From contig CAWDDH010000003.1 in NCBI GenBank assembly GCA_963801105.1, forward strand, positions 309,135-373,134: DNA of 64,000 nucleotides, read 5' to 3'. The notes beneath the pieces are model-generated. The model was not told where the DNA came from and did not search any database. It was given only the letters and a program-made list of their open reading frames with translations. The DNA is from an uncultured Acidimicrobiia bacterium. GTDB taxonomy: Bacteria > Actinomycetota > Acidimicrobiia > IMCC26256 > JAENVU01. Positions 1 through 64,000 of this stretch are shown piece by piece. The position numbers and the translations under genes were made by a program. Numbering within the stretch: position 1 is the stretch's first letter; each line of letters begins with the position of its first letter.

Positions 1-212
1 AGCTGATCGGCGTTCCCGTCGAACCCGATCCCCGCAACCGGGTCGGTGACGGTCGCGACGGTTCGTCGGCCCGGATAGCGGTATGAGCGGGGTGCGGATC
101 GCCGAGGAGGTGCTGGTCCGGGTGGCCCCGGTCGCGGCCATGCCCCGAACCTCAGGGGTGCCGGGCGGATGCGGGTCACCGGCGGGTCCGGCGAGCCGGC
201 AACGACCGTCCC

Positions 213-713
213 TCAGCGAGGCGTGAGCCGGAAGACGGCCAGACGGCGGTCGGTCATCTCCCGGTAGATCGAGTAGCCCACGTACATGGCGTCGAGGCGG
301 GGCCACAGCGGACCGGCCTCCTCCGCGTCGAGCTCGACGGCCCGGACCTGCTGACGACGGGCCCGGAGGCGGACCTCGGCGTCGGGGTCCGCACGCAGGT
401 TGAGCACCCAGGCCGGGTCGGCGTCGCGGCCGGCGTTGGAGGCGACCACGACGAGGGCGTCGCCGTCGGTGAGGTAGACCAGGGGCGTGGCGCGCCGCTT
501 GCCCGAGCGCCGCCCGGTCGTCGTGAGCACCAGCACGGGCCGCTCGCCGGTCTCGTCGCTGAGCTTGTTGCCGATCCGGCCACCGCTGAGCCGGTACACC
601 CGCGAGTGCATCCGCATGCTGATGCGGCGGAACGGTCCCCGGTCCATCGATACGACCTTCTCGACCCGCTTGCGGGCGACCGCCATGGCGACCTCGTCGC
701 GAACGGCGCTCAT
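213..713 (-). CDS. deazaflavin (F420)-dependent nitroreductase family protein (DDN-like)
   Basis: Last 166 codons of track ORF 213..1886(-), starting at the internal ATG at 713. Sequence ...TTTGRRSGKRRATPLVYL..VVVASNAGRDADPAWVLNL... fits the DDN family pattern. The upstream part of the 557-aa ORF is Arg/Pro-rich shadow. A 4-nt ATGA overlap with the upstream gene suggests an operon. Confidence 0.8.
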   Translation of the reverse strand: MSAVRDEVAMAVARKRVEKVVSMDRGPFRRISMRMHSRVYRLSGGRIGNKLSDETGERPVLVLTTTGRRSGKRRATPLVYLTDGDALVVVASNAGRDADPAWVLNLRADPDAEVRLRARRQQVRAVELDAEEAGPLWPRLDAMYVGYSIYREMTDRRLAVFRLTPR

Positions 714-1381
714 CGGAAGCTCCCTTCGGGTAGGACGACGGTTGCGGTCCGCAACGCGGCGGCGAAGGCGTCCCCACGCAGTCCGCCCGCTCGCGTCAGG
801 ATCCCCTCGACCACCTCGTCCGGGGCCACCGAACGGATCCGCGCCATGGCCTCGACCAGCTCCGGGAACGAGAGGGCCTGCATCATCAGCTCCTGCGTGG
901 CCGCCATCACGGGCGGCGGGATCGCCGCCATCAGCCGGGCCCGGACCTCGGCCAGCTCGTCGTCGTCGAGATGGGACCAGATGGCAGGCATGACGGCGGT
1001 CTCCTCGCTCAGGATGTGGCCGAGATAGCGACCCACGAAAGCGCTTAGCGCCCGGTAGAGGTCGAGGCCCCCGTCCTCGTCGGGATCGGCGAGCACGGAC
1101 CGGAAGCTGCGCGCCAGGGCGTCGAGCTCGTGCTCGAGCGCGTCGTGCTCGGCGACGAACTCCCGGGTGGAGCCCGGCTCGTGGGCCTCGAGGACGGGGT
1201 AGAGGATCTCGTCCTCGTGTCGGGCGTGGTCGCGGAGGAGCCCGAGCACCTGCGCCCACGCCGCGCCCGTCGCCGCCACCTCGGCCGGGTCCGACCAGTC
1301 GGTGGACCCGGTCCGGGTGGTCGCGGCGAACAGCCCGACGCGCAACGCCTTGTGGATTCCGGTGAAGAAGTCGTCTCGCAT
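710..1381 (-). CDS. hemerythrin (HHE cation-binding) domain protein
   Basis: Track ORF 710..1441(-). The likely start is the internal ATG at 1381 (MRDDFFTGIHKALR). His/Glu-rich helices (HARHEDEILYPVLE, EHDALEHELD, HILSEE) are typical of hemerythrin-like domains. Confidence 0.7.
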   Translation of the reverse strand: MRDDFFTGIHKALRVGLFAATTRTGSTDWSDPAEVAATGAAWAQVLGLLRDHARHEDEILYPVLEAHEPGSTREFVAEHDALEHELDALARSFRSVLADPDEDGGLDLYRALSAFVGRYLGHILSEETAVMPAIWSHLDDDELAEVRARLMAAIPPPVMAATQELMMQALSFPELVEAMARIRSVAPDEVVEGILTRAGGLRGDAFAAALRTATVVLPEGSFR

Positions 1382-1479
1382 GGCCCCAGTATCCGGACCG
1401 GGACCGGGGAGCGGTATCCCAGATGTCTGGGGGTCGTCCACCGACCGCGGCGGGGTGACCGGGGTACCGTTCCTCCCGA

Positions 1480-2610
1480 ATGAGCGGCACCACGGTGATG
1501 GAGGAACGGGCGGCGCGACTGGCCCGGCGTCTCCGGCTCACGGCCGAGGGGGCCGACGACTTCACCGAGCTCCGGGTGGGACTCCAACGCGTGCTCCAGG
1601 AGGTCGTCGGGTTCGATGCCGGCGCGTTCGGGACGGTCGATCCGGCGACGGTCGTGCACACGAGCTGCGTGCTGACCGGGTTCGACGCCGATCCGGCGCG
1701 AGAGCGGATGCTCTTCGAAGCCGAGTACCTCGTGGACGACGTCAACAAGTACGCCGCGCTGGCCCGGGCCGAGGCCCCGGCGGCGGCGTTGCACGGGACA
1801 ACCGATGGCGACCGCTCGCGCAGCTCGCGGTTCGCCATGCTCGCGTCGGTCGGGATCGCCGACGAGCTGCGGGTGATGTTCCGCACCCAGGGCGCGCCGT
1901 GGGGAAGCCTGAGTGCCTACCGGCTCGGCGGTGAGCCCTTCACGGCTGACGACGTCGCGCTGGCGGCCACCAGCTCAGCGCTGGTCGCCGAACTCGTGCG
2001 CGACCACCTCGTGCGCAGCGCGGCGTCGACTCCCGGCTCGCTGGCCGATCCGCCGGGCGTCGTCGTCGTCGGCCCCGCCGGGTCGGTCGAAGCCATGACC
2101 GGTGAGGCGCCGCGCTGGCTCGACGCTATGACGGAGGCCGACCGGCTGCCGGCGGTGGTGCGATCATTGGTCGCCGCCTCGCGGACGGGTCGATCGAGCT
2201 CGGCGCGCGTCCCGCTCGGCGACGGCTCGTGGCTCGCGCTCCACGCGTCGCGTCTCAAGCAGGAGGGCGGCGCGGCCGACGGCTCGGTCGCCGTCGTCAT
2301 CGAGCGCCCACGGCCCGCTGAGCTCAGCGAAGTCATCGTTGCCGCGTACGGGCTCACCGCGCGCGAGCGTGACATCACCGCCGCGGTGGCCCGAGGGCTC
2401 ACGACGGTGCAGATCGCCGGAGAGCTCGGCATCTCGGGCTACACGGTGCAGGACCACCTGAAGGCGATCTTCGCCAAGGTCGGCGTGCAGACCCGGGGCG
2501 AGCTGAACGCGACGCTGCACTTCACCCACTATGAGCCCCGCGTCGAAGCCGCCCAGCTTCCGGGCCCCTACGGCTGGTTCCTCGATCACACCGAGCCGAC
2601 GCCCGCCTGA
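1480..2610 (+). CDS. LuxR/GerE-family transcriptional regulator with N-terminal sensor (GAF-like) region
   Basis: 376-aa ORF. The C-terminus LTARERDITAAVARGLTTVQIAGELGISGYTVQDHLKAIFAKVGV is a canonical LuxR-type HTH. Confidence 0.8.
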   Translation: MSGTTVMEERAARLARRLRLTAEGADDFTELRVGLQRVLQEVVGFDAGAFGTVDPATVVHTSCVLTGFDADPARERMLFEAEYLVDDVNKYAALARAEAPAAALHGTTDGDRSRSSRFAMLASVGIADELRVMFRTQGAPWGSLSAYRLGGEPFTADDVALAATSSALVAELVRDHLVRSAASTPGSLADPPGVVVVGPAGSVEAMTGEAPRWLDAMTEADRLPAVVRSLVAASRTGRSSSARVPLGDGSWLALHASRLKQEGGAADGSVAVVIERPRPAELSEVIVAAYGLTARERDITAAVARGLTTVQIAGELGISGYTVQDHLKAIFAKVGVQTRGELNATLHFTHYEPRVEAAQLPGPYGWFLDHTEPTPA

Positions 2611-2733
2611 CTCACGAAGGGGTGCTCGCAGCCGCGCGTCGAGTTCGGCATCGTCGCGCACGGCGTCGGTCCCGGAGTCGACGACCGTGAAGGTGGCGTC
2701 GTCTTCCTCGACAGGAACGCCACGACCACGAGC

Positions 2734-2760
2734 AAGGCCCAGGTCGCCGACCTGGGCCTT
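2734..2760 (-). terminator. GC-rich hairpin 11 nt downstream of the distal tRNA-3' copy (probable original tRNA terminator / chromosomal flank)
   Basis: AAGGCCCAGGTC-GCC-GACCTGGGCCTT is a perfect 12-bp stem. It occupies the same position relative to the tRNA 3' end as the hairpins at 7238..7257 and 20571..20596. Confidence 0.4.
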
Positions 2761-2771
2761 CACTCATCAGA

Positions 2772-2818
<47 letters not shown>

Positions 2819-2885
2819 TTCGGATCACCAGTTCAGCCCGTCCCGCTTCGTACCGGATCGTGCCCTTGAGCTGGGGTTTCGCGGG

Positions 2886-3320
2886 TCAGCGTCGTCCGAT
2901 TGTCCTGTCCCGTGCAGCCCTGTACCGGCCCGCACAGTAGAAGGAACAGTAGAAGCGTTGGCCCCGCTGTTGGCGCCTTGCGACCTCGAGAGTGTCGTCG
3001 GTCAACCGACGGATCTCGTGCAGAGCAGCACAGACGAGATCGACGAAGTTGGAAAGATCGTCGGGCTCGACGTCCCAAACGAACCCACGCTGTTGGTGCC
3101 GGGCCCGAGGGCGAGTCCGGGAACCTCCGGCGCTTCGAGCTGAGCCTGCTCGACCTTCGCTCTCCTCGCCTCCGATGAACGACGGCCGCTGGTCGAGCCC
3201 GGGGAGCGAGCCCAGGGGGTAGCTTTCGTAGCCCAGTTCAGCCAACACTCCTCCGAGCATCCCGATGTAGGCGAACGGGCCAGCCGAGAGACCAGCCCAT
3301 CGGTCCCCGCCGCCGCTCAC
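2886..3320 (-). CDS. hypothetical protein (doubtful)
   Basis: 144-codon ORF with a GTG start, divergent from the cyclase gene. Third-position GC is moderate. Its 3' end runs through the CAGTAGAAG repeats (FYCSFYC), and that part is not conserved as coding in the island Y copy. No family was recognised. Confidence 0.25.
   Translation of the reverse strand: MSGGGDRWAGLSAGPFAYIGMLGGVLAELGYESYPLGSLPGLDQRPSFIGGEESEGRAGSARSAGGSRTRPRARHQQRGFVWDVEPDDLSNFVDLVCAALHEIRRLTDDTLEVARRQQRGQRFYCSFYCAGRYRAARDRTIGRR
2935..2955. promoter_or_regulatory. paired direct 9-mers CAGTAGAAG (12-nt spacing), candidate arm-type recombinase binding sites
   Basis: CAGTAGAAG at 2935..2943 and 2947..2955. The same pair lies at the same offset (163 nt) from the tRNA-3' copy at 8761..8780, and a third pair lies at 20525..20544. 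Confidence 0.45.
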
Positions 3321-3377
3321 GTACGATCAGGGTGGGCTGTCGCCCTCGGGAGCGGCCCGGGCCGAGAGGGACGGACG

Positions 3378-6300
3378 ATGGTTGAGGCGCAGGTCGGCAC
3401 ACGATCGGTTCTGTTCACCGATCTGGTGGGCTCGACCGAGTTGCGCGTCCAGCTGGGCGAAGAGGCCGCCGACAACCTGCGCCGTGCGCACGATGCGCTC
3501 CTCGCCGAGGCGGTGACCGCCCACGGGGGTACGGTTGTCAAGGGCCTCGGCGACGGGATCATGGCCAGCTTCGACTCGGCTGCCGACGGGGTGGCCGCGG
3601 CCGTGGCGGCCCAGCAGGCCGTCGCCGCCCACAGCCGCCGCCACCCGGACCAGGCCTTCTCGGTTCGAGTCGGGCTGTCGATCGGCGACGTGTCGACCGA
3701 GGCCGGCGACGTGTTCGGCGTCCCTGTCGTGGAAGCGTCGCGGTTGTGCGCGTCGGCCACCGGAGGCGAGATCCTCGCCGCCGACCTGGTGCGGGCGCTC
3801 GCCCGCGGCCGGGGCGGGTTCACCTTCGAGCCGATGGGCGACATCGACTTCAAGGGCCTCGCCGAGCCCGTCCCCGCGTGCCGAGTGCTCTGGCAGCCGC
3901 TCTTCGACCTCGATGGTGACCGGCGCGAGCGAGTGCCGATCTCCGCCGCGCTCATCGGTGCCACGACGGCCTACGTCGGCCGCGAGATCCTGCGCGAGGA
4001 GCTGAACCGCGAGTGGGACGACGTCCAGGGCGGCACCTGCCGCACCGTGCTGCTGGCCGGGGAGCCCGGTGTGGGCAAGACGCACACGGCCGCCGAGCTG
4101 GCCCACACGGCCTTCAGCGACGGCGCCGTCGTGCTGTTCGGCCGCTGCGACGAGGGCCTCGGCGCGCCGTACCAGCCGTTCGTGGAGGCGCTCGAGCACT
4201 ACGTGACCCACTGCGAGAGCCCCGTCCTGGGACGACTCGCCGGCGAGCTGCGCCGCATGGTCCCCGATCTCGGACCCACTGTCGCGGCCACCGACCAGCC
4301 CGTGGCCTCGGACCCAGCATCGGAAGAGCACCGCCTGTTCGAGGCGTGCACGTCGTGGCTCGTGGAGATGTCCCGGGACGAGCACGGGTGCGTCCTCGTC
4401 CTCGATGACCTGCACTGGGCCACGAAGCCCACGCTGCAGCTGCTGCAGCACGTCGTGCGCGGCGTCACCGAGCAAGGAGCACCGCTCCTCGTGCTCGCCA
4501 CCTACCGCGACACCGACATCGATCGCGCGCATCCGCTGGCGGCCGCCATCGGCGACCTCCGCCGGTTGACCGGTGTCACCCGCGTCGCGGTCGACAACCT
4601 CAGCGCCGCGGAGGTCGTCGACTTCATCGCCGCCGCGGCCGGCCACGACCTCGACGAGCCGACCCGCCGGCTGGCCGACGCCGTCTACGCGGAGACCGAG
4701 GGGAACCCGTTCTTCGTGGGCGAGGTGCTCCGCCACCTGGTGGAGACCGGTGGTGTCCGGCGGGAGGGCGAGCGGTGGTCGGTCACCGACCCCGACGCCG
4801 TGACCGTGCCCGAGGGTGTGCGCGACGTCGTCGGCCGCCGCCTCGACCGCCTGTCGTCGACCGCCAACGACCTGCTGTCGATCGCCGCCGTGCTCGGCCG
4901 GGACTTCGACATCGAGGTGCTCACCGCGTTGGTCGATGCGAGCGACGCCGCCGCCCTCGACGCCCTGGACCAAGCAGTCAGGGCCCGGCTCATCGAGGAG
5001 ACGGGCATCGATCGCTTCCGGTTCGCCCACGCGCTCGTGCGCACCACGCTCTACGAGGAGCTCTCCGCCACGAGACGCCGGCGCCTCCACCGCGGCGTGG
5101 CCGACGCGCTCGAGAAGCTGCGGCCCCACGACGTCCGGGCCCTCGCGCACCACTGCATCGAAGCCGGGCCCGACGGCACCGACTTCTCGCGGGCCTTGCG
5201 CTACTCCCTCGCGGCAGCCGAGGAGGCCCTGGGCGCACGGGCCTTCGCGGAAGCGAGCGCCCGCTTCCGCACCGCGCTCGAGCTCCTCGACGACGCCGAC
5301 CAAGCGGGCAGCGCGCCCTGGGTCGCGGCGATGAGCGGCCTGGGCGAGGCGCTCCGCGACGAAGGCGACGGCAGCTTCAGAGAGGTGCTCCTGGCCGCCT
5401 CCCGCCGCGCCCTCGAGCTGGGCAACGTCGATCTCGTGGTGCGGGCGGTGCTCGCCAACACCCGCGGCTTGGCGGCAGTCGTCAGCTCCGTCGACCGCGG
5501 ACAGGTGGATCTGATCGAGGAAGCACTCGCCCTCGTCGGTGACGCGCCGAGCCCGGCCCGGGCCCGGCTGCTCGGGCAGCTCGCCTCCGAGCTCACGTTC
5601 TCGGGCCAGCACGATCGACGGGTCGCCCTGGCCGACGATGCGGTAGGCATGGCTCGGGCGCTCGACGACGAGCGCCTGCTGTGCGAGGTCATCGTCAACA
5701 CCGGCTACGCGGCGATCACCGGAAGTCGATTGCGGCAGCTCACCGATCGCACCGCTGAAGGCGTGCGGCTCGCCGACCGAACCGGCGACCCAGCTCTGCG
5801 GGTGATCTCGCGCCTCTTCGACAGCGGCGCACTCGTCGCCACCGGGCAGATCGGAGAGTCGAACCGCGTCGCCCGTCAGGCCGTTGCCATCGCGGACACG
5901 GAGGGTTCCCCCTTGCTCCGGTGGATAACCAGCGTCACCGCCATCCGTCTCGAGCTGCTGCGCGGCGACCCCCGACGAGCACCCGAATTGAACGATCAGC
6001 TCATCACCACAGGGGCGGAGCTGGGCCAACCCGACGGCGCCCAGTGGTGGGCAGCGGGCGCAGCCGGCATGGCGTGGCTCACGGGCGAAGCGGGTGCACT
6101 AGCCGACGCGGCCGGCGAAATGGTCGAGCAGTACCCGGGCGCTCCGGCGTGGCGCTGCTCGCACGCGTGGCTGCTCTGCGAGGCTGGGCGCCTCGCCGAG
6201 ACGCGCGAGGTTCTGCGCACGAACCTCCTGACACCCGCCGCCGCCGTCGCCGAACCCTATCCCCTCGTGATGTCCTTCCAGCTCGCGACTGTGGCGGCCG

Positions 6301-6668
6301 GACTGGGCGACGCTGCCCTCGGCGAGCAGACCATCGAGACGCTCGACGAGCACCGCGGATTGTGGGCCCACTACTTCTTCATCGTGCTCGGCCCGATCGA
6401 GTGGGCGCTCGGCCTCGCCGCCACCGCGACCGGCGCGCTCGACCAAGCCGTCGCCGACCTCGACACTGCGCTGTCACTCCTGCTCGAACAGGGCGTCCTG
6501 TTCAACGTGCCCCGACTCCAGATCGACCTGGTCCGCGCCCTCGAGCGTCGCGGCGCGCCAGGCGACGCTAAGCGCCGCGACGAGCTCCTCCAGGACGCAC
6601 GGACGCGGGCGCAGGGCCTCGGTGCCACCGCGCTGGTGGCCCGCATCGACGCGCAGCTCGCCGGCTGA
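3378..6668 (+). CDS. class III adenylate/guanylate cyclase domain - STAND/AAA NTPase - TPR-like repeat protein
   Basis: 1096 aa.
- Cyclase: N-terminal metal-binding Asp motifs VLFTDLVGSTEL and KGLGDGIMASF, then GDVFGVPVVEASRL.
- NTPase: Walker A GEPGVGKT and Walker B VLVLDDLHWA.
- C-terminus: a long helical repeat region.
- No C-terminal LuxR HTH is present. Confidence 0.9.
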   Translation: MVEAQVGTRSVLFTDLVGSTELRVQLGEEAADNLRRAHDALLAEAVTAHGGTVVKGLGDGIMASFDSAADGVAAAVAAQQAVAAHSRRHPDQAFSVRVGLSIGDVSTEAGDVFGVPVVEASRLCASATGGEILAADLVRALARGRGGFTFEPMGDIDFKGLAEPVPACRVLWQPLFDLDGDRRERVPISAALIGATTAYVGREILREELNREWDDVQGGTCRTVLLAGEPGVGKTHTAAELAHTAFSDGAVVLFGRCDEGLGAPYQPFVEALEHYVTHCESPVLGRLAGELRRMVPDLGPTVAATDQPVASDPASEEHRLFEACTSWLVEMSRDEHGCVLVLDDLHWATKPTLQLLQHVVRGVTEQGAPLLVLATYRDTDIDRAHPLAAAIGDLRRLTGVTRVAVDNLSAAEVVDFIAAAAGHDLDEPTRRLADAVYAETEGNPFFVGEVLRHLVETGGVRREGERWSVTDPDAVTVPEGVRDVVGRRLDRLSSTANDLLSIAAVLGRDFDIEVLTALVDASDAAALDALDQAVRARLIEETGIDRFRFAHALVRTTLYEELSATRRRRLHRGVADALEKLRPHDVRALAHHCIEAGPDGTDFSRALRYSLAAAEEALGARAFAEASARFRTALELLDDADQAGSAPWVAAMSGLGEALRDEGDGSFREVLLAASRRALELGNVDLVVRAVLANTRGLAAVVSSVDRGQVDLIEEALALVGDAPSPARARLLGQLASELTFSGQHDRRVALADDAVGMARALDDERLLCEVIVNTGYAAITGSRLRQLTDRTAEGVRLADRTGDPALRVISRLFDSGALVATGQIGESNRVARQAVAIADTEGSPLLRWITSVTAIRLELLRGDPRRAPELNDQLITTGAELGQPDGAQWWAAGAAGMAWLTGEAGALADAAGEMVEQYPGAPAWRCSHAWLLCEAGRLAETREVLRTNLLTPAAAVAEPYPLVMSFQLATVAAGLGDAALGEQTIETLDEHRGLWAHYFFIVLGPIEWALGLAATATGALDQAVADLDTALSLLLEQGVLFNVPRLQIDLVRALERRGAPGDAKRRDELLQDARTRAQGLGATALVARIDAQLAG

Positions 6669-6691
6669 CGTTTGGCCGATCACCCCAAACG
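6669..6691 (+). terminator. hairpin immediately after the cyclase stop codon
   Basis: CGTTTGG-9 nt-CCAAACG, a 7-bp stem starting 1 nt after the TGA at 6666..6668. There is no U-tract. Confidence 0.35.
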
Positions 6692-6696
6692 CTCAC

Positions 6697-7182
6697 ATGC
6701 GGCCTGCCGGCTCACGCCGGGCGCGTCGCCGAACCGTCAGGATCGCGATCGGTGCCCTCCGCACCGACTGGAATCGACTGGCCGGGAAGGAAGCCGGGAC
6801 GCAGCGTGGCACGGCGTTCGACGGTCAGCGTTCGATCACGGACTTCCACGCGAACCTCACGGGCGGCCCTGGTGGCGACACGTGGCCGTACATCGATCAG
6901 CAGGCGTACTTCGTCGCGCCCCAGAGGGAGGAGTCGACCGTCCTCGGCGCGCTCAACAAGACGAGCAGAACAATCTACGACTACAACACCTACGCCCAGG
7001 GCCAAGTGACGAGCGCCACGAATCAACTCGGTCCGGCGAGGTGGGAACGGCACGAGGGTGACGTGTCGATCCCGACGGACAACTGGCACATCGACCGTAC
7101 GTTCGCGTTCGGTCTCGAGAACGGCACCGTGCCGGCTCACGCGTCGTGGCCACTTGTCGTGCACTTCGGGGTTCTTCGGTAG
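6697..7182 (+). pseudogene. YD/RHS-repeat protein fragment (probable remnant)
   Basis: 161-codon frame from the ATG at 6697. It contains a good YD-repeat match (RTIYDYNTYAQGQVTSATNQLG) but has no N-terminal RHS body, signal or toxin tip. Local GC is lower than the surroundings. It ends in the degenerate CGGTAGAAG motif. Confidence 0.35.
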
Positions 7183-7237
7183 AAGGGCGGCGACGCGATT
7201 TCGTCCCGAGGTTAGAAGTGAGACCGGACGGCAGTGA

Positions 7238-7257
7238 GCCCCTCCGACGGGAGGGGC
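7238..7257 (-). terminator. hairpin downstream of the middle tRNA-3' copy (island X proximal arm)
   Basis: GCCCCTCC-GACG-GGAGGGGC is followed by CCTGACCTGCGTAAA and then the tRNA 3' end. The spacer shares CCTGACCTGC with the spacer at 20595..20611. Confidence 0.4.
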
Positions 7258-7272
7258 CCTGACCTGCGTAAA

Positions 7273-7287
7273 TGGTGGCGGGGGTAG
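7273..7287. repeat. 15-bp target-site duplication of the IS481-family element (left copy, equal to the first 15 nt of the tRNA-3' att copy)
   Basis: TGGTGGCGGGGGTAG at 7273..7287 and again at 8598..8612, directly abutting both IS termini. Confidence 0.8.
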
Positions 7288-8597
7288 TGCTGTGCGTCAG
7301 GACATAGGAAACGGGTCTCTCAAGACATAGGAAACGGTCGGGTCGGCAGGCTCGGCGATGTCCAAGGCCCGGTTGATCATCACCGCGGTGGTCCTCGAGG
7401 GCCGCTCCCAGTCCACCGTCGCTCGCGAGTACGGCGTATCGAAGGGCTGGGTCAGCAAACTCGTTGCCCGCTACCGCGCCGAAGGCGACGCCGCGTTCGA
7501 ACCCAGATCGCGTCGCCCCAAGACCTCACCCACCGCGATCGACGCGGCGACCGTCGAACTGATCGTGGAGCTCCGCGAACAACTCGTCGCCGATGGTCTC
7601 GATGCCGGACCCGACACGATCCACTGGCACCTCGAACATCACCACCACACGATCGTGTCCGTCTCCACCATCGCCCGGACCCTCACCCGCGCCAACCTCG
7701 TCACTCCTGAACCGAGGAAGCGACCACGGTCGTCTTACATCCGGTTCGAAGCTGACCAACCAAACGAGTGTTGGCAGTCCGACTTCACGCACTACCGCCT
7801 CGCGGACGGGACCAACACCGAGATCCTCTCCTGGCTCGATGACCATTCGCGCTACGCGCTGCGGATCACCGCCCACCAGCCCGTGACCGGCCCGGTCGTT
7901 CTCCACGCGTTCCGCGCCGCGACCGCCGAGCACGGATATCCCGCATCAACATTGACTGACAACGGCATGGTCTACACCGCACGCTTCGCCGGCGGGCGAG
8001 GCGGACGCAACGCGTTCGAAGCCGAACTCGTCCGATTCGGCATCGTCCAAAAGAACAGCCGACCGAACCACCCCACCACCTGCGGAAAAATCGAACGATT
8101 CCAACAGACCCTCAAACGCTGGCTCGACCAACAACCCACCCCCGAGAACCTCGCCGAGCTCCAAGCACTCCTCGACACGTTCCGCACGATCTACAACCAG
8201 CAGCGACCCCACCGGTCACTCCCACATCGAGCGACCCCCGCGACCATCTACTCCGCCGCGACCGAAAGCCATCCCAACCGGCAACGACAACCCCCACTAC
8301 CGAGTCCGCCGCGACCGCGTCGATGACAGCGGCGTCGTCACCCTCCGCGTCGGTGGCCAGCTCCATCACATCGGCATCGGACGAACCCACGCCCGAACCC
8401 ACGTCATCCTCCTCGTCGACGACCTCCACGTCCGCGTCGTCGACGCCGCCACCGGAGAACTCCTCCGCACGCTCACCATCGACCCCACCCGCGACTACCA
8501 ACCCACCGGCGCACCCAAAGGCCCCACCCGACCCAAAAAGAAACGCCCCGAACCCAGTTGAGGGTTCGAAGCGTTTCCCATCTCCTGAGAGATGACA
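7288..8597 (+). mobile_element. IS481-family insertion sequence (1310 bp)
   Basis: The 26-nt imperfect terminal inverted repeats are TGCTGTGCGTCAGGACATAGGAAACG (left) and TGTCATCTCTCAGGAGATGGGAAACG (reverse complement of the right end). It has a single DDE transposase gene and is flanked by a 15-bp direct repeat. Confidence 0.9.
7358..8561 (+). pseudogene. IS481-family DDE transposase, interrupted by a +1 frameshift near 8254..8260
   Basis: - Frame of 7358: HTH plus integrase-core motifs (CWQSDFT, LTDNG, KIERFQQTLK, YNQQRPHRSL).
- From about 8250 the family C-terminus continues in the next frame (RPKAIPTGNDNPHYRVRRDRVDDSGVVTLRVGGQLHHIGIGR...PKKKRPEPS, stop at 8559..8561).
- The sequence tccgccGcgaccg looks like a 1-nt insertion. 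Confidence 0.85.
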
Positions 8598-8642
<45 letters not shown>

Positions 8643-8760
8643 ATTCACGATCGAGATCTCAGCCCGTACCAACCAGTACCAGATAGTGCCCTTGAGCTGG
8701 TGTTTCTTCGGTCACTCTACACCGGCCGTCCCAGCGCGTACCCCCTCGTACCGAGCCGCA

Positions 8761-8780
8761 CAGTAGAAGGAACAGTAGAG
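8761..8780. promoter_or_regulatory. paired direct repeats CAGTAGAAG / CAGTAGAG, candidate arm-type sites
   Basis: Same sequence and same 163-nt offset from the att core as 2935..2955. They are embedded in the perfectly conserved block CCGCACAGTAGAAGGAACAGTAGA. Confidence 0.45.
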
Positions 8781-8895
8781 ATCCCGCGGGCCTCGGCGGG
8801 CTGTGGCGGCGAGCCGGCGACGCCGGTCGGACGGCGGATCTTGAGCGGCGCGGCTCGGACGGGGCCCGTGGACCGGCGGTGATCGTCGGGACGCA

Positions 8896-9315
8896 TCACG
8901 CCTCCTCGGTGCCGACGCTGACCATCCAGCTCGTGCCGAAACTGTCGATGCACATGCCGAAGCAGGGCGAGAAGAACGTCTGGCCCAGCGGCATCGTGAC
9001 CTGACCGCCCTCGACCAATCCGTTGAAGGCACGCGTGGCGTTCTCGGGGGTGTCGAAGATGAGGCTGACCGCTGCGCCCTTCATGCCGCCGGCATCGCCG
9101 GTCGGGTCGTCCGAGGCCATGAGGAAACCGCCGTCCTCCATGGTGAGCGCAGCGTGGATGACGAGATCCGGGTTCGGCGGCCCCGGCGGTGGCTCCGCTC
9201 CCTCGGGCATATCGCCGACGGTCACCACGTCGAGGTGGCCGCCCAGGACCTCGTGATAACGACTCATCGCCTCGCGACACGTGCCGCTGAAGAACAGGTA
9301 CGGGTGACAGGACAT
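8896..9315 (-). CDS. VOC-superfamily protein (PhnB-like / glyoxalase fold)
   Basis: 139 aa. MSCHPYLFFSGTCREAM..HAALT..GG.LMASD...SWMV resembles PhnB-like VOC proteins. Confidence 0.7.
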   Translation of the reverse strand: MSCHPYLFFSGTCREAMSRYHEVLGGHLDVVTVGDMPEGAEPPPGPPNPDLVIHAALTMEDGGFLMASDDPTGDAGGMKGAAVSLIFDTPENATRAFNGLVEGGQVTMPLGQTFFSPCFGMCIDSFGTSWMVSVGTEEA

Positions 9316-9564
9316 GGACTTCCTCCGTCAACGAGACAACGTGGACTAGGTAGGCAGACGGGGCCGGTGTCCCGAAATCATCGGTCACCGAGGAGAAGCG
9401 CCGGTGGCGGCCGTCTGGACGAGGGAGGCCCGGCGAAGGCCACCCCTGGAAGGAGAACGAGCTCCCGGCCCGCCACCGACGGGAGTGGTGCTCGCCGATG
9501 ACCGAGGTGCGATGAGATCACGGAGCGCGACACGTCCACACACCGAGAGGAAAGAGGTACTGCC

Positions 9565-10089
9565 ATGGAGATCATCAACCTGGGTGTCAGCGACGATCTG
9601 CCACCGGTCGATTGGAATGCCACCGTCGAGCGGATCGCTGATGGTTCACCGCCTGCTCCCGACGCCCACAACGCGCGTACGACGTGGCTCACGACGCTGA
9701 ACGACGACGGGAGCCCGCATGTGACCGCCGTGGGCGCGCTCTGGCTCGGGGGCACGTTCTGGTTCCAGACCGGTGCCCTCACGAAGAAGCACCACAACGT
9801 CGAGCGCGACCCGCGCTGCTCGATCGCGGTGTCGATCCGTGACGCCGACATCGTCCTCGACGGCCATGCCGCCCGGGTGACGGACCCTGCCGAGGTGGCA
9901 CGGGCGGCCAAGGGCTGGGCGGACGGCGGATGGCCGGCCGAACCCGATGCCAGCGGAACGGGGATCACCGCGCCCTTCAACGCTCCGGCGCAGGGCCCAC
10001 CGCCGTGGCACGTGTACCGCATCGAGCCTCGCACCGCGACCGTGGTGCTGGGAGCCGAACCCGGCGGGCTCACGCGCTTCAGGTTCTGA
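9565..10089 (+). CDS. pyridoxamine 5'-phosphate oxidase-family (split-barrel flavin/F420-binding) protein
   Basis: 174 aa. WLTTLNDDGSPHVTAVGALWLGGTFWFQTGALTKKHHNVERDPRCSIAV fits the PPOX-like split barrel. Confidence 0.7.
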   Translation: MEIINLGVSDDLPPVDWNATVERIADGSPPAPDAHNARTTWLTTLNDDGSPHVTAVGALWLGGTFWFQTGALTKKHHNVERDPRCSIAVSIRDADIVLDGHAARVTDPAEVARAAKGWADGGWPAEPDASGTGITAPFNAPAQGPPPWHVYRIEPRTATVVLGAEPGGLTRFRF

Positions 10090-10237
10090 TCGTGCGCCGC
10101 TCTCAGCCGCGGCGTCTGTTGATGCACGGCGAGCCGCCAGCCGTCAGGGCCCCGTCAGTAGGTGCTGGCGAAGATCGACGACACGGCCGTCTCCCCACGG
10201 CGGCAGGGGATGGTCCACGGGTTCGTCGACCGCAGAC

Positions 10238-10828
10238 TCAGCGGCGGACCGTGTAGCGCAGGTGGAGCGCCCTGACTCCTTGGACAACGACGGGGTCGTC
10301 CAGCATGACGTGGCCACCGACGAGCTCGCCGAAGTAGCGGATGCCGGTCCCGAACAGCACCGGTACCTGGCTGATGCACAGCTCGTCGACGAGGTCCAGG
10401 TTGAGCGCTTGCTGGATGATGTCGGCGCTGGCGATCGTGACGAACCGGTCGCCGGCGAGCTTCTTCGCCGTCGCGACCGCCTCCTCGACGCTGCCGGTGA
10501 ACGTGGTCCGCGGGAACCGCTCGGCGGCGTCGTCGGGCGCTGGCCGGTGCGTCACGACAACGACCGGTGCGCCAGCGGGATGGTTGTCGCCCCAGCCGTC
10601 GGTCTGGTCGAACAGGCGACGACCCGCGATCACCACGCCGCACCCCGACGTGAGCTCCTCGAGCATCGGGGCGCTCGCGGCGTCGACGGAGAAGCTCATC
10701 TCCTCCTGGGCGCTCGGCACCACGACCTCACCACCCCAGTACCAGTCGAACAACTCGGCTGGGTTGTCATCGGGTTGGGCGACGAAGCCGTCCAACGACA
10801 TGCACATGTGGGTCAGAACCTTGGTCAT
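10238..10828 (-). CDS. dihydrofolate reductase-family protein (RibD C-terminal domain type)
   Basis: 196 aa. The N-terminus MTKVLTHMCMSLDGFVAQPDD and the ending ..VRALHLRYTV are typical of this family. Confidence 0.8.
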   Translation of the reverse strand: MTKVLTHMCMSLDGFVAQPDDNPAELFDWYWGGEVVVPSAQEEMSFSVDAASAPMLEELTSGCGVVIAGRRLFDQTDGWGDNHPAGAPVVVVTHRPAPDDAAERFPRTTFTGSVEEAVATAKKLAGDRFVTIASADIIQQALNLDLVDELCISQVPVLFGTGIRYFGELVGGHVMLDDPVVVQGVRALHLRYTVRR

Positions 10829-10917
10829 ACCTTCTCCGACCTAGCAGACCACGAGCACTCATCGGCCCTGGTGGTGCCGAGCGGGCCAGGACTCCGTGGC
10901 ATCGCTCGGCTCCGGTG

Positions 10918-11445
10918 TCACGGGTGGTCGGTTAGGGACTGTTGGCGGGCGACGAGCTCCTCGACGGCGGTCGGCAGGGTCTCCTCGAAGTCGATCAGCT
11001 TCGCCCAGCTCGGGGTCACGACGATGCGCACCATCGAGTCATACAAGGCGCGCACTCCTGCTTCCCATTCGACGCGTTGGTCGGGGGCCATCGAATACGC
11101 GCCATTCGCCTCGAGGAACTCGTCGGGGATCCCGTCGACGTGATCGAGCGTTGCCTCGCCGCGGATCAGCAGGATGTGCGGTGGATGCACCTCGGTGTCG
11201 ATGGTCAGCGAGACGACGGGGTTGCGGCGCAATGACGACAGCTTCGGGGCGTTGGGCGGGGTACACATGACGATCTGCGAGCCGTTCCACGCGAACCCGA
11301 TCGGGACGACCCTCGGCGTGCCGTCGACGGCCACGTAGGCGAGGCGGGCGATGTCGCGGTCGAGCAGCTCCCGGCTCAGCGTCTTGTTCAGTACCTCGGA
11401 GACTCGGTCCGTCGTCGTGGGATCAGCCATGGTGTTCCTCCTCAT
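10918..11445 (-). CDS. PPOX-class (probable F420-dependent) oxidoreductase family protein
   Basis: 175 aa, with an alternative start at MADPTT (11430). IARLAYVAVDGTPRVVPIGFAWNGSQIVMCT...RRNPVVSLTID fits the split-barrel family. Confidence 0.7.
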   Translation of the reverse strand: MRRNTMADPTTTDRVSEVLNKTLSRELLDRDIARLAYVAVDGTPRVVPIGFAWNGSQIVMCTPPNAPKLSSLRRNPVVSLTIDTEVHPPHILLIRGEATLDHVDGIPDEFLEANGAYSMAPDQRVEWEAGVRALYDSMVRIVVTPSWAKLIDFEETLPTAVEELVARQQSLTDHP

Positions 11446-11530
11446 GGGGCGGCCGGTCGGTCGCGTTCACCTCTGGACGGGCCGCCTCGAGACTCGAGAT
11501 GGACCTCGCGAGCAATCCGGGTTTCGGTGG

Positions 11531-11920
11531 TCACTCCTCGGGCGTGTCCCCGTACGGCGCGGTGATCAGCTCCATGAGGTGGCCGTCGGGATCGTCGAAG
11601 TACACGCCGCGGCCCCCGTAGAGGTGGTTGATCTCACCGGGTCGGCGCCGGAACGGGTCGGCGTGCATCGGGATGCGGTCGTCGAGCAGCCGCCGGTGGG
11701 CCGCGTCGAAGGTGGCGTCGTCGACGAGGAAGGCACAGTGCTGTTCGGTAAAGGGTGGATTGTCACGCACGTAGTCGAGGGTCACCTGGTTGGTGGTCTG
11801 CACCCGCACGAACGGACCCCAATCGGGCAGCACCGTGGTGTCGAGCAGACCGGCGAGGAATTCGGCTGATCGGTGCGGGTCGGTGGCATGGACGATCACG
11901 TGGTCGAGGTCAGCAGACAT
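11531..11920 (-). CDS. VOC family protein (glyoxalase/bleomycin-resistance/dioxygenase fold)
   Basis: 129 aa. LDHVIVHATDPHRSAEF....HCAFLVDD....GRGVYFDDPDGHLMELI. Confidence 0.75.
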   Translation of the reverse strand: MSADLDHVIVHATDPHRSAEFLAGLLDTTVLPDWGPFVRVQTTNQVTLDYVRDNPPFTEQHCAFLVDDATFDAAHRRLLDDRIPMHADPFRRRPGEINHLYGGRGVYFDDPDGHLMELITAPYGDTPEE

Positions 11921-11938
11921 GGGGTACCTCCTGGTGAT

Positions 11939-12826
11939 TCAGTGGGCGGACGGTTGAGGGATCTTGCACACCTGCGGGGCGGCGTCGAAAACGGTGTCGA
12001 GGTCGCCGCCGGCGTGCCAGGGGCCGTGGGTGAGCAGCACGACGTGGGCGATGCCGGTCTCGGCGAGCGAGGCGCAGCGGTCGGTGAATGCCTCGGTCGT
12101 CTCATCCGGAGCGAGGCGGCTGCTGAGCGTGACCTCGATGGCGGCAGGGTCGCGACCGATGTCGTCGCAGGCCCGGGTGAGCACACCCAGCTTGTGGCGC
12201 AGGGTGGTCCCACCGTCGGGGATGTCGAAGAGGTTGCACGCATCCGCGTACCGGGCCACGAGTGGCAGGGTGCGTCGCTCGCCCATGCCGCCGATGAGCA
12301 CCCGAGGCCGGCCGATGGGGGCCGGTTGGTTGATCGGCGTGTCGAGCCGGTGATGGGGCCCGTCGAAGGCGTCGCGGTTGCCATCCCACATGTGGGCGGC
12401 GAGCTGGAGGAGCTCTTCGAGACGTTCGAAGCGTTCGGCGGTCGGCTCGAACGGCAGGGCGAGGTGGGCGGCTTCGTCGGCTTGGTATCCGGCGCCGACA
12501 CCGAGCCACGCGCGGCCGCCGGAGAGTACGTCGAGGGTGGTCACGGTCTTGACCAGCAGGGCGGGTGGGCGGATGGTCGCCCAGGTGACCATGGTGCCCA
12601 GGCCGATGGAGGTGGTGGTGGCGGCGAGGTACCCGAGGGTCGTGTAAGCCTCGAGCATCGGTTCGTCGATGCTGGCGTTGGGGTCCGACTGCAGGAGGTG
12701 GTCGGCGACCCATAGGGTGTCCAGTCTGGCCTCGTCGACCGTTCGCGCCAGGTCCCCGAGGTTCGCGGCGAGATGGGTCGGTCCGCCAGGCCAGGAGTAG
12801 TTGGTGACGGCGATGCTGAGCTTCAT
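11939..12826 (-). CDS. LLM-class (luciferase-like) F420-dependent oxidoreductase
   Basis: Real start is MKLSIAV at 12826, with an ATGA overlap with the upstream gene. The pattern LDTLWVADHL...AYTTLGYLAATTTSIGLGTMV...GRAWLGVGAGY is typical of the family. Confidence 0.85.
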   Translation of the reverse strand: MKLSIAVTNYSWPGGPTHLAANLGDLARTVDEARLDTLWVADHLLQSDPNASIDEPMLEAYTTLGYLAATTTSIGLGTMVTWATIRPPALLVKTVTTLDVLSGGRAWLGVGAGYQADEAAHLALPFEPTAERFERLEELLQLAAHMWDGNRDAFDGPHHRLDTPINQPAPIGRPRVLIGGMGERRTLPLVARYADACNLFDIPDGGTTLRHKLGVLTRACDDIGRDPAAIEVTLSSRLAPDETTEAFTDRCASLAETGIAHVVLLTHGPWHAGGDLDTVFDAAPQVCKIPQPSAH

Positions 12827-13284
12827 GACCGCACCTGCGGGGTGAGGGCGAAGGTCGGGTGCCGCCGTGCCTCGGCCTCGATGGCTTCGTCGCGTGAGCG
12901 GGCGGTGACGTCGAAGTGGCGGCGGACGAACAGCGAGATGCCCTTGGCGAGGTAGGCGCGCAGCACCGGAACAGCCTCGCCGGGGTCGAGCTCCCGGACC
13001 CGGTAGCGGGTGCTTTCCTCGCCCCGACGCAGCTCGAGTTGTCCGGCGCCGCGCACGTTGTGAACCCACGCCGTGTTGCCGTAAGCGGCGACCAGCCACA
13101 CCGCTTCGTCCTCACCGAAGACCGGGGCGATCGGGGTGGTGCGGGGCTCGCCGGTGCGGTGTCCGGTCACGGTGAGCAGACGCAGGAAGGGCGGCCCTTT
13201 CCCCCGATCGAGCACACGGCCGAGTGCCCGGTTGACCCATGACAGGATCCGGGGTGGTCGGCGGTCGAGCGTGGCGGTAGCCAT
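12823..13284 (-). CDS. deazaflavin (F420)-dependent nitroreductase family protein (second DDN-like copy)
   Basis: 153 aa. LLTVTGHRTGEPRTTPIAPV...WLVAAYGNTAWVHNVRGAG fits the DDN family. Coupled to flanking genes by 1-4 nt overlaps. Confidence 0.8.
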   Translation of the reverse strand: MATATLDRRPPRILSWVNRALGRVLDRGKGPPFLRLLTVTGHRTGEPRTTPIAPVFGEDEAVWLVAAYGNTAWVHNVRGAGQLELRRGEESTRYRVRELDPGEAVPVLRAYLAKGISLFVRRHFDVTARSRDEAIEAEARRHPTFALTPQVRS

Positions 13285-13667
13285 CAGCTCGCACCGCCTG
13301 GCACTGCCATGAAGCTGTACTGGATGCCGGCGATCCGCGTGTGATCGTCGCTGTCGTCCGGGACGAACACGAACGAGACGCGGGTGTCACCGGGGACCGG
13401 GTTGCCGCGGGCCTCGCCGACCGCGTGTTGGCGTGCGACGACGACGGTGGCTTCGCCGTAGTCGCGGCTGGTGACCTCGTCGAGCTCGAGCCGGTCGTAG
13501 TGGAGGTCTGGCCCGAGTCGGTCGAGCCAGGCCGGCTTGGGCAGCGTGAAGCCGACCGGACCGATGCCGACGAAGTCCTCGGTCAGCAGATCATCGAGGC
13601 GATTACGGTCGCCGGTTCGCTCGGCGTCTATCCAGCGGGCCAACAGGTCACTGATGTCGGTCGTCAT
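13284..13667 (-). CDS. SnoaL-like / NTF2-fold (DUF4440-type) protein
   Basis: 127 aa. The N-terminus LLARWIDAERTGDRNRLDDLLTEDFVGIGPVGF is typical of the NTF2-like fold. Confidence 0.6.
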   Translation of the reverse strand: MTTDISDLLARWIDAERTGDRNRLDDLLTEDFVGIGPVGFTLPKPAWLDRLGPDLHYDRLELDEVTSRDYGEATVVVARQHAVGEARGNPVPGDTRVSFVFVPDDSDDHTRIAGIQYSFMAVPGGAS

Positions 13668-14116
13668 GTTCCCTCCTCGGGGTCGGCTCGGGTGGCGGTG
13701 GCATTGTCGGAGAGGCGTTGCAGGAGTCGGCGCAAGGTGGCCAGGTCGCGCTCGCTGAAGCCGGCGCGCAGATCGGCGTCGAAGTCGCGTACGACGCCGA
13801 GCAGGGAACCGAAAGCGCCCTCCCCCTCGTCGGTCATGGTCACGTCGTGAACCCGCCGGTTCTGTGGGTTGCGGGTTCGGGTCACCAGGCCAGCGGACTC
13901 CATCCGGTTCAGATGGTGAGTCAACGTCGCGCCCTCGATACCAAGCTCGTCGGCGATCTCGCGCTGCGACTGGTGCAACCCGCCCGTCAACGACGCCAAC
14001 ACCAGCCAGGTGGCCATCGAGCCATCGGCATCAGCCAGCACGGCGTCGAAGGCCCGGCTGAGCTCCCGCGCCCGGCGGGTCACGAACAGGCCGATCGGCT
14101 CCACATCCTGGGACAT
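13664..14116 (-). CDS. MarR-family transcriptional regulator
   Basis: 150 aa. The winged-helix core is LHQSQREIADELGIEGATLTHHLNRMESAGLVTRTRNPQNRRVHDVTMTDEG. Confidence 0.85.
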   Translation of the reverse strand: MSQDVEPIGLFVTRRARELSRAFDAVLADADGSMATWLVLASLTGGLHQSQREIADELGIEGATLTHHLNRMESAGLVTRTRNPQNRRVHDVTMTDEGEGAFGSLLGVVRDFDADLRAGFSERDLATLRRLLQRLSDNATATRADPEEGT

Positions 14117-14122
14117 GGCGAA

Positions 14123-14151
14123 ATGATAGACCTCTAACGCTTAGATGTCAA
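14123..14151 (-). promoter_or_regulatory. predicted promoter of the marR operon with an embedded imperfect palindrome (candidate MarR operator); probably leaderless
   Basis: The minus strand reads TTGACA-17 nt-TATCAT-6 nt-ATG. The spacer contains GACCTCTAA-CGC-TTAGATGTC (8 of 9 positions complementary) at 14129..14149. The stretch is AT-rich in a GC-rich genome. Confidence 0.45.
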
Positions 14152-14694
14152 TGCCTTGCCTGGCTCTGGCCCGTGGTCAGCCAGCTATTCGACCGGCTCC
14201 AGGCCAAGATGCCCAACCGTGGAACCGGAGCCGGGTGAGGGTCGTCTACCGGCCCGGGCGCGGCCGGTCTCGGTGACCTGCGGTTTCGTGGTGGGGTGGG
14301 CCGGTAGACGTCCACCGCCCGGCGTTGGCGATGAGGTCGGCGAAGCGGGTGGCGGCGGCTGCGCTCATACCGGGGAGCAGGTGCTGGTAGGGCCGTGACA
14401 CGAACGCGAGGCGTTCTTCCTCGTACAGCGCCGCAGAATCGACGTCACGCTCAGGAACCACTCCGCCCATCATTGCCGGAACCGCTCCCACACACGGACG
14501 AGCGCATGAAGCCGCGTAGCCAGCGGGAGCTTGGGTGCGCGTCGTTCAAGCGCGCGCTCGAAGCAGCCCGAGTGTGGACGACGTACAACCACAGGGCCGG
14601 TCCGAAGCACCCCACAGCATCACCCGGAGGGCTCACCTCACCGGTGGATCACCCCAACCCATCCCGCCAAGGACAACGTCCCCGGTCGTCACAC

Positions 14695-15849
14695 CTAGGG
14701 GGCACGCAGGACGTCCTTGAGCTTGACGCGGCGGCCGGTGCGCACGATCGCACGGCGGTAGACGCCGGCCCCTACGCGCACCGCGAGCACGACCGCGATC
14801 GATGCCAGCACGAGCGATGCGATGATCGACGCGGGTGACGCAACACCCATGGCGATGCGAGACGGCATCACCAACGTGGACGTCAAGGGCAGCACTGCGA
14901 GCACCGCGCCGAGGGACGAGTCCGGTGCGCTGAGCCCGACCAGGTACGAGCCGACGAGGATGATGCTGAGCGGGGCTGCGGCGCTGCCCGCCTCTTCCTG
15001 GCGCTCGACCAGCGCGCCGAGCGCTCCTGCGATCGTGAGGTAGAGGGCCGCGCCGAGCACGAACCAGGCCGCCCCCGCTCCGATCGCCGACGGCAGGCCG
15101 GCGGGGAGGTCACCGCCGATGCTCAGCTTGATGAGTACCGGCGCGACGCCCGCAGCCAAGGTGAGGAAGCCGACGAGCCCGACGGCGATCACCTTGCCGA
15201 AGAGCAGCGGCGCGGGTCGCACGATGGCGAGGAGCACCTCGCTGATGCGGTTGGCCTTCTCGATCGCCGTGCCGTTGGCCACTTGGATCGTGAGCATCAA
15301 CAAGATGAGGTAGAGCGCGATCGAGATGATGGAGGCCGAGCCTCGACGCGACTCGCTGTCGGCCTTGCGCTCGTCGACGGGCACCGCGGGCTGCGCCATC
15401 GCCGTCGCGACCTGCGATGGGCTGAGACCGGCAGCCATGAGCCCTGCTGCCTGGATCCGACGGGCGAGCACCTGTTGCGCCAGAGCCACGATCTGCTCGT
15501 TCTCACCTGCCTTCACGACGATGCTGGGCCGATCACCGCCCAGCACGGCGATCGACGCCTTGCCGTCGTCGACGGCCCGGCGGGCTTCGTCGACCGAGCT
15601 CGTCGTCGTCAGCTCGATATCGGCGTCGAGGACGCGGCCGGTGTCGATCAGCTCGTCGTGAAGCGCCTGGTCACCGCTGGCCACGACGACGTCGTAGGTC
15701 GTGCGGCTGTCTCCGAGCACCGCCGGCAGGGTGACGGCGGCGGTCGACGCGAGGAGCGCGACTCCGATGACGATCCAGAAGGTCTTGCGCCGCGTGGCCT
15801 CCCGCAGCTCGCGCCCCACGACGAGCGCAAGCGCTCGGCGCTCGCTCAC
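14695..15849 (-). CDS. ABC-2 type transporter permease (NatB-like)
   Basis: 384 aa. It has an N-terminal TM, a large extracytoplasmic loop and then about 5 TM segments. A 4-nt overlap couples it to the upstream ATPase gene. Confidence 0.8.
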   Translation of the reverse strand: MSERRALALVVGRELREATRRKTFWIVIGVALLASTAAVTLPAVLGDSRTTYDVVVASGDQALHDELIDTGRVLDADIELTTTSSVDEARRAVDDGKASIAVLGGDRPSIVVKAGENEQIVALAQQVLARRIQAAGLMAAGLSPSQVATAMAQPAVPVDERKADSESRRGSASIISIALYLILLMLTIQVANGTAIEKANRISEVLLAIVRPAPLLFGKVIAVGLVGFLTLAAGVAPVLIKLSIGGDLPAGLPSAIGAGAAWFVLGAALYLTIAGALGALVERQEEAGSAAAPLSIILVGSYLVGLSAPDSSLGAVLAVLPLTSTLVMPSRIAMGVASPASIIASLVLASIAVVLAVRVGAGVYRRAIVRTGRRVKLKDVLRAP

Positions 15850-16778
15850 GCGCTGACCTCGACCGAACCGGGGGCACCGTCGGCCCCTTCGCCTGCGGCG
15901 GCGAGGAAGAGCTCGGACATCGTGGGTGACTCGACGGCGAAATCGTCGACGGGGCCGTGCCGGCGAACCTCGTCGAGCACTGCGCCGGGGTCAGCGCCGG
16001 GAGCCAGGCGCAGCCGGGTGCCGGAGGCGTCGATCGTGGTGATGGTGGCGTCCGATCCGCGGAGCCATCGTTGGTCGACGGTCACGTCGACTCGCAAGAA
16101 GCGATCGGTGCTCGCTGCCTTCAACGCCCTCACGTCGCCGCGGAGCACGACCTTGCCGTGGTTGATCATCGTGACCGTCTCGCAGAGGCCTTCGACGAGG
16201 TCGAGCTGGTGGCTGGAGAAGAGCAGGTTGCGCCCGGCGCTGACATGGTCGTGGATGACGGCCGACAGGAATTCGACGGCGGCGGGGTCGAGGCCGGCGA
16301 ACGGCTCGTCGAGCACGAGGAGATCGGGGCCGTGGACCATCGCCGCGGCCAGCTGCACGCGTTGAGCCATGCCGCCCGACAGCTCGGAGATCTTGTCGGT
16401 GAGGCGATCCGCGAGACCGAGCCGCCCGAGGAGGTCCTCAGCCCGGGAGCGGCCGTCGAGCTTGGTCAGGCCGTGGAGGCGGGCGATCCAGGTGAGCAGG
16501 TCGATCGCGCGCATGTCGCGGTAGAGCCCGCGCTCCTGAGGCATGTAGCCCCACGAGCGCCGGTCCTCCTCCGACGCCGGCACACCGCGCCACAGCACGC
16601 AGCCTGCATCGGGGACGAGCACGCCGAACAGGATCCGCATGAGCGTCGTCTTCCCGGCACCGTTCGGGCCGAGCAGGCCGGTGACACGACCCGCAGGGAC
16701 GCGGAGATCGACGCCGTCGAGCACGACGCGATCACCGAAGCGTTGGCCTATGCCTCGGGCTTCGAGGAGTTCAAGCAC
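15846..16778 (-). CDS. ABC transporter ATP-binding protein
   Basis: Walker A GPNGAGKTT, signature LSGGMAQRV, Walker B LLVLDEP, plus a C-terminal accessory domain. Confidence 0.9.
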   Translation of the reverse strand: MLELLEARGIGQRFGDRVVLDGVDLRVPAGRVTGLLGPNGAGKTTLMRILFGVLVPDAGCVLWRGVPASEEDRRSWGYMPQERGLYRDMRAIDLLTWIARLHGLTKLDGRSRAEDLLGRLGLADRLTDKISELSGGMAQRVQLAAAMVHGPDLLVLDEPFAGLDPAAVEFLSAVIHDHVSAGRNLLFSSHQLDLVEGLCETVTMINHGKVVLRGDVRALKAASTDRFLRVDVTVDQRWLRGSDATITTIDASGTRLRLAPGADPGAVLDEVRRHGPVDDFAVESPTMSELFLAAAGEGADGAPGSVEVSA

Positions 16779-16850
16779 CGCGGCAATACCCCTTCCCGAT
16801 CCCGGGAGCCGGCAAACCTCAGGCTGCAGATCGGCAACCGGTCCCCCAGC

Positions 16851-17885
16851 TCAGATCGCATCGGCCCAGTTGCTCGGTCGGGACGGGTCGACGACCCTGA
16901 TGCCCGCTCGCTGGAGTGGGCCCGCGAGCTCGCTGACCGAGCAGACCTCCTCTGGGCGGAGCACGCCTCCGCCCGAGCCCTCCGCATCGAGGCTGACGAG
17001 CGCGTCCGCGAAGATCACCGCGCTCTGGGCGGCCATTCGGTAGTCACCATGCCCCTGGATGGTGCGCGCCGCGAGGCGTACGCCGTTGCGACGCACGGCG
17101 ACCCAATGACCGACCGGCTCCTGGGTGCCGACCCCTCCCCCTCGGCGTGGCCCGGGACGCAGCGCCCGGCGCGGCAGGTGCGAGAGCAGGCGACCCGAGT
17201 TGAGCCTGACCATGAGCCGGTGCACCGACGGCTCGGCGAAGCAGATGTACGTGCGCACGGGTCGGCCCCCCGCGACCGGGCCGAGCCACCCTGCGTCTGC
17301 CTCGGCGAAGCCGATGCACCGGCGGAGGCCGAACGGCTCAGGGAGTGCGACCACTGTCGTGTCGTGACGGCGTGCAGTGGTGAGGCCTCGGTGGGCGAAC
17401 GCCGCCGCGGCAGGACCGCTGGTGCTGCGGGTCGACACCGTGAAGACCATCTCGACCTCGTCGGCCTCGGGGTGCAAGTCGAGCAGGTCCGCTGCGACGA
17501 TGTTGGTCAGGCCGGGCGCGACGCCCGCGTCCATCACCACTGCGCCACGTGCCGTCGTTGCTTCGGTTCGCAGTCGGCGAGCGGCATCGGCGGGCATCGC
17601 GGAGAGGTTCACGAGCGCGCCGCCGCGCTCGAGCACGAGCCTCTCGGCCGTGAGCGCGAGGTCGGGAACGGAGTTGATGGCGACGTCGACGCCTTCGAGC
17701 GCGGCGGCGACGGTGTCGGGACGGTCGAGGTCGACGAGGGTCTCGGTCGGGTCGGTCGGCCGGCGGTGGACGCCGGCGACGACGTCCCAGCCGGCGCCCC
17801 TGAACGCGGCAGAGACGAGGGCTCCGAGCGCTCCTCGGGACCCGATGACGAGCACTCGCGGAGTGGCGTGACTTGTGGTCTGCAT
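16851..17885 (-). CDS. saccharopine dehydrogenase-like NAD(P)-binding protein
   Basis: Start MQTTSHATPRVLVIGSRGALGALV (Rossmann GxxGxxG) at 17885. The longer track ORF extension is Arg-rich shadow. Confidence 0.65.
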   Translation of the reverse strand: MQTTSHATPRVLVIGSRGALGALVSAAFRGAGWDVVAGVHRRPTDPTETLVDLDRPDTVAAALEGVDVAINSVPDLALTAERLVLERGGALVNLSAMPADAARRLRTEATTARGAVVMDAGVAPGLTNIVAADLLDLHPEADEVEMVFTVSTRSTSGPAAAAFAHRGLTTARRHDTTVVALPEPFGLRRCIGFAEADAGWLGPVAGGRPVRTYICFAEPSVHRLMVRLNSGRLLSHLPRRALRPGPRRGGGVGTQEPVGHWVAVRRNGVRLAARTIQGHGDYRMAAQSAVIFADALVSLDAEGSGGGVLRPEEVCSVSELAGPLQRAGIRVVDPSRPSNWADAI

Positions 17886-17896
17886 GGCGGGGTGCC

Positions 17897-18583
17897 TCAC
17901 TTCGGTGGCTTGGTGGTTCGCTTCGGTGGCTTGGTCGTTCGCTTCGCCCGCGACTTCTTCGGCCCCGAGCTCGCAGCAGTAGGCGGCGCGACGTCGAGGT
18001 ACTGGCCGAGGTGGGCGTCGAGGATCGCGACGGCGTCCTCGGGCGTGAGCCCGATCGAGCCGGTGAGCAGGTGCAGCAACAGGCCGTCGACGATCGCCAC
18101 GGTGGACGTGGCCGCGACGGCAGGGTCGATCCCGGATCGGGACTCGCCCCGCTCGACCGCGAGGCGGAACGCCGCCTCGCACTGGTCGCGCATCGAGGTC
18201 ATCATCGCCGTGTGGACTCGAGCGAGGCCGGGTGACACCGCGGCTCTCGCCGCGAACGCCAGGTAGACCCTCGCCTCGACCCGACGCTCGTCGTCGAGGG
18301 GCAGGAACTCGAGCATCGACAACCGGATCAGCGCACTGACGCTCTCCCCGGCCGCCGCTGCGGTGGCACGACCGAGGATCCGTGAGGTGATGTGCTCGAA
18401 CGCCATCTGGAGCATCTCGTCCTTGTTGCGGCAGTAGTACTGCACCGCCCCGATCGAGACGCCGGCTGCTGCGGCGACCTCTCGGAGGCTCACCTGGTCG
18501 AGTCCCCGCTCGGCGGTGATCGTCACCAGGGCCTCCAGGAGGCGCTCACGCACCGGGTTCTCTCTTGCGTCCGCTCGTACCAT
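17897..18583 (-). CDS. TetR/AcrR-family transcriptional regulator with a C-terminal Lys/Pro/Thr tandem repeat tail
   Basis: The N-terminal HTH is VSLREVAAAAGVSIGAVQYYCRNKDEML. The tail ...KRTTKPPKRTTKPPK is encoded by a 21-bp tandem repeat at 17900..17946. Confidence 0.85.
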   Translation of the reverse strand: MVRADARENPVRERLLEALVTITAERGLDQVSLREVAAAAGVSIGAVQYYCRNKDEMLQMAFEHITSRILGRATAAAAGESVSALIRLSMLEFLPLDDERRVEARVYLAFAARAAVSPGLARVHTAMMTSMRDQCEAAFRLAVERGESRSGIDPAVAATSTVAIVDGLLLHLLTGSIGLTPEDAVAILDAHLGQYLDVAPPTAASSGPKKSRAKRTTKPPKRTTKPPK

Positions 18584-18614
18584 ACGCTCATACTAGTCAT
18601 TCGTATGGTACGAG
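18574..18614. promoter_or_regulatory. 13-bp perfect inverted repeat in the TetR/membrane-protein divergent region (candidate TetR operator)
   Basis: CTCGTACCATACG-15 nt-CGTATGGTACGAG. It spans the 35-bp gap between the divergent starts (18583 and 18619). Confidence 0.5.
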
Positions 18615-18618
18615 TGCA

Positions 18619-19671
18619 ATGGAGAACCAGATGATCACCACCGACCACCACCGCTCCGCCTCACCTCCGCCTCGCGGCCACCCCGTGCAGCTCCTGCGCC
18701 GGCGAAGCGTGCGCGCAGGGATCGCCGGATGGGCCGGCCTGAACCTGGCGATCGTCGCCCTCGCCGATGGCCACCTCCCGTTCCATGCCGAGGCGCTCGC
18801 CCAGCCGGACACGATCGACGCCGTGCTCAAGGCCGACGCGATGTTCGTCGAGGTGTTCGGCCTGATGGTGGTCGTCCACCTGCTCACCCGCCATCGATCA
18901 TCGCCGGACCTCTCCGATCGCGCCCCGGACCGCCCCACCGCTCGCCGCGAGACTGTTGCCGTCCTCCTCTACTCGTTCGGCGCCGTGATCGGCGGCGCGC
19001 TCCTCGGACGTGCTCTCGGGTGGCACGCGCTCGGGTTCCACCTCGACGGGATGGTGGTCCGCACCGGCGACACAGTTCGGCCCGCCGAGGCGATCACGCT
19101 CGCGACGTACAACCTCACCGCCTACGCAGCGATCCCCTACTGCTGGTTCCGTCGTCGCTACAGCACGGAGCAGCTCAGCCTTCGATCGTCCGATCGGCGC
19201 TCCGATCTGCTCGTCGTCCTCGTCGTCCTCGCGATCGAGTCGACCGTGCAGCTGGCCACCGCGTCGTCGTCGATCCTCGACCTCGACGCGCACCAGATCG
19301 CCGTCGGGGCGCCTCTCGCCCTCGTGCTCGGCCTCGCCAGCACCGTCCTGCCGACGATGGTGCTCGTCTACTGCATCCTCACACCCCGTTACCTCAAGCT
19401 GACCGGCTCCGTCCCCGCCACCGTCATCCTCGGCGGCATCACGTACGCGCTGCTGCACCTCTTCGACGGCTGGACCAGCTACACGTCCCCGACGGCCGCG
19501 CTGCTGTCCGTGCTCTACCTCGTCCTCTTCTACGGGGGGCCCGGCATGTTCAAGACCTTCATCACCGTGCGCACCGCCAACGCCTGGACCCACGTGTGGG
19601 CGTACCACGCCATCGCGCCGCACACCCTCGTCGACAGCCCGCTCGTCGTGAAGACCTTCCACATCCGATGA
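18619..19671 (+). CDS. polytopic membrane protein of unknown function
   Basis: Start MENQMITT at 18619. It has about 7-8 hydrophobic segments and is divergent from the TetR gene. No family was recognised with confidence. Confidence 0.6.
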   Translation: MENQMITTDHHRSASPPPRGHPVQLLRRRSVRAGIAGWAGLNLAIVALADGHLPFHAEALAQPDTIDAVLKADAMFVEVFGLMVVVHLLTRHRSSPDLSDRAPDRPTARRETVAVLLYSFGAVIGGALLGRALGWHALGFHLDGMVVRTGDTVRPAEAITLATYNLTAYAAIPYCWFRRRYSTEQLSLRSSDRRSDLLVVLVVLAIESTVQLATASSSILDLDAHQIAVGAPLALVLGLASTVLPTMVLVYCILTPRYLKLTGSVPATVILGGITYALLHLFDGWTSYTSPTAALLSVLYLVLFYGGPGMFKTFITVRTANAWTHVWAYHAIAPHTLVDSPLVVKTFHIR

Positions 19672-19873
19672 GCCGGTTGACAAGGCGTTGACAAACTGGC
19701 CGAAACGCGCTCGAGGGAGGCATCCAGGAACTGACCTACCGGCCCGACCTGCACCGCTCGAACTCCTGAGACCATCGGGGAGATCGGCAGAACGGACGTT
19801 CACCAGGCCGCAGTCTCCGCACGTCGTGCGGTCGGGTGTCGCGGGAATCGAGCGTCCATGCGACCATGGCCTG

Positions 19874-20246
19874 ATGGATCTCCTTCCGGCGCCGGCCGGC
19901 TATCACACCCTGACTCCGCGAATCGCCGTCGCCGATGTTGCGGGACAGGTCGATTTCCTCCGGCACGCCTTCGGTGCCAAACGGCGAGCTCGAAGATGGT
20001 CGGCCCACAGAGCTCCGCATCGGAGACTCGCTCATCATGGTGACCTCAGATGCGGAACGCGGCGCCTACACCGCGCACCTGTACGTGTACGTCCAAGACG
20101 CCGACCTCGCCCACGAACGGGCGGTGTCCGCAGGAGCGACCACCCTCGAAGAGCCGTTCGACACGCCCTACGGCGACCGGCGCGCCATGGTGTCGGACCC
20201 GTGGGGGAACGTGTTCCAGATCGCCCATCGCATCGAGCCGATCTGA
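19874..20246 (+). pseudogene. VOC/glyoxalase-family gene split by a frameshift near 19975..19982
   Basis: The N-terminus (MDLLPAPAGYHTLTPRIAVADVAGQVDFLRHAFGA) is in one frame. The rest (GELEDGRPTELRIGDSLIMV...DTPYGDRRAMVSDPWGNVFQIAHRIE) is in the next frame. Together they make one normal-length VOC domain. Confidence 0.6.
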
Positions 20247-20524
20247 CCGTCGCCCACCTCGGGTGGGTCTGCGGCTACAGGTTCGCCGGCGCCCCGCCGC
20301 GGCCCCGATGGCAGGAGCGGTCGCAGGTGGCACGGGCCCACCGTCGGCCCACGCGTTCGCTCACGTTCGTCAACGGTGCGAACTCGATTCGGCGGCTCGA
20401 GTGGAAGGACAGCGACCGTCGTGGTGGCCGCACGCCTCGACATCGCACAGCCGACACGCAAAGCGCGCCGCGTCGCGATCGCCGATGGCGCCCACCAAGA
20501 TCGCCTCTCCAGCCTGGGCCAGCG

Positions 20525-20544
20525 CAGTAGAAGCACAGTAGAAA
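20525..20544. promoter_or_regulatory. paired direct repeats CAGTAGAAG / CAGTAGAAA (11-nt spacing), tRNA-proximal arm of island Y
   Basis: Same 9-mer as at 2935..2955 and 8761..8780, here on the opposite side of the att core, 68-87 nt from the tRNA 3' end. Confidence 0.45.
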
Positions 20545-20570
20545 TTGCTCAACCGACCCCGAACAGCAGA

Positions 20571-20596
20571 AGGCCCCACTCCGAAAAGTGGGGCCT
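20571..20596 (-). terminator. hairpin terminator downstream of tRNA-fMet
   Basis: AGGCCCCACT-CCGAAA-AGTGGGGCCT is a perfect 10-bp stem, 15 nt past the tRNA 3' end. On the minus strand it is followed by UUCUGCUGUU. Confidence 0.55.
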
Positions 20597-20611
20597 GACC
20601 TGCATGTTCGA

Positions 20612-20688
<77 letters not shown>

Positions 20689-20755
20689 GCGTGCCGGACA
20701 TCGTAGCCGCGGAGACGCTCGGCCACCCAGTCATCGGCGTACGGTCGGGGCCACC

Positions 20756-21127
20756 ATGACGCACTCCGCCCGCTTCCCGATCCGCTTCACCGGTGCGAAC
20801 AAGGCGATGGCGCTGCTGGGTCTCACACCCCGGACCTCCTTCGTGGAGGTGTACGAGACCGAGATGATCGTGCGCATGGGCTGGGCGTTCGAATGCCAGA
20901 TCCCGAGGTCGTCGGTGCGGTCGGTGGCCGCGGACCACGCCCGGGTCCTCGGATGGGGCGCGCACGGCTGGCGGGGCGTCTGGCTCGTGAACGGCTCGTC
21001 GAGCGGGATCGTGCGCATCGAGCTCGAGGCGCACGGCCACGCCCGGGTGCTGATCTTCCCCGTGACCGTCCGCGTGCTCCGCGTCGCGGTCGAGGACCCG
21101 GACGGCCTCATGCGCGCGCTCGGCTGA
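20756..21127 (+). CDS. hypothetical protein
   Basis: 123 aa from MTHSARFPIRF. The upstream part of the track ORF is translation of the tRNA antisense strand. No family was recognised. Confidence 0.5.
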   Translation: MTHSARFPIRFTGANKAMALLGLTPRTSFVEVYETEMIVRMGWAFECQIPRSSVRSVAADHARVLGWGAHGWRGVWLVNGSSSGIVRIELEAHGHARVLIFPVTVRVLRVAVEDPDGLMRALG

Positions 21128-21133
21128 GCGGGC

Positions 21134-21973
21134 TCAGCCGATCTCGACGGTGGCCACCACCGCGTCGTGGTCCGATCCGGTCCGGCGGAGCAGCTCCGCC
21201 ATGCGGATGCCCGGGATCTCGACCGCCCACGTGCCGGCGTCCACGACCAGGCCCGCCATCGGCACCGCGCCGCGGACGAGCACATGGTCGAGGCGGGCCA
21301 GCGCGGTCCAGTCGTCGCCCGGCCGGGCGTAGGGATGGGTCGGCGCGAAGACCTCGAGCTCGTTGAGCGCGTCGACGAATCCGGCGTCGGCGACGATCGC
21401 CCCGAGGTCGGTCCCGGCGGTGTCCTCGTTGCAGTCCCCGGCGACGAGGTCGAACACGCCGTCGGCCGCCGGGAACGTCGCCAGCGCGGTCGGCAGCTGC
21501 GCGCGACGCAGCTCGGGATGGTCCACATCGAGGTGCACGCTCACGACCCGCACGCGCGCGCCGGACGTGTGCGTCAACTCCACCGTGGTCGCGACGTTGC
21601 CGCCGCCGAGCGACACCTGACTCGGGACAGCCTCGGTGAACGCATCGCGACGCCATGCGACCGCGGTGCCGTTCGGCTCCCACGGCAGCTCGGGCGTCGC
21701 CCAGTTCGCCCAGAGCTCCTCGCCGTTCGCGACGGAATGCACGTCGTACGCGTCGGCGGTCGCGAAGACGGTCGCGAGGTCGGACGGCGTCGTCTCCTGC
21801 AGGCAGATCACCTCGGCATCCAGGCCGACGAGCGCGGTGGCGACCAGCGCCGCGCGCTGGTCGCGGTCGAGCAGTGCCGGGTCCATGCCGTCGGGGTAGA
21901 ACGCGGGCGCGGCCCAGGGAGCGGCCAGCACGTTCCAGGTGGCGACGCGCACGGTCACCATCGCGCCCGACAC
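21134..21973 (-). CDS. endonuclease/exonuclease/phosphatase (EEP) family protein
   Basis: 279 aa. VATWNVL..., VICLQE, HLD..., GDCN and the C-terminal SDHDAV motifs are typical of the EEP fold. Confidence 0.8.
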   Translation of the reverse strand: MSGAMVTVRVATWNVLAAPWAAPAFYPDGMDPALLDRDQRAALVATALVGLDAEVICLQETTPSDLATVFATADAYDVHSVANGEELWANWATPELPWEPNGTAVAWRRDAFTEAVPSQVSLGGGNVATTVELTHTSGARVRVVSVHLDVDHPELRRAQLPTALATFPAADGVFDLVAGDCNEDTAGTDLGAIVADAGFVDALNELEVFAPTHPYARPGDDWTALARLDHVLVRGAVPMAGLVVDAGTWAVEIPGIRMAELLRRTGSDHDAVVATVEIG

Positions 21974-22977
21974 TCCTCCGCGAATCCCTGCAGCCCCTCG
22001 AAGGTCAGGTCGCGGCCGTCGTCGGTGCAGAGCCGGCCCGACCAGTCGCCGAAGACCTGGTGGACCTCCATGGCCATCACCCCCGCCTCCGTGCGCGAGT
22101 GCTTGTCATAGCGGGGGTGCAGCACGAGATCGACCGCGCCGTCGGGATCGCGCACCGTCCAGGGCTCGAGCGGCGCGTCCCAGGAGTAGCACCACTCGAG
22201 CTCCGCGCCGATCTTGGTGAGGCGACCGTCCACGATCACGCCGTTCTCGGTCGCGCCCGTCCCGACCGTCCACTTCCCACCGAGCTGCAGCCCCACGACC
22301 GCGCCGTCCGCGCGCCCGGCACCGGCACCCCAGTTCCAGTGCGTGCGGTACGGCCAACGACCGCGGCCGACGTCGAGGACACCCCACGCGTCGGCGACCT
22401 CGTACCGCTGATTCCCCACCACGAGCTCACCCGTCGCCGGGCGCGCCTGATGCTTCGACGTGTACTGGAAGACCGTGTCGGACCACGGGATCACGACGTT
22501 CAGCGACTCGTGCCCCGGCGGCAGTGAGACGGTCACGTCGAGGCGCGCCGGCGTGCCGTCGCGCTCGGTCCACGTGGCGCGCAGGTGGGTGCCGTCGACC
22601 TCGTCGACCATCTCGACCGCGAGCTGCTTGCCGACGTACCGGAGGGGCTCGGTCCCTGGATGCTCCGGGAGGCGCAGATGACGCGGGAAGGGCACGGTGG
22701 CGCCGCGCCCACCGACCTGACCGGTGACGAGGTCGGTCCACCAGACGTCGACGATGCCGAGGTAGTCGACGTTCGAGTACGTGGAGGAGATCAGGAGGTC
22801 ACCGGCGAGGATCCCCCAGTAGTCCCACCGCTTGGTCCGCCCGAAACGTCCCGAGAGATTGCACCGGTGCAACGGTGTCCGCGACCAGCCCCGCGCCTGG
22901 GGATTCAGCCGCCCGTCGGGTCCGACCAGGTCGACCGGCTCGGTCAGCTCGCGCTCGTGGGTCGCCATCGGGCCCAT
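21955..22977 (-). CDS. DUF2804-like protein
   Basis: Start MGPMATHEREL (22977 or 22968). The patterns KRWDYWGI, NVVIPW..FQYTSK and WNWG recall DUF2804. Assigned from memory, so moderate confidence. Confidence 0.6.
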   Translation of the reverse strand: MGPMATHERELTEPVDLVGPDGRLNPQARGWSRTPLHRCNLSGRFGRTKRWDYWGILAGDLLISSTYSNVDYLGIVDVWWTDLVTGQVGGRGATVPFPRHLRLPEHPGTEPLRYVGKQLAVEMVDEVDGTHLRATWTERDGTPARLDVTVSLPPGHESLNVVIPWSDTVFQYTSKHQARPATGELVVGNQRYEVADAWGVLDVGRGRWPYRTHWNWGAGAGRADGAVVGLQLGGKWTVGTGATENGVIVDGRLTKIGAELEWCYSWDAPLEPWTVRDPDGAVDLVLHPRYDKHSRTEAGVMAMEVHQVFGDWSGRLCTDDGRDLTFEGLQGFAEECRARW

Positions 22978-23015
22978 GCTCGCCGATCCACCCGTGCCGG
23001 CGCGGATCCGGCGGA

Positions 23016-23528
23016 TCAGGCCTCGGCCAAGGAGGCGAGCTTCGCCTTCACGGTCGCCTCGTCCGGCCGGTAGAACAGCTCGGCCGTGCCGTCGGGCCGG
23101 ACGAAGACCCACGCGGGCTGGCCCCGGACGCGCGCCCGCTTCCAGACGTCGAGCTGGGTGTCCGCGACCGACGGGAACGGGACGCCGTACTTCTTCACGA
23201 ACTCCCGCATCGGTCCGACGTCGTCACGGCCGGCGACGCCGAGGAACGTGACCTTGCCGTCGTAGCGCCGTGCCAACTGCACGACTCCGGGGGCCTCCCC
23301 GTTGCACACCGTTCACCAGGGCGCCCAGAACCACAGGGCGAGCGCCTTGCCCGAGTAGTCGCGGCCACGGATCTGCCCACCGTCGACCGCGGGCAGGGTG
23401 AAGTCGAGGACCGCGCGGCTCGAGACCGACGCGCCCTTCGCGGCGGCACCGCTCCGGGATGAGTCGTTCGACCCACACGCGACCGTGACGAGACCGGCCG
23501 CGAGGACGAGAACGACGAGACGGCGCAC
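23016..23528 (-). CDS. TlpA/ResA-like thioredoxin-fold lipoprotein with in-frame TGA at the first position of the CxxC motif (selenocysteine candidate, or nonsense pseudogene)
   Basis: Track ORFs 23313..23528 and 23016..23309 are one frame separated only by the TGA at 23313..23315: ...KALALWFWAPW-[TGA]-TVCNGEAP...FLGVAGRDD. The N-terminus MRRLVVLVLAAGLVTVAC is a lipoprotein signal. A hairpin CGGGG-AGGC-CCCCG starts 11 nt after the TGA (23288..23301). Confidence 0.55.
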
Positions 23529-23699
23529 CTGTGCACGGTACCGGTCAGCGCCGCGCGGGGATCATCGGCCCGCGTGCGCGAACCCCGCCCGCCCGAGGTC
23601 GGGTACCATTCGTCCCTTCCATGGGGCTGCGCACCACACCATTCACCGCACGACGCCGACCGCGTTTGGGCCGCGCCGTCGTCGTAGCTCGGCGCGCTG

Positions 23700-25154
23700 A
23701 TGCTCAGCGCGTGCGGGGTCGGGTCGTGGACCACCAACAGCACGCCGGCTCCCGTCCGTGCCGTGCATGCCGCGTTGCTGCCCAACGGTCACGTGCTGCT
23801 GATCCAGGGATCAGGGAACAACCCCGATCTGTTCGCGGCCGGCACGTTCACCACCACCGAGTGGGACCCGGTCGCGAACACGTTCCGGTCGATCCCGACG
23901 CCGTACGACATGTTCTGCGCCGGTCATGCGTTCCTGCCCAACGGTCAGCTACTCGTCGCGGGCGGTACCACCGGGTACCCGGACTCGCTCCACGCCACCG
24001 ATTACCTCGGCTCCGATCAGTCGTACCGGTTCGACCCCGCCACCCACAAGTACGTGCAATCGCCGAACCTCGACGAGGGCCACTGGTACCCGACCCTCGT
24101 GAACCGCGGCGACGGCTCGGTGATCATGGTCGCCGGCCAGGATCAGAACGGTCAGATCCAGAGCCACTACCAGGTGTTCGACCCGACCGCGAACAACGGC
24201 AGCGGCTCGTGGACCCCGCAGCAGTCCTCGGCGGAGTTCTTCCCCGAGTACCCCGCACTCCACCTGCTCGCCGACGGGCGCTACCTCTACAGCGGTGTCT
24301 CGACCTTCGGGGTCGGCAACGTCCCCGCCGGGATCTGGGACGCGAGCGCGAACACCTTCTCGCCGATTCCCGGGCTCACCGACGTCGACCGTCGGGACAT
24401 GGGCGCGTCGGTCCTGCTCCCACCCGCGCAGAGCCAGCGCGTCATGGTCATCGGCGGGGGTCAGCACACGGACCCGAGCGCCAAGGCAGTCGCGAGCACC
24501 GCGATCGTCGATCTCACGAAACCCAATCCCTCGTACGTCCCGGGACCGCCGATCAGCGAGTCGAAGCAGTACGTCAGCGCGGTGATCCTCCCGGACCGGA
24601 CGGTGCTCCAGACCGGCGGCACCAACGAGAGCTGGTACGACGCGGGTCAGCCCGGCTTCACGTTCCGCTACACCGCGCAGATCTACCACCCGGCCACCAA
24701 CACCTGGGAGGACGCGGCGCAGAACACCATCGGCCGCACGTACCACTCCGAGGCCCTCCTGCTCCCGGATGGTCGCGTCGCCACCTTCGGCGGGAACTAC
24801 TCGAACAGGGGCGAGGACTTCGAGCTCCGCATCGAGCTCTACTCGCCGCCCTACATGACCAAGACCCGACCGACGCTCAGCGGCTTCAGCTCGGCGTCGA
24901 TGGCGCGGGGCGGAACCATCGGCTTCTCGTCCGACGTCCCGCTGCAGTACGCGGAGCTGGTCCGGCCGTCGGCCGCGACGCACAGCAACGACCCCGACCA
25001 GCGGCTCGTCGACCTGCCGGTGACCCAGTCCGGCACCCACGTCACCGCGTCGCTCGACCCGAACCCGAACCTCACGCCGCCGGGCTGGTACATGCTCTTC
25101 GGCGTGGACCAGACGGGCACGCCGAGCGTCGCGAAGTGGGTCCAGGTGACCTGA
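23700..25154 (+). CDS. galactose oxidase / glyoxal oxidase-like protein (kelch beta-propeller plus C-terminal DUF1929-type domain)
   Basis: 484 aa. It has repeated propeller blades (LPNGHVLLIQG, LPNGQLLVAGG, LADGRYLYSG, LPDGRVATFGG) and the ending PPGWYMLFGVDQTGTPSVAKWVQV. The N-terminus is uncertain: the only ATG follows an in-frame stop at 23685, so any signal peptide is very short. Confidence 0.8.
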   Translation: MLSACGVGSWTTNSTPAPVRAVHAALLPNGHVLLIQGSGNNPDLFAAGTFTTTEWDPVANTFRSIPTPYDMFCAGHAFLPNGQLLVAGGTTGYPDSLHATDYLGSDQSYRFDPATHKYVQSPNLDEGHWYPTLVNRGDGSVIMVAGQDQNGQIQSHYQVFDPTANNGSGSWTPQQSSAEFFPEYPALHLLADGRYLYSGVSTFGVGNVPAGIWDASANTFSPIPGLTDVDRRDMGASVLLPPAQSQRVMVIGGGQHTDPSAKAVASTAIVDLTKPNPSYVPGPPISESKQYVSAVILPDRTVLQTGGTNESWYDAGQPGFTFRYTAQIYHPATNTWEDAAQNTIGRTYHSEALLLPDGRVATFGGNYSNRGEDFELRIELYSPPYMTKTRPTLSGFSSASMARGGTIGFSSDVPLQYAELVRPSAATHSNDPDQRLVDLPVTQSGTHVTASLDPNPNLTPPGWYMLFGVDQTGTPSVAKWVQVT

Positions 25155-25159
25155 CCGAC

Positions 25160-25505
25160 GGCGGCGAGTTGCTGTCGGTCACGGTCTGGTTCCTCTTCGG
25201 CGCGCTCCTGATCCCGGCGCTCGACCCTGCGGACTGGCGGATGAAGGTCTGCGCCGGCCTGAGCCTCACCGTGCTCCGGATGGATCCCCGTCGCATTCGC
25301 GCTCGCCGGAACGGGACTCGACCGACGCTCGGTCGGCATCGTCGGATGGTTCGGGCCACCGGGGCTCGCGTCGGTGGTCTTCGCCAGGCTGGCCTCCGAC
25401 AGCCTCGACCCGCACGACGGACGGACGGCGCTCGCGGTGATCGCCACGGTCGTGCTGATGAGCGTCGTCGCCCGCGGCGCGAGCGCGTCACCGCTCGCGC
25501 GCTGA
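25160..25505 (+). pseudogene. C-terminal remnant of a cation:proton (Na+/H+) antiporter, 5'-truncated and frameshifted
   Basis: GELLSVTVWFLFGALLIPAL...LSLTVLRM is in one frame. PVAFALAGTGLDRRSVGIVGWFGPPGLASVVFARLA...SPLAR* is in the next, with an apparent extra G near 25286. It starts directly at the stop of the preceding gene, with no N-terminal TM bundle. Confidence 0.5.
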
Positions 25506-25541
25506 TCGAGCCAGGAGTCGGCTGCGTCCCGAGCCGTTATC

Positions 25542-27083
25542 GTGCGGACGGACGTGCGCTGTTCGCCAAGGAGGACTCGAACCGTGACCGACCAACCGAA
25601 CATCCTCGTCATCTGGGGCGACGACATCGGGATCTCGAACCTGAGCTGCTACAGCGACGGCCTGATGGGCTACCGAACCCCCAACATCGATCGGATCGCG
25701 ACCGAGGGCGCGCGGTTCACCGACTACTACGGCGAGCAGAGCTGCACGGCGGGCCGCGCCGCATTCATCACAGGCCAGAACCCCTACCGGACCGGTCTCA
25801 CCAAGGTCGGAATGCCGGGCGCGGACATCGGCCTGCGCGCCAAGGACCCCACCATCGCGACCGCACTGAAGGCGCACGGCTACGCCACCGGTCAGTTCGG
25901 CAAGAACCACCTCGGCGACAAGGACGAGTTCCTGCCCACCGCGCACGGGTTCGATGAGTTCTTCGGCAACCTCTACCACCTCAACGCGGAAGAGGAGCCC
26001 GAGCAGCGTGACTACCCCACCGAAGCGGACTTCCCCGACTTCCGCCAGCGGTTCGGCCCACGCGGTGTTCTCCACACCTGGGCGAACGAGGACGGGACCC
26101 AGCGCATCGAGGACACGGGCCCGCTCACCAAGAAGCGGATGGAGACTGTCGACGAGGAGTTCCGCGACGCCGCGATCGACTTCATCGGGCGCCAGAAGGA
26201 CGCGGAACGACCGTTCTTCCTCTGGTTCAACTCCACCCACATGCACTTCCGCACCCACGGCAAGCCGGAGAGCCGGGGACGCGCCGGCCGCTGGCAGTCC
26301 GAGTACCACGACACGATGCTGGACCACGACGACGTCGTCGGTGATCTCCTGAACGCCGTCGACGAACTCGAGCTGGCCGAGAACACGATCGTCATCTACT
26401 CCACCGACAACGGTCCGCACATGAACACCTGGCCCGACGCCGGCATGACACCGTTCCGGAACGAGAAGAACTCCAACTGGGAGGGCGCGTACCGCGTCCC
26501 GGCGATGATCCGCTGGCCCGGGCACATCGCGGCCGGCCAGGTCCTCAACGGCATCGTGAGCCACAGCGACTGGTTCCCCACCTTGCTCGCCGCGGCCGGC
26601 GTCACCGATGTCGCCCAGCAGCTCCTGACCGGCGCTGATCTGAGCGGCACCACCTACAAGGTGCACCTCGACGGCCACAACCAGCTGCCGTACCTCACCG
26701 GTGATTCCGACGAGAGCCCCCGCCGTCACTTCTTCTACGTGTCCGACGACGGCGACCTCACCGCGCTGCGGTTCGACAACTGGAAGCTGGTCTTCCTCGA
26801 ACAACGGGCGACCGGCACGCTCAACATCTGGGCCGAGCCCTACACGCACCTCCGCGTGCCGAAGATGTTCAACCTCCGCACCGACCCGTACGAGCGGGCC
26901 GACATCACGTCGAACACGTACTACGACTGGATCCTCGACCACGCGTGGCTCGTGGTTCCGGCCCAGGCGTACGCGGCGCAGATGCTGAAGACCCTGGCCG
27001 AGTTCCCACCGACGCAGAAGCCGGCGAGCTTCTCCCTCGAGCAGGTGGTGGCGACGCTCGAGGCCGGCATCCCGAGCGCTTGA
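25542..27083 (+). CDS. arylsulfatase (Cys-type, formylglycine-dependent)
   Basis: 513 aa, with an alternative GTG start at 25584. NILVIWGDDIG and the sulfatase signature SCTAGRAAFITG (C-x-A-x-R) are present, as are GKNHLGD and YSTDNGP. Confidence 0.9.
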   Translation: MRTDVRCSPRRTRTVTDQPNILVIWGDDIGISNLSCYSDGLMGYRTPNIDRIATEGARFTDYYGEQSCTAGRAAFITGQNPYRTGLTKVGMPGADIGLRAKDPTIATALKAHGYATGQFGKNHLGDKDEFLPTAHGFDEFFGNLYHLNAEEEPEQRDYPTEADFPDFRQRFGPRGVLHTWANEDGTQRIEDTGPLTKKRMETVDEEFRDAAIDFIGRQKDAERPFFLWFNSTHMHFRTHGKPESRGRAGRWQSEYHDTMLDHDDVVGDLLNAVDELELAENTIVIYSTDNGPHMNTWPDAGMTPFRNEKNSNWEGAYRVPAMIRWPGHIAAGQVLNGIVSHSDWFPTLLAAAGVTDVAQQLLTGADLSGTTYKVHLDGHNQLPYLTGDSDESPRRHFFYVSDDGDLTALRFDNWKLVFLEQRATGTLNIWAEPYTHLRVPKMFNLRTDPYERADITSNTYYDWILDHAWLVVPAQAYAAQMLKTLAEFPPTQKPASFSLEQVVATLEAGIPSA

Positions 27084-27130
27084 CCGCCGGCCCACCACGC
27101 GCCACGGCGTCCCGTCGCGACCCCGTGCCG

Positions 27131-28069
27131 ATGGTGTGGGTCCCGAGCGCAACCTTCACGATGGGCTCCGACGCGCACTACCCCGAAGAGGCACCGGCGC
27201 ACCGCGTGCTGGTCGACGGATTCTGGATCGACGCGTTCGCGGTCACCAACGCCCGCTTCACGGAGTTCGTCGCCGCGACGGGGTACCGCACGGTCGCCGA
27301 GCGGCCGCTCGACCCGGAACAGTTCCCGGGCGCGCCGGAGGAGAACCTCGTCGCGGGTTCCATGGTGTTCACACCGGCGCCCGGGCCGGTCGACCTTCGA
27401 CACCTCAGCCAGTGGTGGACCTGGGTTCCCGGCGCGAGCTGGCGACGCCCCGAGGGGCCGGCGAGCGACCTCGGTGGACGCGCCGACCATCCCGTGGTCC
27501 ACGTGGCGCACGAGGACGCCGTCGCCTACGCCCGGTGGGTCGGCGCATCGCTCCCGAGGGAGGCCGAGTGGGAGCTGGCCGCGCGCGGCGGTCTCGAGGG
27601 CGCCGAGTTCACCTGGGGCGGCGAGCGCCGGCCGGACGGCCGGACGATGGCGAACACCTGGAGCGGCCCCGACTTCCCGTGGCGCCGGCCGCCGGAGGAC
27701 GGCTGGGCCCGTACCGCGCCCGTCGGATCGTTCCCACCGAACGGATTCGGCTTGTACGACATGGCCGGCAACGTCTGGGAGTGGACCGACGACTGGTACG
27801 CCAGTGCCCATCCCGCCGACGCCGACAAGCCCTGCTGCGTTCCGGAGAACCCGCGGGGCCCCGACGTCGGGCGGAGCTATGACCCGTACCAACCGCAGTT
27901 CCGCATTCCCCGCAAGGTCGTCAAGGGAGGCTCCTACCTCTGCGCCGACACCTACTGCCGGCGCTACCGCCCCGCAGCGCGGCGCCCGCAGATGGTGGAC
28001 TCCGGCATGAGCCACATCGGGTTCCGCTGTGTACGCCGTGGTGCTGCACCGGACGAGGCTTCGCCATGA
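27131..28069 (+). CDS. formylglycine-generating enzyme (FGE/SUMF1 family)
   Basis: MVWVPSATFTMGSD..., HPVVHVAHEDAVAYARWVG, GLYDMAGNVWEWTDDWY, GGSYLCADTYCRRYRPAARR. Directly downstream of the sulfatase gene. The start could instead be the GTG at 27125. Confidence 0.9.
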   Translation: MVWVPSATFTMGSDAHYPEEAPAHRVLVDGFWIDAFAVTNARFTEFVAATGYRTVAERPLDPEQFPGAPEENLVAGSMVFTPAPGPVDLRHLSQWWTWVPGASWRRPEGPASDLGGRADHPVVHVAHEDAVAYARWVGASLPREAEWELAARGGLEGAEFTWGGERRPDGRTMANTWSGPDFPWRRPPEDGWARTAPVGSFPPNGFGLYDMAGNVWEWTDDWYASAHPADADKPCCVPENPRGPDVGRSYDPYQPQFRIPRKVVKGGSYLCADTYCRRYRPAARRPQMVDSGMSHIGFRCVRRGAAPDEASP

Positions 28070-28980
28070 GCGCGTCGGACCGGTTGCCGTCGTGGCGCCG
28101 GGGAGCGACGCGGGACGCGATCATCGCGTTCCTCGACGCGTCGACCGCCCTGCCCCCCGCCCGGCGCGTCGCCGCGTTCGACCACGACGGCACCCTCTGG
28201 TGCGAGAAGCCCAGCTACGTCCAGTTCGACTTCTTCGCGGCCACCCTGCAGGCAGCGGCCGAACGCGAACCGGCACTGCGCGACCGCGTCGAGTACGCCG
28301 CCGTCCTCGACGGGGACATCACCGCTCTGGGCGACCTCGGCCTGGTTCGGGTGGGCTTGGCCCTGGCCGAGCGCTTCGACGGCATGACCCCCGACGAGTT
28401 CACTGCCGCGGTATCGGCGTTCATGGATCACGCGCGGCACCGGACGCTCGACGTCCCGATGCGCCGGACCGTGTACCAGCCGATGCTCGAGCTGCTCGAC
28501 GAGCTCCGGGCGCTCGGCTTCACGATCTTCGTCGTCACCGGCGGGGGCACCGAGTTCGTCCGCGCGATCAGCGAAGGGCTCTACGCCGTCCCGCCCGAAC
28601 GCGTGGTCGGCACGCTGATCGAATACGAGTTCGTCAGGGACGGCGACCGACCGGTCCTGCGACGCACGAGTCGCGTGCTGGGGGACGCCAACGAGGGCCC
28701 GAACAAGGTGGGCAACATCCAGACCCAGCTCGGCCGCCGTCCGATCCTCGCCGCCGGCAACTCCGGGGGCGACCGAGAGATGTTGGAATGGGCGTGCAGC
28801 GGCGGCGCACCCTGTCTGGCGATCCTCATCGACCACGACGACGCGGACCGGGAGTTCGCCTACGTCAGCAAGGCCGAGACCGTCGCCGAACCAGAACCGA
28901 TCACCGAGGTCGGGTCCCGCCTCGGCTGGACGATCGTGAGCATGGCGACCGACTGGTCCACCGTCTTCCCCGGGGTCTGA
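28066..28980 (+). CDS. HAD-superfamily hydrolase (subfamily IB-like)
   Basis: 304 aa. Motif I is AAFDHDGTLW. It has a cap domain and a GNSGGDREM motif IV-like element. A 4-nt overlap couples it to the FGE gene. Confidence 0.75.
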   Translation: MSASDRLPSWRRGATRDAIIAFLDASTALPPARRVAAFDHDGTLWCEKPSYVQFDFFAATLQAAAEREPALRDRVEYAAVLDGDITALGDLGLVRVGLALAERFDGMTPDEFTAAVSAFMDHARHRTLDVPMRRTVYQPMLELLDELRALGFTIFVVTGGGTEFVRAISEGLYAVPPERVVGTLIEYEFVRDGDRPVLRRTSRVLGDANEGPNKVGNIQTQLGRRPILAAGNSGGDREMLEWACSGGAPCLAILIDHDDADREFAYVSKAETVAEPEPITEVGSRLGWTIVSMATDWSTVFPGV

Positions 28981-29007
28981 CCCGACGCGCGCCGGTGCCG
29001 GGGCCGC

Positions 29008-30234
29008 TCACGCGGAGGGTGCCGGCTCGTCGGCCGAACCGCCGGCTGCGAGCATCTGGATGACACCGAGACCGACCACGCCGAGCACGCCGAGGCTCAG
29101 GATCACGAGACCCGTCGGGCGGTCCCAGACGAAGAGCGTCAGGACCAGGACGGCGAACAGGCCGATCCGCAGCCCCATCACGTTGGCGGCGGCCCACCGG
29201 CCGACCGGTCCGATCTCGACCACCTCGCCGATCCCCTCGCCCGCCCGACCCATGAGCCGGTTCCAGCGGGTCCGTACCGCGGTGGCGCCGCGCGACGGTC
29301 CGGCGAGCCACGCCGCCGCCCAGACGACGAGACCCAGCACGAGCAGGGTGCGGAGCCCGCGCTCGACGAACCGGGTCACGGTGTCGAACACCGCGGCGGC
29401 CGCCGCCGTGCTCTGGACCGACGACGGGAGACCGTCGAGGTAGGCGCTCCGCGCGAAGCCGTAGGCCACCAACGAGACGACCATCGCCACGGCGACGCCG
29501 AAGCCGACCCGCATCAGCGCGACCCGGCGACGCGGTCCGACGTACACCGCGGCGGCGTAGAGCAGGAGGGTGATCAGGGGCAGGATCCACGCGAGCTTGT
29601 CGAGCAGGCGCGCGTAGGTCTGGACCGACGCGAGGTCGTCGGAGGCGACCAGAACGAACTTGGCGTTGATCTTCGAGACGTCGATGTTCTCGGGCACGCC
29701 GATGCCCAGATCGCCGAGCTGGGTGGCGACCTTCTGGGCGAGCGGACCGAGGTTCAGCACCACCTTCCCGTCGTCGGTGGTGACCGCACCGCGTGTCCGA
29801 CCGGTCAGCGCCACCACGATCTGATCGTGCGCGTTCTCGTTGGCGAACTCCCAGATCTTCGGGAACGCGTCGGACTCGAGGACCTTGATCGTCGCGTTGT
29901 CCACCAGTTGCTGGGCGCCCGCGGCGATCGGGGCGGCGAGGAACTTGGCGCGCGTGGGGAGCGCGTCCTGCGCCCGTTGCTCTACGTCGAGCACGTCGAC
30001 GACCCTGGCCGCGACCCTCTGGGCAACGGCTTCCCGGATCGCCGGGTCCTTCGAGAGCGGGGCCACCGTGTCCACGTAGCGGGAGGAATCGAGGACGAGG
30101 TTGCGGACCCAGACGGTGATACCGGCGAGCGGCAGGAGCAGCGACCCGATGACGATCAGCGCGATCGACGTGGTCGACCGCCCACGATGCTTCGCGACCT
30201 GCGCCTCGGTGTCGACCCCGGTCTCGACCGTCAT
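29008..30234 (-). CDS. integral membrane protein of unknown function
   Basis: 408 aa. It has an N-terminal TM, a large soluble loop and then 5-6 TM segments. The frame is coding-like. Confidence 0.7.
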   Translation of the reverse strand: MTVETGVDTEAQVAKHRGRSTTSIALIVIGSLLLPLAGITVWVRNLVLDSSRYVDTVAPLSKDPAIREAVAQRVAARVVDVLDVEQRAQDALPTRAKFLAAPIAAGAQQLVDNATIKVLESDAFPKIWEFANENAHDQIVVALTGRTRGAVTTDDGKVVLNLGPLAQKVATQLGDLGIGVPENIDVSKINAKFVLVASDDLASVQTYARLLDKLAWILPLITLLLYAAAVYVGPRRRVALMRVGFGVAVAMVVSLVAYGFARSAYLDGLPSSVQSTAAAAAVFDTVTRFVERGLRTLLVLGLVVWAAAWLAGPSRGATAVRTRWNRLMGRAGEGIGEVVEIGPVGRWAAANVMGLRIGLFAVLVLTLFVWDRPTGLVILSLGVLGVVGLGVIQMLAAGGSADEPAPSA

Positions 30235-30529
30235 GCTGATGCTCCCGGATTCGGTAGGCGCCGCTCACCCGCCGGCGCGCAACTGCTGACTCCGTCCGTC
30301 ACCCACCGCCTGCGGTTCCTACCAGCGAGCACCGGACGGGTCGGCTCGCCGCATCTCCCCTGCGAGGAGACTTCCCATGCTCGCAGACTTCGCGATCGGG
30401 CAGGTGCTTCTGTCGGTTCTCGTGAGCTTCCTGCCCTGCCTCGCTGCGTTCTTGGACCTGGTCGTGCACGATCACCGAGGAGCAAGCATGCCTGCAGGCC
30501 ACCGAAGCCCCCGCACGCGGCGAACCCGC

Positions 30530-31504
30530 TCACGGCTCCGCGTCCTCCGCGTCCGCCTCCGCCGAGGAGAGCTGCTCCTCGAGGTCGAGGGCGTCCGGCA
30601 CCGTGTGGCCGAGCCGCTCCTCGTTGCGGAACCAGAAGGCGGCATTCACCGCCGCCGAGAGCGTGATGATGCGACCGAGGAAATACGCCCACAGCAGGAT
30701 CGCGAGCGACGCGCCGATCGCGCCGTACGTCGCCGACTTCGCCTCGATCTCGTAGGCGAAGTAGTAGACGGTCGCCGTGTGGAGTAACACGGTGCCGACG
30801 CCGACCACACCGGCTCCGGGCAGCAGCGCCCACCAGGGCGTCTCCGCGCGAGGCAGGCGCAACGACACGAACAGCCAGATGGCGAACGGGACGAGCCCGG
30901 TCACGACGATCCCGGCGATCCCGAGCAGCGTCGACCGGGACCGAAGCCACCCGACACCCGCGCCGACGAGGAGCTCCATCGAGACGAGACCGATGAACGC
31001 CGCCGCGACCCGGGACGACCTCGTCAGCTTGGGGATCGGGACCCGCCAGATCAGGCCGTGGGTGATGCGCAGCACCTTGACGGCCGCGCGCGAGGACAGG
31101 AACAGCGCGAACCCGCTGATCACCAACGCCGTGATCCGCTGAGTGGTGCTGAGGTCACCAGCTCCACGCACCGCGCCGGCGATCAGCCCGCCGATGCCGA
31201 CGGCATGAGTGAGCGAGTTCGGGTCACCGTTCGTGACGTCGGAGACGAACCCCACGCCGACCACGAAGAAGAACACGTACGGCACGAGGAACAGGAAGAT
31301 CCGGAACGCGACGGCAGCCGACAGCACGCCACCACCGGTCGCGGTGTCGACCTCGATGGCCCGGAAGACGGTGTCGATCAACGACGAATCCGGTCGGGCA
31401 CCCTCGAACCGCTCGCGGGTCGAGTCGATGCGGTGCTCGATGATCTCGCGTTGGTCCTTGAGCCGGCGGGCGAGCGAACGGGTCTCCGGATCCTCGGCGA
31501 CCAT
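30530..31504 (-). CDS. YihY/BrkB (virulence factor BrkB) family membrane protein
   Basis: 324 aa from MVAEDPETR (ATG at 31504). The six-TM pattern with ...LPGAGVVGVGTVLL...YGAIGASLAILLWAYFLGRIITL.. is typical of the YihY family. The tail is acidic. Confidence 0.8.
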   Translation of the reverse strand: MVAEDPETRSLARRLKDQREIIEHRIDSTRERFEGARPDSSLIDTVFRAIEVDTATGGGVLSAAVAFRIFLFLVPYVFFFVVGVGFVSDVTNGDPNSLTHAVGIGGLIAGAVRGAGDLSTTQRITALVISGFALFLSSRAAVKVLRITHGLIWRVPIPKLTRSSRVAAAFIGLVSMELLVGAGVGWLRSRSTLLGIAGIVVTGLVPFAIWLFVSLRLPRAETPWWALLPGAGVVGVGTVLLHTATVYYFAYEIEAKSATYGAIGASLAILLWAYFLGRIITLSAAVNAAFWFRNEERLGHTVPDALDLEEQLSSAEADAEDAEP

Positions 31505-31533
31505 CTCGTCGCGAGGATCGGCCGGACCCGGGC

Positions 31534-32205
31534 TCACGGGTCCTCGTCCTCTGACGCGGGCGTCGTCGGGCTCGACGGCCTCGCCCGGGCGCGGCCCAGA
31601 TTCCCGACCAGCAGCGCCACGACGCTCACGAGGTACAGCTGGCCGAACAGGGCCTCGGACACGGCCAGCATCTTGCCCAGGCTGTACGCGGGCGTGAGGT
31701 CCCCGTACCCGAGGGTGGTGATCGTCGTGAAGCTGAAGTACACGAAGTCCGTGGCCGCCGCCGTGGCCCGCTGCACGAAGAAGGGGTCCCCGACGACGTC
31801 GATCACCCGGAACACGAGGGCGAAGGAGAGGCCGGCGAGGAGATAGACGCACAGCGACGCCGCGATGGTCTCGAGGTCGATGCGCGCGTGGTGACGGATC
31901 CGGCGGATGATCGCCACGGGTCCTGCGAGCGCGAGGAGTGACCCGATCAGCGCCGGCCCGACCGACTGCTTGTCGACGGCGATCGAGACGACCGTCCCCA
32001 CCGACGCGAACGTGACCACGACGGCCGCGACGCGGAGGGTCCGGGCCGAGACGTGCGAGGCGTAGAGGATCACCAGCAGCGTCACGCTCTGGACGACCAC
32101 GATGATCATCTGACCGATCTGGTGGTCCCCACCGGCGGCGAACGCGATGATCGAGGCCACGATCAGCCCCGCGGCCATGAAGAATCGGTCCTCCAAGCTC
32201 TCCAT
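31534..32205 (-). CDS. potassium channel protein (2TM/ion_trans_2 type)
   Basis: 223 aa from MESLEDRFF (ATG at 32205). It carries the selectivity filter TTLGYGD. Confidence 0.85.
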   Translation of the reverse strand: MESLEDRFFMAAGLIVASIIAFAAGGDHQIGQMIIVVVQSVTLLVILYASHVSARTLRVAAVVVTFASVGTVVSIAVDKQSVGPALIGSLLALAGPVAIIRRIRHHARIDLETIAASLCVYLLAGLSFALVFRVIDVVGDPFFVQRATAAATDFVYFSFTTITTLGYGDLTPAYSLGKMLAVSEALFGQLYLVSVVALLVGNLGRARARPSSPTTPASEDEDP

Positions 32206-32301
32206 CTTCGAAGCTCGGGGCACGGGCACGCCGCGCATCGTATGACAGCGGATCCGGCGACCCGGCGCTTCGCGCTCGGCGACTGCAAGAATCAGCGCTG
32301 C

Positions 32302-33213
32302 ATGGTCGACCTCCCCGCCCGAGCCGTCCGGGTCCGCAGTGTTCCCGCGACCCGAGGGTCCCCCGAAACGTTGGCGGGCGCGGCCGCGAGGGTCTCCGAC
32401 CTGGGCGTCGGCGCACTGTCGGTGACCACGGCTGCGATCGCCGACGTCCTCGACCGGTTCTGGCCGGGGCCGTCGCCGGACCGGGCGCACAGCTCGTTCG
32501 CCCGGCGGGTGGCCCGGGCGGCGACGGGCGCGGCGCTCGTGACCGAACAGCGCCTGCTCGGCGCCGGGGCGGCGGTGGAGGAGCTGACCCAGCGCTCCGT
32601 CGACATCGGCCGTTCGTTGCCTCTCGTGCGCGACGTCCTCGCCGGCGTGGATTCGTCGCTCGACCGGTGGGGCGCCCGAGCCGATGAGGAGACCCAGCGA
32701 AGTGAGGATGCCCTCGCCACGTTCGTCGGTCGGTTGGTCCCCGCGGTCGCCGAGACGATGTTGGCCCGGCTCGACGTCCCCGCGATCGCCCAGCGCCTCC
32801 CGATCGCCGAGATCGTCACCGAGCTCGTCGCCTCGATCGACCTCGACGCGCTGCTCGATCTCGTCGACCTCGATGCGGTGCTCGCGCGGATCGACATCGA
32901 CGCCCTGCTCCTCCGGGTGGACGTCGACGGCATCGTCCGCCGGGTCGACGTCGAGGCGCTGATGCAGCGGGTCGACCTCGACGCGCTGATGCTCCGGATC
33001 GACATGAAGCCGATCATCGACCGAGTGCTCGCCGAGGTCGATGTCGGCGGGATCGTCCGCGAGTCCACGGGCTCGATCACGAGCGACGCGGTCGACGGTG
33101 CCCGGATCAGCGCGATGCGGCTCGACAACTTCGTAGGACGGGTCGCCGATCGCGTGCTGCTCCGCGGGACCACCCCCCGGAATCCGCCGGCCGACGACGA
33201 CGTACCGGCATGA
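32302..33213 (+). CDS. hypothetical protein with tandem acidic (V/I)D(L/V/I)(D/E)A(L/V)(L/M) repeats
   Basis: The frame from ATG 32302 (alternative 32242) contains SIDLDALLDLVDLDAVLARIDIDALLLRVDVDGIVRRVDVEALMQRVDLDALMLRIDMKPIIDRVLAEVDVGGIV. A 4-nt overlap couples it to the RDD gene. Confidence 0.55.
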   Translation: MVDLPARAVRVRSVPATRGSPETLAGAAARVSDLGVGALSVTTAAIADVLDRFWPGPSPDRAHSSFARRVARAATGAALVTEQRLLGAGAAVEELTQRSVDIGRSLPLVRDVLAGVDSSLDRWGARADEETQRSEDALATFVGRLVPAVAETMLARLDVPAIAQRLPIAEIVTELVASIDLDALLDLVDLDAVLARIDIDALLLRVDVDGIVRRVDVEALMQRVDLDALMLRIDMKPIIDRVLAEVDVGGIVRESTGSITSDAVDGARISAMRLDNFVGRVADRVLLRGTTPRNPPADDDVPA

Positions 33214-33698
33214 GCCGGGTCATCCGCGATCCGCGCGCCGAGGCGCTCCAGGGCGGACGGGCCGGCTTCGTCTCGCGCGTCACGGCGGACGCCGTCGACC
33301 TGGTCGTGCTCCAGGTCCTGTTCTTCGGGTGCCTGACCGCGGTGGCGGTCGTGCGGTTCCTGCTGCACGAGGGCGGCGGATTCGAGATCTCGGCACCACA
33401 GACGTGGGTCTCGATCGCCGTCGAATGGGGCCTGCTCGTCATCTACCTCGGCGCGGGCTGGAGCAGTACCGGCCGGACCGTCGGCAAGACCATGCTCGGG
33501 CTCCGGGTCGCAGAGCTCGACGGTTCCACGATGCGACCGGTCCGGGCCTTCGCCCGGGCCGTGCTCTGTGCCAGCTTCTACCCGGGCCTGCTCTGGATCG
33601 TGGTCAGCCGGCGCAACGCGGCGCTCCACGACGTCCTGCTCCGGACCCAGGTCCTCTACGACTGGCGCGCCGCGACCGCGGCGCGCCAGGTCGCGTAG
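33210..33698 (+). CDS. RDD-family membrane protein
   Basis: 162 aa. It has three hydrophobic segments and the family-typical GRTVGKTMLGLRV...LHDVLLRTQV. Confidence 0.8.
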   Translation: MSRVIRDPRAEALQGGRAGFVSRVTADAVDLVVLQVLFFGCLTAVAVVRFLLHEGGGFEISAPQTWVSIAVEWGLLVIYLGAGWSSTGRTVGKTMLGLRVAELDGSTMRPVRAFARAVLCASFYPGLLWIVVSRRNAALHDVLLRTQVLYDWRAATAARQVA

Positions 33699-33729
33699 GG
33701 GCTTCGCGCGCACCGGTCGGACTGAGGCG

Positions 33730-35160
33730 TCACAGGCCCCAGGCGTGCAGCTTGTTGTCGTACGAGCCCACGTAGACCCGGCCGTTGATGACCGTCGGCG
33801 CAGTGAAGACCGGCCGGGTCAGCGTGGTGTCGCTGTTCCAGAGCGGCTGGCCGGTGAGGGCGTCGAACGCGTAGACGCGGTTCGCCCCGCCGGCCGGGTA
33901 GTAGACGACGCCGTTCGCGACGGTCGGCGTCCCCACGACGTAGGACTTCACGCCGGCGAAGGTGTTCCACGCCTTCTCCAGTCGGCACGAGGCGTTGAGC
34001 CGGAAGGCGACCATGCCGTTGACGTAGGCGCCGTCGGGAGTACCCGTCGGATTGGCGAGGTAGAGCATCTGGGTGTCGGGGGACCAGGCCGGGACACCGA
34101 TGAACTCGTCCACCGGGGCCGGGAGGTGCACCGCGTCCTGGCCGATCGACGGCTTGAGGGCCTGGACCGGTCCCGACGCGATCGAGTCGCGGTTGTACAG
34201 GTAGAGCGAGCCGTTCTTCTGCTCGACCGCCAGCTGCGGCGGGCAGCCCGGCTTCTGGAACAGCATGGGCGTGCTGCCGAAGTCGTCGTCGCCGATGAGC
34301 ACACCCGGCGCGTTCGATGCGACGACGTTCAGGTCGCCGGTCAGGCGCACGACCGCGTCGCCGTACGGCGCGTTCTCAGGAGTCGCGAACAGGTTGCCGG
34401 TCGCGACGTAGACGTTGCCGTCGCGCGGATCCACCGATGCTCCGCCCCACCCCCAGATGCCCCCGCCGTCGGGGCCCGTCGCGCTGCCGCCGGTCGCGTA
34501 CCAGGCCTTGGTCGCGCGCGTCGTCGTGTCGATGCGCACGACGCTCCCGTGGTACGGCCTCTGGTCGCAGTAGGAGCCGGTCTCGACGTAGAGATAGTTC
34601 CGGAAAAGGGTCGGAGCGCCGTAGATCGAGTTGTGCACGGGGTCGGTGGTCACCGTGACGGGCCAGCCCGCGTTGGTCGTGCCGGTCGCGGGGTCGAGTG
34701 CGTAGGCCTTGCCGTCGCCGCCCACGACGAGGACCCGGTTGTGGTCGCGGTCCCAGGCCGCGCTCGCCTGGATCCCGTAGACGCTCCCCGGGGTGTCGGG
34801 GCAGTTCGCGACGTGGTTGCCCAGGTTCCTGGACCACAGGATCTGCCCGTCGGTCTTGATCGCGGAGAAGATCCCCTGCTCCGTGCCGACGAAGATCAGG
34901 TCGGTCTTCACGCCGTTGACCGGGATGTCGATCGCGACGATCGGCGCGGCGTTGATGTAACCCCCCAGGTCCGTCGCCCAGAGGTGGCGGAGGCTGCCGA
35001 CGTTCGATGCGCTGATCGCCCGTTCGGTGAGGCTCGCACCCTGGCGCTCGACGTTGCCGCCCCACTGCGACCAGTCGGCGCGACAGGCCCCGAGCGTCAG
35101 CAGCACCAGCGTGACGAGGGCGACGGTCCGCACGCGGCGACGGATCGGGATCATGCGCAA
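33730..35160 (-). CDS. PQQ-like beta-propeller repeat lipoprotein
   Basis: 476 aa. The signal plus lipobox is LLTLGAC. It has repeated blades (GDGKAYALDPATGTTNAGW, NRVYAFDALTGQPLW, NGRVYVGSYDNKLHAW). Confidence 0.8.
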   Translation of the reverse strand: MRMIPIRRRVRTVALVTLVLLTLGACRADWSQWGGNVERQGASLTERAISASNVGSLRHLWATDLGGYINAAPIVAIDIPVNGVKTDLIFVGTEQGIFSAIKTDGQILWSRNLGNHVANCPDTPGSVYGIQASAAWDRDHNRVLVVGGDGKAYALDPATGTTNAGWPVTVTTDPVHNSIYGAPTLFRNYLYVETGSYCDQRPYHGSVVRIDTTTRATKAWYATGGSATGPDGGGIWGWGGASVDPRDGNVYVATGNLFATPENAPYGDAVVRLTGDLNVVASNAPGVLIGDDDFGSTPMLFQKPGCPPQLAVEQKNGSLYLYNRDSIASGPVQALKPSIGQDAVHLPAPVDEFIGVPAWSPDTQMLYLANPTGTPDGAYVNGMVAFRLNASCRLEKAWNTFAGVKSYVVGTPTVANGVVYYPAGGANRVYAFDALTGQPLWNSDTTLTRPVFTAPTVINGRVYVGSYDNKLHAWGL

Positions 35161-35545
35161 GAACCTCTCGGCGATCGGGATGCGAACAGCGACCGGGACC
35201 CGCGACAGGGCCCCCTTCCCATCACAGATCAGGACAGTCTAGGCGCTCTCCGTGGCCGTGCCCACCGCCGCGACCACCCACCGCGGTCACGGTCGGGGTC
35301 ACGCCTCCCCGGGTTCGGGCCGCACGACCCTGCAGCGATCCACGACCACTTCGGGTCGAGACGCCAGGCGGGGGGACGACGCGGTCGATCGCGGGGAACT
35401 GGAACGTGCGCGTCATCGCCACGCCGGCGACGGCCGCGGGGCGTCCTGCACGGACGCGGTGTCCAGATCGACGATGGCGGTGACCATCGGGCGCACGGCA
35501 TCGGGGCCCCGGAGGCGACTGCGACGACCGCCGTACACTCCGACG

Positions 35546-36799
35546 ATGCGCCTCCCGGAGCACGGCATGAGCACCGAGGAGATCGTCGGCGCCCTCACCG
35601 ACAAGCGCCACGCCGACGTCCGCTGGCAGGAGGGACGGACGTTCGGAATGGTCTACGACGCCGGCCCCGAGACCCACGACGTGATCGCCGCGACCGCGCT
35701 GATGTTCCTCCACGACAACGCGCTCAACACCCAGGCGTTCCCGAGCCTCGGCGCGATCCAGTCCGAGGTCGTGGGCGTCACCGCCGACCTCCTCCACGGC
35801 GGTCCGGAGGCAGCGGGGTTCCTCACCTCCGGCGGGACCGAGTCGATCCTCATGGCGGTGCACGCCGCGATCGAGCGCGCCCGGGCCGAGCGGAACGTCG
35901 CCGAGCCCGAGATCGTGCTCCCCGTCAGCGCGCACGCCGCGTTCCACAAGGCCGCGCACTACTTCGGCGCGCGTATTCGCAAGGTCCCCGTCGACACCGA
36001 CTGGCGCGCCGACGTGGATGCCGCCGCCGACGTCGTCGGACCCCACACGGTCCTCGTCGTCGGCTCCGCGCCGCAGTACCCGCAGGGCGTCATCGACCCG
36101 ATTCCGGATCTCGCCGCCCTCGCGCAGTCCGTCGGCGCGAGCTTCCACACCGACGCGTGCATGGGCGGCTTCGTGCTGCCGTTCATGGAGCAGCTCGGCA
36201 TGGAGGTGGCGCCCTGGGACTTCCGCGTGGAGGGTGTCACCACCATCTCGGCCGACGTCCACAAGCTCGGATACGCGCCCAAGGGCGCGTCGGTGATCCT
36301 GCACCGCACCAAGGCGCTCCGGCGCTACCAGACCTTCGTCTTCGAGGACTGGCTCGGCGGCTTCTACGCCTCGCCCAACATGCAGGGCACGCGCGCCGGA
36401 CTGCCGATGGCCACGGCCTGGGCGGTGCTGCACCACCTCGGGCTCGAGGGCTACCGCCGCCTCACCGCGACGACGATCGCGGCGGCCGACCGCATGCGCG
36501 CGGGCGTGCGTGCGATCGACGGCATCACCGTGCTCGGCGACCCGCACGCCCACTTGCTCGCGATCGCGGCCGACGAGTCCTCCGAGCGGGCAGTGGACGC
36601 GTTCGCGCTCGGCGACGCACTCATGCGGCGCGGGTGGTTCCACGACCGCCAGAAGCCACCCGACGCGCTGCACTCCACCGTCAGCGCCGGGAACGCACCC
36701 GTCATCGAGAAGTACCTCGCCGACCTGACTGCGTGCGCGGACGAAGTCGCGGGTTCGAGCACCGACGACCGCAGCACGACCTACTCGACCCTGGAGTAG
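35546..36799 (+). CDS. PLP-dependent group II decarboxylase-fold enzyme (sphingosine-1-phosphate lyase-like)
   Basis: 417 aa from MRLPEHG. It has TSGGTESILMA and the PLP-lysine motif SADVHKLGYAPKG. It is a paralogue of 53925..55319. Confidence 0.85.
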   Translation: MRLPEHGMSTEEIVGALTDKRHADVRWQEGRTFGMVYDAGPETHDVIAATALMFLHDNALNTQAFPSLGAIQSEVVGVTADLLHGGPEAAGFLTSGGTESILMAVHAAIERARAERNVAEPEIVLPVSAHAAFHKAAHYFGARIRKVPVDTDWRADVDAAADVVGPHTVLVVGSAPQYPQGVIDPIPDLAALAQSVGASFHTDACMGGFVLPFMEQLGMEVAPWDFRVEGVTTISADVHKLGYAPKGASVILHRTKALRRYQTFVFEDWLGGFYASPNMQGTRAGLPMATAWAVLHHLGLEGYRRLTATTIAAADRMRAGVRAIDGITVLGDPHAHLLAIAADESSERAVDAFALGDALMRRGWFHDRQKPPDALHSTVSAGNAPVIEKYLADLTACADEVAGSSTDDRSTTYSTLE

Positions 36800-36805
36800 G
36801 GACCG

Positions 36806-37864
36806 TCAGCCCGTCGTTCTCAGCGGGTGCGCGACGAAGAACTTCCACATGATCTCGTCGGCGCTCACGCTCGTCGTCGTCTTCCCGACGATCTTCCCGA
36901 TGCTCACCGAGAAGTCGCTGCCCGGCCACGAGTGGCCGCCACCCTCGATCCGGTACAGCTCGGTCGCCGCGGCGGGCGGGCAGTCGTAGGCGACCTCGAC
37001 CACGTCGGCTGCGACCGAGTGCTCCTTCGCACCCCGGCCGCAGCCGTTGCGGTGGCCCCACGCCTGCATGATCTCGGGCACCGACTTCGTCCCCCCGGCG
37101 TCACGCAGCTGCTCGGGGCCGGCCACGTCGCGGATCGAACGGCCCGACCCGTCGGGCGCCGGCAGGTCCAGGCCCTTCTCGCCGAGACCGCCCTCGAACG
37201 ACACGTACCCGTCGGCCGTGCCGTGGAACGCGACGATCGGGACGGCCCGGTCGAAGTGGCACCCCGGGAGGTCCCGGACGCCGGCGACCGGCGCCACGGC
37301 CGCGACCCGTTCGCTGTAGGCGCACGCGACGGCCGACGTCATGAACGCGCCGTTCGACAGGCCGGTCACGTAGATGCGCATGGTGTCGACGCAGAGCTGC
37401 TCCTCGACCGTGTCGAGCAGATCGCCCACGAACTTCACATCGGGGCCGTCGAGGGCGGTGTCCCACTGGGCGACCGGGCCCGTGCCCTGGGGCGTGATCG
37501 TGACGAACCCGTGCTCGTCGCCGAACCCGCCGAGACCGCTCATCAGCTGGTGGACGGTCGCGCCCTCCGAGTACCCGTGGAGGTCGAGCACGAGCGGCAC
37601 CGGCGTGGTGCCGTCATGGGCGGGCGGGACGTGCCGGAAGTACCAGCGCTCCCCGGCCGGCGCCGCGAGGGTCTCCTTGGTCTCACCGGCGCGCACGCTC
37701 GACGTGCCGCAGCCCGAGGACGGCACGGGCGCCACCGCCGCGGGGTTGGCCGGCGAGGTGGTCGAGGTCGCGGCAGTACCCGTGGCGTTCGAACTGCCGG
37801 AGGAGCACCCCGCGCCCGAGAGCACGAGCCCGATCCCCACTCCGATGATCCCCAGTCTGTGCAC
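36806..37864 (-). CDS. secreted esterase, PHB-depolymerase/LpqC family lipoprotein
   Basis: 352 aa. The lipobox is LSGAGC. It has LVLDLHGY, the nucleophile elbow GLSNGA and GGGHSWPG. Confidence 0.8.
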   Translation of the reverse strand: MHRLGIIGVGIGLVLSGAGCSSGSSNATGTAATSTTSPANPAAVAPVPSSGCGTSSVRAGETKETLAAPAGERWYFRHVPPAHDGTTPVPLVLDLHGYSEGATVHQLMSGLGGFGDEHGFVTITPQGTGPVAQWDTALDGPDVKFVGDLLDTVEEQLCVDTMRIYVTGLSNGAFMTSAVACAYSERVAAVAPVAGVRDLPGCHFDRAVPIVAFHGTADGYVSFEGGLGEKGLDLPAPDGSGRSIRDVAGPEQLRDAGGTKSVPEIMQAWGHRNGCGRGAKEHSVAADVVEVAYDCPPAAATELYRIEGGGHSWPGSDFSVSIGKIVGKTTTSVSADEIMWKFFVAHPLRTTG

Positions 37865-37920
37865 GCGACCTCCCCGTTGCGGCGGCGACGCTCGAGGGCG
37901 CCGGCGCGAGCGTCACATCG

Positions 37921-39081
37921 CTACGCGGACGCCCGCCGTCGTACGGACCGGACCGCGGCGGCGCCGATCTTCAGCAACCGCTGGTCGCCCACGGGCGTCC
38001 CCGCCATGCGATTGCACGTCATCGCCACCGAGAGACCGAGGTCGGGATCGGCCCAGCCGCCCGAGCCCCCGAGTCCGAAGTGGCCGAAGCCGCGCGGGCG
38101 CACGCCCCGTGTGGTCGCGGCCATGTGCCACCCGAGCCGCCAGCGCATCGGGAATCCGAGCACGACGTCCCGCTTCGTCGTCCGCACGGTCGTCGCGGTG
38201 CGCTGGGCCGGTTCCGAGAGGAACCGTGCGCCGTCGACGGTCTCGCCGGTCGCGAGCGCCGAGTACATCCGCGCGAGCGACCGCGCGGTGAAGCAACCGT
38301 TGAGCGCCGGCGACTCGGCGTCGTAGATCGCGCCGGACTCCACCATCTCGGGGACACCGGGGATCATGAAGGCGTCGATCGTGTATTGGAGCCAGCGCCG
38401 CCGATCCAGACGGGCGACGGCGCGCTGGGCCCGGGTCTCCTCCGGGAACGCGGCGAGCAGCTCGGCGACCTGCGCCCGCCGGGGCCCCCGGGCACCGATC
38501 GACATGCCCTCGATCCCGAGCGGCGCCGCGATCTCGGCCTGGATCACGTCGTCGACCGTCCTGCCGGTGATCCGGCGGAGGACCTCGCCGACGAGGTAGC
38601 CGTAGGTGATGGCGTGGTAGCCGTGACGTGTCCCGGCCCGGTACGCGGCCGGCGCGGCGGCGAGCGCCGCGGTGGTGCGATCCCAGTCGAGCAGCATCTC
38701 GCCGTCCTCGATCACGCCGCGCACGCGGTGCATGCCGGCGGAGTGGTCGAGGAGGTGTGCGACTCGCACGTCGTCCTTCCCCGCGGCCTCGAACTCCGGC
38801 CAGTACTCGGCGACCGGCGCATCGACGTCGAGCTCCCCGCGGTCGGCGAGCCGATGTGCCGCCGTCGCGACGACACCTTTGGTCGTCGAGAAGCACATCA
38901 CGGTCGTGTCCTCGGCCCACGGCGTGCCCCGGGTGTCACGCGTGCCCGCCCAGATGTCGACGACGGGCTCACCGCGGTGGAACACCGCGACCGCGGCACC
39001 GCCACCGCGCTTGTGGGCGACGGTGCGGCGCAACGCCGTAGCGACCTCGGCGAAGTCGGGGTGGACGTGTCCCTGCATCAT
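37921..39081 (-). CDS. serine hydrolase, beta-lactamase/class C esterase family
   Basis: Start MMQGHVHPDF (39081). It has the SxxK motif FSTTKG and the ending GHFGLGGSGGWADP. An ATGA overlap couples it to the P450 gene. Confidence 0.85.
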   Translation of the reverse strand: MMQGHVHPDFAEVATALRRTVAHKRGGGAAVAVFHRGEPVVDIWAGTRDTRGTPWAEDTTVMCFSTTKGVVATAAHRLADRGELDVDAPVAEYWPEFEAAGKDDVRVAHLLDHSAGMHRVRGVIEDGEMLLDWDRTTAALAAAPAAYRAGTRHGYHAITYGYLVGEVLRRITGRTVDDVIQAEIAAPLGIEGMSIGARGPRRAQVAELLAAFPEETRAQRAVARLDRRRWLQYTIDAFMIPGVPEMVESGAIYDAESPALNGCFTARSLARMYSALATGETVDGARFLSEPAQRTATTVRTTKRDVVLGFPMRWRLGWHMAATTRGVRPRGFGHFGLGGSGGWADPDLGLSVAMTCNRMAGTPVGDQRLLKIGAAAVRSVRRRASA

Positions 39082-40274
39082 TCGGTCATGGTCGCGCGCT
39101 GCCAGGGCAGCGTCCGCATCCCGCGCACGAGCGTCGACGGCGCCCACTCGGCTGGGCCCGTCACCTCCCATTCCGGTGTCGCGGCGAGCAGCTCCTCGAG
39201 CAGGATCCGGGCCTCCGTCCGGGCGAGTGCTGCACCGAGGCACAGGTGCTCACCGAAGCCGAAGGCGAGGTGCGGCGGGTCGACGGGGCGGGTCACATCG
39301 AACCGGTCGGCCGTCGGACCGAAGGTGGTCTCGTCCCGGTTGGCGGAGGCGTAGAGCATGATGACGAACCCACCCTCGGGGATCGGGGTTCCCGCGATCG
39401 CGGTAGCGGCCGTGGCCGTGCGGCCGAAGGCCTGGATCGGCGTGACCCACCGGAGACACTCCTCCACCGCGGCCGGGATCGCCGACGGGCCGGCCGCGAG
39501 CGCGGCGCGCTGGTCCGGGTGCTCGGCGAGTGCGAGCACGGCACCGGAGACGAGATGACGCGTGGTCTCGTTGCCGGCGACGAGCAGCGAGAGGCAGAAC
39601 AGGCGCGCCTCGGCGTGGGTCACGGGCCGGCCGTGTACCTGCGAGTGGACGAGGAGCGAGACGAGATCGTCGCGCGGATGCTCGGCGCGGTCGCGCAGGT
39701 GGCAGTCGAGGAAGCGCCAGAGCTCGGCGGCGCACGCCAGCACCGCGGGATCATCGGTGTCGGGCGCCTCGATCATCGCGTCCGACCACCGCCGGAAGTC
39801 CTCCCGGGCACCGTCCTCCACACCGAGCAGCTCCGCGATCACCTGTACCGGAAACGGTGCCGCGACCGAGGCCACGAAGTCGTCCGGCGTTCCCGGCTCG
39901 ACGGTGTCGAGCACCTCCCGCGCGAGCTCCCGGATGCGGTCCTCGAAGCCGGCGATGCCGCGTGGCGTGAACTCGCGGTTCACGAGCCGGCGGTAGTCAG
40001 CGTGCTCGGGCGGGTCCATGTGCAGCACCGAGCCGGACATGTCGGCCGGCGCGGCCCGCAGCGGATCATTGACGAGCACTCCGCGGCTCGAGCAGAAGCC
40101 GAGCGGGTCGCGGGAGACCGCCCGGATGTCTTCATAGCGCGGCAGCAGGAAGACGTCGTCGTCGATCGCATGCACCGCGCCGGCGCGCCGGAGCTCGGCG
40201 AGCTGCTCGTAGTACTCGGGCGCGAGGAACGCGCCCGGCACCCGCGGGTCGAATCTCTGGTCGCGCTCGCGCAC
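39078..40274 (-). CDS. cytochrome P450
   Basis: 398 aa. It has the I-helix AGNETT, an EECLRW (ExxR) motif and the heme loop FGFGEHLCLG. Confidence 0.9.
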   Translation of the reverse strand: MRERDQRFDPRVPGAFLAPEYYEQLAELRRAGAVHAIDDDVFLLPRYEDIRAVSRDPLGFCSSRGVLVNDPLRAAPADMSGSVLHMDPPEHADYRRLVNREFTPRGIAGFEDRIRELAREVLDTVEPGTPDDFVASVAAPFPVQVIAELLGVEDGAREDFRRWSDAMIEAPDTDDPAVLACAAELWRFLDCHLRDRAEHPRDDLVSLLVHSQVHGRPVTHAEARLFCLSLLVAGNETTRHLVSGAVLALAEHPDQRAALAAGPSAIPAAVEECLRWVTPIQAFGRTATAATAIAGTPIPEGGFVIMLYASANRDETTFGPTADRFDVTRPVDPPHLAFGFGEHLCLGAALARTEARILLEELLAATPEWEVTGPAEWAPSTLVRGMRTLPWQRATMTE

Positions 40275-40280
40275 GAGGTC

Positions 40281-41489
40281 TCAGGCCGCCAGGGCGGCGG
40301 CCGCGGTGCCCATGAGGTCCAGGAAGTTGTCGGAGTAGAACGCCTGGCGCACCGCGTCGCTCGCGTCACCGAGCGAGGCCTCGAACCGCTCGTACGGCTT
40401 CCGGCCGCCCTCGACGTGGGGGTAGTCGGACGAGAAGAGCATCGTCTCGGGTCCGGCCTGCTCCACGATCCAGCCGACGTCCTCGGTCGGGTAGGGCGTG
40501 AACCGCATCTGCCGACGCACGTAGTCCGACGGCCGCAGCTCGAGCGCCCGCACCCGCTCCTCGTGGCGGTGGAACGCGTCGAACGCGGACTCCATCTGGC
40601 GCATCCACGAGGGCACCCAGATCGCCCCCTGCTCGATCACCCCGACGCGCAACGTGGGGAACCGGTCGAAGACACCGTCGAAGACCATCGTCGCGAGCGT
40701 CTGCGCCGGCGGTCCGGGGATGCCCATGTAGTCGACCGAGCGGAAGTTCTCCTCGCCGCCGTGGAAGTCGGGTGGGATCGGGAGCCCGTTGACGAAGTAG
40801 TTCGGGTCGATGAGGTCGCCGGTCCCGCCGACGTGGAAGACGATCGGGATGCCGGCCTCCTGCGCACGCGCCCACACCGGATCGAGCGAGCGGTGGCTCG
40901 GCGAGTGGCCCTTCGGGCACCCCGACGCGACGAGGAGCGCGGCCGCGCCCATCGCGATCGACTCCTCGGCCATCTCCTCGGCGGCGCCGAAGTCCGCGAG
41001 CGGCACGTAGCACGTGGGCAGGAGGCGGGGATCGACGGCGCAGAACTCGACCATGCCGCGGTTGTGGGCACGGGCCGTGCCGTAGGTGAGGTCCAGGTCG
41101 CCGGTGTGCTCCCAATCGTGGAGCCGGCGGTTGTGGAACGTGTTGAACAGCAGCTGGCTCGCGAAGCCGAGATGGTCGAGTGCCCGCGGGCGGTCCTCCG
41201 CGAGGAAGGAGCCGGTCGCGGCGAAGTTCTTCCGCGCCATGATCTCGGCGGCCTCGCTCGCGCGGTAGTCGTCGGAGCGGTGCTTCGCAGCCAGACGCGA
41301 GAACGACGCCTCGAGATCGCGCAGCTGCTCCTCGGGATCACCGGTCTGGCGCAGCTCGTTCCCGCCCGTGAGGGACAGGGGTGCGATCCGGTCCCGCAGC
41401 TGCGGATCCGCGTGATCGCGGAGCCAGCTCGGCGTCTCCATGATGTGCGCATCCGCGTCGTGGATCACGCGTCCGGTCACGTAGGGCAC
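40281..41489 (-). CDS. amidohydrolase-family metal-dependent hydrolase
   Basis: GTG start at 41489, preceded by GGGAGG 5 nt upstream. IHDADAHIME (HxH), FHVGG and FSSDYPHVEG are typical of amidohydrolase_2. Confidence 0.8.
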   Translation of the reverse strand: MPYVTGRVIHDADAHIMETPSWLRDHADPQLRDRIAPLSLTGGNELRQTGDPEEQLRDLEASFSRLAAKHRSDDYRASEAAEIMARKNFAATGSFLAEDRPRALDHLGFASQLLFNTFHNRRLHDWEHTGDLDLTYGTARAHNRGMVEFCAVDPRLLPTCYVPLADFGAAEEMAEESIAMGAAALLVASGCPKGHSPSHRSLDPVWARAQEAGIPIVFHVGGTGDLIDPNYFVNGLPIPPDFHGGEENFRSVDYMGIPGPPAQTLATMVFDGVFDRFPTLRVGVIEQGAIWVPSWMRQMESAFDAFHRHEERVRALELRPSDYVRRQMRFTPYPTEDVGWIVEQAGPETMLFSSDYPHVEGGRKPYERFEASLGDASDAVRQAFYSDNFLDLMGTAAAALAA

Positions 41490-41548
41490 GGCAACCTCCC
41501 GGCGTCGGGGCGACGGTACCGCGGATCGGCGGTGCGCTCGACGGCCGG

Positions 41549-42691
41549 TCAGCGGGCGAGCGGTCCGCCGGGCGCGAAGGCGAGGGCCCGGAAGCGTTCG
41601 CCCATGAGGCGGTAGCCCTCGGCGCTGGGGTGCAGGCCGTCGGGCAGGTCGGGTGCGTCGGCCTCGCCGAACAGCTCCAGGCCCGAGAGCGCGTGGATGT
41701 TCACGTCGCCTCGCCCGCGGCGGCCGTCGACCACCTCGGTCACGATCCGGCGGATCTGGCGGAGGGTCAGGCTGGTCGCGCGCAGCTCCGGGGGCGCGTC
41801 GGTGAGGATCCGGAAGCCGCCGTGGTCGTCCGGAAGTGTCGGTCCGGGGTGGTCCTCCACCATCGGGCAGATGATCGGGCTGACGACGAGGATCGGCACC
41901 TCCGGCAGCCGCTCGCGCAGGGTGTCCAGGAAGCCGTGCAGCGCGGGGGCGAACGTCCGCACGTCGAGCGTGTCGGCGTTCACGACGTTGATGCCGACCT
42001 CCATGCTCACGAGGTCGGGCGCTTCGTCCCGGATCGAGCGGGCGACGAACTGGTCGAGCTGACATTGCCCGGCGAACGCGAACTGCAGGAGGTCGACCCC
42101 GGCGTCCCTCGCCGCGATCGCCGGCCACGCGTCGGTGGGCCCGTGCGCCTCGACGCAGTGACTGATCGAGCTGCCGTAGTGCGCCCAGCGGGGGCGCGCC
42201 GCCCTCGACCTCTCGATGCTTGCGCCGTCGGCCACGCGCAGCTCGCGAAGCTCGGTGGCGGCCGACTGGGGCAACCACAGCTCGTACTCACGCACGGTGC
42301 TGCCGAGATCGTCGAAGCGCACGGTCCCGACGTCTCCTGCGCGCACCTGCAGGTCCAGCGTCGTCAGGTCGAGCACGAAGCGCGTGCCGAAGTCGACCGA
42401 GTGTCGCCCCACGCGCTCGTCGTCGGCCACGAGATCGAACACCACCTCGGGCGCCGGCGAGGTGGTGACCTCGAAGCCGGTGGGCAGCGCGTCGAGCTCG
42501 ATCCACGGCGAGTCGGTGCGGAACACGAGCCGCACGCCTGCGCTCAGCGAGACCATGAAGTCCATGAAGAGGTCGGGGATCTGCGGCCGCGTCCACGCCG
42601 GCAGCCGGCGGGGAGCGATGCCCGTCTGGGTGCGGTCGAGGTCGAGCGCACCGACGATCCCGACCGGACCGCCTTCGAGTGGGACCTGCAC
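41549..42691 (-). CDS. SGNH/GDSL-type hydrolase with N-terminal beta-rich domain
   Basis: GTG start at 42691, preceded by AGGAGG 7 nt upstream. Block I is HYGSSISHC and block V is PDGLHPS. Confidence 0.7.
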   Translation of the reverse strand: MQVPLEGGPVGIVGALDLDRTQTGIAPRRLPAWTRPQIPDLFMDFMVSLSAGVRLVFRTDSPWIELDALPTGFEVTTSPAPEVVFDLVADDERVGRHSVDFGTRFVLDLTTLDLQVRAGDVGTVRFDDLGSTVREYELWLPQSAATELRELRVADGASIERSRAARPRWAHYGSSISHCVEAHGPTDAWPAIAARDAGVDLLQFAFAGQCQLDQFVARSIRDEAPDLVSMEVGINVVNADTLDVRTFAPALHGFLDTLRERLPEVPILVVSPIICPMVEDHPGPTLPDDHGGFRILTDAPPELRATSLTLRQIRRIVTEVVDGRRGRGDVNIHALSGLELFGEADAPDLPDGLHPSAEGYRLMGERFRALAFAPGGPLAR

Positions 42692-42772
42692 GATGGGACC
42701 TCCTGAGCGGGTTGGCGCAAGGTACCCGCGAAATCGACGCACGCAGTGGGGCCCAGGTGTGACGATGGGCCG

Positions 42773-43567
42773 ATGACCGACACCTACTCGCACGGGCACC
42801 ACGAATCCGTCCTGCGCAGTCACCGCTCGCGCACCGCGGAGAACTCCGCCGGTTACCTGCTTCCCCACCTACGGGCCGGACAGGACCTGCTCGACGTCGG
42901 CTGTGGTCCCGGCAACATCACGCTGGACCTGGCGGCGCGCGTCGCTCCCGGTCGGGTCGTCGGCATCGACGCCGCGGCCGACGTGATCGAGGCCGCGTCC
43001 GCCGCGAACACGCGGCCCGGCCAGGTGACGTTCTCGGTCGGCGACGTGTACGCGCTCGATGCGCCCGATGCGTCCTACGACGTCGTGCACGCGCACCAGG
43101 TGCTGCAACACCTCTCCGATCCGATCGCCGCACTGCGCGAGATGCGACGGGTCACCCGACCCGGCGGGGTCGTCGCGGCGCGCGACGGCGTGTACGCCGC
43201 GTTCAGCTGGGCGCCCGACGCTCCCCTGCTCGTCCGGTGGAACGAGCTGTACCACCAGATCACCGAGCACAACCGGGCCGAGGCCGATGCCGGGCGCTAC
43301 CTGCTCGGCTGGGCGCAGCAGGCCGGCTTCGCCGACGTGACCGCCACCAGCTCCACGTGGACGTTCGCGGACCCGGAGTCCCGGGCGTGGTGGGGTGGGC
43401 TCTGGGCCGACCGGGTGCGCGAGTCGTCGTACGCGACCCAGGCGCTCGAGTACGGACTCTCCGACCGCGCCGAGCTCGATGCGATCGCGGCGGCCTGGCG
43501 CACCTGGGCGGAGGCCCCCGACGCCTGGTACGCCGTGCTCCACGGCGAGATCCTCGCCCGCGCCTGA
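42773..43567 (+). CDS. class I SAM-dependent methyltransferase
   Basis: Start MTDTYSHGHH. Motif I is LLDVGCGPG, with a post-I acidic residue, and RPGGVVAARD is present. Confidence 0.85.
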   Translation: MTDTYSHGHHESVLRSHRSRTAENSAGYLLPHLRAGQDLLDVGCGPGNITLDLAARVAPGRVVGIDAAADVIEAASAANTRPGQVTFSVGDVYALDAPDASYDVVHAHQVLQHLSDPIAALREMRRVTRPGGVVAARDGVYAAFSWAPDAPLLVRWNELYHQITEHNRAEADAGRYLLGWAQQAGFADVTATSSTWTFADPESRAWWGGLWADRVRESSYATQALEYGLSDRAELDAIAAAWRTWAEAPDAWYAVLHGEILARA

Positions 43568-43622
43568 CCGCGGTCCTTCCAGTTCCTGGGACGTTCCGCG
43601 GAACGCATCCCACGTGGTCGCC

Positions 43623-44630
43623 TCAGGCGGAGACGACGGGGAAGCGGACGTACTCGTCGATCAGCGTGAGACCGAGGTGCTCGTCGCGGCCGACGGGGGT
43701 GCCGCGCCGGGCCGAGAGGTCGGCACAGAGCGTGTCGAGGATCGAGTCGAGCGTGAGGTCGTCGGAGTGCTCGCGCCAGGCGTCGCGCGCGGCGTCGTCC
43801 GCGAAGCAGTACGCCTTCCACGAGACCGAGAGTCGCAGCTCGGTCCAGTCGTAGTCGGCGAGCACCGCGTCGTCCGGGCCGCGCAATACCCAGCGGTCGC
43901 CCTCGGCGGCGAGCCCGCACCCGGGCCGGATCGGCGGCATCGCGTCGGCGTCGACGGGTGCGACGCGGTCCACGCCGTGGAACACGGTGTCGGTGTCGAG
44001 CACCAGCGCGGTGTTGGGCCGGATGCGGTGGTGGCACACCGGGCCGTCGCGCCCCTCGGGCCAGTACGCGAGCGCGCCGCCCTCGAGGTCGGAGAACCAG
44101 CCGATACCGGTGGCGATGTGCAGGCGCCAGTCCTCGAAGCATCCGGAGTGGTGCATCACCACGAGCAACCACTGCGGCACCGTCTTGCGGCTCACGCCTC
44201 GGAACTCGGGCACGTCGGTGTGTACCGCGAGCTCCTGGCCGGGGACCATCAGGTTGGCGTACGCGATCTGCGGCTCGATCACCGGCCGCCCGTGCACCGT
44301 GCGCGCCGCCTCGGCGAGGCGCGGGGAGTGGAGGAACGGCGCGATCGCCGGCGTGAACAGCTCGCCTGCGTACGCGTACTCCTCCCGGAAGTAGCTGGTG
44401 CGCGCCGCCAGGGTCCGCGCGCTCTCGTCGGCCCGGTGCAGGCCGCCCGACGACAGGAAGTTCATGACGCTGTCGTGGCGCGGGACCAGACCCGGGCCTT
44501 CGGGAATCTGGATCGGCTCGTGCTCGCCGTAGGTGCGGTAGCGCCCGAACGTGGTGCAGAGCTTCTCGACCGACGCGGCGTCGTCGGGATCGAGCACGGG
44601 ATCGACGGGCACGATCACGACGGCGGGCAC
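43623..44630 (-). CDS. hypothetical protein (possible non-heme Fe oxygenase; HxD motif)
   Basis: About 335 codons from the GTG at 44630 (start uncertain). It contains ELAVHTDVPEF and a later VFHGV, weakly reminiscent of the HxD...H facial triad. No confident family was assigned. Confidence 0.45.
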   Translation of the reverse strand: MPAVVIVPVDPVLDPDDAASVEKLCTTFGRYRTYGEHEPIQIPEGPGLVPRHDSVMNFLSSGGLHRADESARTLAARTSYFREEYAYAGELFTPAIAPFLHSPRLAEAARTVHGRPVIEPQIAYANLMVPGQELAVHTDVPEFRGVSRKTVPQWLLVVMHHSGCFEDWRLHIATGIGWFSDLEGGALAYWPEGRDGPVCHHRIRPNTALVLDTDTVFHGVDRVAPVDADAMPPIRPGCGLAAEGDRWVLRGPDDAVLADYDWTELRLSVSWKAYCFADDAARDAWREHSDDLTLDSILDTLCADLSARRGTPVGRDEHLGLTLIDEYVRFPVVSA

Positions 44631-44672
44631 CGGCCCATCGTAGGACCGGCGCCGTCGCGTAGGTTCGGGGCC

Positions 44673-45461
44673 GTGCAGATCTCGTGCGTCTGGGACGCCC
44701 CCCGCCCGTACGTCCACCCCGTGACCACCCCGGCCGGAGCGGTGCTCAGCGTCGAGGCGCCGGCGGACCACCCGTGGCACCACGCCCTCTGGTTCACGAT
44801 CAAGTTCGTGAACGAGGAGAACTTCTGGGAGGAGTACGGCGAGTTCGGGCTCCTGCGCACGACGAGCGTGAACGAGTCCGATGCCGGCGCCACGGCCACC
44901 CTCGAGTGGATCGCGCCCGACGGCGAATCGGTCCGGCTCACCGAGACCCGCACACTGCGCACCGAGCCGATCGACACCGGTGCCTACGCCCTCGACTGGT
45001 CCGAGGAGCTGCGCGTCCCCGTCGACAGCGTGCTGGACCGGACACCGTTCACGACCTGGGGCGGGTACGGCGGGCTCACGCTGCGCGGCGCACCCGACTG
45101 GACCGACACGGTGGTCCGCCTCGACGACGGCGAGCCGCGCCAGCGCGCTCTGGGCGAGCGCTCCGCCTGGCTCGCGCTCGACGGCGTGGCGCGCACACCG
45201 GACGGCACCGCGATGGACGCGGGCATGGTGATGCTCGAACACCCCGACAACGTGCGCAGCCCGTGCCCCTGGTACGCAAGCACGCGCGCGGACACCTACG
45301 GCGAGGGCTGGGCCAACTTCGTGAACGCCGCCTTCCTCTGGGACGAGCCGCTCACGCTCCCGGCGGGCGAGACGCTCGCGCTCCGCTACCGCGTGATCGT
45401 GCACGACGGCCGGTGGGACCTCGACCGTATCCGGGCCGAGCACGCGCGCTGGATCCCGTGA
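44673..45461 (+). CDS. PmoA-family / DUF6807-like protein
   Basis: GTG start at 44673. ADHPWHHALWFTIKFVNEENFWEE and the later TWGGYGGLTLR recall the DUF6807 (PmoA-like) family. Assigned from memory. Confidence 0.65.
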   Translation: MQISCVWDAPRPYVHPVTTPAGAVLSVEAPADHPWHHALWFTIKFVNEENFWEEYGEFGLLRTTSVNESDAGATATLEWIAPDGESVRLTETRTLRTEPIDTGAYALDWSEELRVPVDSVLDRTPFTTWGGYGGLTLRGAPDWTDTVVRLDDGEPRQRALGERSAWLALDGVARTPDGTAMDAGMVMLEHPDNVRSPCPWYASTRADTYGEGWANFVNAAFLWDEPLTLPAGETLALRYRVIVHDGRWDLDRIRAEHARWIP

Positions 45462-48112
45462 TCCGCGACAGTCACGCGCTCGGCGAGCGCCTCGTCGAGT
45501 TCACGGCCGCCACGCTCACCACCCTCGTCACCAGCCACTTCCCCGAGTGGCGGATCCCGGGCACGTTCGGCGGCCACCGCGTGGACGCCGACGTCCGGGC
45601 CGATCTCCTCTTCACCCTCACCCACCTCGCCGCCGGCGGCGTCACCGAGATCGCCGGGACCCGGGTCGACGACGCGATCGCGTACCAGCTCGCCCGGGTG
45701 GACGGCCGCTCGACACACACGTTCTTCTCCTACCGGGTCGCCGAGACGCTGCTGCGTGCCGGGCCGTTCGCCGGCAACCCACTCCTGCGCGACTGCGACG
45801 ACGATCAGCGGGCCCAGGTGGTGCGGGCCGTCGACAGCCGCGACTGGATCGAGCTGCTCGACGCCGACGTGCTGCCCCGCAACTACGCGGCGGTGCTCTC
45901 CCGCTGCGAGCAGGCCCGCCACGAGCTGGGCCTCGTGGAGGACACCACCGTGCTCGACGGGCTGGTCGAGCGCCTGCGCGCGCTGCTCACCGAGAACCCG
46001 GAGGGCTACCTCGACGACTCCAACGACCGGTCGGGCCGCTACGACATCTACACGGCCGACCTCTGGCTCTTCTGCGAGCCGCTCGCACCACGCATCGGTC
46101 CCGGCTGGCAGCACGGCGTACGCAACGCGCTCGCGCTCGTCGACACCGTGGCCGGCCCCGACGGCGCCGCGATCCCGTGGGGGCGCTCGACCGGGGTGCT
46201 CTCAACCGCGCTCACCGTGGAGCTGGCCGCGCTCGCGCTCCGCCCCGACCTGCGCGACGACCGCGCCTCGGCGTGGGTCCGGCGCGGTGTGGAAGCACTC
46301 CGCTCGGTGGAGCCTCGCTTCGCGCCCGACGGCGTGTGCGACGCGCACCAGGGCCGCGACCAGGACGACTACCGCGGTCCCGCCCGCCGGCTCCAGCTCA
46401 CGCTGGACGTGCTCGGCAAGCTCGCCTGGGCCGGCACCGCATTGCGCACCGCGGCGCCCACCCCGGTCGCGTCGCCCGCCGACGCCCACCGCCCGACCGA
46501 GGAGCTCGTCCGCTTCGAGGCCGACCGCAACGCCGCGGTGTGGGTGGCCGCGAACCCGGGCCGGCGCGTGGTCCTGCCGTTCGTGGGCGCGACCCGGAGC
46601 CACTACCTCCCGGTCCCCCACGCGCCCGGCATCTTCGAGGCACCGGTCGACAACGACCAGGTCGTGTGGGCACCGCTCGTGATCAGCAGGGGTCGCCGCG
46701 CCACCACCGGCGAGCTGCCCACCCATCTGGGGTCCGCGCCGGGTTCGGTGACGGCGACGTGGGACTCGCTCGCCGTCGGCGGTCGCGGGCTCGACGGCGA
46801 TGCCTGGCCGCCGGTCGGCGGGAGCTGCACCACCTCCTACCGCCTGGACCGGCGCACCCTTGTCGTCGAGCACGACCTCTCGGTGGCCGATCCGGTCGAG
46901 GCGATCGGCGTGCAGATCCCCGAGACCGCACGGGCACCCCTGGCCGTCACCTTCACCGCCGACGCGCCCCACGCGACCACCACGATCGACGTGCGGGGGA
47001 TCCGGGAGTGGTCATCGCCGTACTCCGGCCTCGTCACGGTCCACCAGGTCGACGTGGACCCGGCGCCGCACGTCCGCATCCAGGCGCGCGTGACGCCGCT
47101 CCTCCGGGTGGCATCGACCGCGTTCGGTCACTGGTACGACCGCCTCCTCTACACCCCGATCGCCGACCGCGTGCGCGAGCTGCCGTGCCCCATCGGCATC
47201 CAGGCCGACGCCGGAACGCCGATCGAGGACGTCGACCTGCTGCACCTGCACTGGCCCGAGTGGTTCGGCTTCGACGACCTCGGTGTGCACGAGCAGCTGA
47301 TCGCGACCCTCGCCGACCGCGGCATCCCCGTGGTCTGGACCGCGCACAACCTCACGCCCCACGAGAAGCGGCCCGACGTGTACGACCCGATCTACCAGCG
47401 GTGGGCCGAGACCGCCGGCGCGGTGATCCACCACTCCATCTGGGGCCGTGACCGCATGCTCGCCCGCTACCGGTTCCGCCCGGACTGCCGCCACGAGGTC
47501 ATCGAACACGGTCACTTCGGCGACCTCTGGCAGCATGCCACCACGCTCACCCGGGTCGAGGCCGAGCAACGGCTCGGGCTGGCGCCCGCGCCGATCCGCA
47601 TCGGCCTGGTGGGCGCGCCCCGCGCCGACAAGCGCGTGCGCGAGTTCCTCGACGGTGTGGTCGCCAGCACACGCGACGACATCCAGGTCGTCTGCTGGTC
47701 GCTCGGCTTCGGAGAGACCGCGCCCGACGACCCCCGCATCGCAGTCGCGGAGCAGTACCACGGCGCCGACGAGCCCACCTACGCCACCCGACTCGCCGCG
47801 TGCGACGCGATCGCGCTGCCGTTCGACCCCGAGGGCGAGATGCTCGCGACCGGCACCATCGCCGACGCGATCGGGCTCGGAATCCCCGCGCTCGTCTCCG
47901 ACTGGCCGTACCTCACCGAGATGCTCGGCACCGCGGGCATCCCGGCCGGACACACCTCAGCACAGATCGCGACCGCCCTCGACCGCCTCGACCGGCCGAC
48001 GCTCGACGCGGCCGCGACCGCGATGGCCGGTCTGCGGGACCGGTTCTCGTGGGCACCGCTCGCCCGGCGGACCGCCGACCTGTTCGAGCGTGTGGTCCTC
48101 CGCGAGCCCTGA
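45458..48112 (+). CDS. 884-aa two-part protein: N-terminal ~560-aa domain of unknown function fused to a C-terminal glycosyltransferase-like domain
   Basis: GTG start in a GTGA overlap with the upstream stop. The C-terminal third (LLHLHWPEWFGFDD..., VVWTAHNLTPHEKR..., IGLVGAPRADKR...ALPFDPEGEMLATGTIADAIGLGIPALVSDW) looks like a GT-B/GT4-type transferase. The N-terminal part was not recognised. Confidence 0.6.
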   Translation: MIRDSHALGERLVEFTAATLTTLVTSHFPEWRIPGTFGGHRVDADVRADLLFTLTHLAAGGVTEIAGTRVDDAIAYQLARVDGRSTHTFFSYRVAETLLRAGPFAGNPLLRDCDDDQRAQVVRAVDSRDWIELLDADVLPRNYAAVLSRCEQARHELGLVEDTTVLDGLVERLRALLTENPEGYLDDSNDRSGRYDIYTADLWLFCEPLAPRIGPGWQHGVRNALALVDTVAGPDGAAIPWGRSTGVLSTALTVELAALALRPDLRDDRASAWVRRGVEALRSVEPRFAPDGVCDAHQGRDQDDYRGPARRLQLTLDVLGKLAWAGTALRTAAPTPVASPADAHRPTEELVRFEADRNAAVWVAANPGRRVVLPFVGATRSHYLPVPHAPGIFEAPVDNDQVVWAPLVISRGRRATTGELPTHLGSAPGSVTATWDSLAVGGRGLDGDAWPPVGGSCTTSYRLDRRTLVVEHDLSVADPVEAIGVQIPETARAPLAVTFTADAPHATTTIDVRGIREWSSPYSGLVTVHQVDVDPAPHVRIQARVTPLLRVASTAFGHWYDRLLYTPIADRVRELPCPIGIQADAGTPIEDVDLLHLHWPEWFGFDDLGVHEQLIATLADRGIPVVWTAHNLTPHEKRPDVYDPIYQRWAETAGAVIHHSIWGRDRMLARYRFRPDCRHEVIEHGHFGDLWQHATTLTRVEAEQRLGLAPAPIRIGLVGAPRADKRVREFLDGVVASTRDDIQVVCWSLGFGETAPDDPRIAVAEQYHGADEPTYATRLAACDAIALPFDPEGEMLATGTIADAIGLGIPALVSDWPYLTEMLGTAGIPAGHTSAQIATALDRLDRPTLDAAATAMAGLRDRFSWAPLARRTADLFERVVLREP

Positions 48113-48898
48113 TCAGGCGTCGAGACCGTCCAGCCAGGTCCGCAGGACCGCCGCGTCCGCGCGCAATGCATCGGGATCGTCCTCGACGACGAACTCCACG
48201 AAGGCGATCCGGTCTCCCGACCAGTCGCCGTCGGCGGTGGCCGCGGCGAGCACGGGCCGCCACCGGTCTGCGCCCTCGGCGAGCGGCCGGCGCTGCTCGG
48301 GGCCGGCCCACTCGTAGACGTGCAGGTGTGACAGGCGCCCGCGCAGCTCGAGAACCTCGGCGGCGTCGGCCGCGGGCGGCCGCGGCTCCCGCCAGTACGG
48401 CGGCTGCCAGTAGGTGAAGACGTTCGGTGCGGCGACCGCGTCGAGCAGTGCGCGCGCACCGGCGACCGTCGCGGTCGCGGTCCCGCCGTGGTACTCGAGC
48501 GAGACCGTCACCTCCCGGTCCGCCGCCTGTGCCGCGAAGCTCCGCACCTCGTCGGCGAGCGCCGAGAGATCCGGCCCGCCCGGCTCGGCACCGAACCGCG
48601 CCCAGACGCGCACGTTCGGCGCGCCGAGCGCCACCGCGGTGTCGAGCAGCTCCTCCTGCTCCGACGCGGACGGGTTCCCGAGTGCGAACGCGTAGGTGCC
48701 GTAGGAGGCCATCCGCACGTCGGCCGCGTGCGTGGCGGCGACGGCCCGGACGATCGCGGCCGAGTCCCCCGGTGGGACGTGGATGTCCGCACCCCATTCG
48801 AGATCGGTGAGCCCGCACTCGGCGGCGAGTCGAGCCACGGCGTCCACGGGCTCGGCCCGCAGCGTCACCGAGCACAGGCCGGGCCGGATCCGGGTCAC
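48113..48898 (-). CDS. sugar phosphate isomerase/epimerase (xylose isomerase-like TIM barrel)
   Basis: 261 aa. GLCSVTLR..., LEWGADIHV, VSLEYHGGT and AFVEF are typical of AP_endonuc_2/TIM proteins. Its stop abuts the convergent stop of the previous gene (TGATCA). Confidence 0.75.
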   Translation of the reverse strand: MTRIRPGLCSVTLRAEPVDAVARLAAECGLTDLEWGADIHVPPGDSAAIVRAVAATHAADVRMASYGTYAFALGNPSASEQEELLDTAVALGAPNVRVWARFGAEPGGPDLSALADEVRSFAAQAADREVTVSLEYHGGTATATVAGARALLDAVAAPNVFTYWQPPYWREPRPPAADAAEVLELRGRLSHLHVYEWAGPEQRRPLAEGADRWRPVLAAATADGDWSGDRIAFVEFVVEDDPDALRADAAVLRTWLDGLDA

Positions 48899-49905
48899 GC
48901 GATCCGCTCGATGTCGGCGGCGCGCACGGGATGGAGCGGCGGCTCCCCGGCCACGAATCGCTCGACCTCGGTCACCGCCAGCTCGGCGAGCCGCTCGAGC
49001 TCGTTGCCCATCGCGCCCGCCACGTGCGGGGTCACGAACACGTTGGGCAGCGCCAGCAGCACGTGGTCGGCCGGCAGCGGCTCGGGATCGGTGACGTCGA
49101 GGACGGCCGCGATCCGGCCGGCCGCCAGCTCGGCGATCAGCGCGTCCTGGTCCACGATCGCGGGACGGGCCGTGTTCACCACGGTCGCGCCGTCAGGAAG
49201 CGCCGCGAGCTCGGCGGCACCGATCATTCCCCGCGTGGGCGGGATGTCAGGTGCATGGATCGACAGGACCTGGACCGACGCGCACAGCGCGTCGAGGTCG
49301 TCGACCTTCTCCACCCCCATCGCGTCGGCCTCGGTCGTGGTCAGGTACGGGTCGTAGACCGCGAGCTCGAGATCGGTCGCGCCCAGCGCGTCGATGACGA
49401 GCCGGCCCACCATCGACGCGCCCACGATCCCGACGCGCGCGCCGTGGTTGCCGACGCGGGTGAGGTCGAGTGGCAGCTTCACCGTGGGATCCCGTTGGAG
49501 CTCGCGGACGAGGAACACACCCTTGTTGGCGAGCAAGATCGCGGCGACCGCGTACTCCGCGACGGGGACCGCGTTGGCTGGCGCCGCGGACGTCACGAGG
49601 ATGCCCCGCGCGAACACGTCGTCGGTGACCTGCCACTTCACCGTGCCCGCGCCGTAGGCGAACAGCGCCAGACGGGGCGCCCGGTCGAGCAGGTCGCCGG
49701 TGAGGGTGGGACACCCCCAGTGGCCGACGAGGATGTCGGTCTCGGCGAGCAGGGCATCGGCGCGGGGATCGTCCCAACCGGTGAGCGGATCAGGATCGAG
49801 GATCCGCCCCACGGCGTCGAGTCGGGCGAGCTGAGCGGGCGTGAAGAGGTGGCCGACCATGCCGTCGAGCATCGCCAGCAGGATCCCGGGTCGGTCGCCG
49901 CTCAT
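48895..49905 (-). CDS. D-2-hydroxyacid dehydrogenase family, NAD-binding
   Basis: Start at 49905 (or 49914). It has RVGIVGASMVGRLV (GxGxxG), VNTARPAIVD and TPHVAGA. Confidence 0.85.
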   Translation of the reverse strand: MSGDRPGILLAMLDGMVGHLFTPAQLARLDAVGRILDPDPLTGWDDPRADALLAETDILVGHWGCPTLTGDLLDRAPRLALFAYGAGTVKWQVTDDVFARGILVTSAAPANAVPVAEYAVAAILLANKGVFLVRELQRDPTVKLPLDLTRVGNHGARVGIVGASMVGRLVIDALGATDLELAVYDPYLTTTEADAMGVEKVDDLDALCASVQVLSIHAPDIPPTRGMIGAAELAALPDGATVVNTARPAIVDQDALIAELAAGRIAAVLDVTDPEPLPADHVLLALPNVFVTPHVAGAMGNELERLAELAVTEVERFVAGEPPLHPVRAADIERIA

Positions 49906-49990
49906 GCGACGCATGCTCGCATGTCTACCCTTCACGTTGCGTGGTCGGTGCCCACACTGCGAGACTCCGACTCTTCGGAGGGGGCGTGGC

Positions 49991-52219
49991 ATGCGGAAAC
50001 CTTTGGTCGTCGCGGTGTTGGTGGCGATGGTCGCGACAAGCTGTCGTGTGCTCCTGGTCCCCGACCCGCCCGGTCCGCCGAGCACCGACGGGTTCGTCCC
50101 GGCCTCGTGGTGGAAGGCCCGGCAGGATTCCTATCTCGACTACGCGTCCACGCAGTTCTCGCCGAGCTCGTTCACCAACCTGATCGCCAACGCCGAGCAC
50201 TCCCGGCGCACCGGTGCCCCGTTCGACACCGCCGGCATCACGCTCGCCGACTTCGCGAACACCTTCTCCCGGCTCGACAACTACGTCGACACCTCGGACT
50301 TCGACCTCACGTACCTGATGAACCTCTGGTACGGGTACCGGGACCTCCTCCCCGCCGACGTGCGCGCCGAGGTCGAGAGCCACTTCCGCTCGTTCAAGTA
50401 CTGGTTCACCGACCCGCAGCCGGCGGGCGTCGTCGACCAGCGGTACTACTGGTCCGAGAACCACCAGCTGCTGTACCACGCCGACGAGTACCTGGCGGGC
50501 CAGGCGTTCCCGTCCGACACGTTCTCGAGCGACGGCAACACGGGCGCGTGGCACACCGAGCGAGCCCGGAAGTTCATCGCCGACTGGCTGGACCAGAAGG
50601 TGAAGTTCGGGTTCACCGAATGGCACTCCGACGTCTACTACCAGAAGACGCTCGACGCGCTCCTGACCGTCGTCGAGTGGGTCGACGATCCCGTGCTCGC
50701 CCGCCGCGCGTCGATGGTGCTCGACCTCCTCCTGTTCGACATCGCGCTCAACATCCAGAAGGGCAACTTCGGCGCGACCCACGGCCGGTCGTACATGAAG
50801 GACAAGAGCGTCGCCACCGACCAGGACGTCTTCAACCTGTCCAAGCTCCTCTTCGACGACACGAGCCTCGGCTACACCTCGACCGGCGACGCCGGCGCGG
50901 TGCTCCTGGCGCGCGCCAAGAAGTACCGCCTGCCTGCAGTGATCCTGCGGGTCGCCCAGTCCAAGCACACCACGGTCGACCAGGAGCACATGGGCGTCGC
51001 GCTGGACGCCTCCGCGCCCGTCGACCCGGCTCAGACCGGCGTCGACGGCTATTCCTTCTCCGACCCGGCCAACGTCGCGTTCTGGTGGGAGCGCGGCGCG
51101 CAGACGGCCTGGCAGACCGTGCCGCTCACGCTCGACACACTCGACCAGTACGGGCTCTGGGATTCGGATTTCTTCAGCCCGTTCAAGCCGATCGCCGACC
51201 TCACCGGCGGCGACCGTGCCGTGGCCCAGAGCCTGTCGCAGGCGCTCGAGAACATGCTCGGGTTCGCGCTGCTCACCGCGGTCGACACCTACACGTGGCG
51301 CAGCGACTCGGTGATGCTCTCGACCGCGCAGTCGTACCGGCCCGGGAAGGCCAGCGAGCAGCATCACGTCTCGCAGGCGACGCTCGACGAGCAGGCGATC
51401 GTGTTCACGACCCACCCGAAGAACGAGCCGCAGTCGGGTACCCAGTGGCCCGACGACGACGGCTACTGGACCGGCAACGGGTCGCTCCCCCGCGCCGCGC
51501 AGCACGGGGCGCTCTCGATGAGCCTCTACGCGCCGACGTTCGCGAGCCCCGGCCCGCCATTCACCGCCTTCCGGTACCTGCCCTACACGCACGCGTACTT
51601 CCCGCAGGAGCGCTTCGACGAGGTGGTGCAGAGCAACGGATGGACCTTCGGGCGCAAGGGCGACGGCTACGTGGCGCTCTGGTCGTGGCGACCGACATCG
51701 TGGCGCACGTACACCGACCCGGGGATCTTCACCCACGGGCTCACCCAGCCGTTCGATCTCGTCGCGCCCGGCGGCGCCGACGACGTCTGGCTGACCCAGG
51801 TCGGCGATGCCAAGACCTTCGGTGACTTCGCCGCCTTCCGCGCCGCGGTCGCCGGCGGTGCGATCAGCGTGGCGCCCCGGCCCGCGACCGGCGACGTGCC
51901 CGGCGGCTTCGACGTCAGCTACCAGTCGCCGACGGAGGGACTCGTGCAGTTCGGCACGACCGGTGACCTGAAGGTCAAGGGACAGGTCGTCCCGCTCGAC
52001 TCCGGCAGGCGCTTCGACAACCCGTGGGCGTCGGCGCCGGTGGGCGCCCAGCAGATCACGATCGCTGACGCGGCCGGGGACCTGAAGCTCGACTTCGCCA
52101 CCTCGACACGCGTCGCGTCCTCGAAACGCGCGAAGCCGCACGACGACGGTCACGGTCACCACGACCACCACGACCACGGTCACCACGACCACGGTCACCA
52201 CGACCACGGAGACCACTGA
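49991..52219 (+). CDS. secreted lipoprotein, possibly polysaccharide-lyase-like (alpha/alpha toroid), with C-terminal His/Asp-rich tail
   Basis: 742 aa from MRKPLVVAVLVAMVATSC (lipobox), with GGAGGGGG 6 nt upstream. YYWSENHQLLYHADEY and WHSDVYYQKT recall heparinase II/III-type folds (weak). The tail is HDDGHGHHDHHDHGHHDHGHHDHGDH. Confidence 0.65.
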   Translation: MRKPLVVAVLVAMVATSCRVLLVPDPPGPPSTDGFVPASWWKARQDSYLDYASTQFSPSSFTNLIANAEHSRRTGAPFDTAGITLADFANTFSRLDNYVDTSDFDLTYLMNLWYGYRDLLPADVRAEVESHFRSFKYWFTDPQPAGVVDQRYYWSENHQLLYHADEYLAGQAFPSDTFSSDGNTGAWHTERARKFIADWLDQKVKFGFTEWHSDVYYQKTLDALLTVVEWVDDPVLARRASMVLDLLLFDIALNIQKGNFGATHGRSYMKDKSVATDQDVFNLSKLLFDDTSLGYTSTGDAGAVLLARAKKYRLPAVILRVAQSKHTTVDQEHMGVALDASAPVDPAQTGVDGYSFSDPANVAFWWERGAQTAWQTVPLTLDTLDQYGLWDSDFFSPFKPIADLTGGDRAVAQSLSQALENMLGFALLTAVDTYTWRSDSVMLSTAQSYRPGKASEQHHVSQATLDEQAIVFTTHPKNEPQSGTQWPDDDGYWTGNGSLPRAAQHGALSMSLYAPTFASPGPPFTAFRYLPYTHAYFPQERFDEVVQSNGWTFGRKGDGYVALWSWRPTSWRTYTDPGIFTHGLTQPFDLVAPGGADDVWLTQVGDAKTFGDFAAFRAAVAGGAISVAPRPATGDVPGGFDVSYQSPTEGLVQFGTTGDLKVKGQVVPLDSGRRFDNPWASAPVGAQQITIADAAGDLKLDFATSTRVASSKRAKPHDDGHGHHDHHDHGHHDHGHHDHGDH
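52139..52216 (+). repeat. coding microsatellite-like repeat (GGTCACCACGACCAC units) encoding the His/Asp/Gly tail
   Basis: Three near-perfect 15-nt units plus CAC/GAC-rich flanks at the 3' end of the lipoprotein gene. Confidence 0.7.
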
Positions 52220-52355
52220 CGGCCTCAACTACCCTCCGGGCATGATCGCGGGAGCGGGAGCATGAGCGGAGCGGGACACCACTGCGGTCGCACCCGGTCG
52301 GACAGCGGAGCGTGGCCCGAGCGGCCCACGCCGAAGGCGTAGGAGCGGGAAACCG

Positions 52356-53891
52356 GTGACGCACGCGCTCGGCATCGACGTGGGCACGACCAACGCCAAG
52401 GTCGCGCTCGTCGACGAGCAGGGGACGCTCGTCGCCTCCGCCGCCCGTCCGATCGCAACGGTGCGCAACGGCGAGATCGCCGAGCAGGATCCCGAACGGC
52501 TCTGGACCGCCGTGGTCGAGGCGGTCCAGGAGGTCACCACCCGGGCACCCGTGGCGGCACGGGACGTCGGGCACATCGGGATCGACAGCCAGTACTCCTC
52601 GACCGTGCCGGTCGACGCCCTCGGCGATCCGGTCGGACCGCTCGTCATGTACCTGGACATGCGCGGCACCGACCACTGCTTCGCGATCATGGAGCGGGAT
52701 CCCGACTCCTTCATGACCTTCGTGGAGCACCACGGGATCCCGCCCATCGGCGGCGGGCTGTCCCTGGCGCACATGCTGCATCTCCAGCACGACCGACCCG
52801 ACATCCACGCCGTGACCCACGCCTACCTCGAGGTCATGGAGTACGTCGTGGCACGGCTCACGGGCGTGATCGCCGCGAACCAGTGCACGGCGTTCGCGTC
52901 CCAGCTCGTCGACAACCGCTCGCTCGGCGCGACCGACTACGACCCCGATCTCGTCGAGGCCAGCGGGATCGACCCCACCCGGCTCCCGCCGCTGCGATCC
53001 CTCACCGAGCCCATCGGGCCGCTGCGCCCGGACGTCGCCACCGAGCTCGGACTGCCCGCGTCCGCCGTCGTGCACGCCGCGATCAACGACAGCCACGCCG
53101 GCGCGATCGCGACCGGTGCGCGCGATCCGCACCGCATCGGGCTGATGATCGGCACGACGTCGGTGCTGCTCGACACCACCGACCATCACGGCACCGACCT
53201 CGACCACGAGGTGCTCTCGATGCCGAGCCCCTTCCCGGACGTCTACCTGGTGTGGGCCGAGAACGGGCTCGCCGGCAAGGTCGTCGAGCACATGCTCGAG
53301 CGGGTCGTGCATGCGTCGGACGACCTCGGCGACCACACGACGACCGATCACTTCGCGCATCTGGACCAACTGCTCGCGACGGTCGAGCCCGGGAGCGGCG
53401 GTGTCATCTTCATGCCCTGGCTCGCCGGGTCGCTCTCACCGTCGGCCGACGGCAACATGCGCGGCGGATTCCTCAACCTCTCGCTCGACACCGAGCGCCG
53501 CCACCTCGTACGCGCCCTCATCGAGGGGGTCGGCTACAACCTCGGCTGGCTGTTGCCCATCGTCGAGACGTTCTCGGGCCACGCCGGTCAGGAGATCATC
53601 TTCGGGGGAGGTGCCGCCCGATCGCCCCAGTGGGTGCAGGCCCTCGCCGACATCCTCGACCGGCCGGTCTCGCCCTTGTGCGACCCGAACCAGACCATCG
53701 CCCGGGCCGGCGCGTTGCTCGCGCTCGCCCGGGGTGGTGTGGTCACCGATGCGGATCTGGACCGGCTCGTGGCCACCACCTCCACCGTGGAGCCCCGGTC
53801 CGAGACCCGGGAGCGGTACGCGCCGCTCCAGGAGCAGTTCATCGCCGCGTTTGCGGCGCTACGACCGATCTACGCCGCCCTGCACAGCTGA
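52356..53891 (+). CDS. FGGY-family carbohydrate kinase (xylulokinase-like)
   Basis: GTG start with AGGAG upstream. It has LGIDVGTTNAKV, and later FGGGAARSPQWVQALADIL. Confidence 0.85.
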   Translation: MTHALGIDVGTTNAKVALVDEQGTLVASAARPIATVRNGEIAEQDPERLWTAVVEAVQEVTTRAPVAARDVGHIGIDSQYSSTVPVDALGDPVGPLVMYLDMRGTDHCFAIMERDPDSFMTFVEHHGIPPIGGGLSLAHMLHLQHDRPDIHAVTHAYLEVMEYVVARLTGVIAANQCTAFASQLVDNRSLGATDYDPDLVEASGIDPTRLPPLRSLTEPIGPLRPDVATELGLPASAVVHAAINDSHAGAIATGARDPHRIGLMIGTTSVLLDTTDHHGTDLDHEVLSMPSPFPDVYLVWAENGLAGKVVEHMLERVVHASDDLGDHTTTDHFAHLDQLLATVEPGSGGVIFMPWLAGSLSPSADGNMRGGFLNLSLDTERRHLVRALIEGVGYNLGWLLPIVETFSGHAGQEIIFGGGAARSPQWVQALADILDRPVSPLCDPNQTIARAGALLALARGGVVTDADLDRLVATTSTVEPRSETRERYAPLQEQFIAAFAALRPIYAALHS

Positions 53892-53924
53892 CGGCGAGCA
53901 AACCCGCTCGCAGAAACGAGAGAC

Positions 53925-55319
53925 ATGAGCGCCTACCCCTATGCCGACCGCTTCCCCGTCCTCCGCGGACTCCCGTCCGATGGCCGGGACCGCAACGCAA
54001 TCGTGACCGAGCTGGCCGCGATCGCCACCGAGGAGGACAAGACCTGGGAGACCGGGAAGTGCTCGGGAACGATGTACTGCGGCGACCACGACCACTACGC
54101 GTTCATGAACGAGGTCTACGGGATGTTCGCCCACATGAACGTCCTCCAGCGCGACATGTGCCCGAGCGCGACACGCTTCGAGGGCGAGATCATCGCCATG
54201 ACCCTCGACCTCATGCACGGCGACGCCGCGCAATCCGCCGACGACGGGCCCGTCGGGATGGTCACGACCGGTGGGACCGGCAGCATCCTGCACTCGGTGC
54301 TCGCGTACCGCGAAGCCGCGCACGCCCGCGGCATCGAACGGCCCAACATCGTCAAGCCCGAGACCGGCCACCCCGCGTTCGACAAGGCCTGCCACCTGGT
54401 CGGAGTCGAGCTCCGGCGCGCGCCCGTGGACCCGGTGACGGCGCAGGCGGATCTCGGCGCGGTGGCGAACCTCGTCGACGACTCGACCGCGGCCATGATC
54501 GGGTCCGCCTGCAACTACGGCTACGGCACCATCGACCCGATCGCCGAGATGGGCGCGCTCGCGCTCGACCGCGGCATCGGACTCCACGTCGACGGCTGCC
54601 TGGGCGGCTTCATCCTCCCCTGGGGCGAGCAGCTCGGCTACGACATCCCGCCGTTCGACTTCCGCGTCCCCGGCGTCACCAGCATCTCGGCCGACACCCA
54701 CAAGTACGCCTACGGCTTCAAGGGCACCTCGGTGCTCGTGTTCCGCGACAAGGCGCTGCGCAACGGCCAGTACTTCTACCTGACCGACTGGACGGGCGGG
54801 AAGTACTGCTCGCCCGGCATCGAGGGCTCCCGCTCGGGTGGCCTGCTCGCGGCCACGTGGGCGGGCATGGTCTCGCTCGGGCGGGCCGGCTACCTCGGGT
54901 ACGCGAAGCAGATCTTCGAGACCGCGTTCGCCATGCAGGACGCGGTGAAGGCGCACTCGGAGCTGCGCATCATCGGGTCACCCACGTTCTGCTTCAGCTT
55001 CACGTCGGACGACTTCGACATCTACCACGTGAACGACTTCATGCGGACGAGAGGCTGGCGGTTCAACGGTCAGCAGTACCCGAACTCGATCCACATGGCC
55101 GTCACACGTCCCCAGACCCAGCCCGGCGTCGCCGATGCGTTCGCCACCGACCTCGACGACGCGGTCGTCTACGCGCGCGAGCACACCGGCGAGGCCCCCA
55201 AGAGCGGCGCGATCTACGGCGGCATCCCGGGCGGCCCGACCGCCGAGGCGGCGAGCTTCATCGAGGCCGTGATGGCCGAGATGATGGACGAGCAGCAGGC
55301 CCTCCCGCCGGTCGCCTGA
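53925..55319 (+). CDS. PLP-dependent group II decarboxylase-fold enzyme (sphingosine-1-phosphate lyase-like), second copy
   Basis: 464 aa. It has TTGGTGSILHS and the PLP-lysine motif SADTHKYAYGFKG. It is colinear with 35546..36799. Confidence 0.85.
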   Translation: MSAYPYADRFPVLRGLPSDGRDRNAIVTELAAIATEEDKTWETGKCSGTMYCGDHDHYAFMNEVYGMFAHMNVLQRDMCPSATRFEGEIIAMTLDLMHGDAAQSADDGPVGMVTTGGTGSILHSVLAYREAAHARGIERPNIVKPETGHPAFDKACHLVGVELRRAPVDPVTAQADLGAVANLVDDSTAAMIGSACNYGYGTIDPIAEMGALALDRGIGLHVDGCLGGFILPWGEQLGYDIPPFDFRVPGVTSISADTHKYAYGFKGTSVLVFRDKALRNGQYFYLTDWTGGKYCSPGIEGSRSGGLLAATWAGMVSLGRAGYLGYAKQIFETAFAMQDAVKAHSELRIIGSPTFCFSFTSDDFDIYHVNDFMRTRGWRFNGQQYPNSIHMAVTRPQTQPGVADAFATDLDDAVVYAREHTGEAPKSGAIYGGIPGGPTAEAASFIEAVMAEMMDEQQALPPVA

Positions 55320-55331
55320 CGGCGCGTCCCC

Positions 55332-55961
55332 TCAGGAGCCCGGTGGCAGCACCGCGTCACTGACGATTGCGAGATTCTGCTCGGAGTCGCTGCCGAGTGA
55401 ACCACCGCCGAGGTGAAGCATCGAGCGGTGCAATAGCCACAGCTCCGGAAGGATCTCGGTCAAGAGGCGGCCCCCTGCGTAGATCCGCACGACGGAGCTC
55501 TCCGACACCACGATCGCGATCGCGCCGGTACTCGCCGAGATGGACGCTGCCGCGAGGTGCCGCGTCCCGAGTCCGAGCGGCTGCTCGCGCTGGGACAACG
55601 TCGACTCGAAGTAGCGGCATGCGGACAACACCACCCCGTCGTTGGCGACCACGAACCCGCCGTCGAGCTGGGCGAGCTCTTTGATCGTCTCGCGCACACC
55701 GGGGTCGTCGATTCGCGGGCCGCCATCGACATGGCCGGCGAGCGGGTCGAGGATCAGGCAGCGACTGTGCCGGAACACCGCATCCTGGTCGCCGACGGTA
55801 AACAGGGTTCCGACCCGATGACCCTCGCGACCCTCGCGCGCGATCTCGATCGCCAATTCCGCGACTGCCTGGAGCACATCGACCGTCGTTCCTGCGTCAC
55901 GCAGCTCGATGTCATCGAGCACGGCGGTGAGCGACGTCGGCGTCGTCTCCACGGTCACCAC
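55332..55961 (-). CDS. stand-alone diadenylate cyclase (DAC/DisA_N) domain protein, motif variants DGG and RHL
   Basis: 209 aa with a GTG start in a GTGGTGA overlap with the recombinase stop. GTLFTVGD, LDGGFVVANDG (canonical hDGAvi), LGLGTRHLAAASIS (canonical GTRHRAA) and IVVSESSVVRIYAGG match DAC-domain order and spacing. Confidence 0.7.
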   Translation of the reverse strand: MVTVETTPTSLTAVLDDIELRDAGTTVDVLQAVAELAIEIAREGREGHRVGTLFTVGDQDAVFRHSRCLILDPLAGHVDGGPRIDDPGVRETIKELAQLDGGFVVANDGVVLSACRYFESTLSQREQPLGLGTRHLAAASISASTGAIAIVVSESSVVRIYAGGRLLTEILPELWLLHRSMLHLGGGSLGSDSEQNLAIVSDAVLPPGS

Positions 55962-56788
55962 CGCGTGGGCCCGACGTCCGCGTCGAGGTATCGCCTGGTG
56001 GTTCGGACGTCGACATGGCCGGCCTGGCGCTGGATGTCCTCGATCGAGTCGCCGCTCGCGTGCGCGGCGACGATGTACCGGCGCCGCAGCGTGTTGCCCG
56101 AGACGGGGCCAGTGACCCCCGCGACGCGTGCGACCTCCTTGATCACATAGTCGATTCCGAAACGAGAGAGCCGGTCCGAGCGCCGGGCCCGCCCCTGGCT
56201 CAGCAGCAGCGGGCCGCTCCGTCGGCGCGCGAGGTAGGCATGGACGACGGTCGCGGTGTCCGGATGGAGCGGGATCTCTCGCTTCCCGACCGTGAGCGCC
56301 ATGGCCGGTGGGCGGCCGGATACGTCGTTCGCGTCTGCCGCCGCGACCTCACCGACCTTCAGCCCGTCGAGCATCAGCAGCCGGACGAGGACCGCGCTCC
56401 GTCGGGCGATGCCATCGGCAGCTTCGAGGAGCGCCGCGGCCTCTTCGTCGTCGAGGACCTCGGTCGCGCTCTTGGATCCGACCGCCGGCCGAGCGATGTC
56501 GGAGAACGCGGCCTCGCCGCTCGCGGTGGCGTAGACGCCGAAGGATGCCACTGCCGAGAGCCGTCTCGCGGTCGTCGCCGCGCTGACGCCCGTTCGTTCG
56601 ACCGCGTTCCGGTACCGGCGCAGCGACCCGACATCCGCGGTGAGCGGATCGATCTGCTGGTCCCGGCACCAGGCGAGGAACCGGTCGAGATCCGCGGTGT
56701 ACGCGGCACGCGTGTTCTCGGACCGCTGGGTGGCGAGCCATTCCGCCCGGAGAACCTCGATGGTGGACCGTCGGGTGCCACGCGCCAT
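55955..56788 (-). CDS. tyrosine recombinase-like protein (XerC/D-like fold) with apparently non-canonical catalytic residues
   Basis: 277 aa from MARGTRRST (ATG at 56788).
- N-terminal SAM-like domain: TRAAYTADLDRFLAWC.
- C-terminal catalytic-domain layout: LMLDGLKVGE (canonical TGLRxxE, so Arg to Lys), VGKREIPLH, GNTLRRRY (canonical HxLRH, so His to Asn), AGHVDVRTTRRY (His and Tyr present).
- Alignment was done by eye. Confidence 0.75.
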   Translation of the reverse strand: MARGTRRSTIEVLRAEWLATQRSENTRAAYTADLDRFLAWCRDQQIDPLTADVGSLRRYRNAVERTGVSAATTARRLSAVASFGVYATASGEAAFSDIARPAVGSKSATEVLDDEEAAALLEAADGIARRSAVLVRLLMLDGLKVGEVAAADANDVSGRPPAMALTVGKREIPLHPDTATVVHAYLARRRSGPLLLSQGRARRSDRLSRFGIDYVIKEVARVAGVTGPVSGNTLRRRYIVAAHASGDSIEDIQRQAGHVDVRTTRRYLDADVGPTRW

Positions 56789-56812
56789 CCGCGGATCCTG
56801 CCAGAGCACCTC

Positions 56813-56846
56813 TTGACAGTCAACATAATCACGGACATTATGTTGA
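56813..56846. promoter_or_regulatory. divergent promoter region with a perfect 10-bp inverted repeat (TCAACATAAT-N7-ATTATGTTGA), a dif-like / operator candidate
   Basis: TTGACA (56813..56818)-17 nt-CATTAT (56836..56841) faces hsp20. The back-to-back TTGACAGTCAA gives a TTGACT -35 for the recombinase strand. The inverted repeat at 56820..56846 covers the spacer and -10 of the hsp20 promoter. This is the most AT-rich stretch of the region. Confidence 0.5.
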
Positions 56847-56887
56847 TTGAACGGCGCCAATTCGGTGCCCCGAACGGAAGGATGCCC

Positions 56888-57319
56888 ATGAGCATGCTGA
56901 TGCGATTCGACCCTCTCCGTGAGTTCGACCGCGTGTTCGACCAGGCCTGGAGTCAGACCCGCGCCGCGAGCGTCCCGATGGACGCCTACCGCCACGGCGA
57001 CAGCTTCGTGCTGAATCTCGACCTGCCGGGTGTCGACCCCGACTCCATCGACGTCACGGTCGAGCGCAATGCGCTGACCATCACGGCCGAGCGGCACTGG
57101 CAGCCCGTGGAGGGCGATCAGGTGGTCGCCACCGAGCGGCGTCACGGCACCTTCAGCCGGCAGGTCTATCTCGGAGAGGGACTCGACTCCGAGGGGATCC
57201 ACGCCACGTACGACCACGGCGTCTTGACCGTGACCCTGCCCGTGGCCGAGCGGTCCAAGCCTCGCCGGATCGAGATCTCGGCGAGCCGTCAGCCGGAGGC
57301 GATCACGACCGGCGCCTGA
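56888..57319 (+). CDS. Hsp20/alpha-crystallin family small heat-shock protein
   Basis: 143 aa (ATG at 56888, GGAAGG 5 nt upstream; alternative ATG at 56882). It has MDAYRHGDSFVLNLDLPGV...ERRHGTFSRQVYL...YDHGVLTVTLPV. Confidence 0.9.
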   Translation: MSMLMRFDPLREFDRVFDQAWSQTRAASVPMDAYRHGDSFVLNLDLPGVDPDSIDVTVERNALTITAERHWQPVEGDQVVATERRHGTFSRQVYLGEGLDSEGIHATYDHGVLTVTLPVAERSKPRRIEISASRQPEAITTGA

Positions 57320-57327
57320 CGTGCAGC

Positions 57328-57373
57328 GTACCGTTCCGACTCCGTCGCCATCCGGCGGCGGTCGGGACGGCAC
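57328..57373. terminator. hairpin between the convergent hsp20 and ABC permease genes (possible bidirectional terminator)
   Basis: GTACCGTTCCGAC-20 nt-GTCGGGACGGCAC: 11 Watson-Crick pairs, one G:U and one mismatch. Confidence 0.35.
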
Positions 57374-57380
57374 GCTCGCG

Positions 57381-58598
57381 TCAGGCCGGGCGGATGGCGT
57401 CCGCCGGTGCGAGGCGGGCCGCGCGCCCTGCAGGCGAGATGCCCGCGATCGCCCCGACCACGATCGCCGCGCCCAGTCCGGCGAACCACGACCAGATCGG
57501 CATCGAGAAGGTGATGTGCTGCACCGCGGCGTAGACCGCGGTGATCACGACACCGAGGCCGACGCCGAGCACCCCGCCCAACGTCGACAGCAACACCGCC
57601 TCCACGAGGAACTGCACCCGCACATGGCCCTTCGTGGCCCCGAGCGCGCGGCGCACGCCGATCTCGGTCCGCCGTTCGAGCACCGAGATGACCATCACGT
57701 TGGCGATGCCGATCCCGCCGACGAGCAGCGCCACCCCACCCAGTCCGAGCAACAACGCGGTGAGCGTGCTGTCGACCTCGTTCTTCGCCTTGATGACGTC
57801 GGACGGACGGGAGACCTGCACCTCGCCCGGGCTCTGCGGGTTCGCGGTCGCCGGCAGTACTGCACGCACCGGGTCCACCTGGGCCGGGTCGGTCACCACG
57901 AACACGCTCGACGGCGCGACCGTCGCGTCGAAGAGCCGCTCCGCGATCGGCAGGCCGATGAACGCCGCGGTGTCGAGGTTCGGGTACAGCGGCGCGGGCT
58001 CGAGGATGCCGACGACGGAGAACCATGTGCCGCCCACGTACACCATCGGGTCGGCATCCAGGTTCAAGAGCCCGAGGGTCGACGCGGCGTCGGATCCGAG
58101 CACGATCGTCGGCTGCGAGACGTCGGCTGCGCTGAGGAACCGCCCGTCCCGGACTCGAGCGCCGATGGTACGGGCGAGGTCGCGGTCGGTGGCCTGCACG
58201 CTGATGCCACCGGTCTCGGACTCGGAGACGTACGGTGACCGGCGGACGGTCGCGCTCACGGTCGTGATCCCGCTCGCCGTCTGCACCGGACCGACGCGCC
58301 GGATCATGACGACGGAGTCCTCGCCGAGGGCGGCCGTGCTTCCGGGCGTGAAGGAGGTACCGGCCTGCACCTCCAGGCGGTTCGTGCCGAGCCGGTCCAG
58401 GCGCCGCGACAGGTCGGCCTGGCTGGACGACGAGATGCCCAGCACGGCGACCAGAGCGGCGATGCCGATGGCGATGCCGGTCGCGGTGAGTGCAGTGCGG
58501 AGCTTGCGCGACCGCAGCCCGACGGTCCCCACGCTCACCGCGTCGCGCGGGAGGAGGCGGCTGCGCAGCTCCGGCGCCGCGACCTTGGTCGCCGTCAT
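57381..58598 (-). CDS. ABC transporter permease, MacB/FtsX-like
   Basis: 405 aa. It has an N-terminal TM, a large periplasmic MacB_PCD-like domain and a C-terminal FtsX 3-TM bundle (RRTEIGVRRALGATKGHV). Confidence 0.85.
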   Translation of the reverse strand: MTATKVAAPELRSRLLPRDAVSVGTVGLRSRKLRTALTATGIAIGIAALVAVLGISSSSQADLSRRLDRLGTNRLEVQAGTSFTPGSTAALGEDSVVMIRRVGPVQTASGITTVSATVRRSPYVSESETGGISVQATDRDLARTIGARVRDGRFLSAADVSQPTIVLGSDAASTLGLLNLDADPMVYVGGTWFSVVGILEPAPLYPNLDTAAFIGLPIAERLFDATVAPSSVFVVTDPAQVDPVRAVLPATANPQSPGEVQVSRPSDVIKAKNEVDSTLTALLLGLGGVALLVGGIGIANVMVISVLERRTEIGVRRALGATKGHVRVQFLVEAVLLSTLGGVLGVGLGVVITAVYAAVQHITFSMPIWSWFAGLGAAIVVGAIAGISPAGRAARLAPADAIRPA

Positions 58599-59338
58599 TC
58601 GTCGACCCGCGTCTCGTCCACGATGCGCCCGTCGCGCAACGTGACCCGGCGCGGGATCGTCAGGGCGAGGGCGGGGTCGTGGGTGATCATCAGGATCGTC
58701 GTGCCGTCCTGGTGCAGCGCGCGCAACACGTCCATGATCGCGTTCCCCGTCGCGCTGTCGAGGTTGCCGGTGGGCTCGTCGGCGAGGACCATCGCCGGTT
58801 CGGCGACGAGGGCCCGCGCGATCGCGACCCGCTGGCGCTCACCGCCCGAGAGCTTGCCGGGCGAGTGCTCGGCGCGGTGCGCCAGCCCGACGCGATCGAG
58901 CATCTCGAGCGCCCGCTCCCGCCGGCGGCGGTGCGCCACGCCGGAGTAGAGGAGCCCGAGCGCCACGTTCTCCTGGGCATCGAGCCCGTCGATGAGGTTG
59001 AACGTCTGGAACACGAAGCCGATGCGCTGCCCGCGCAGCGCGCTCAGCTGCGCGTCGTCGAGCCCGGCGACGTCCTCACCCGCGATCCGCACCGTTCCCG
59101 ACGTCGGGCGATCGAGCGCTCCCACGAGGTTCAGCAGGGTCGACTTTCCCGAGCCCGACGGGCCCACCACCGCGACGAACTCCCCCGACTGCACCGAGAG
59201 GTCCACGCCGCGGAGCGCGTCGACCGGCGGGGTGCTCGGGTAGGTCTTCCCGACGTCGGTGAGCTCGAGAACGCTCACGATGCCCACTCTCGGCCCCGCG
59301 GGCAGAGCCGTTCGGGCCCCGCCCGCCCCGCGCGGCAT
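58595..59338 (-). CDS. ABC transporter ATP-binding protein (MacB/LolD-type)
   Basis: Walker A GPSGSGKST, signature LSGGERQRV, Walker B MVLADEPTGNLD. The start may be the GTG at 59278 (VSVLELTDV) rather than the ATG at 59338. Confidence 0.9.
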   Translation of the reverse strand: MPRGAGGARTALPAGPRVGIVSVLELTDVGKTYPSTPPVDALRGVDLSVQSGEFVAVVGPSGSGKSTLLNLVGALDRPTSGTVRIAGEDVAGLDDAQLSALRGQRIGFVFQTFNLIDGLDAQENVALGLLYSGVAHRRRRERALEMLDRVGLAHRAEHSPGKLSGGERQRVAIARALVAEPAMVLADEPTGNLDSATGNAIMDVLRALHQDGTTILMITHDPALALTIPRRVTLRDGRIVDETRVDE

Positions 59339-59363
59339 CGCGGCACCAACGTCCGGGCCTCGC

Positions 59364-60524
59364 TCACGGCGTGACGACGCGATCGCCGTCGCGGACGTTG
59401 CCCTTCACCTCGACGAAGCCACCCGCGTAGGTCCCGGGCGTGACCGAGACGAGCTGGTGGACACCCCCGCGGACGCGCTCGACCGCGTAGCCGCCCTCGG
59501 CCAGCGCCAGCAGGCTCTTGACCGGGACCGACAGCACGCTCTCCGCCCGGGCCGAGACCAGGTGGACGATCGTCGTGCCACCGTCGAACTTCGAGAGATC
59601 GGCGTCGGGCACGACGATCGTCACCGGCACGGTGGTGGTCGTCTGGGACTGGTTCCCCTGCGCCGCCGACGACGAGCTGCTCGTCGGCGATCCGATCGCG
59701 AAGACGACGCCCTTGACGGACGAGCCGTCGGGCAGGTCGATCGAGAGCGAGTCGCCGGCCTTCACCTCGTTGATCTTCGACGCGTCGAGGTCCACCGAGA
59801 CGAGTGGTGTCGTGCCGGTGACATCGAGGATCGTGCCGGTGGCGCTCGCGCCGAGCGACGCGACCTGGCTGGCGACCCGCACCGGTCCGGACAGGAACAC
59901 GATGTCGGACGGACCGAGCGAGCCCGTCTGGTCGAGACCGTTGGCCGCCTGCCACGCCTCGATGGCCGAGGTCGTCGCGCTGCTGAACGTCTCGTCGACG
60001 GTCATCGATCCCCGAAAGCCGAGTTGCGTCAGCGACTGCTCCAGCTGGAGGACATCCGGACCGTCGGTGACGCCGGCGGTCAGCGTGCGCCACATCGGTC
60101 GCGTGCCCACCATCACGAACACGCTGGGGGTCCCGTCGATCTCGACGAGCGACTGGCCGGGCGCGACGACCGTGCCCACTGCCGGCAGCGCCGTGATGAT
60201 CCCGCTCCCCGAGCTCGAGCTGCTCGTCGCCGCCGTCGACGCGCCGGTGCTGTCGGTCTTCGCCGCGCCGGCGGAGCTCGACGAGTTCGACGATGACGAG
60301 CTGGACGCGCTGATCTGCACCGCGACCGGTGTGCCGAAGCCGACGGTCCCGTCGACGTCGTCGGTCGTCTCGAGTGTCCGGACCCGCACCGGTTGCAGGG
60401 TGACCGACCGGCGAGGCCTCGACGTTGTGGACGACGCGTCGCCGGAGCGCACGACGAGTGCGACCACGAGCCCGGCGACGACGATCGCCCCCGCGCCGAC
60501 GGCCAGGACGCGCGGCCTCGACAT
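59364..60524 (-). CDS. membrane-anchored periplasmic adaptor-like protein (HlyD/MacA-like beta-barrel) with inserted peptidoglycan-binding domain and Ser-rich linkers
   Basis: Start MSRPRVLAVGAG (60524; TGATG 1-nt overlap). It has one TM and poly-Ser tracts. VLQLEQSLTQLGFRGSMTVDETFSSATTSAIEAWQAANGLDQTG resembles PG_binding_1. The C-terminus ...GYAVERV...VSVTPGTYAGGFVEV.G.V..GDRVV is adaptor-like. Confidence 0.65.
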   Translation of the reverse strand: MSRPRVLAVGAGAIVVAGLVVALVVRSGDASSTTSRPRRSVTLQPVRVRTLETTDDVDGTVGFGTPVAVQISASSSSSSNSSSSAGAAKTDSTGASTAATSSSSSGSGIITALPAVGTVVAPGQSLVEIDGTPSVFVMVGTRPMWRTLTAGVTDGPDVLQLEQSLTQLGFRGSMTVDETFSSATTSAIEAWQAANGLDQTGSLGPSDIVFLSGPVRVASQVASLGASATGTILDVTGTTPLVSVDLDASKINEVKAGDSLSIDLPDGSSVKGVVFAIGSPTSSSSSAAQGNQSQTTTTVPVTIVVPDADLSKFDGGTTIVHLVSARAESVLSVPVKSLLALAEGGYAVERVRGGVHQLVSVTPGTYAGGFVEVKGNVRDGDRVVTP

Positions 60525-61228
60525 CAGTTCGTGCTCGCGGCGGTCGAGCTGCTGTTTCCCGAGCCGCCGTTGCCGGACCCACCGTTGCGGGGACCGTCGG
60601 GAGGACCGAAGCCTCCGCCGCCCGGACGACCACGACCGAAGGTTCCGCCGACCTGGCTCTGGCACGCGTCACGGGCCGCCGTGACCGTCGGGTCGTTGCG
60701 GTCGAACGCTCCGCCCCCGGGTGCGTCCCGGTTGAACTGCGGCCGGCCGTTGGCGTCGAAGGTCGGGTCGGGGAAGTCCACGCCCTTCGACCGCATGCAC
60801 TTCGCGAAGGCCAGCAGGTTCTTCCTGGTCTGCGCCTGCTGCTCGGGCGTGAGCTGGAACTGGCCCGCGAAGTCGGGGCGCTTGGACTCGCATGCAGTGC
60901 GCGCCTTGTCGAACGCGGGACTGTCCCGGACGTCCGCGAAGTTCCCGCGGCGTCCCCCACCGTCGAACTGCGGACGCCCGTTCGCGTCGAACTGCGGATC
61001 GGGGAAGTCCACGCCGTTGTCACGCATGCACTGCGCGTACGCCAGGAGCTGCTTGCGGAACGAGGCGGTGCTGGTGGACTTCTGGGACGACGACGCCTTG
61101 CCGTTGCTCCCCGACAGGCTGGCGACGCCTCCGGAGCCGCTTGAACCGCCGCCACAGGCTGTCACCGCGAGGGCGAGCAGGCCGCCCACCACGGCCAGCC
61201 GGGTTCGGGCACCAGGAACTCGGGACAT
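60524..61228 (-). CDS. lipoprotein with two internal ~60-aa Cys-containing repeats and a Gly-rich tail
   Basis: Start MSRVPGARTRLAVVGGLLALAVTAC (ATG at 61228, GGAGG 5 nt upstream). The repeats are LLAYAQCMRDNGVDFPDPQFDANGRPQF and LLAFAKCMRSKGVDFPDPTFDANGRPQF. Confidence 0.65.
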   Translation of the reverse strand: MSRVPGARTRLAVVGGLLALAVTACGGGSSGSGGVASLSGSNGKASSSQKSTSTASFRKQLLAYAQCMRDNGVDFPDPQFDANGRPQFDGGGRRGNFADVRDSPAFDKARTACESKRPDFAGQFQLTPEQQAQTRKNLLAFAKCMRSKGVDFPDPTFDANGRPQFNRDAPGGGAFDRNDPTVTAARDACQSQVGGTFGRGRPGGGGFGPPDGPRNGGSGNGGSGNSSSTAASTN

Positions 61229-61472
61229 CGCTACCTCCAGCGCGGTGGTCACGGGCATCTCGCGTGACACCAGACAGGAAGTGTGACGACCGATTCTGGG
61301 AGTTCCCCGAGTCTGGACGCCGGACCTGTGAGTCCCCTCAGACAGGCGGCCCGCGCCGTCAGGCCCGTGATTCCAGGCCCAGCTTCATGCGCCTCGGAGA
61401 ACTCCCCGAGCAGAAGAACGTGGAGAAGCCGACGACCACTCCGCAGGCCGTCGCGCCCAAAGGCAGGGTCCA

Positions 61473-61509
61473 CGCCCGGGACACGAGCACGCGGCACGCG
61501 TCCCGGGCG
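61473..61509 (-). terminator. 10-bp perfect hairpin downstream of the PLDc_N/SHOCT gene
   Basis: Minus strand: CGCCCGGGAC-17 nt-GTCCCGGGCG, about 46 nt after the stop at 61555. Confidence 0.4.
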
Positions 61510-61554
61510 ACGGACCTGATCCTCCGGCAGCGCCCGTGGGCGTTCCGGTCCGTG

Positions 61555-61950
61555 CTACCCGACGACCTGAGCCTTCAGGCGAGCGAACTCGGCGTCGTCG
61601 ATGACACCCTTCTCCTTCAGGTCGGCCAAGCGCGCCAACTCGTCGGCCGAGCTGGGGGTCGTCCCGGCCGCCTGCTGGATGTACGCGCGCGCGGCCGCGT
61701 CCTGCGCCTGGGCCGCCTCGACCGCGTGCTCACTCATCTTGTGACCTCGGGCGATCAGGTACACGAACACGCCGAGATACGGAACGACGATGACGAACAA
61801 GACCCAAATGGCCTTCGCAAAACCGCCCATGTCGTGGCTGCGGAAGATGTCGGCGAACACCGAGATCAACAGCCAGATCCAGATGAAGAACAGAAAGAAC
61901 CACAGCATGGACAGAAAGACCTGTCCCGACCCGAAATCGCTCGCGATCAT
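61555..61950 (-). CDS. small membrane protein with PLDc_N (phospholipase_D-nuclease N-terminal) and C-terminal SHOCT domains
   Basis: 131 aa. It has two TM segments (FLFFIWIWLLISVFADIF, AIWVLFVIVVPYLGVFVYLI) and ends with ELARLADLKEKGVIDDAEFARLKAQV (SHOCT-like). AGGAG lies 8 nt upstream. Confidence 0.75.
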   Translation of the reverse strand: MIASDFGSGQVFLSMLWFFLFFIWIWLLISVFADIFRSHDMGGFAKAIWVLFVIVVPYLGVFVYLIARGHKMSEHAVEAAQAQDAAARAYIQQAAGTTPSSADELARLADLKEKGVIDDAEFARLKAQVVG

Positions 61951-62071
61951 TGATTCAGCTCCTACTCGCAGCAGATGAAACGAAGCGGCAACGTAGCATC
62001 GGGGTGGAGTCGCCTCAATATTCTGGAATGCATATTGCGAACGCGATCCGGTCTCGCGAGGTTCGAGATCG

Positions 62072-64000
62072 CTAGTCCTTGAGCAGCCAGGCTCGGACCT
62101 GCGCCTCGTGGTCGACGAAGTGCTCGCCGGTCACATCGACGATGACCTTCTCGATCGTGCCACCCGTGAACGCGAAGGTCCCGCGGTCGGCGTAGTCCGG
62201 GGTCACCGGCGACGCGCTGTCCCGGCCGACGCAGATCCCGTCACCGATCAGACAGAAGTTCCCGGGCTGGGTGACGATCTCGCCCGAACCGACCGCCTCG
62301 TTGTCGACGTAGAGCGTGGCGGTCCCGGTGAAGCCCGGTTGCTTCGGATCGCTGGACGGCGCGCTGACGACGAACTCGACCGTGAGGACGTGACGACCCT
62401 GCGTGAGCTCACGCTCGGCTTCGATGGTCTGGAGGTAGGTCCCGACCCAGTTGAAGCAATACGTCAGCTTGCGGTCCTTCACGTAGAGCGAATGCCCCCC
62501 CGCAACCCCGCCGTGGGCGAACAGCACCCCTGCCGCGTCCGGCGAGTCGAGCACCACTCCTGCCGCGATGGTGTACGAGCGGCCGTTGATCGCGACGCCG
62601 GCGGATTCCGGCACGTCGGCGATGCCGGGGAAGTACTCATAGCGCGAGCGCGCGGGACCACCCTTCGGTCGCTCGGCGAGCACCTGCTCGAGGGCGGTGC
62701 GGTCGTCGAGCGGCAGACCGTTGTAGATCCCGGCGTAGTAGAACCACAGCTGCTCGAGCGCGGCGACGCGGTCGGGATGAGCGGCGGCGACGTTCGTGCT
62801 CTGCGAGCGATCCGTCTCGAGGTGGTAGAGCTCCCACTCGTCCATATCGAACTTGCCCCAACCCGACAGTGGGGGATGCATGGTCGCGGCGAGCCAGCCG
62901 TCGTGATAGATCGAGCGCTGCCCGAGCATCGTGTAGAACTGCGTCGACTTGCCGGGCGCGCCCGCGTCGGTGAGCGCTGATGCGAAGCTCTCGCCCTCGA
63001 TCGGGCTCTGCAGGTACCCTTTGATCGACTCGGGCGGTTCGATCCCGATCAGGTCGTAGACCGTGGGGACGACGTCCACCGCGTGCACGTACTGCTGGCG
63101 CGGGGTCGGATCGGGGGCGATCCTCGCCGGCCACGACACCAGGCACATGTCCGCGACCCCACCCTCGGCACCGGCCCAGCGCTTCCAGTACGGGAAGGGC
63201 GTGTCGAGCGCCCAGGCCCAGCCAGTGTTGTAGTGGTTGTAGGACTTGGCCGAACCGAGCTCGTCGATGTGGTCGAGCGTCACCGCGGGATCGCTCGGCA
63301 GCCCGTTGAAGAACCGCCACTCGTTGAACTCGCCGTTGGGCCCGCCTTCACCGCTGGCGCCGTTGTCGGAGATGACGACCACGATCGTGTTGTCGAGCTG
63401 GCCCGACTCCTCGAGGTAGTCGAGCACCCGCCCCACACGGTCGTCCCAGAACGAGATGTAGCCCGCGAAGACCTCGGCCATCCGCGCGAAGAGGCGCTGC
63501 TCATCCGGGCTCAGCGAATCCCACGGTCGGACGGTGTCGAGCTGGGGCCAGGGCTGCCCGTCGGGACCGGTCCGCTCCGGTTCACCGTGCGGGTTGATCG
63601 GCGACAGCTGGGTTCCCTCGGGCAGGAGACCCATGGCGATCTGGCGTTCGAGGATCTCCGCTCGGATCGCCTCGTACCCACCGTCGAAGCGACCCTTGTA
63701 CCGGTCGATCCACTCGACCGGTGCCTGGTGCGGCGCATGGCCCGCCTGCGGGGCGAGGTACATGAAGAACGGCTTGTCCGGGTCGATCACCTTCGCGTCG
63801 CGGACGAACTCGATCGCCTTCTCCGCGAGGTCGTCGGCGACGTGGTAGCCGTCCTCGGGCCGTCCCGGGGGATCGATCTGGTGGTTGTCGTGGACCAGGT
63901 CCGGATACCAGTTGTTCGTCTCGCCGCCGAGCCAGCCGTAGAACCGCTCGAACCCGCGTCCGAGTGGCCACCGCCCCTTGTAGGCCGCGAGGTTGCACTC
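62072..64000 (-). CDS. arylsulfatase (partial; N-terminus beyond the window end) with C-terminal extra beta-rich domain
   Basis: The frame is open to the window edge, and upstream of the track Met it reads ...YHVADDLAEKAIEFVRDAKVIDPDKPFF. VVISDNGASGEG, YNTGWAWALDTPF and YHDGW are typical of sulfatases. The Cys/Ser-FGly motif lies outside the window. Confidence 0.85.
   Translation of the reverse strand, partial: ECNLAAYKGRWPLGRGFERFYGWLGGETNNWYPDLVHDNHQIDPPGRPEDGYHVADDLAEKAIEFVRDAKVIDPDKPFFMYLAPQAGHAPHQAPVEWIDRYKGRFDGGYEAIRAEILERQIAMGLLPEGTQLSPINPHGEPERTGPDGQPWPQLDTVRPWDSLSPDEQRLFARMAEVFAGYISFWDDRVGRVLDYLEESGQLDNTIVVVISDNGASGEGGPNGEFNEWRFFNGLPSDPAVTLDHIDELGSAKSYNHYNTGWAWALDTPFPYWKRWAGAEGGVADMCLVSWPARIAPDPTPRQQYVHAVDVVPTVYDLIGIEPPESIKGYLQSPIEGESFASALTDAGAPGKSTQFYTMLGQRSIYHDGWLAATMHPPLSGWGKFDMDEWELYHLETDRSQSTNVAAAHPDRVAALEQLWFYYAGIYNGLPLDDRTALEQVLAERPKGGPARSRYEYFPGIADVPESAGVAINGRSYTIAAGVVLDSPDAAGVLFAHGGVAGGHSLYVKDRKLTYCFNWVGTYLQTIEAERELTQGRHVLTVEFVVSAPSSDPKQPGFTGTATLYVDNEAVGSGEIVTQPGNFCLIGDGICVGRDSASPVTPDYADRGTFAFTGGTIEKVIVDVTGEHFVDHEAQVRAWLLKD

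Follow-up and report, generated by a model that had tools for sequence, protein, structure and literature searches.

A degenerate Xer-type protein as the proposed repressor of an hsp20 locus in Acidimicrobiia, with a co-regulated stand-alone DAC-domain protein

The window, which is the entire 64-kb stretch of Acidimicrobiia DNA that was analysed, includes a locus at which a gene for a recombinase-like protein and a gene for a protein with a diadenylate cyclase (DAC) fold are transcribed divergently from hsp20. The genes and the elements associated with them are as follows.

55332..55958/55961, minus strand: DAC-like gene, 208/209 aa, stand-alone DAC fold, DacZ-related
55955..55961, minus strand: stop/start overlap GTGGTGA of the recombinase-like and DAC-like genes, as read from the sequence; translational coupling
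55955..56788, minus strand: recombinase-like gene, 277 aa, Xer-type tyrosine-recombinase fold with a degenerate active site; proposed DNA-binding repressor
56794..56799, minus strand: putative -10 box CAGGAT of the recombinase-like/DAC-like operon, 17 nt from TTGACT
56813..56823, no strand assigned: palindrome TTGACAGTCAA, comprising two back-to-back -35 hexamers, TTGACA (hsp20, plus strand) and TTGACT (recombinase-like operon, minus strand)
56820..56846, no strand assigned: proposed operator, inverted repeat TCAACATAAT-cacggac-ATTATGTTGA with core ACATAAT-N7-ATTATGT
56853..56869, plus strand: tentative GC-rich hairpin GGCGCC-AATTC-GGTGCC in the predicted hsp20 5'UTR, 5' of the Shine-Dalgarno sequence
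56888 (or 56882)..57319, plus strand: hsp20, 143 aa (145 aa from the alternative start), Pfam HSP20 1e-23

The hsp20 product has an alpha-crystallin domain (PF00011; 83.9 bits against a cut-off of 20.8) and is 51% identical by BLASTP to an HSP18-type protein of Streptomyces, the homologue of hsp18 found on a Streptomyces plasmid. On the opposite strand, use of the inner GTG as the DAC-like start yields a 4-nt GTGA overlap with the recombinase-like stop. The overlap of stop and start (GTGGTGA) and the divergent orientation of the gene pair had both been pointed out in the original prediction, and both are evident in the sequence and its open reading frames. The open reading frames that flank the locus gave no indication of a tRNA, phage or transposon context.

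Transcription of hsp20 and of the recombinase-like/DAC-like operon would be driven by back-to-back sigma-70-type promoters whose -35 boxes together make up TTGACAGTCAA. A promoter scan of 2.3 kb returned the hsp20 promoter (TTGACA-17-CATTAT, 10 of 12 matches) as its sole match, and the sequence TGAC(T)GTCAA is kept in all 22 of the hsp20-linked loci. For the recombinase-like operon, relatives show the same -10 spacing and a CAnnAT hexamer. The start ATG of the recombinase-like gene lies just 6 nt past the CAGGAT box, a geometry that is also kept in relatives and that suggests a leaderless mRNA.

Within the hsp20 promoter, the inverted repeat sits between the -35 and -10 elements. It directly adjoins the back-to-back -35 boxes, and its right arm overlaps the hsp20 -10 box CATTAT (56836-56841). 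It stands in intergenic DNA that is otherwise unconserved among related loci, where its spacer ranges from 7 to 9 bp. The sequence ATTATGTTGA is located upstream of the recombinase-like gene in every evaluable locus (28/28), and the 11-mer ATTATGTTGAC was matched in none of the 79 loci that carry only a DAC-like gene. Because the right arm doubles as the hsp20 -10 box, promoter function alone explains part of its conservation, and the left arm could be bound by another factor. The half-sites ACATAAT and ATTATGT resemble those of dif, the chromosomal target of XerC, XerD and XerA. The sequence ATAAT-N4-ATTATGT is common to the dif sites of E. coli, B. subtilis and Frankia alni (PMC3025954); the same ATAAT...ATTATGT core is shared by the window repeat, with the two halves 7 (to 9) bp apart in the module rather than 4 as in dif.

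The resemblance to dif extends to the protein encoded next to the repeat. Pfam recognizes both domains of a two-domain recombinase in the 277-aa product (Phage_int_SAM_1, PF02899, 1e-12; Phage_integrase, PF00589, 8e-12), and the same core-binding plus catalytic architecture, shared with XerC, XerD and XerA, is seen in its AF2 model, for which Foldseek returns XerA, XerD, IntI, lambda Int and Cre at a probability of 1.0. These Xer proteins are its closest relatives by sequence and fold (PDB 1A0P, 5HXY, 4A8E), with NCBIfam values of 2e-26 for XerA, 1e-24 for XerD and 1e-22 for XerC. Its scores of 81 and 87 bits nevertheless fall far below the XerC and XerD equivalog cut-offs of 335 and 330 bits (TIGR02224 and TIGR02225). 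Its gene is linked to hsp20 and not to the replication terminus.

It had been proposed, from an alignment made by eye, that two catalytic residues are substituted in this protein, and a proper alignment to E. coli XerD (PDB 1A0P, E 2e-10) confirms this in detail. R148 of XerD is replaced by K144 (LDGLKVGE) and H244 by N232 (SGNTLRRRY), and R247, H270 and Y279 are retained as R235, H258 and Y267. Among 29 family members aligned (49-80% identity), K144, N232, R235 and H258 are invariant, the Tyr is present in 28, and the catalytic Lys of the beta-hairpin is not conserved. The canonical R-K-H-R-H/W-Y set is thus not found.

A tyrosine-recombinase fold in which the catalytic Arg and His residues are replaced has a precedent in MrpR (YopR) of prophage SPbeta, which keeps its Tyr and works as a DNA-binding repressor with no recombinase activity (PMC10516654). 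Foldseek also matches the model to phi3T SroF in a DNA-bound structure, at 11% identity. Judged by fold and residue pattern, the same kind of exaptation appears to have occurred here, although MrpR and SroF are phage lysogeny repressors that act on repeated phage elements, whereas the recombinase-like protein is chromosomal, Xer-derived and associated with a heat-shock promoter. We infer that it has lost catalytic competence and been repurposed for sequence-specific DNA binding. Because the Tyr, Arg II and His II residues are kept, some residual DNA chemistry is possible.

The genomic context of related genes supplies clues to what is being regulated. Of the 26 recombinase-like loci that could be evaluated for it, 23 have a divergent hsp20 gene, the exceptions being L092, L095 and L103. 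Immediately downstream, the DAC-like gene follows in 21 of 35 such loci, which establishes that the adjacency is not peculiar to the window genome, and it is absent from the other 14, which retain hsp20 and the motif. The ATGA or GTGA overlap of the two genes recurs in 13 of 19 related loci, with gaps of 2-25 nt in the remainder. Since the sampled loci are related, coming mostly from soil and sediment metagenomes of Acidimicrobiia, these counts do not represent independent events. One apparent in-frame fusion of the two proteins (P0078, contig L121) was discarded because it derives from a long-read MAG with evident frameshifts. In L123, which is likewise a long-read MAG contig, the recombinase-like gene is visibly frameshifted.

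Additional insight comes from Acidimicrobiia that lack the recombinase-like gene. In three such loci (L124, L002 and L003), an HspR gene occupies the divergent position beside hsp20 and a DAC-like gene is found downstream. The protein from L124 scores above the cut-off for HspR (equivalog NF047375; 121 bits against 105), and its tblastn matches in L002 and L003 are 65% and ~45-60% identical to it. HspR is a MerR-type helix-turn-helix protein whose fold is unrelated to that of the recombinase-like protein, and the recombinase-linked motif is absent at all three loci. We propose that the two genes represent a non-orthologous displacement. Because HspR takes exactly the same position in sister lineages, the recombinase-like protein is very probably a regulator of hsp20, and it most likely represses that gene. 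A similar substitution may be seen in Elusimicrobia, where locus L034 has hsp20, then a gene of the MerR family, then the DAC-like gene, with an overlap of 4 nt.

A comparable arrangement is the RheA-hsp18 thermosensor switch of Streptomyces albus, where the autoregulated repressor gene rheA is divergent from hsp18 and the operator, situated between the two genes, overlaps their promoters (PMC11754652). In both cases an actinobacterial hsp18/hsp20 gene is divergent from a repressor gene, established in one and proposed in the other. The proteins themselves appear to be unrelated: hhalign gives a probability of 0.04% between the recombinase-like family and the product of the gene divergent from hsp18 on the Streptomyces plasmid (L122), which was used as an assumed RheA orthologue and has no Pfam domain. 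The N-terminus of this proxy is MTAADQP, compared with MTTADRP for RheA as deduced from a primer.

The second gene of the pair encodes, as had been predicted, essentially a bare DAC domain; a short tail follows it. Pfam DAC (PF02457) matches it at 1.5e-19, with 70.2 bits against a gathering cut-off of 27, and the DAC fold is recovered on structure prediction: the top 50 Foldseek matches to its AF2 model are all DisA, CdaA, DacA or CdaM, the best being mycobacterial DisA structures. By sequence its affinity is different. The best NCBIfam match is to the DAC half of archaeal DacZ, also called CdaZ (NF041371, 3e-35, profile positions 122-268), although its 122 bits are far short of the 430 required. 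The N-terminal pyruvate-kinase-like domain of DacZ is missing. The score for DisA (NF010009) is just 26 bits against 201, and the match to CdaA in the PDB is distant (E 4e-5). Unlike DacZ, the protein is bacterial, is linked to heat-shock genes, and ends in a conserved, family-specific extension, ILPELWLLHR.

In place of the canonical DGA and RHR motifs, the window protein has DGG and TRHL. These variants had been noticed earlier, and they are real; they are lineage and family traits and not marks of decay. DGA occurs in 63 and DGG in 22 members of the family, and a hydrophobic residue follows RH in all 84 of the 94 DAC-like loci that were scored, so the RHL of the window protein is no sign of degeneration. 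The nearest relatives outside the family are uncharacterised archaeal DacZ-like proteins of 270-450 aa with the pattern REGREG...DG(A/G/V)...RHx...VSE, and they likewise carry RHx. Most catalytic residues are retained: within the family, D, G, (S/T)RH and VSE persist across phyla at 50-60% overall identity, which argues for activity, and the protein most likely synthesizes c-di-AMP.

The family is widespread, its phyla including Desulfobacterota, Acidobacteriota, Nitrospirota, Planctomycetota, Calditrichota and Elusimicrobiota. In 79 of 80 genome loci the DAC-like gene has no recombinase-like neighbour, and 20 of these 79, from many phyla, have hsp20 no more than 6 kb away. For a randomly chosen gene, the background rate of a nearby hsp20 is roughly estimated at 1%. 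Genes for dnaJ-domain proteins, htrA and DHH-DHHA1 phosphoesterases adjoin the DAC-like gene in several loci, and hspR-like genes are also among its neighbours in other phyla. The DHH-DHHA1 phosphoesterase family includes c-di-AMP/pApA phosphodiesterases. Such a gene adjoins the DAC-like gene in at least five loci, being upstream in L022, L037 and L059 and downstream in L030, with weaker upstream matches in L029 and L041. The DAC-like protein seems to be a conserved component of heat-shock loci and not the obligate half of a regulator.

This distribution bears directly on the original prediction, which viewed the gene pair as a split analogue of DisA. The two do share the DAC fold. However, the DAC-like protein lacks the linker and the HhH DNA-binding domain of DisA and is DacZ-like rather than DisA-like, radA is not among its neighbours, the module has no linked DNA-repair genes, and its partner would bind a promoter site and not branched DNA. 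Since the recombinase-like gene tracks hsp20 and the repeat, often without any DAC gene, the split DisA reading is unsupported. The accompanying suggestion of a regulator pair for hsp20 fares better in part: it holds well for the recombinase-like protein but less so for the DAC-like protein.

From comparative genomics, we propose that the locus pairs a domesticated repressor of Xer descent, acting on heat-shock genes, with a co-regulated, probably stress-induced, DAC-like diadenylate cyclase, an explanation to which we give an even chance of being correct as a whole. Two protomers of the recombinase-like protein would bind the dif-like sequence ACATAAT-N7-ATTATGT. Since the repeat fills the hsp20 spacer and -10 box and abuts the -35 box of the repressor's own promoter, binding there should repress hsp20 and probably the repressor operon itself. 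Heat or proteotoxic stress would then lift repression of hsp20, with thermolability as in RheA, titration of a chaperone as in HspR, or input from the DAC-like partner as candidate sensing steps. The DAC-like gene, being translationally coupled to the repressor gene, would be co-induced, and the c-di-AMP that its product most likely makes would serve as a signal linked to stress.

So tight a stop-start coupling (ATGA) might reflect a physical complex instead of mere co-expression, and this raises the possibility that the two proteins together constitute the sensor. In one form, the DAC-like subunit, by binding ATP or c-di-AMP or by responding to temperature, would control operator binding; in the other, DNA binding by the pseudo-recombinase would control cyclase output, which is the earlier DisA-like logic moved from branched DNA to an operator. 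Conservation of the overlap in 13 of 19 loci is consistent with such a complex, as are the equivalent coupling of an unrelated MerR-family gene in L034, the conserved C-terminal extension to which no role has been assigned, and the apparent fusion P0078, were it not for the frameshifts in its contig. Nevertheless, 14 of 35 recombinase-like loci manage with hsp20 and the motif but no downstream DAC-like gene, nearly all DAC-like loci lack the recombinase-like gene, and in the HspR-type loci the DAC-like gene comes after hsp20 and not after the regulator. We consider a sensor complex unlikely. A pseudo-enzyme that binds nucleotides or has a structural role in the proteostasis network, and that makes no c-di-AMP, seems equally improbable. 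The uniform loss of the last Arg of RHR, the DGG of the window protein's clade, the distance from characterised DACs (far under all NCBIfam cut-offs) and the linkage to chaperone genes are what such a protein might display. Retention of the D, G, (S/T)RH and VSE residues at 50-60% identity across phyla would be unusual for a dead enzyme, however, and both the adjoining DHH-DHHA1 genes and the RHx of archaeal DacZ-like relatives point to catalysis. In M. tuberculosis DisA, changing RHR to AAA abolishes activity, whereas the G73A variant, altered at the DGA glycine, stays active (PMC3328451).

Far less probable than either is that the recombinase-like protein remains an active site-specific recombinase at a dif-like site, as a module-specific Xer or a mobile-element integrase, and that the hsp20 linkage is incidental. 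Its conserved Tyr, Arg II and His II residues, and a site with the inverted arms and the core sequence of dif, would be expected of such an enzyme. Against this, Lys and Asn invariably replace Arg I and His I, and conservation of the hairpin Lys is lacking. In the integrase of Tn1549, replacement of R225, which we take to be Arg I, by Lys reportedly blocks catalysis. The structure of that R225K integrase on DNA (PDB 6EN2) is among the fold matches of the recombinase-like protein. The site occurs once in the 64-kb window, so there is no partner recombination site there, and it is always within the hsp20 promoter, with a repeat spacer that varies among loci. The flanking genes likewise offer no mobile context. 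PADLOC gave no defence-system match for the recombinase-like protein and only a marginal match for the DAC-like protein (E 0.01, 13.8 bits). Neither a defence system nor a mobile element was kept as an interpretation, since the context gave no support for it.

If the proposed repressor reading holds, the locus would provide a clear chromosomal case of an Xer recombinase turned transcription factor, one that still reads dif-like half-sites and stands in for HspR at an hsp20 promoter, and thus a compact model of enzyme-to-regulator evolution. Acidimicrobiia would also gain a candidate regulator of their heat-shock response; the literature searched contained no account of heat-shock control in this class, nor of the recombinase-like/hsp20/DAC-like module. 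Moreover, it would draw attention to a highly conserved stand-alone DAC family that is found in many phyla beside hsp20, dnaJ-like, hspR-like, htrA and DHH phosphodiesterase genes, so that a connection of c-di-AMP with protein-folding stress could be tested directly. A bolder extension, which we regard as rather unlikely, is that the pseudo-recombinase and the DacZ-type cyclase form a new heat-shock switch in which temperature and adenine-nucleotide or c-di-AMP status, the latter through the DAC-like subunit, set operator occupancy, and that the stand-alone DAC-like family is a pan-bacterial enzyme of the heat-shock regulon that links proteotoxic stress to c-di-AMP signalling.

The hairpin in the predicted hsp20 5'UTR is kept as a tentative feature because its folding energies are weak, with z-scores of -2.2 to +0.3 across 10 loci that are not separable from a GC-rich background. 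In most of the related loci folded, a stem of different sequence is present at the same position.

The recombinase-like and DAC-like genes of the window are arranged in tandem on the minus strand, with the stop of the former overlapping the start of the latter (GTGGTGA). They are divergent from hsp20 across a short control region:

55332..55958/55961, minus strand, DAC-like gene, 208/209 aa (Pfam DAC, 1.5e-19, 70 bits versus a cut-off of 27)
55955..56788, minus strand, recombinase-like gene, 277 aa (Pfam Phage_int_SAM_1, 1e-12; Phage_integrase, 8e-12)
56813-56823, TTGACAGTCAA, two back-to-back -35 hexamers
56820-56846, inverted repeat that fills the spacer and -10 of the hsp20 promoter
56888..57319, plus strand, hsp20 (Pfam HSP20, 1e-23)

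These genes, their overlap, the divergent hsp20 and the residue substitutions described below were correctly recognized in the original prediction, and all can be reproduced across relatives. Public records name proteins of the window type only as "tyrosine-type recombinase/integrase" and "DisA nucleotide-binding domain protein". Downstream of hsp20 in the window is a convergent FtsX/ABC transporter pair (57381-59338), and FtsX and ABC-transporter genes are also found in one relative (L121), approximately 1.5-2.7 kb past hsp20.

The closest NCBIfam models for the recombinase-like protein are XerA, XerD and XerC, which it matches with scores of about a quarter of the cut-offs. Its catalytic residues were mapped by a phmmer alignment to the PDB entry for E. 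coli XerD (1A0P; E 2e-10):

XerD R148, recombinase-like K144
XerD H244, recombinase-like N232
XerD R247, recombinase-like R235
XerD H270, recombinase-like H258
XerD Y279, recombinase-like Y267

Among 29 aligned relatives (49-80% identity), K144, N232, R235 and H258 are invariant and the catalytic Tyr is present in 28. The beta-hairpin position, where Xer, Cre and Int have their catalytic Lys, varies in the same alignment (K, A, S, D, G, R and others). The alignment thus identifies the substitutions as a selected family trait rather than noise. An AF2 model (pLDDT 77) shows the typical pairing of a four-helix core-binding domain with a catalytic domain, and its fold matches include XerA, XerD, IntI, lambda Int, Cre and XerH as well as the DNA-bound phi3T SroF structure. 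The recombinase-like gene is apparently frameshifted in two long-read MAG contigs (L121 3538-5050 and L123 3135-3995). A database protein that appears to be a recombinase-DAC fusion (P0078) is a product of the apparent frameshifts in L121, and "fusions" of this kind are unsuitable as Rosetta-stone evidence.

The association of the recombinase-like gene with hsp20 was evaluated in 43 loci (the window, L001, L081-L118, L121, L123 and L125), which are related, mostly metagenomic and therefore not independent as counts. Of the 26 loci evaluable for hsp20, 23 have it divergent upstream, and the 10-mer ATTATGTTGA occurs within 250 nt upstream of the recombinase-like gene in all 28 that could be evaluated. 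The DAC-like gene is located directly downstream in 21 of 35 loci, or 16 of 30 when the window and four loci retrieved via DAC-like queries are set aside. An ATGA or GTGA stop-start overlap joins the two genes in 13 of 19 two-gene loci, and the remaining gaps are 2-25 nt. In L095, a 248-aa membrane protein takes the place of hsp20 on the divergent side, and a degraded copy of the motif is kept. In L095 (1660-2001) and L123 (4803-5489), the recombinase-like or DAC-like gene is followed downstream by a STAS-domain gene (anti-sigma-factor-antagonist type).

Intergenic DNA between hsp20 and the recombinase-like gene is unconserved except for one block, (A/C)ACATAAT-N7-ATTATGT-TGAC(T)GTCAA, which is present in every hsp20-linked locus; its spacer is 7 nt in 18 of 22 loci and 8-9 nt in the other four. 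On the hsp20 side, TTGACA-17-CATTAT (10 of 12 matches) is the only sigma-70-like promoter found by a scan of 2.3 kb, and is predicted to drive hsp20. On the other side, TTGACT-17-CAGGAT lies 6 nt ahead of the recombinase-like ATG, a geometry shared by relatives, and would drive a leaderless mRNA. A protein bound at 56820-56846 would be expected to block RNA polymerase. No second such inverted repeat occurs within the 64-kb window. [quoted passage not shown] Continued recognition of dif-like half-sites by a protein derived from Xer would make a coherent picture. Since -10 boxes are likewise AT-rich, the similarity to dif is only suggestive, not proven. Between the predicted hsp20 transcription start and the Shine-Dalgarno sequence is a GC-rich hairpin of 6-9 bp (56853-56869, plus strand), whose position is kept with differing sequence in L001, L085, L089, L094, L096, L101, L115 and others. 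Its energy z-scores are not significant; the element could be an mRNA-stabilizing 5' stem or thermometer-like.

There is precedent for both the protein and the arrangement. MrpR/YopR of SPbeta is an established example of a tyrosine-recombinase fold that serves as a repressor, in which the catalytic Arg and His are substituted, the Tyr is kept and recombination does not occur (PMC10516654). The window locus copies the functional arrangement of Streptomyces RheA-hsp18, wherein a divergent autoregulated repressor has its operator in the common promoter region (PMC11754652), and the window hsp20 product shares 51% identity with a Streptomyces HSP18-type protein. The probable RheA orthologue carries no Pfam domain and has no similarity to the recombinase-like family (hhalign probability 0.04%).

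Further clues come from L124, L002 and L003, which encode close relatives of the DAC-like protein (62-66% identical) and lack the recombinase-like gene. In each, a MerR-family gene is divergent from hsp20 and the DAC-like gene is downstream of hsp20. The L124 MerR-family protein passes the NCBI HspR equivalog cut-off (121 bits versus 105), and the genes in L002 and L003 match it by tblastn. Thus, the recombinase-like gene and HspR hold the same position in sister lineages, the pattern expected if one repressor had displaced another, non-orthologous one. L124 lacks the 10-mer ATTATGTTGA, and the 11-mer ATTATGTTGAC occurs in 0 of 79 genome loci with a DAC-like gene only.

It had originally been proposed that the two proteins form either a split analogue of DisA or a regulator pair for hsp20. 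The first proposal finds no support, given that only 1 of 80 genome loci retrieved with the DAC-like query contains a recombinase-like gene and that the DAC-like protein scores 26 bits against the NCBIfam DisA cut-off of 201. The second holds for the recombinase-like protein, whose role as an hsp20 regulator is supported by its conserved genomic context, but not for the DAC-like protein, which is better viewed as a conserved member of heat-shock loci that is probably active as an enzyme. A physical complex of the two proteins remains a live alternative because their translational coupling is conserved. From comparative genomics, on which every functional claim for the locus is based, we infer a domesticated tyrosine-recombinase repressor accompanied by a DacZ-type cyclase. 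In the window's clade, the DAC-like gene has come to follow the putative repressor gene and thereby to lie under the same bidirectional control region. No published description of recombinase-like/hsp20 or DAC-like/hsp20 linkage was found in the literature searched.

Among the 79 genome loci retrieved with the DAC-like query that lack the recombinase-like gene, 20 have hsp20 within 6 kb of the DAC-like gene, versus a rough expectation of ~1% for a random gene. Apparent single operons have the order hsp20-hsp20-DAC (L006, L008) or DAC-hsp20 (L005, L009, L053, L061), and shared operons occur in several phyla. Elsewhere the gene adjoins dnaJ-domain genes (L012, L023) or htrA (L013), and in L034 a MerR-family gene downstream of hsp20 overlaps the start of the DAC-like gene by 4 nt. 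A DHH-DHHA1 phosphoesterase gene is directly upstream in L022 (4879-5922), L037 (1474-2529) and L059 (2-472), with weaker matches in L029 (4669-5979) and L041 (917-2077); these loci are from Bacteroidota, Calditrichota and Acidobacteriota. Another is downstream in L030. The DHH-DHHA1 family includes c-di-AMP/pApA phosphodiesterases, and this proximity suggests a cyclase-phosphodiesterase pair.

An AF2 model of the DAC-like protein (pLDDT 74, pTM 0.76) matches only the DAC domains of DisA, CdaA, DacA and CdaM, and solved CdaA structures are distant by sequence (E 4e-5). Its nearest NCBIfam model is the DAC half of archaeal DacZ (3e-35, 122 bits versus a cut-off of 430). The family has more than 7000 matches (60-86% identity within the top 120), and an exhaustive search yielded 1362 clusters at 50% identity. 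The 242 matches in species-representative genomes (47-72% identity) come from Acidimicrobiia, Desulfobacterota, Nitrospirota, Acidobacteriota, Elusimicrobiota, Planctomycetota, Calditrichota, Bacteroidota, Chloroflexota and Deinococcota. In a motif census of 94 loci, DGA occurs in 63 and DGG in 22, the latter marking the Acidimicrobiia clade and a few others. In the 84 loci scored for "RHR", the third residue is always hydrophobic (M, V, L, I, F or W), and VSES is conserved. The next relatives, found in Thermoplasmata, Methanospirillum and other Euryarchaeota, are 270-450 aa long and carry the DAC domain at their C-terminus. Because these also have RHx and DG(A/G/V), the apparent "variant motifs" of the DAC-like protein are, by this comparison, clade features. 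Retention of most catalytic residues favors an active enzyme.

Several DAC-like relatives carry additional N-terminal segments. In P0249 (324 aa), a Cys/His-rich segment that by eye resembles a UBP-type zinc finger precedes a complete DAC-like domain, which keeps the family-specific C-terminal extension (IIPELWLF), and others have TPR or membrane N-termini (P0314).

A short DnaJ-domain gene, missing from the window, follows hsp20 in an hsp20-dnaJ-like operon in L087, L091, L097, L102, L123 and L125, and also in L002 (4480-4686). Likewise absent from the window is a protein family of ~150-185 aa that recurs in heat-shock loci downstream of recombinase-like, DAC-like or HspR genes, sometimes as a tandem duplicate, and has no match in Pfam or NCBIfam:

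L124 3227-3784
L002 3397-3900, minus strand
L116 376-1324
L108 578-1553
L123 5064-5986
L107 1217-1669

With no relation to the heat-shock locus, a 792-aa ORF at 49841-52219 (plus strand) of the window has a long His/Asp-rich C-terminal tail (HDDGHGHHDHHDHGHHDHGHHDHGDH) that may bind metal.
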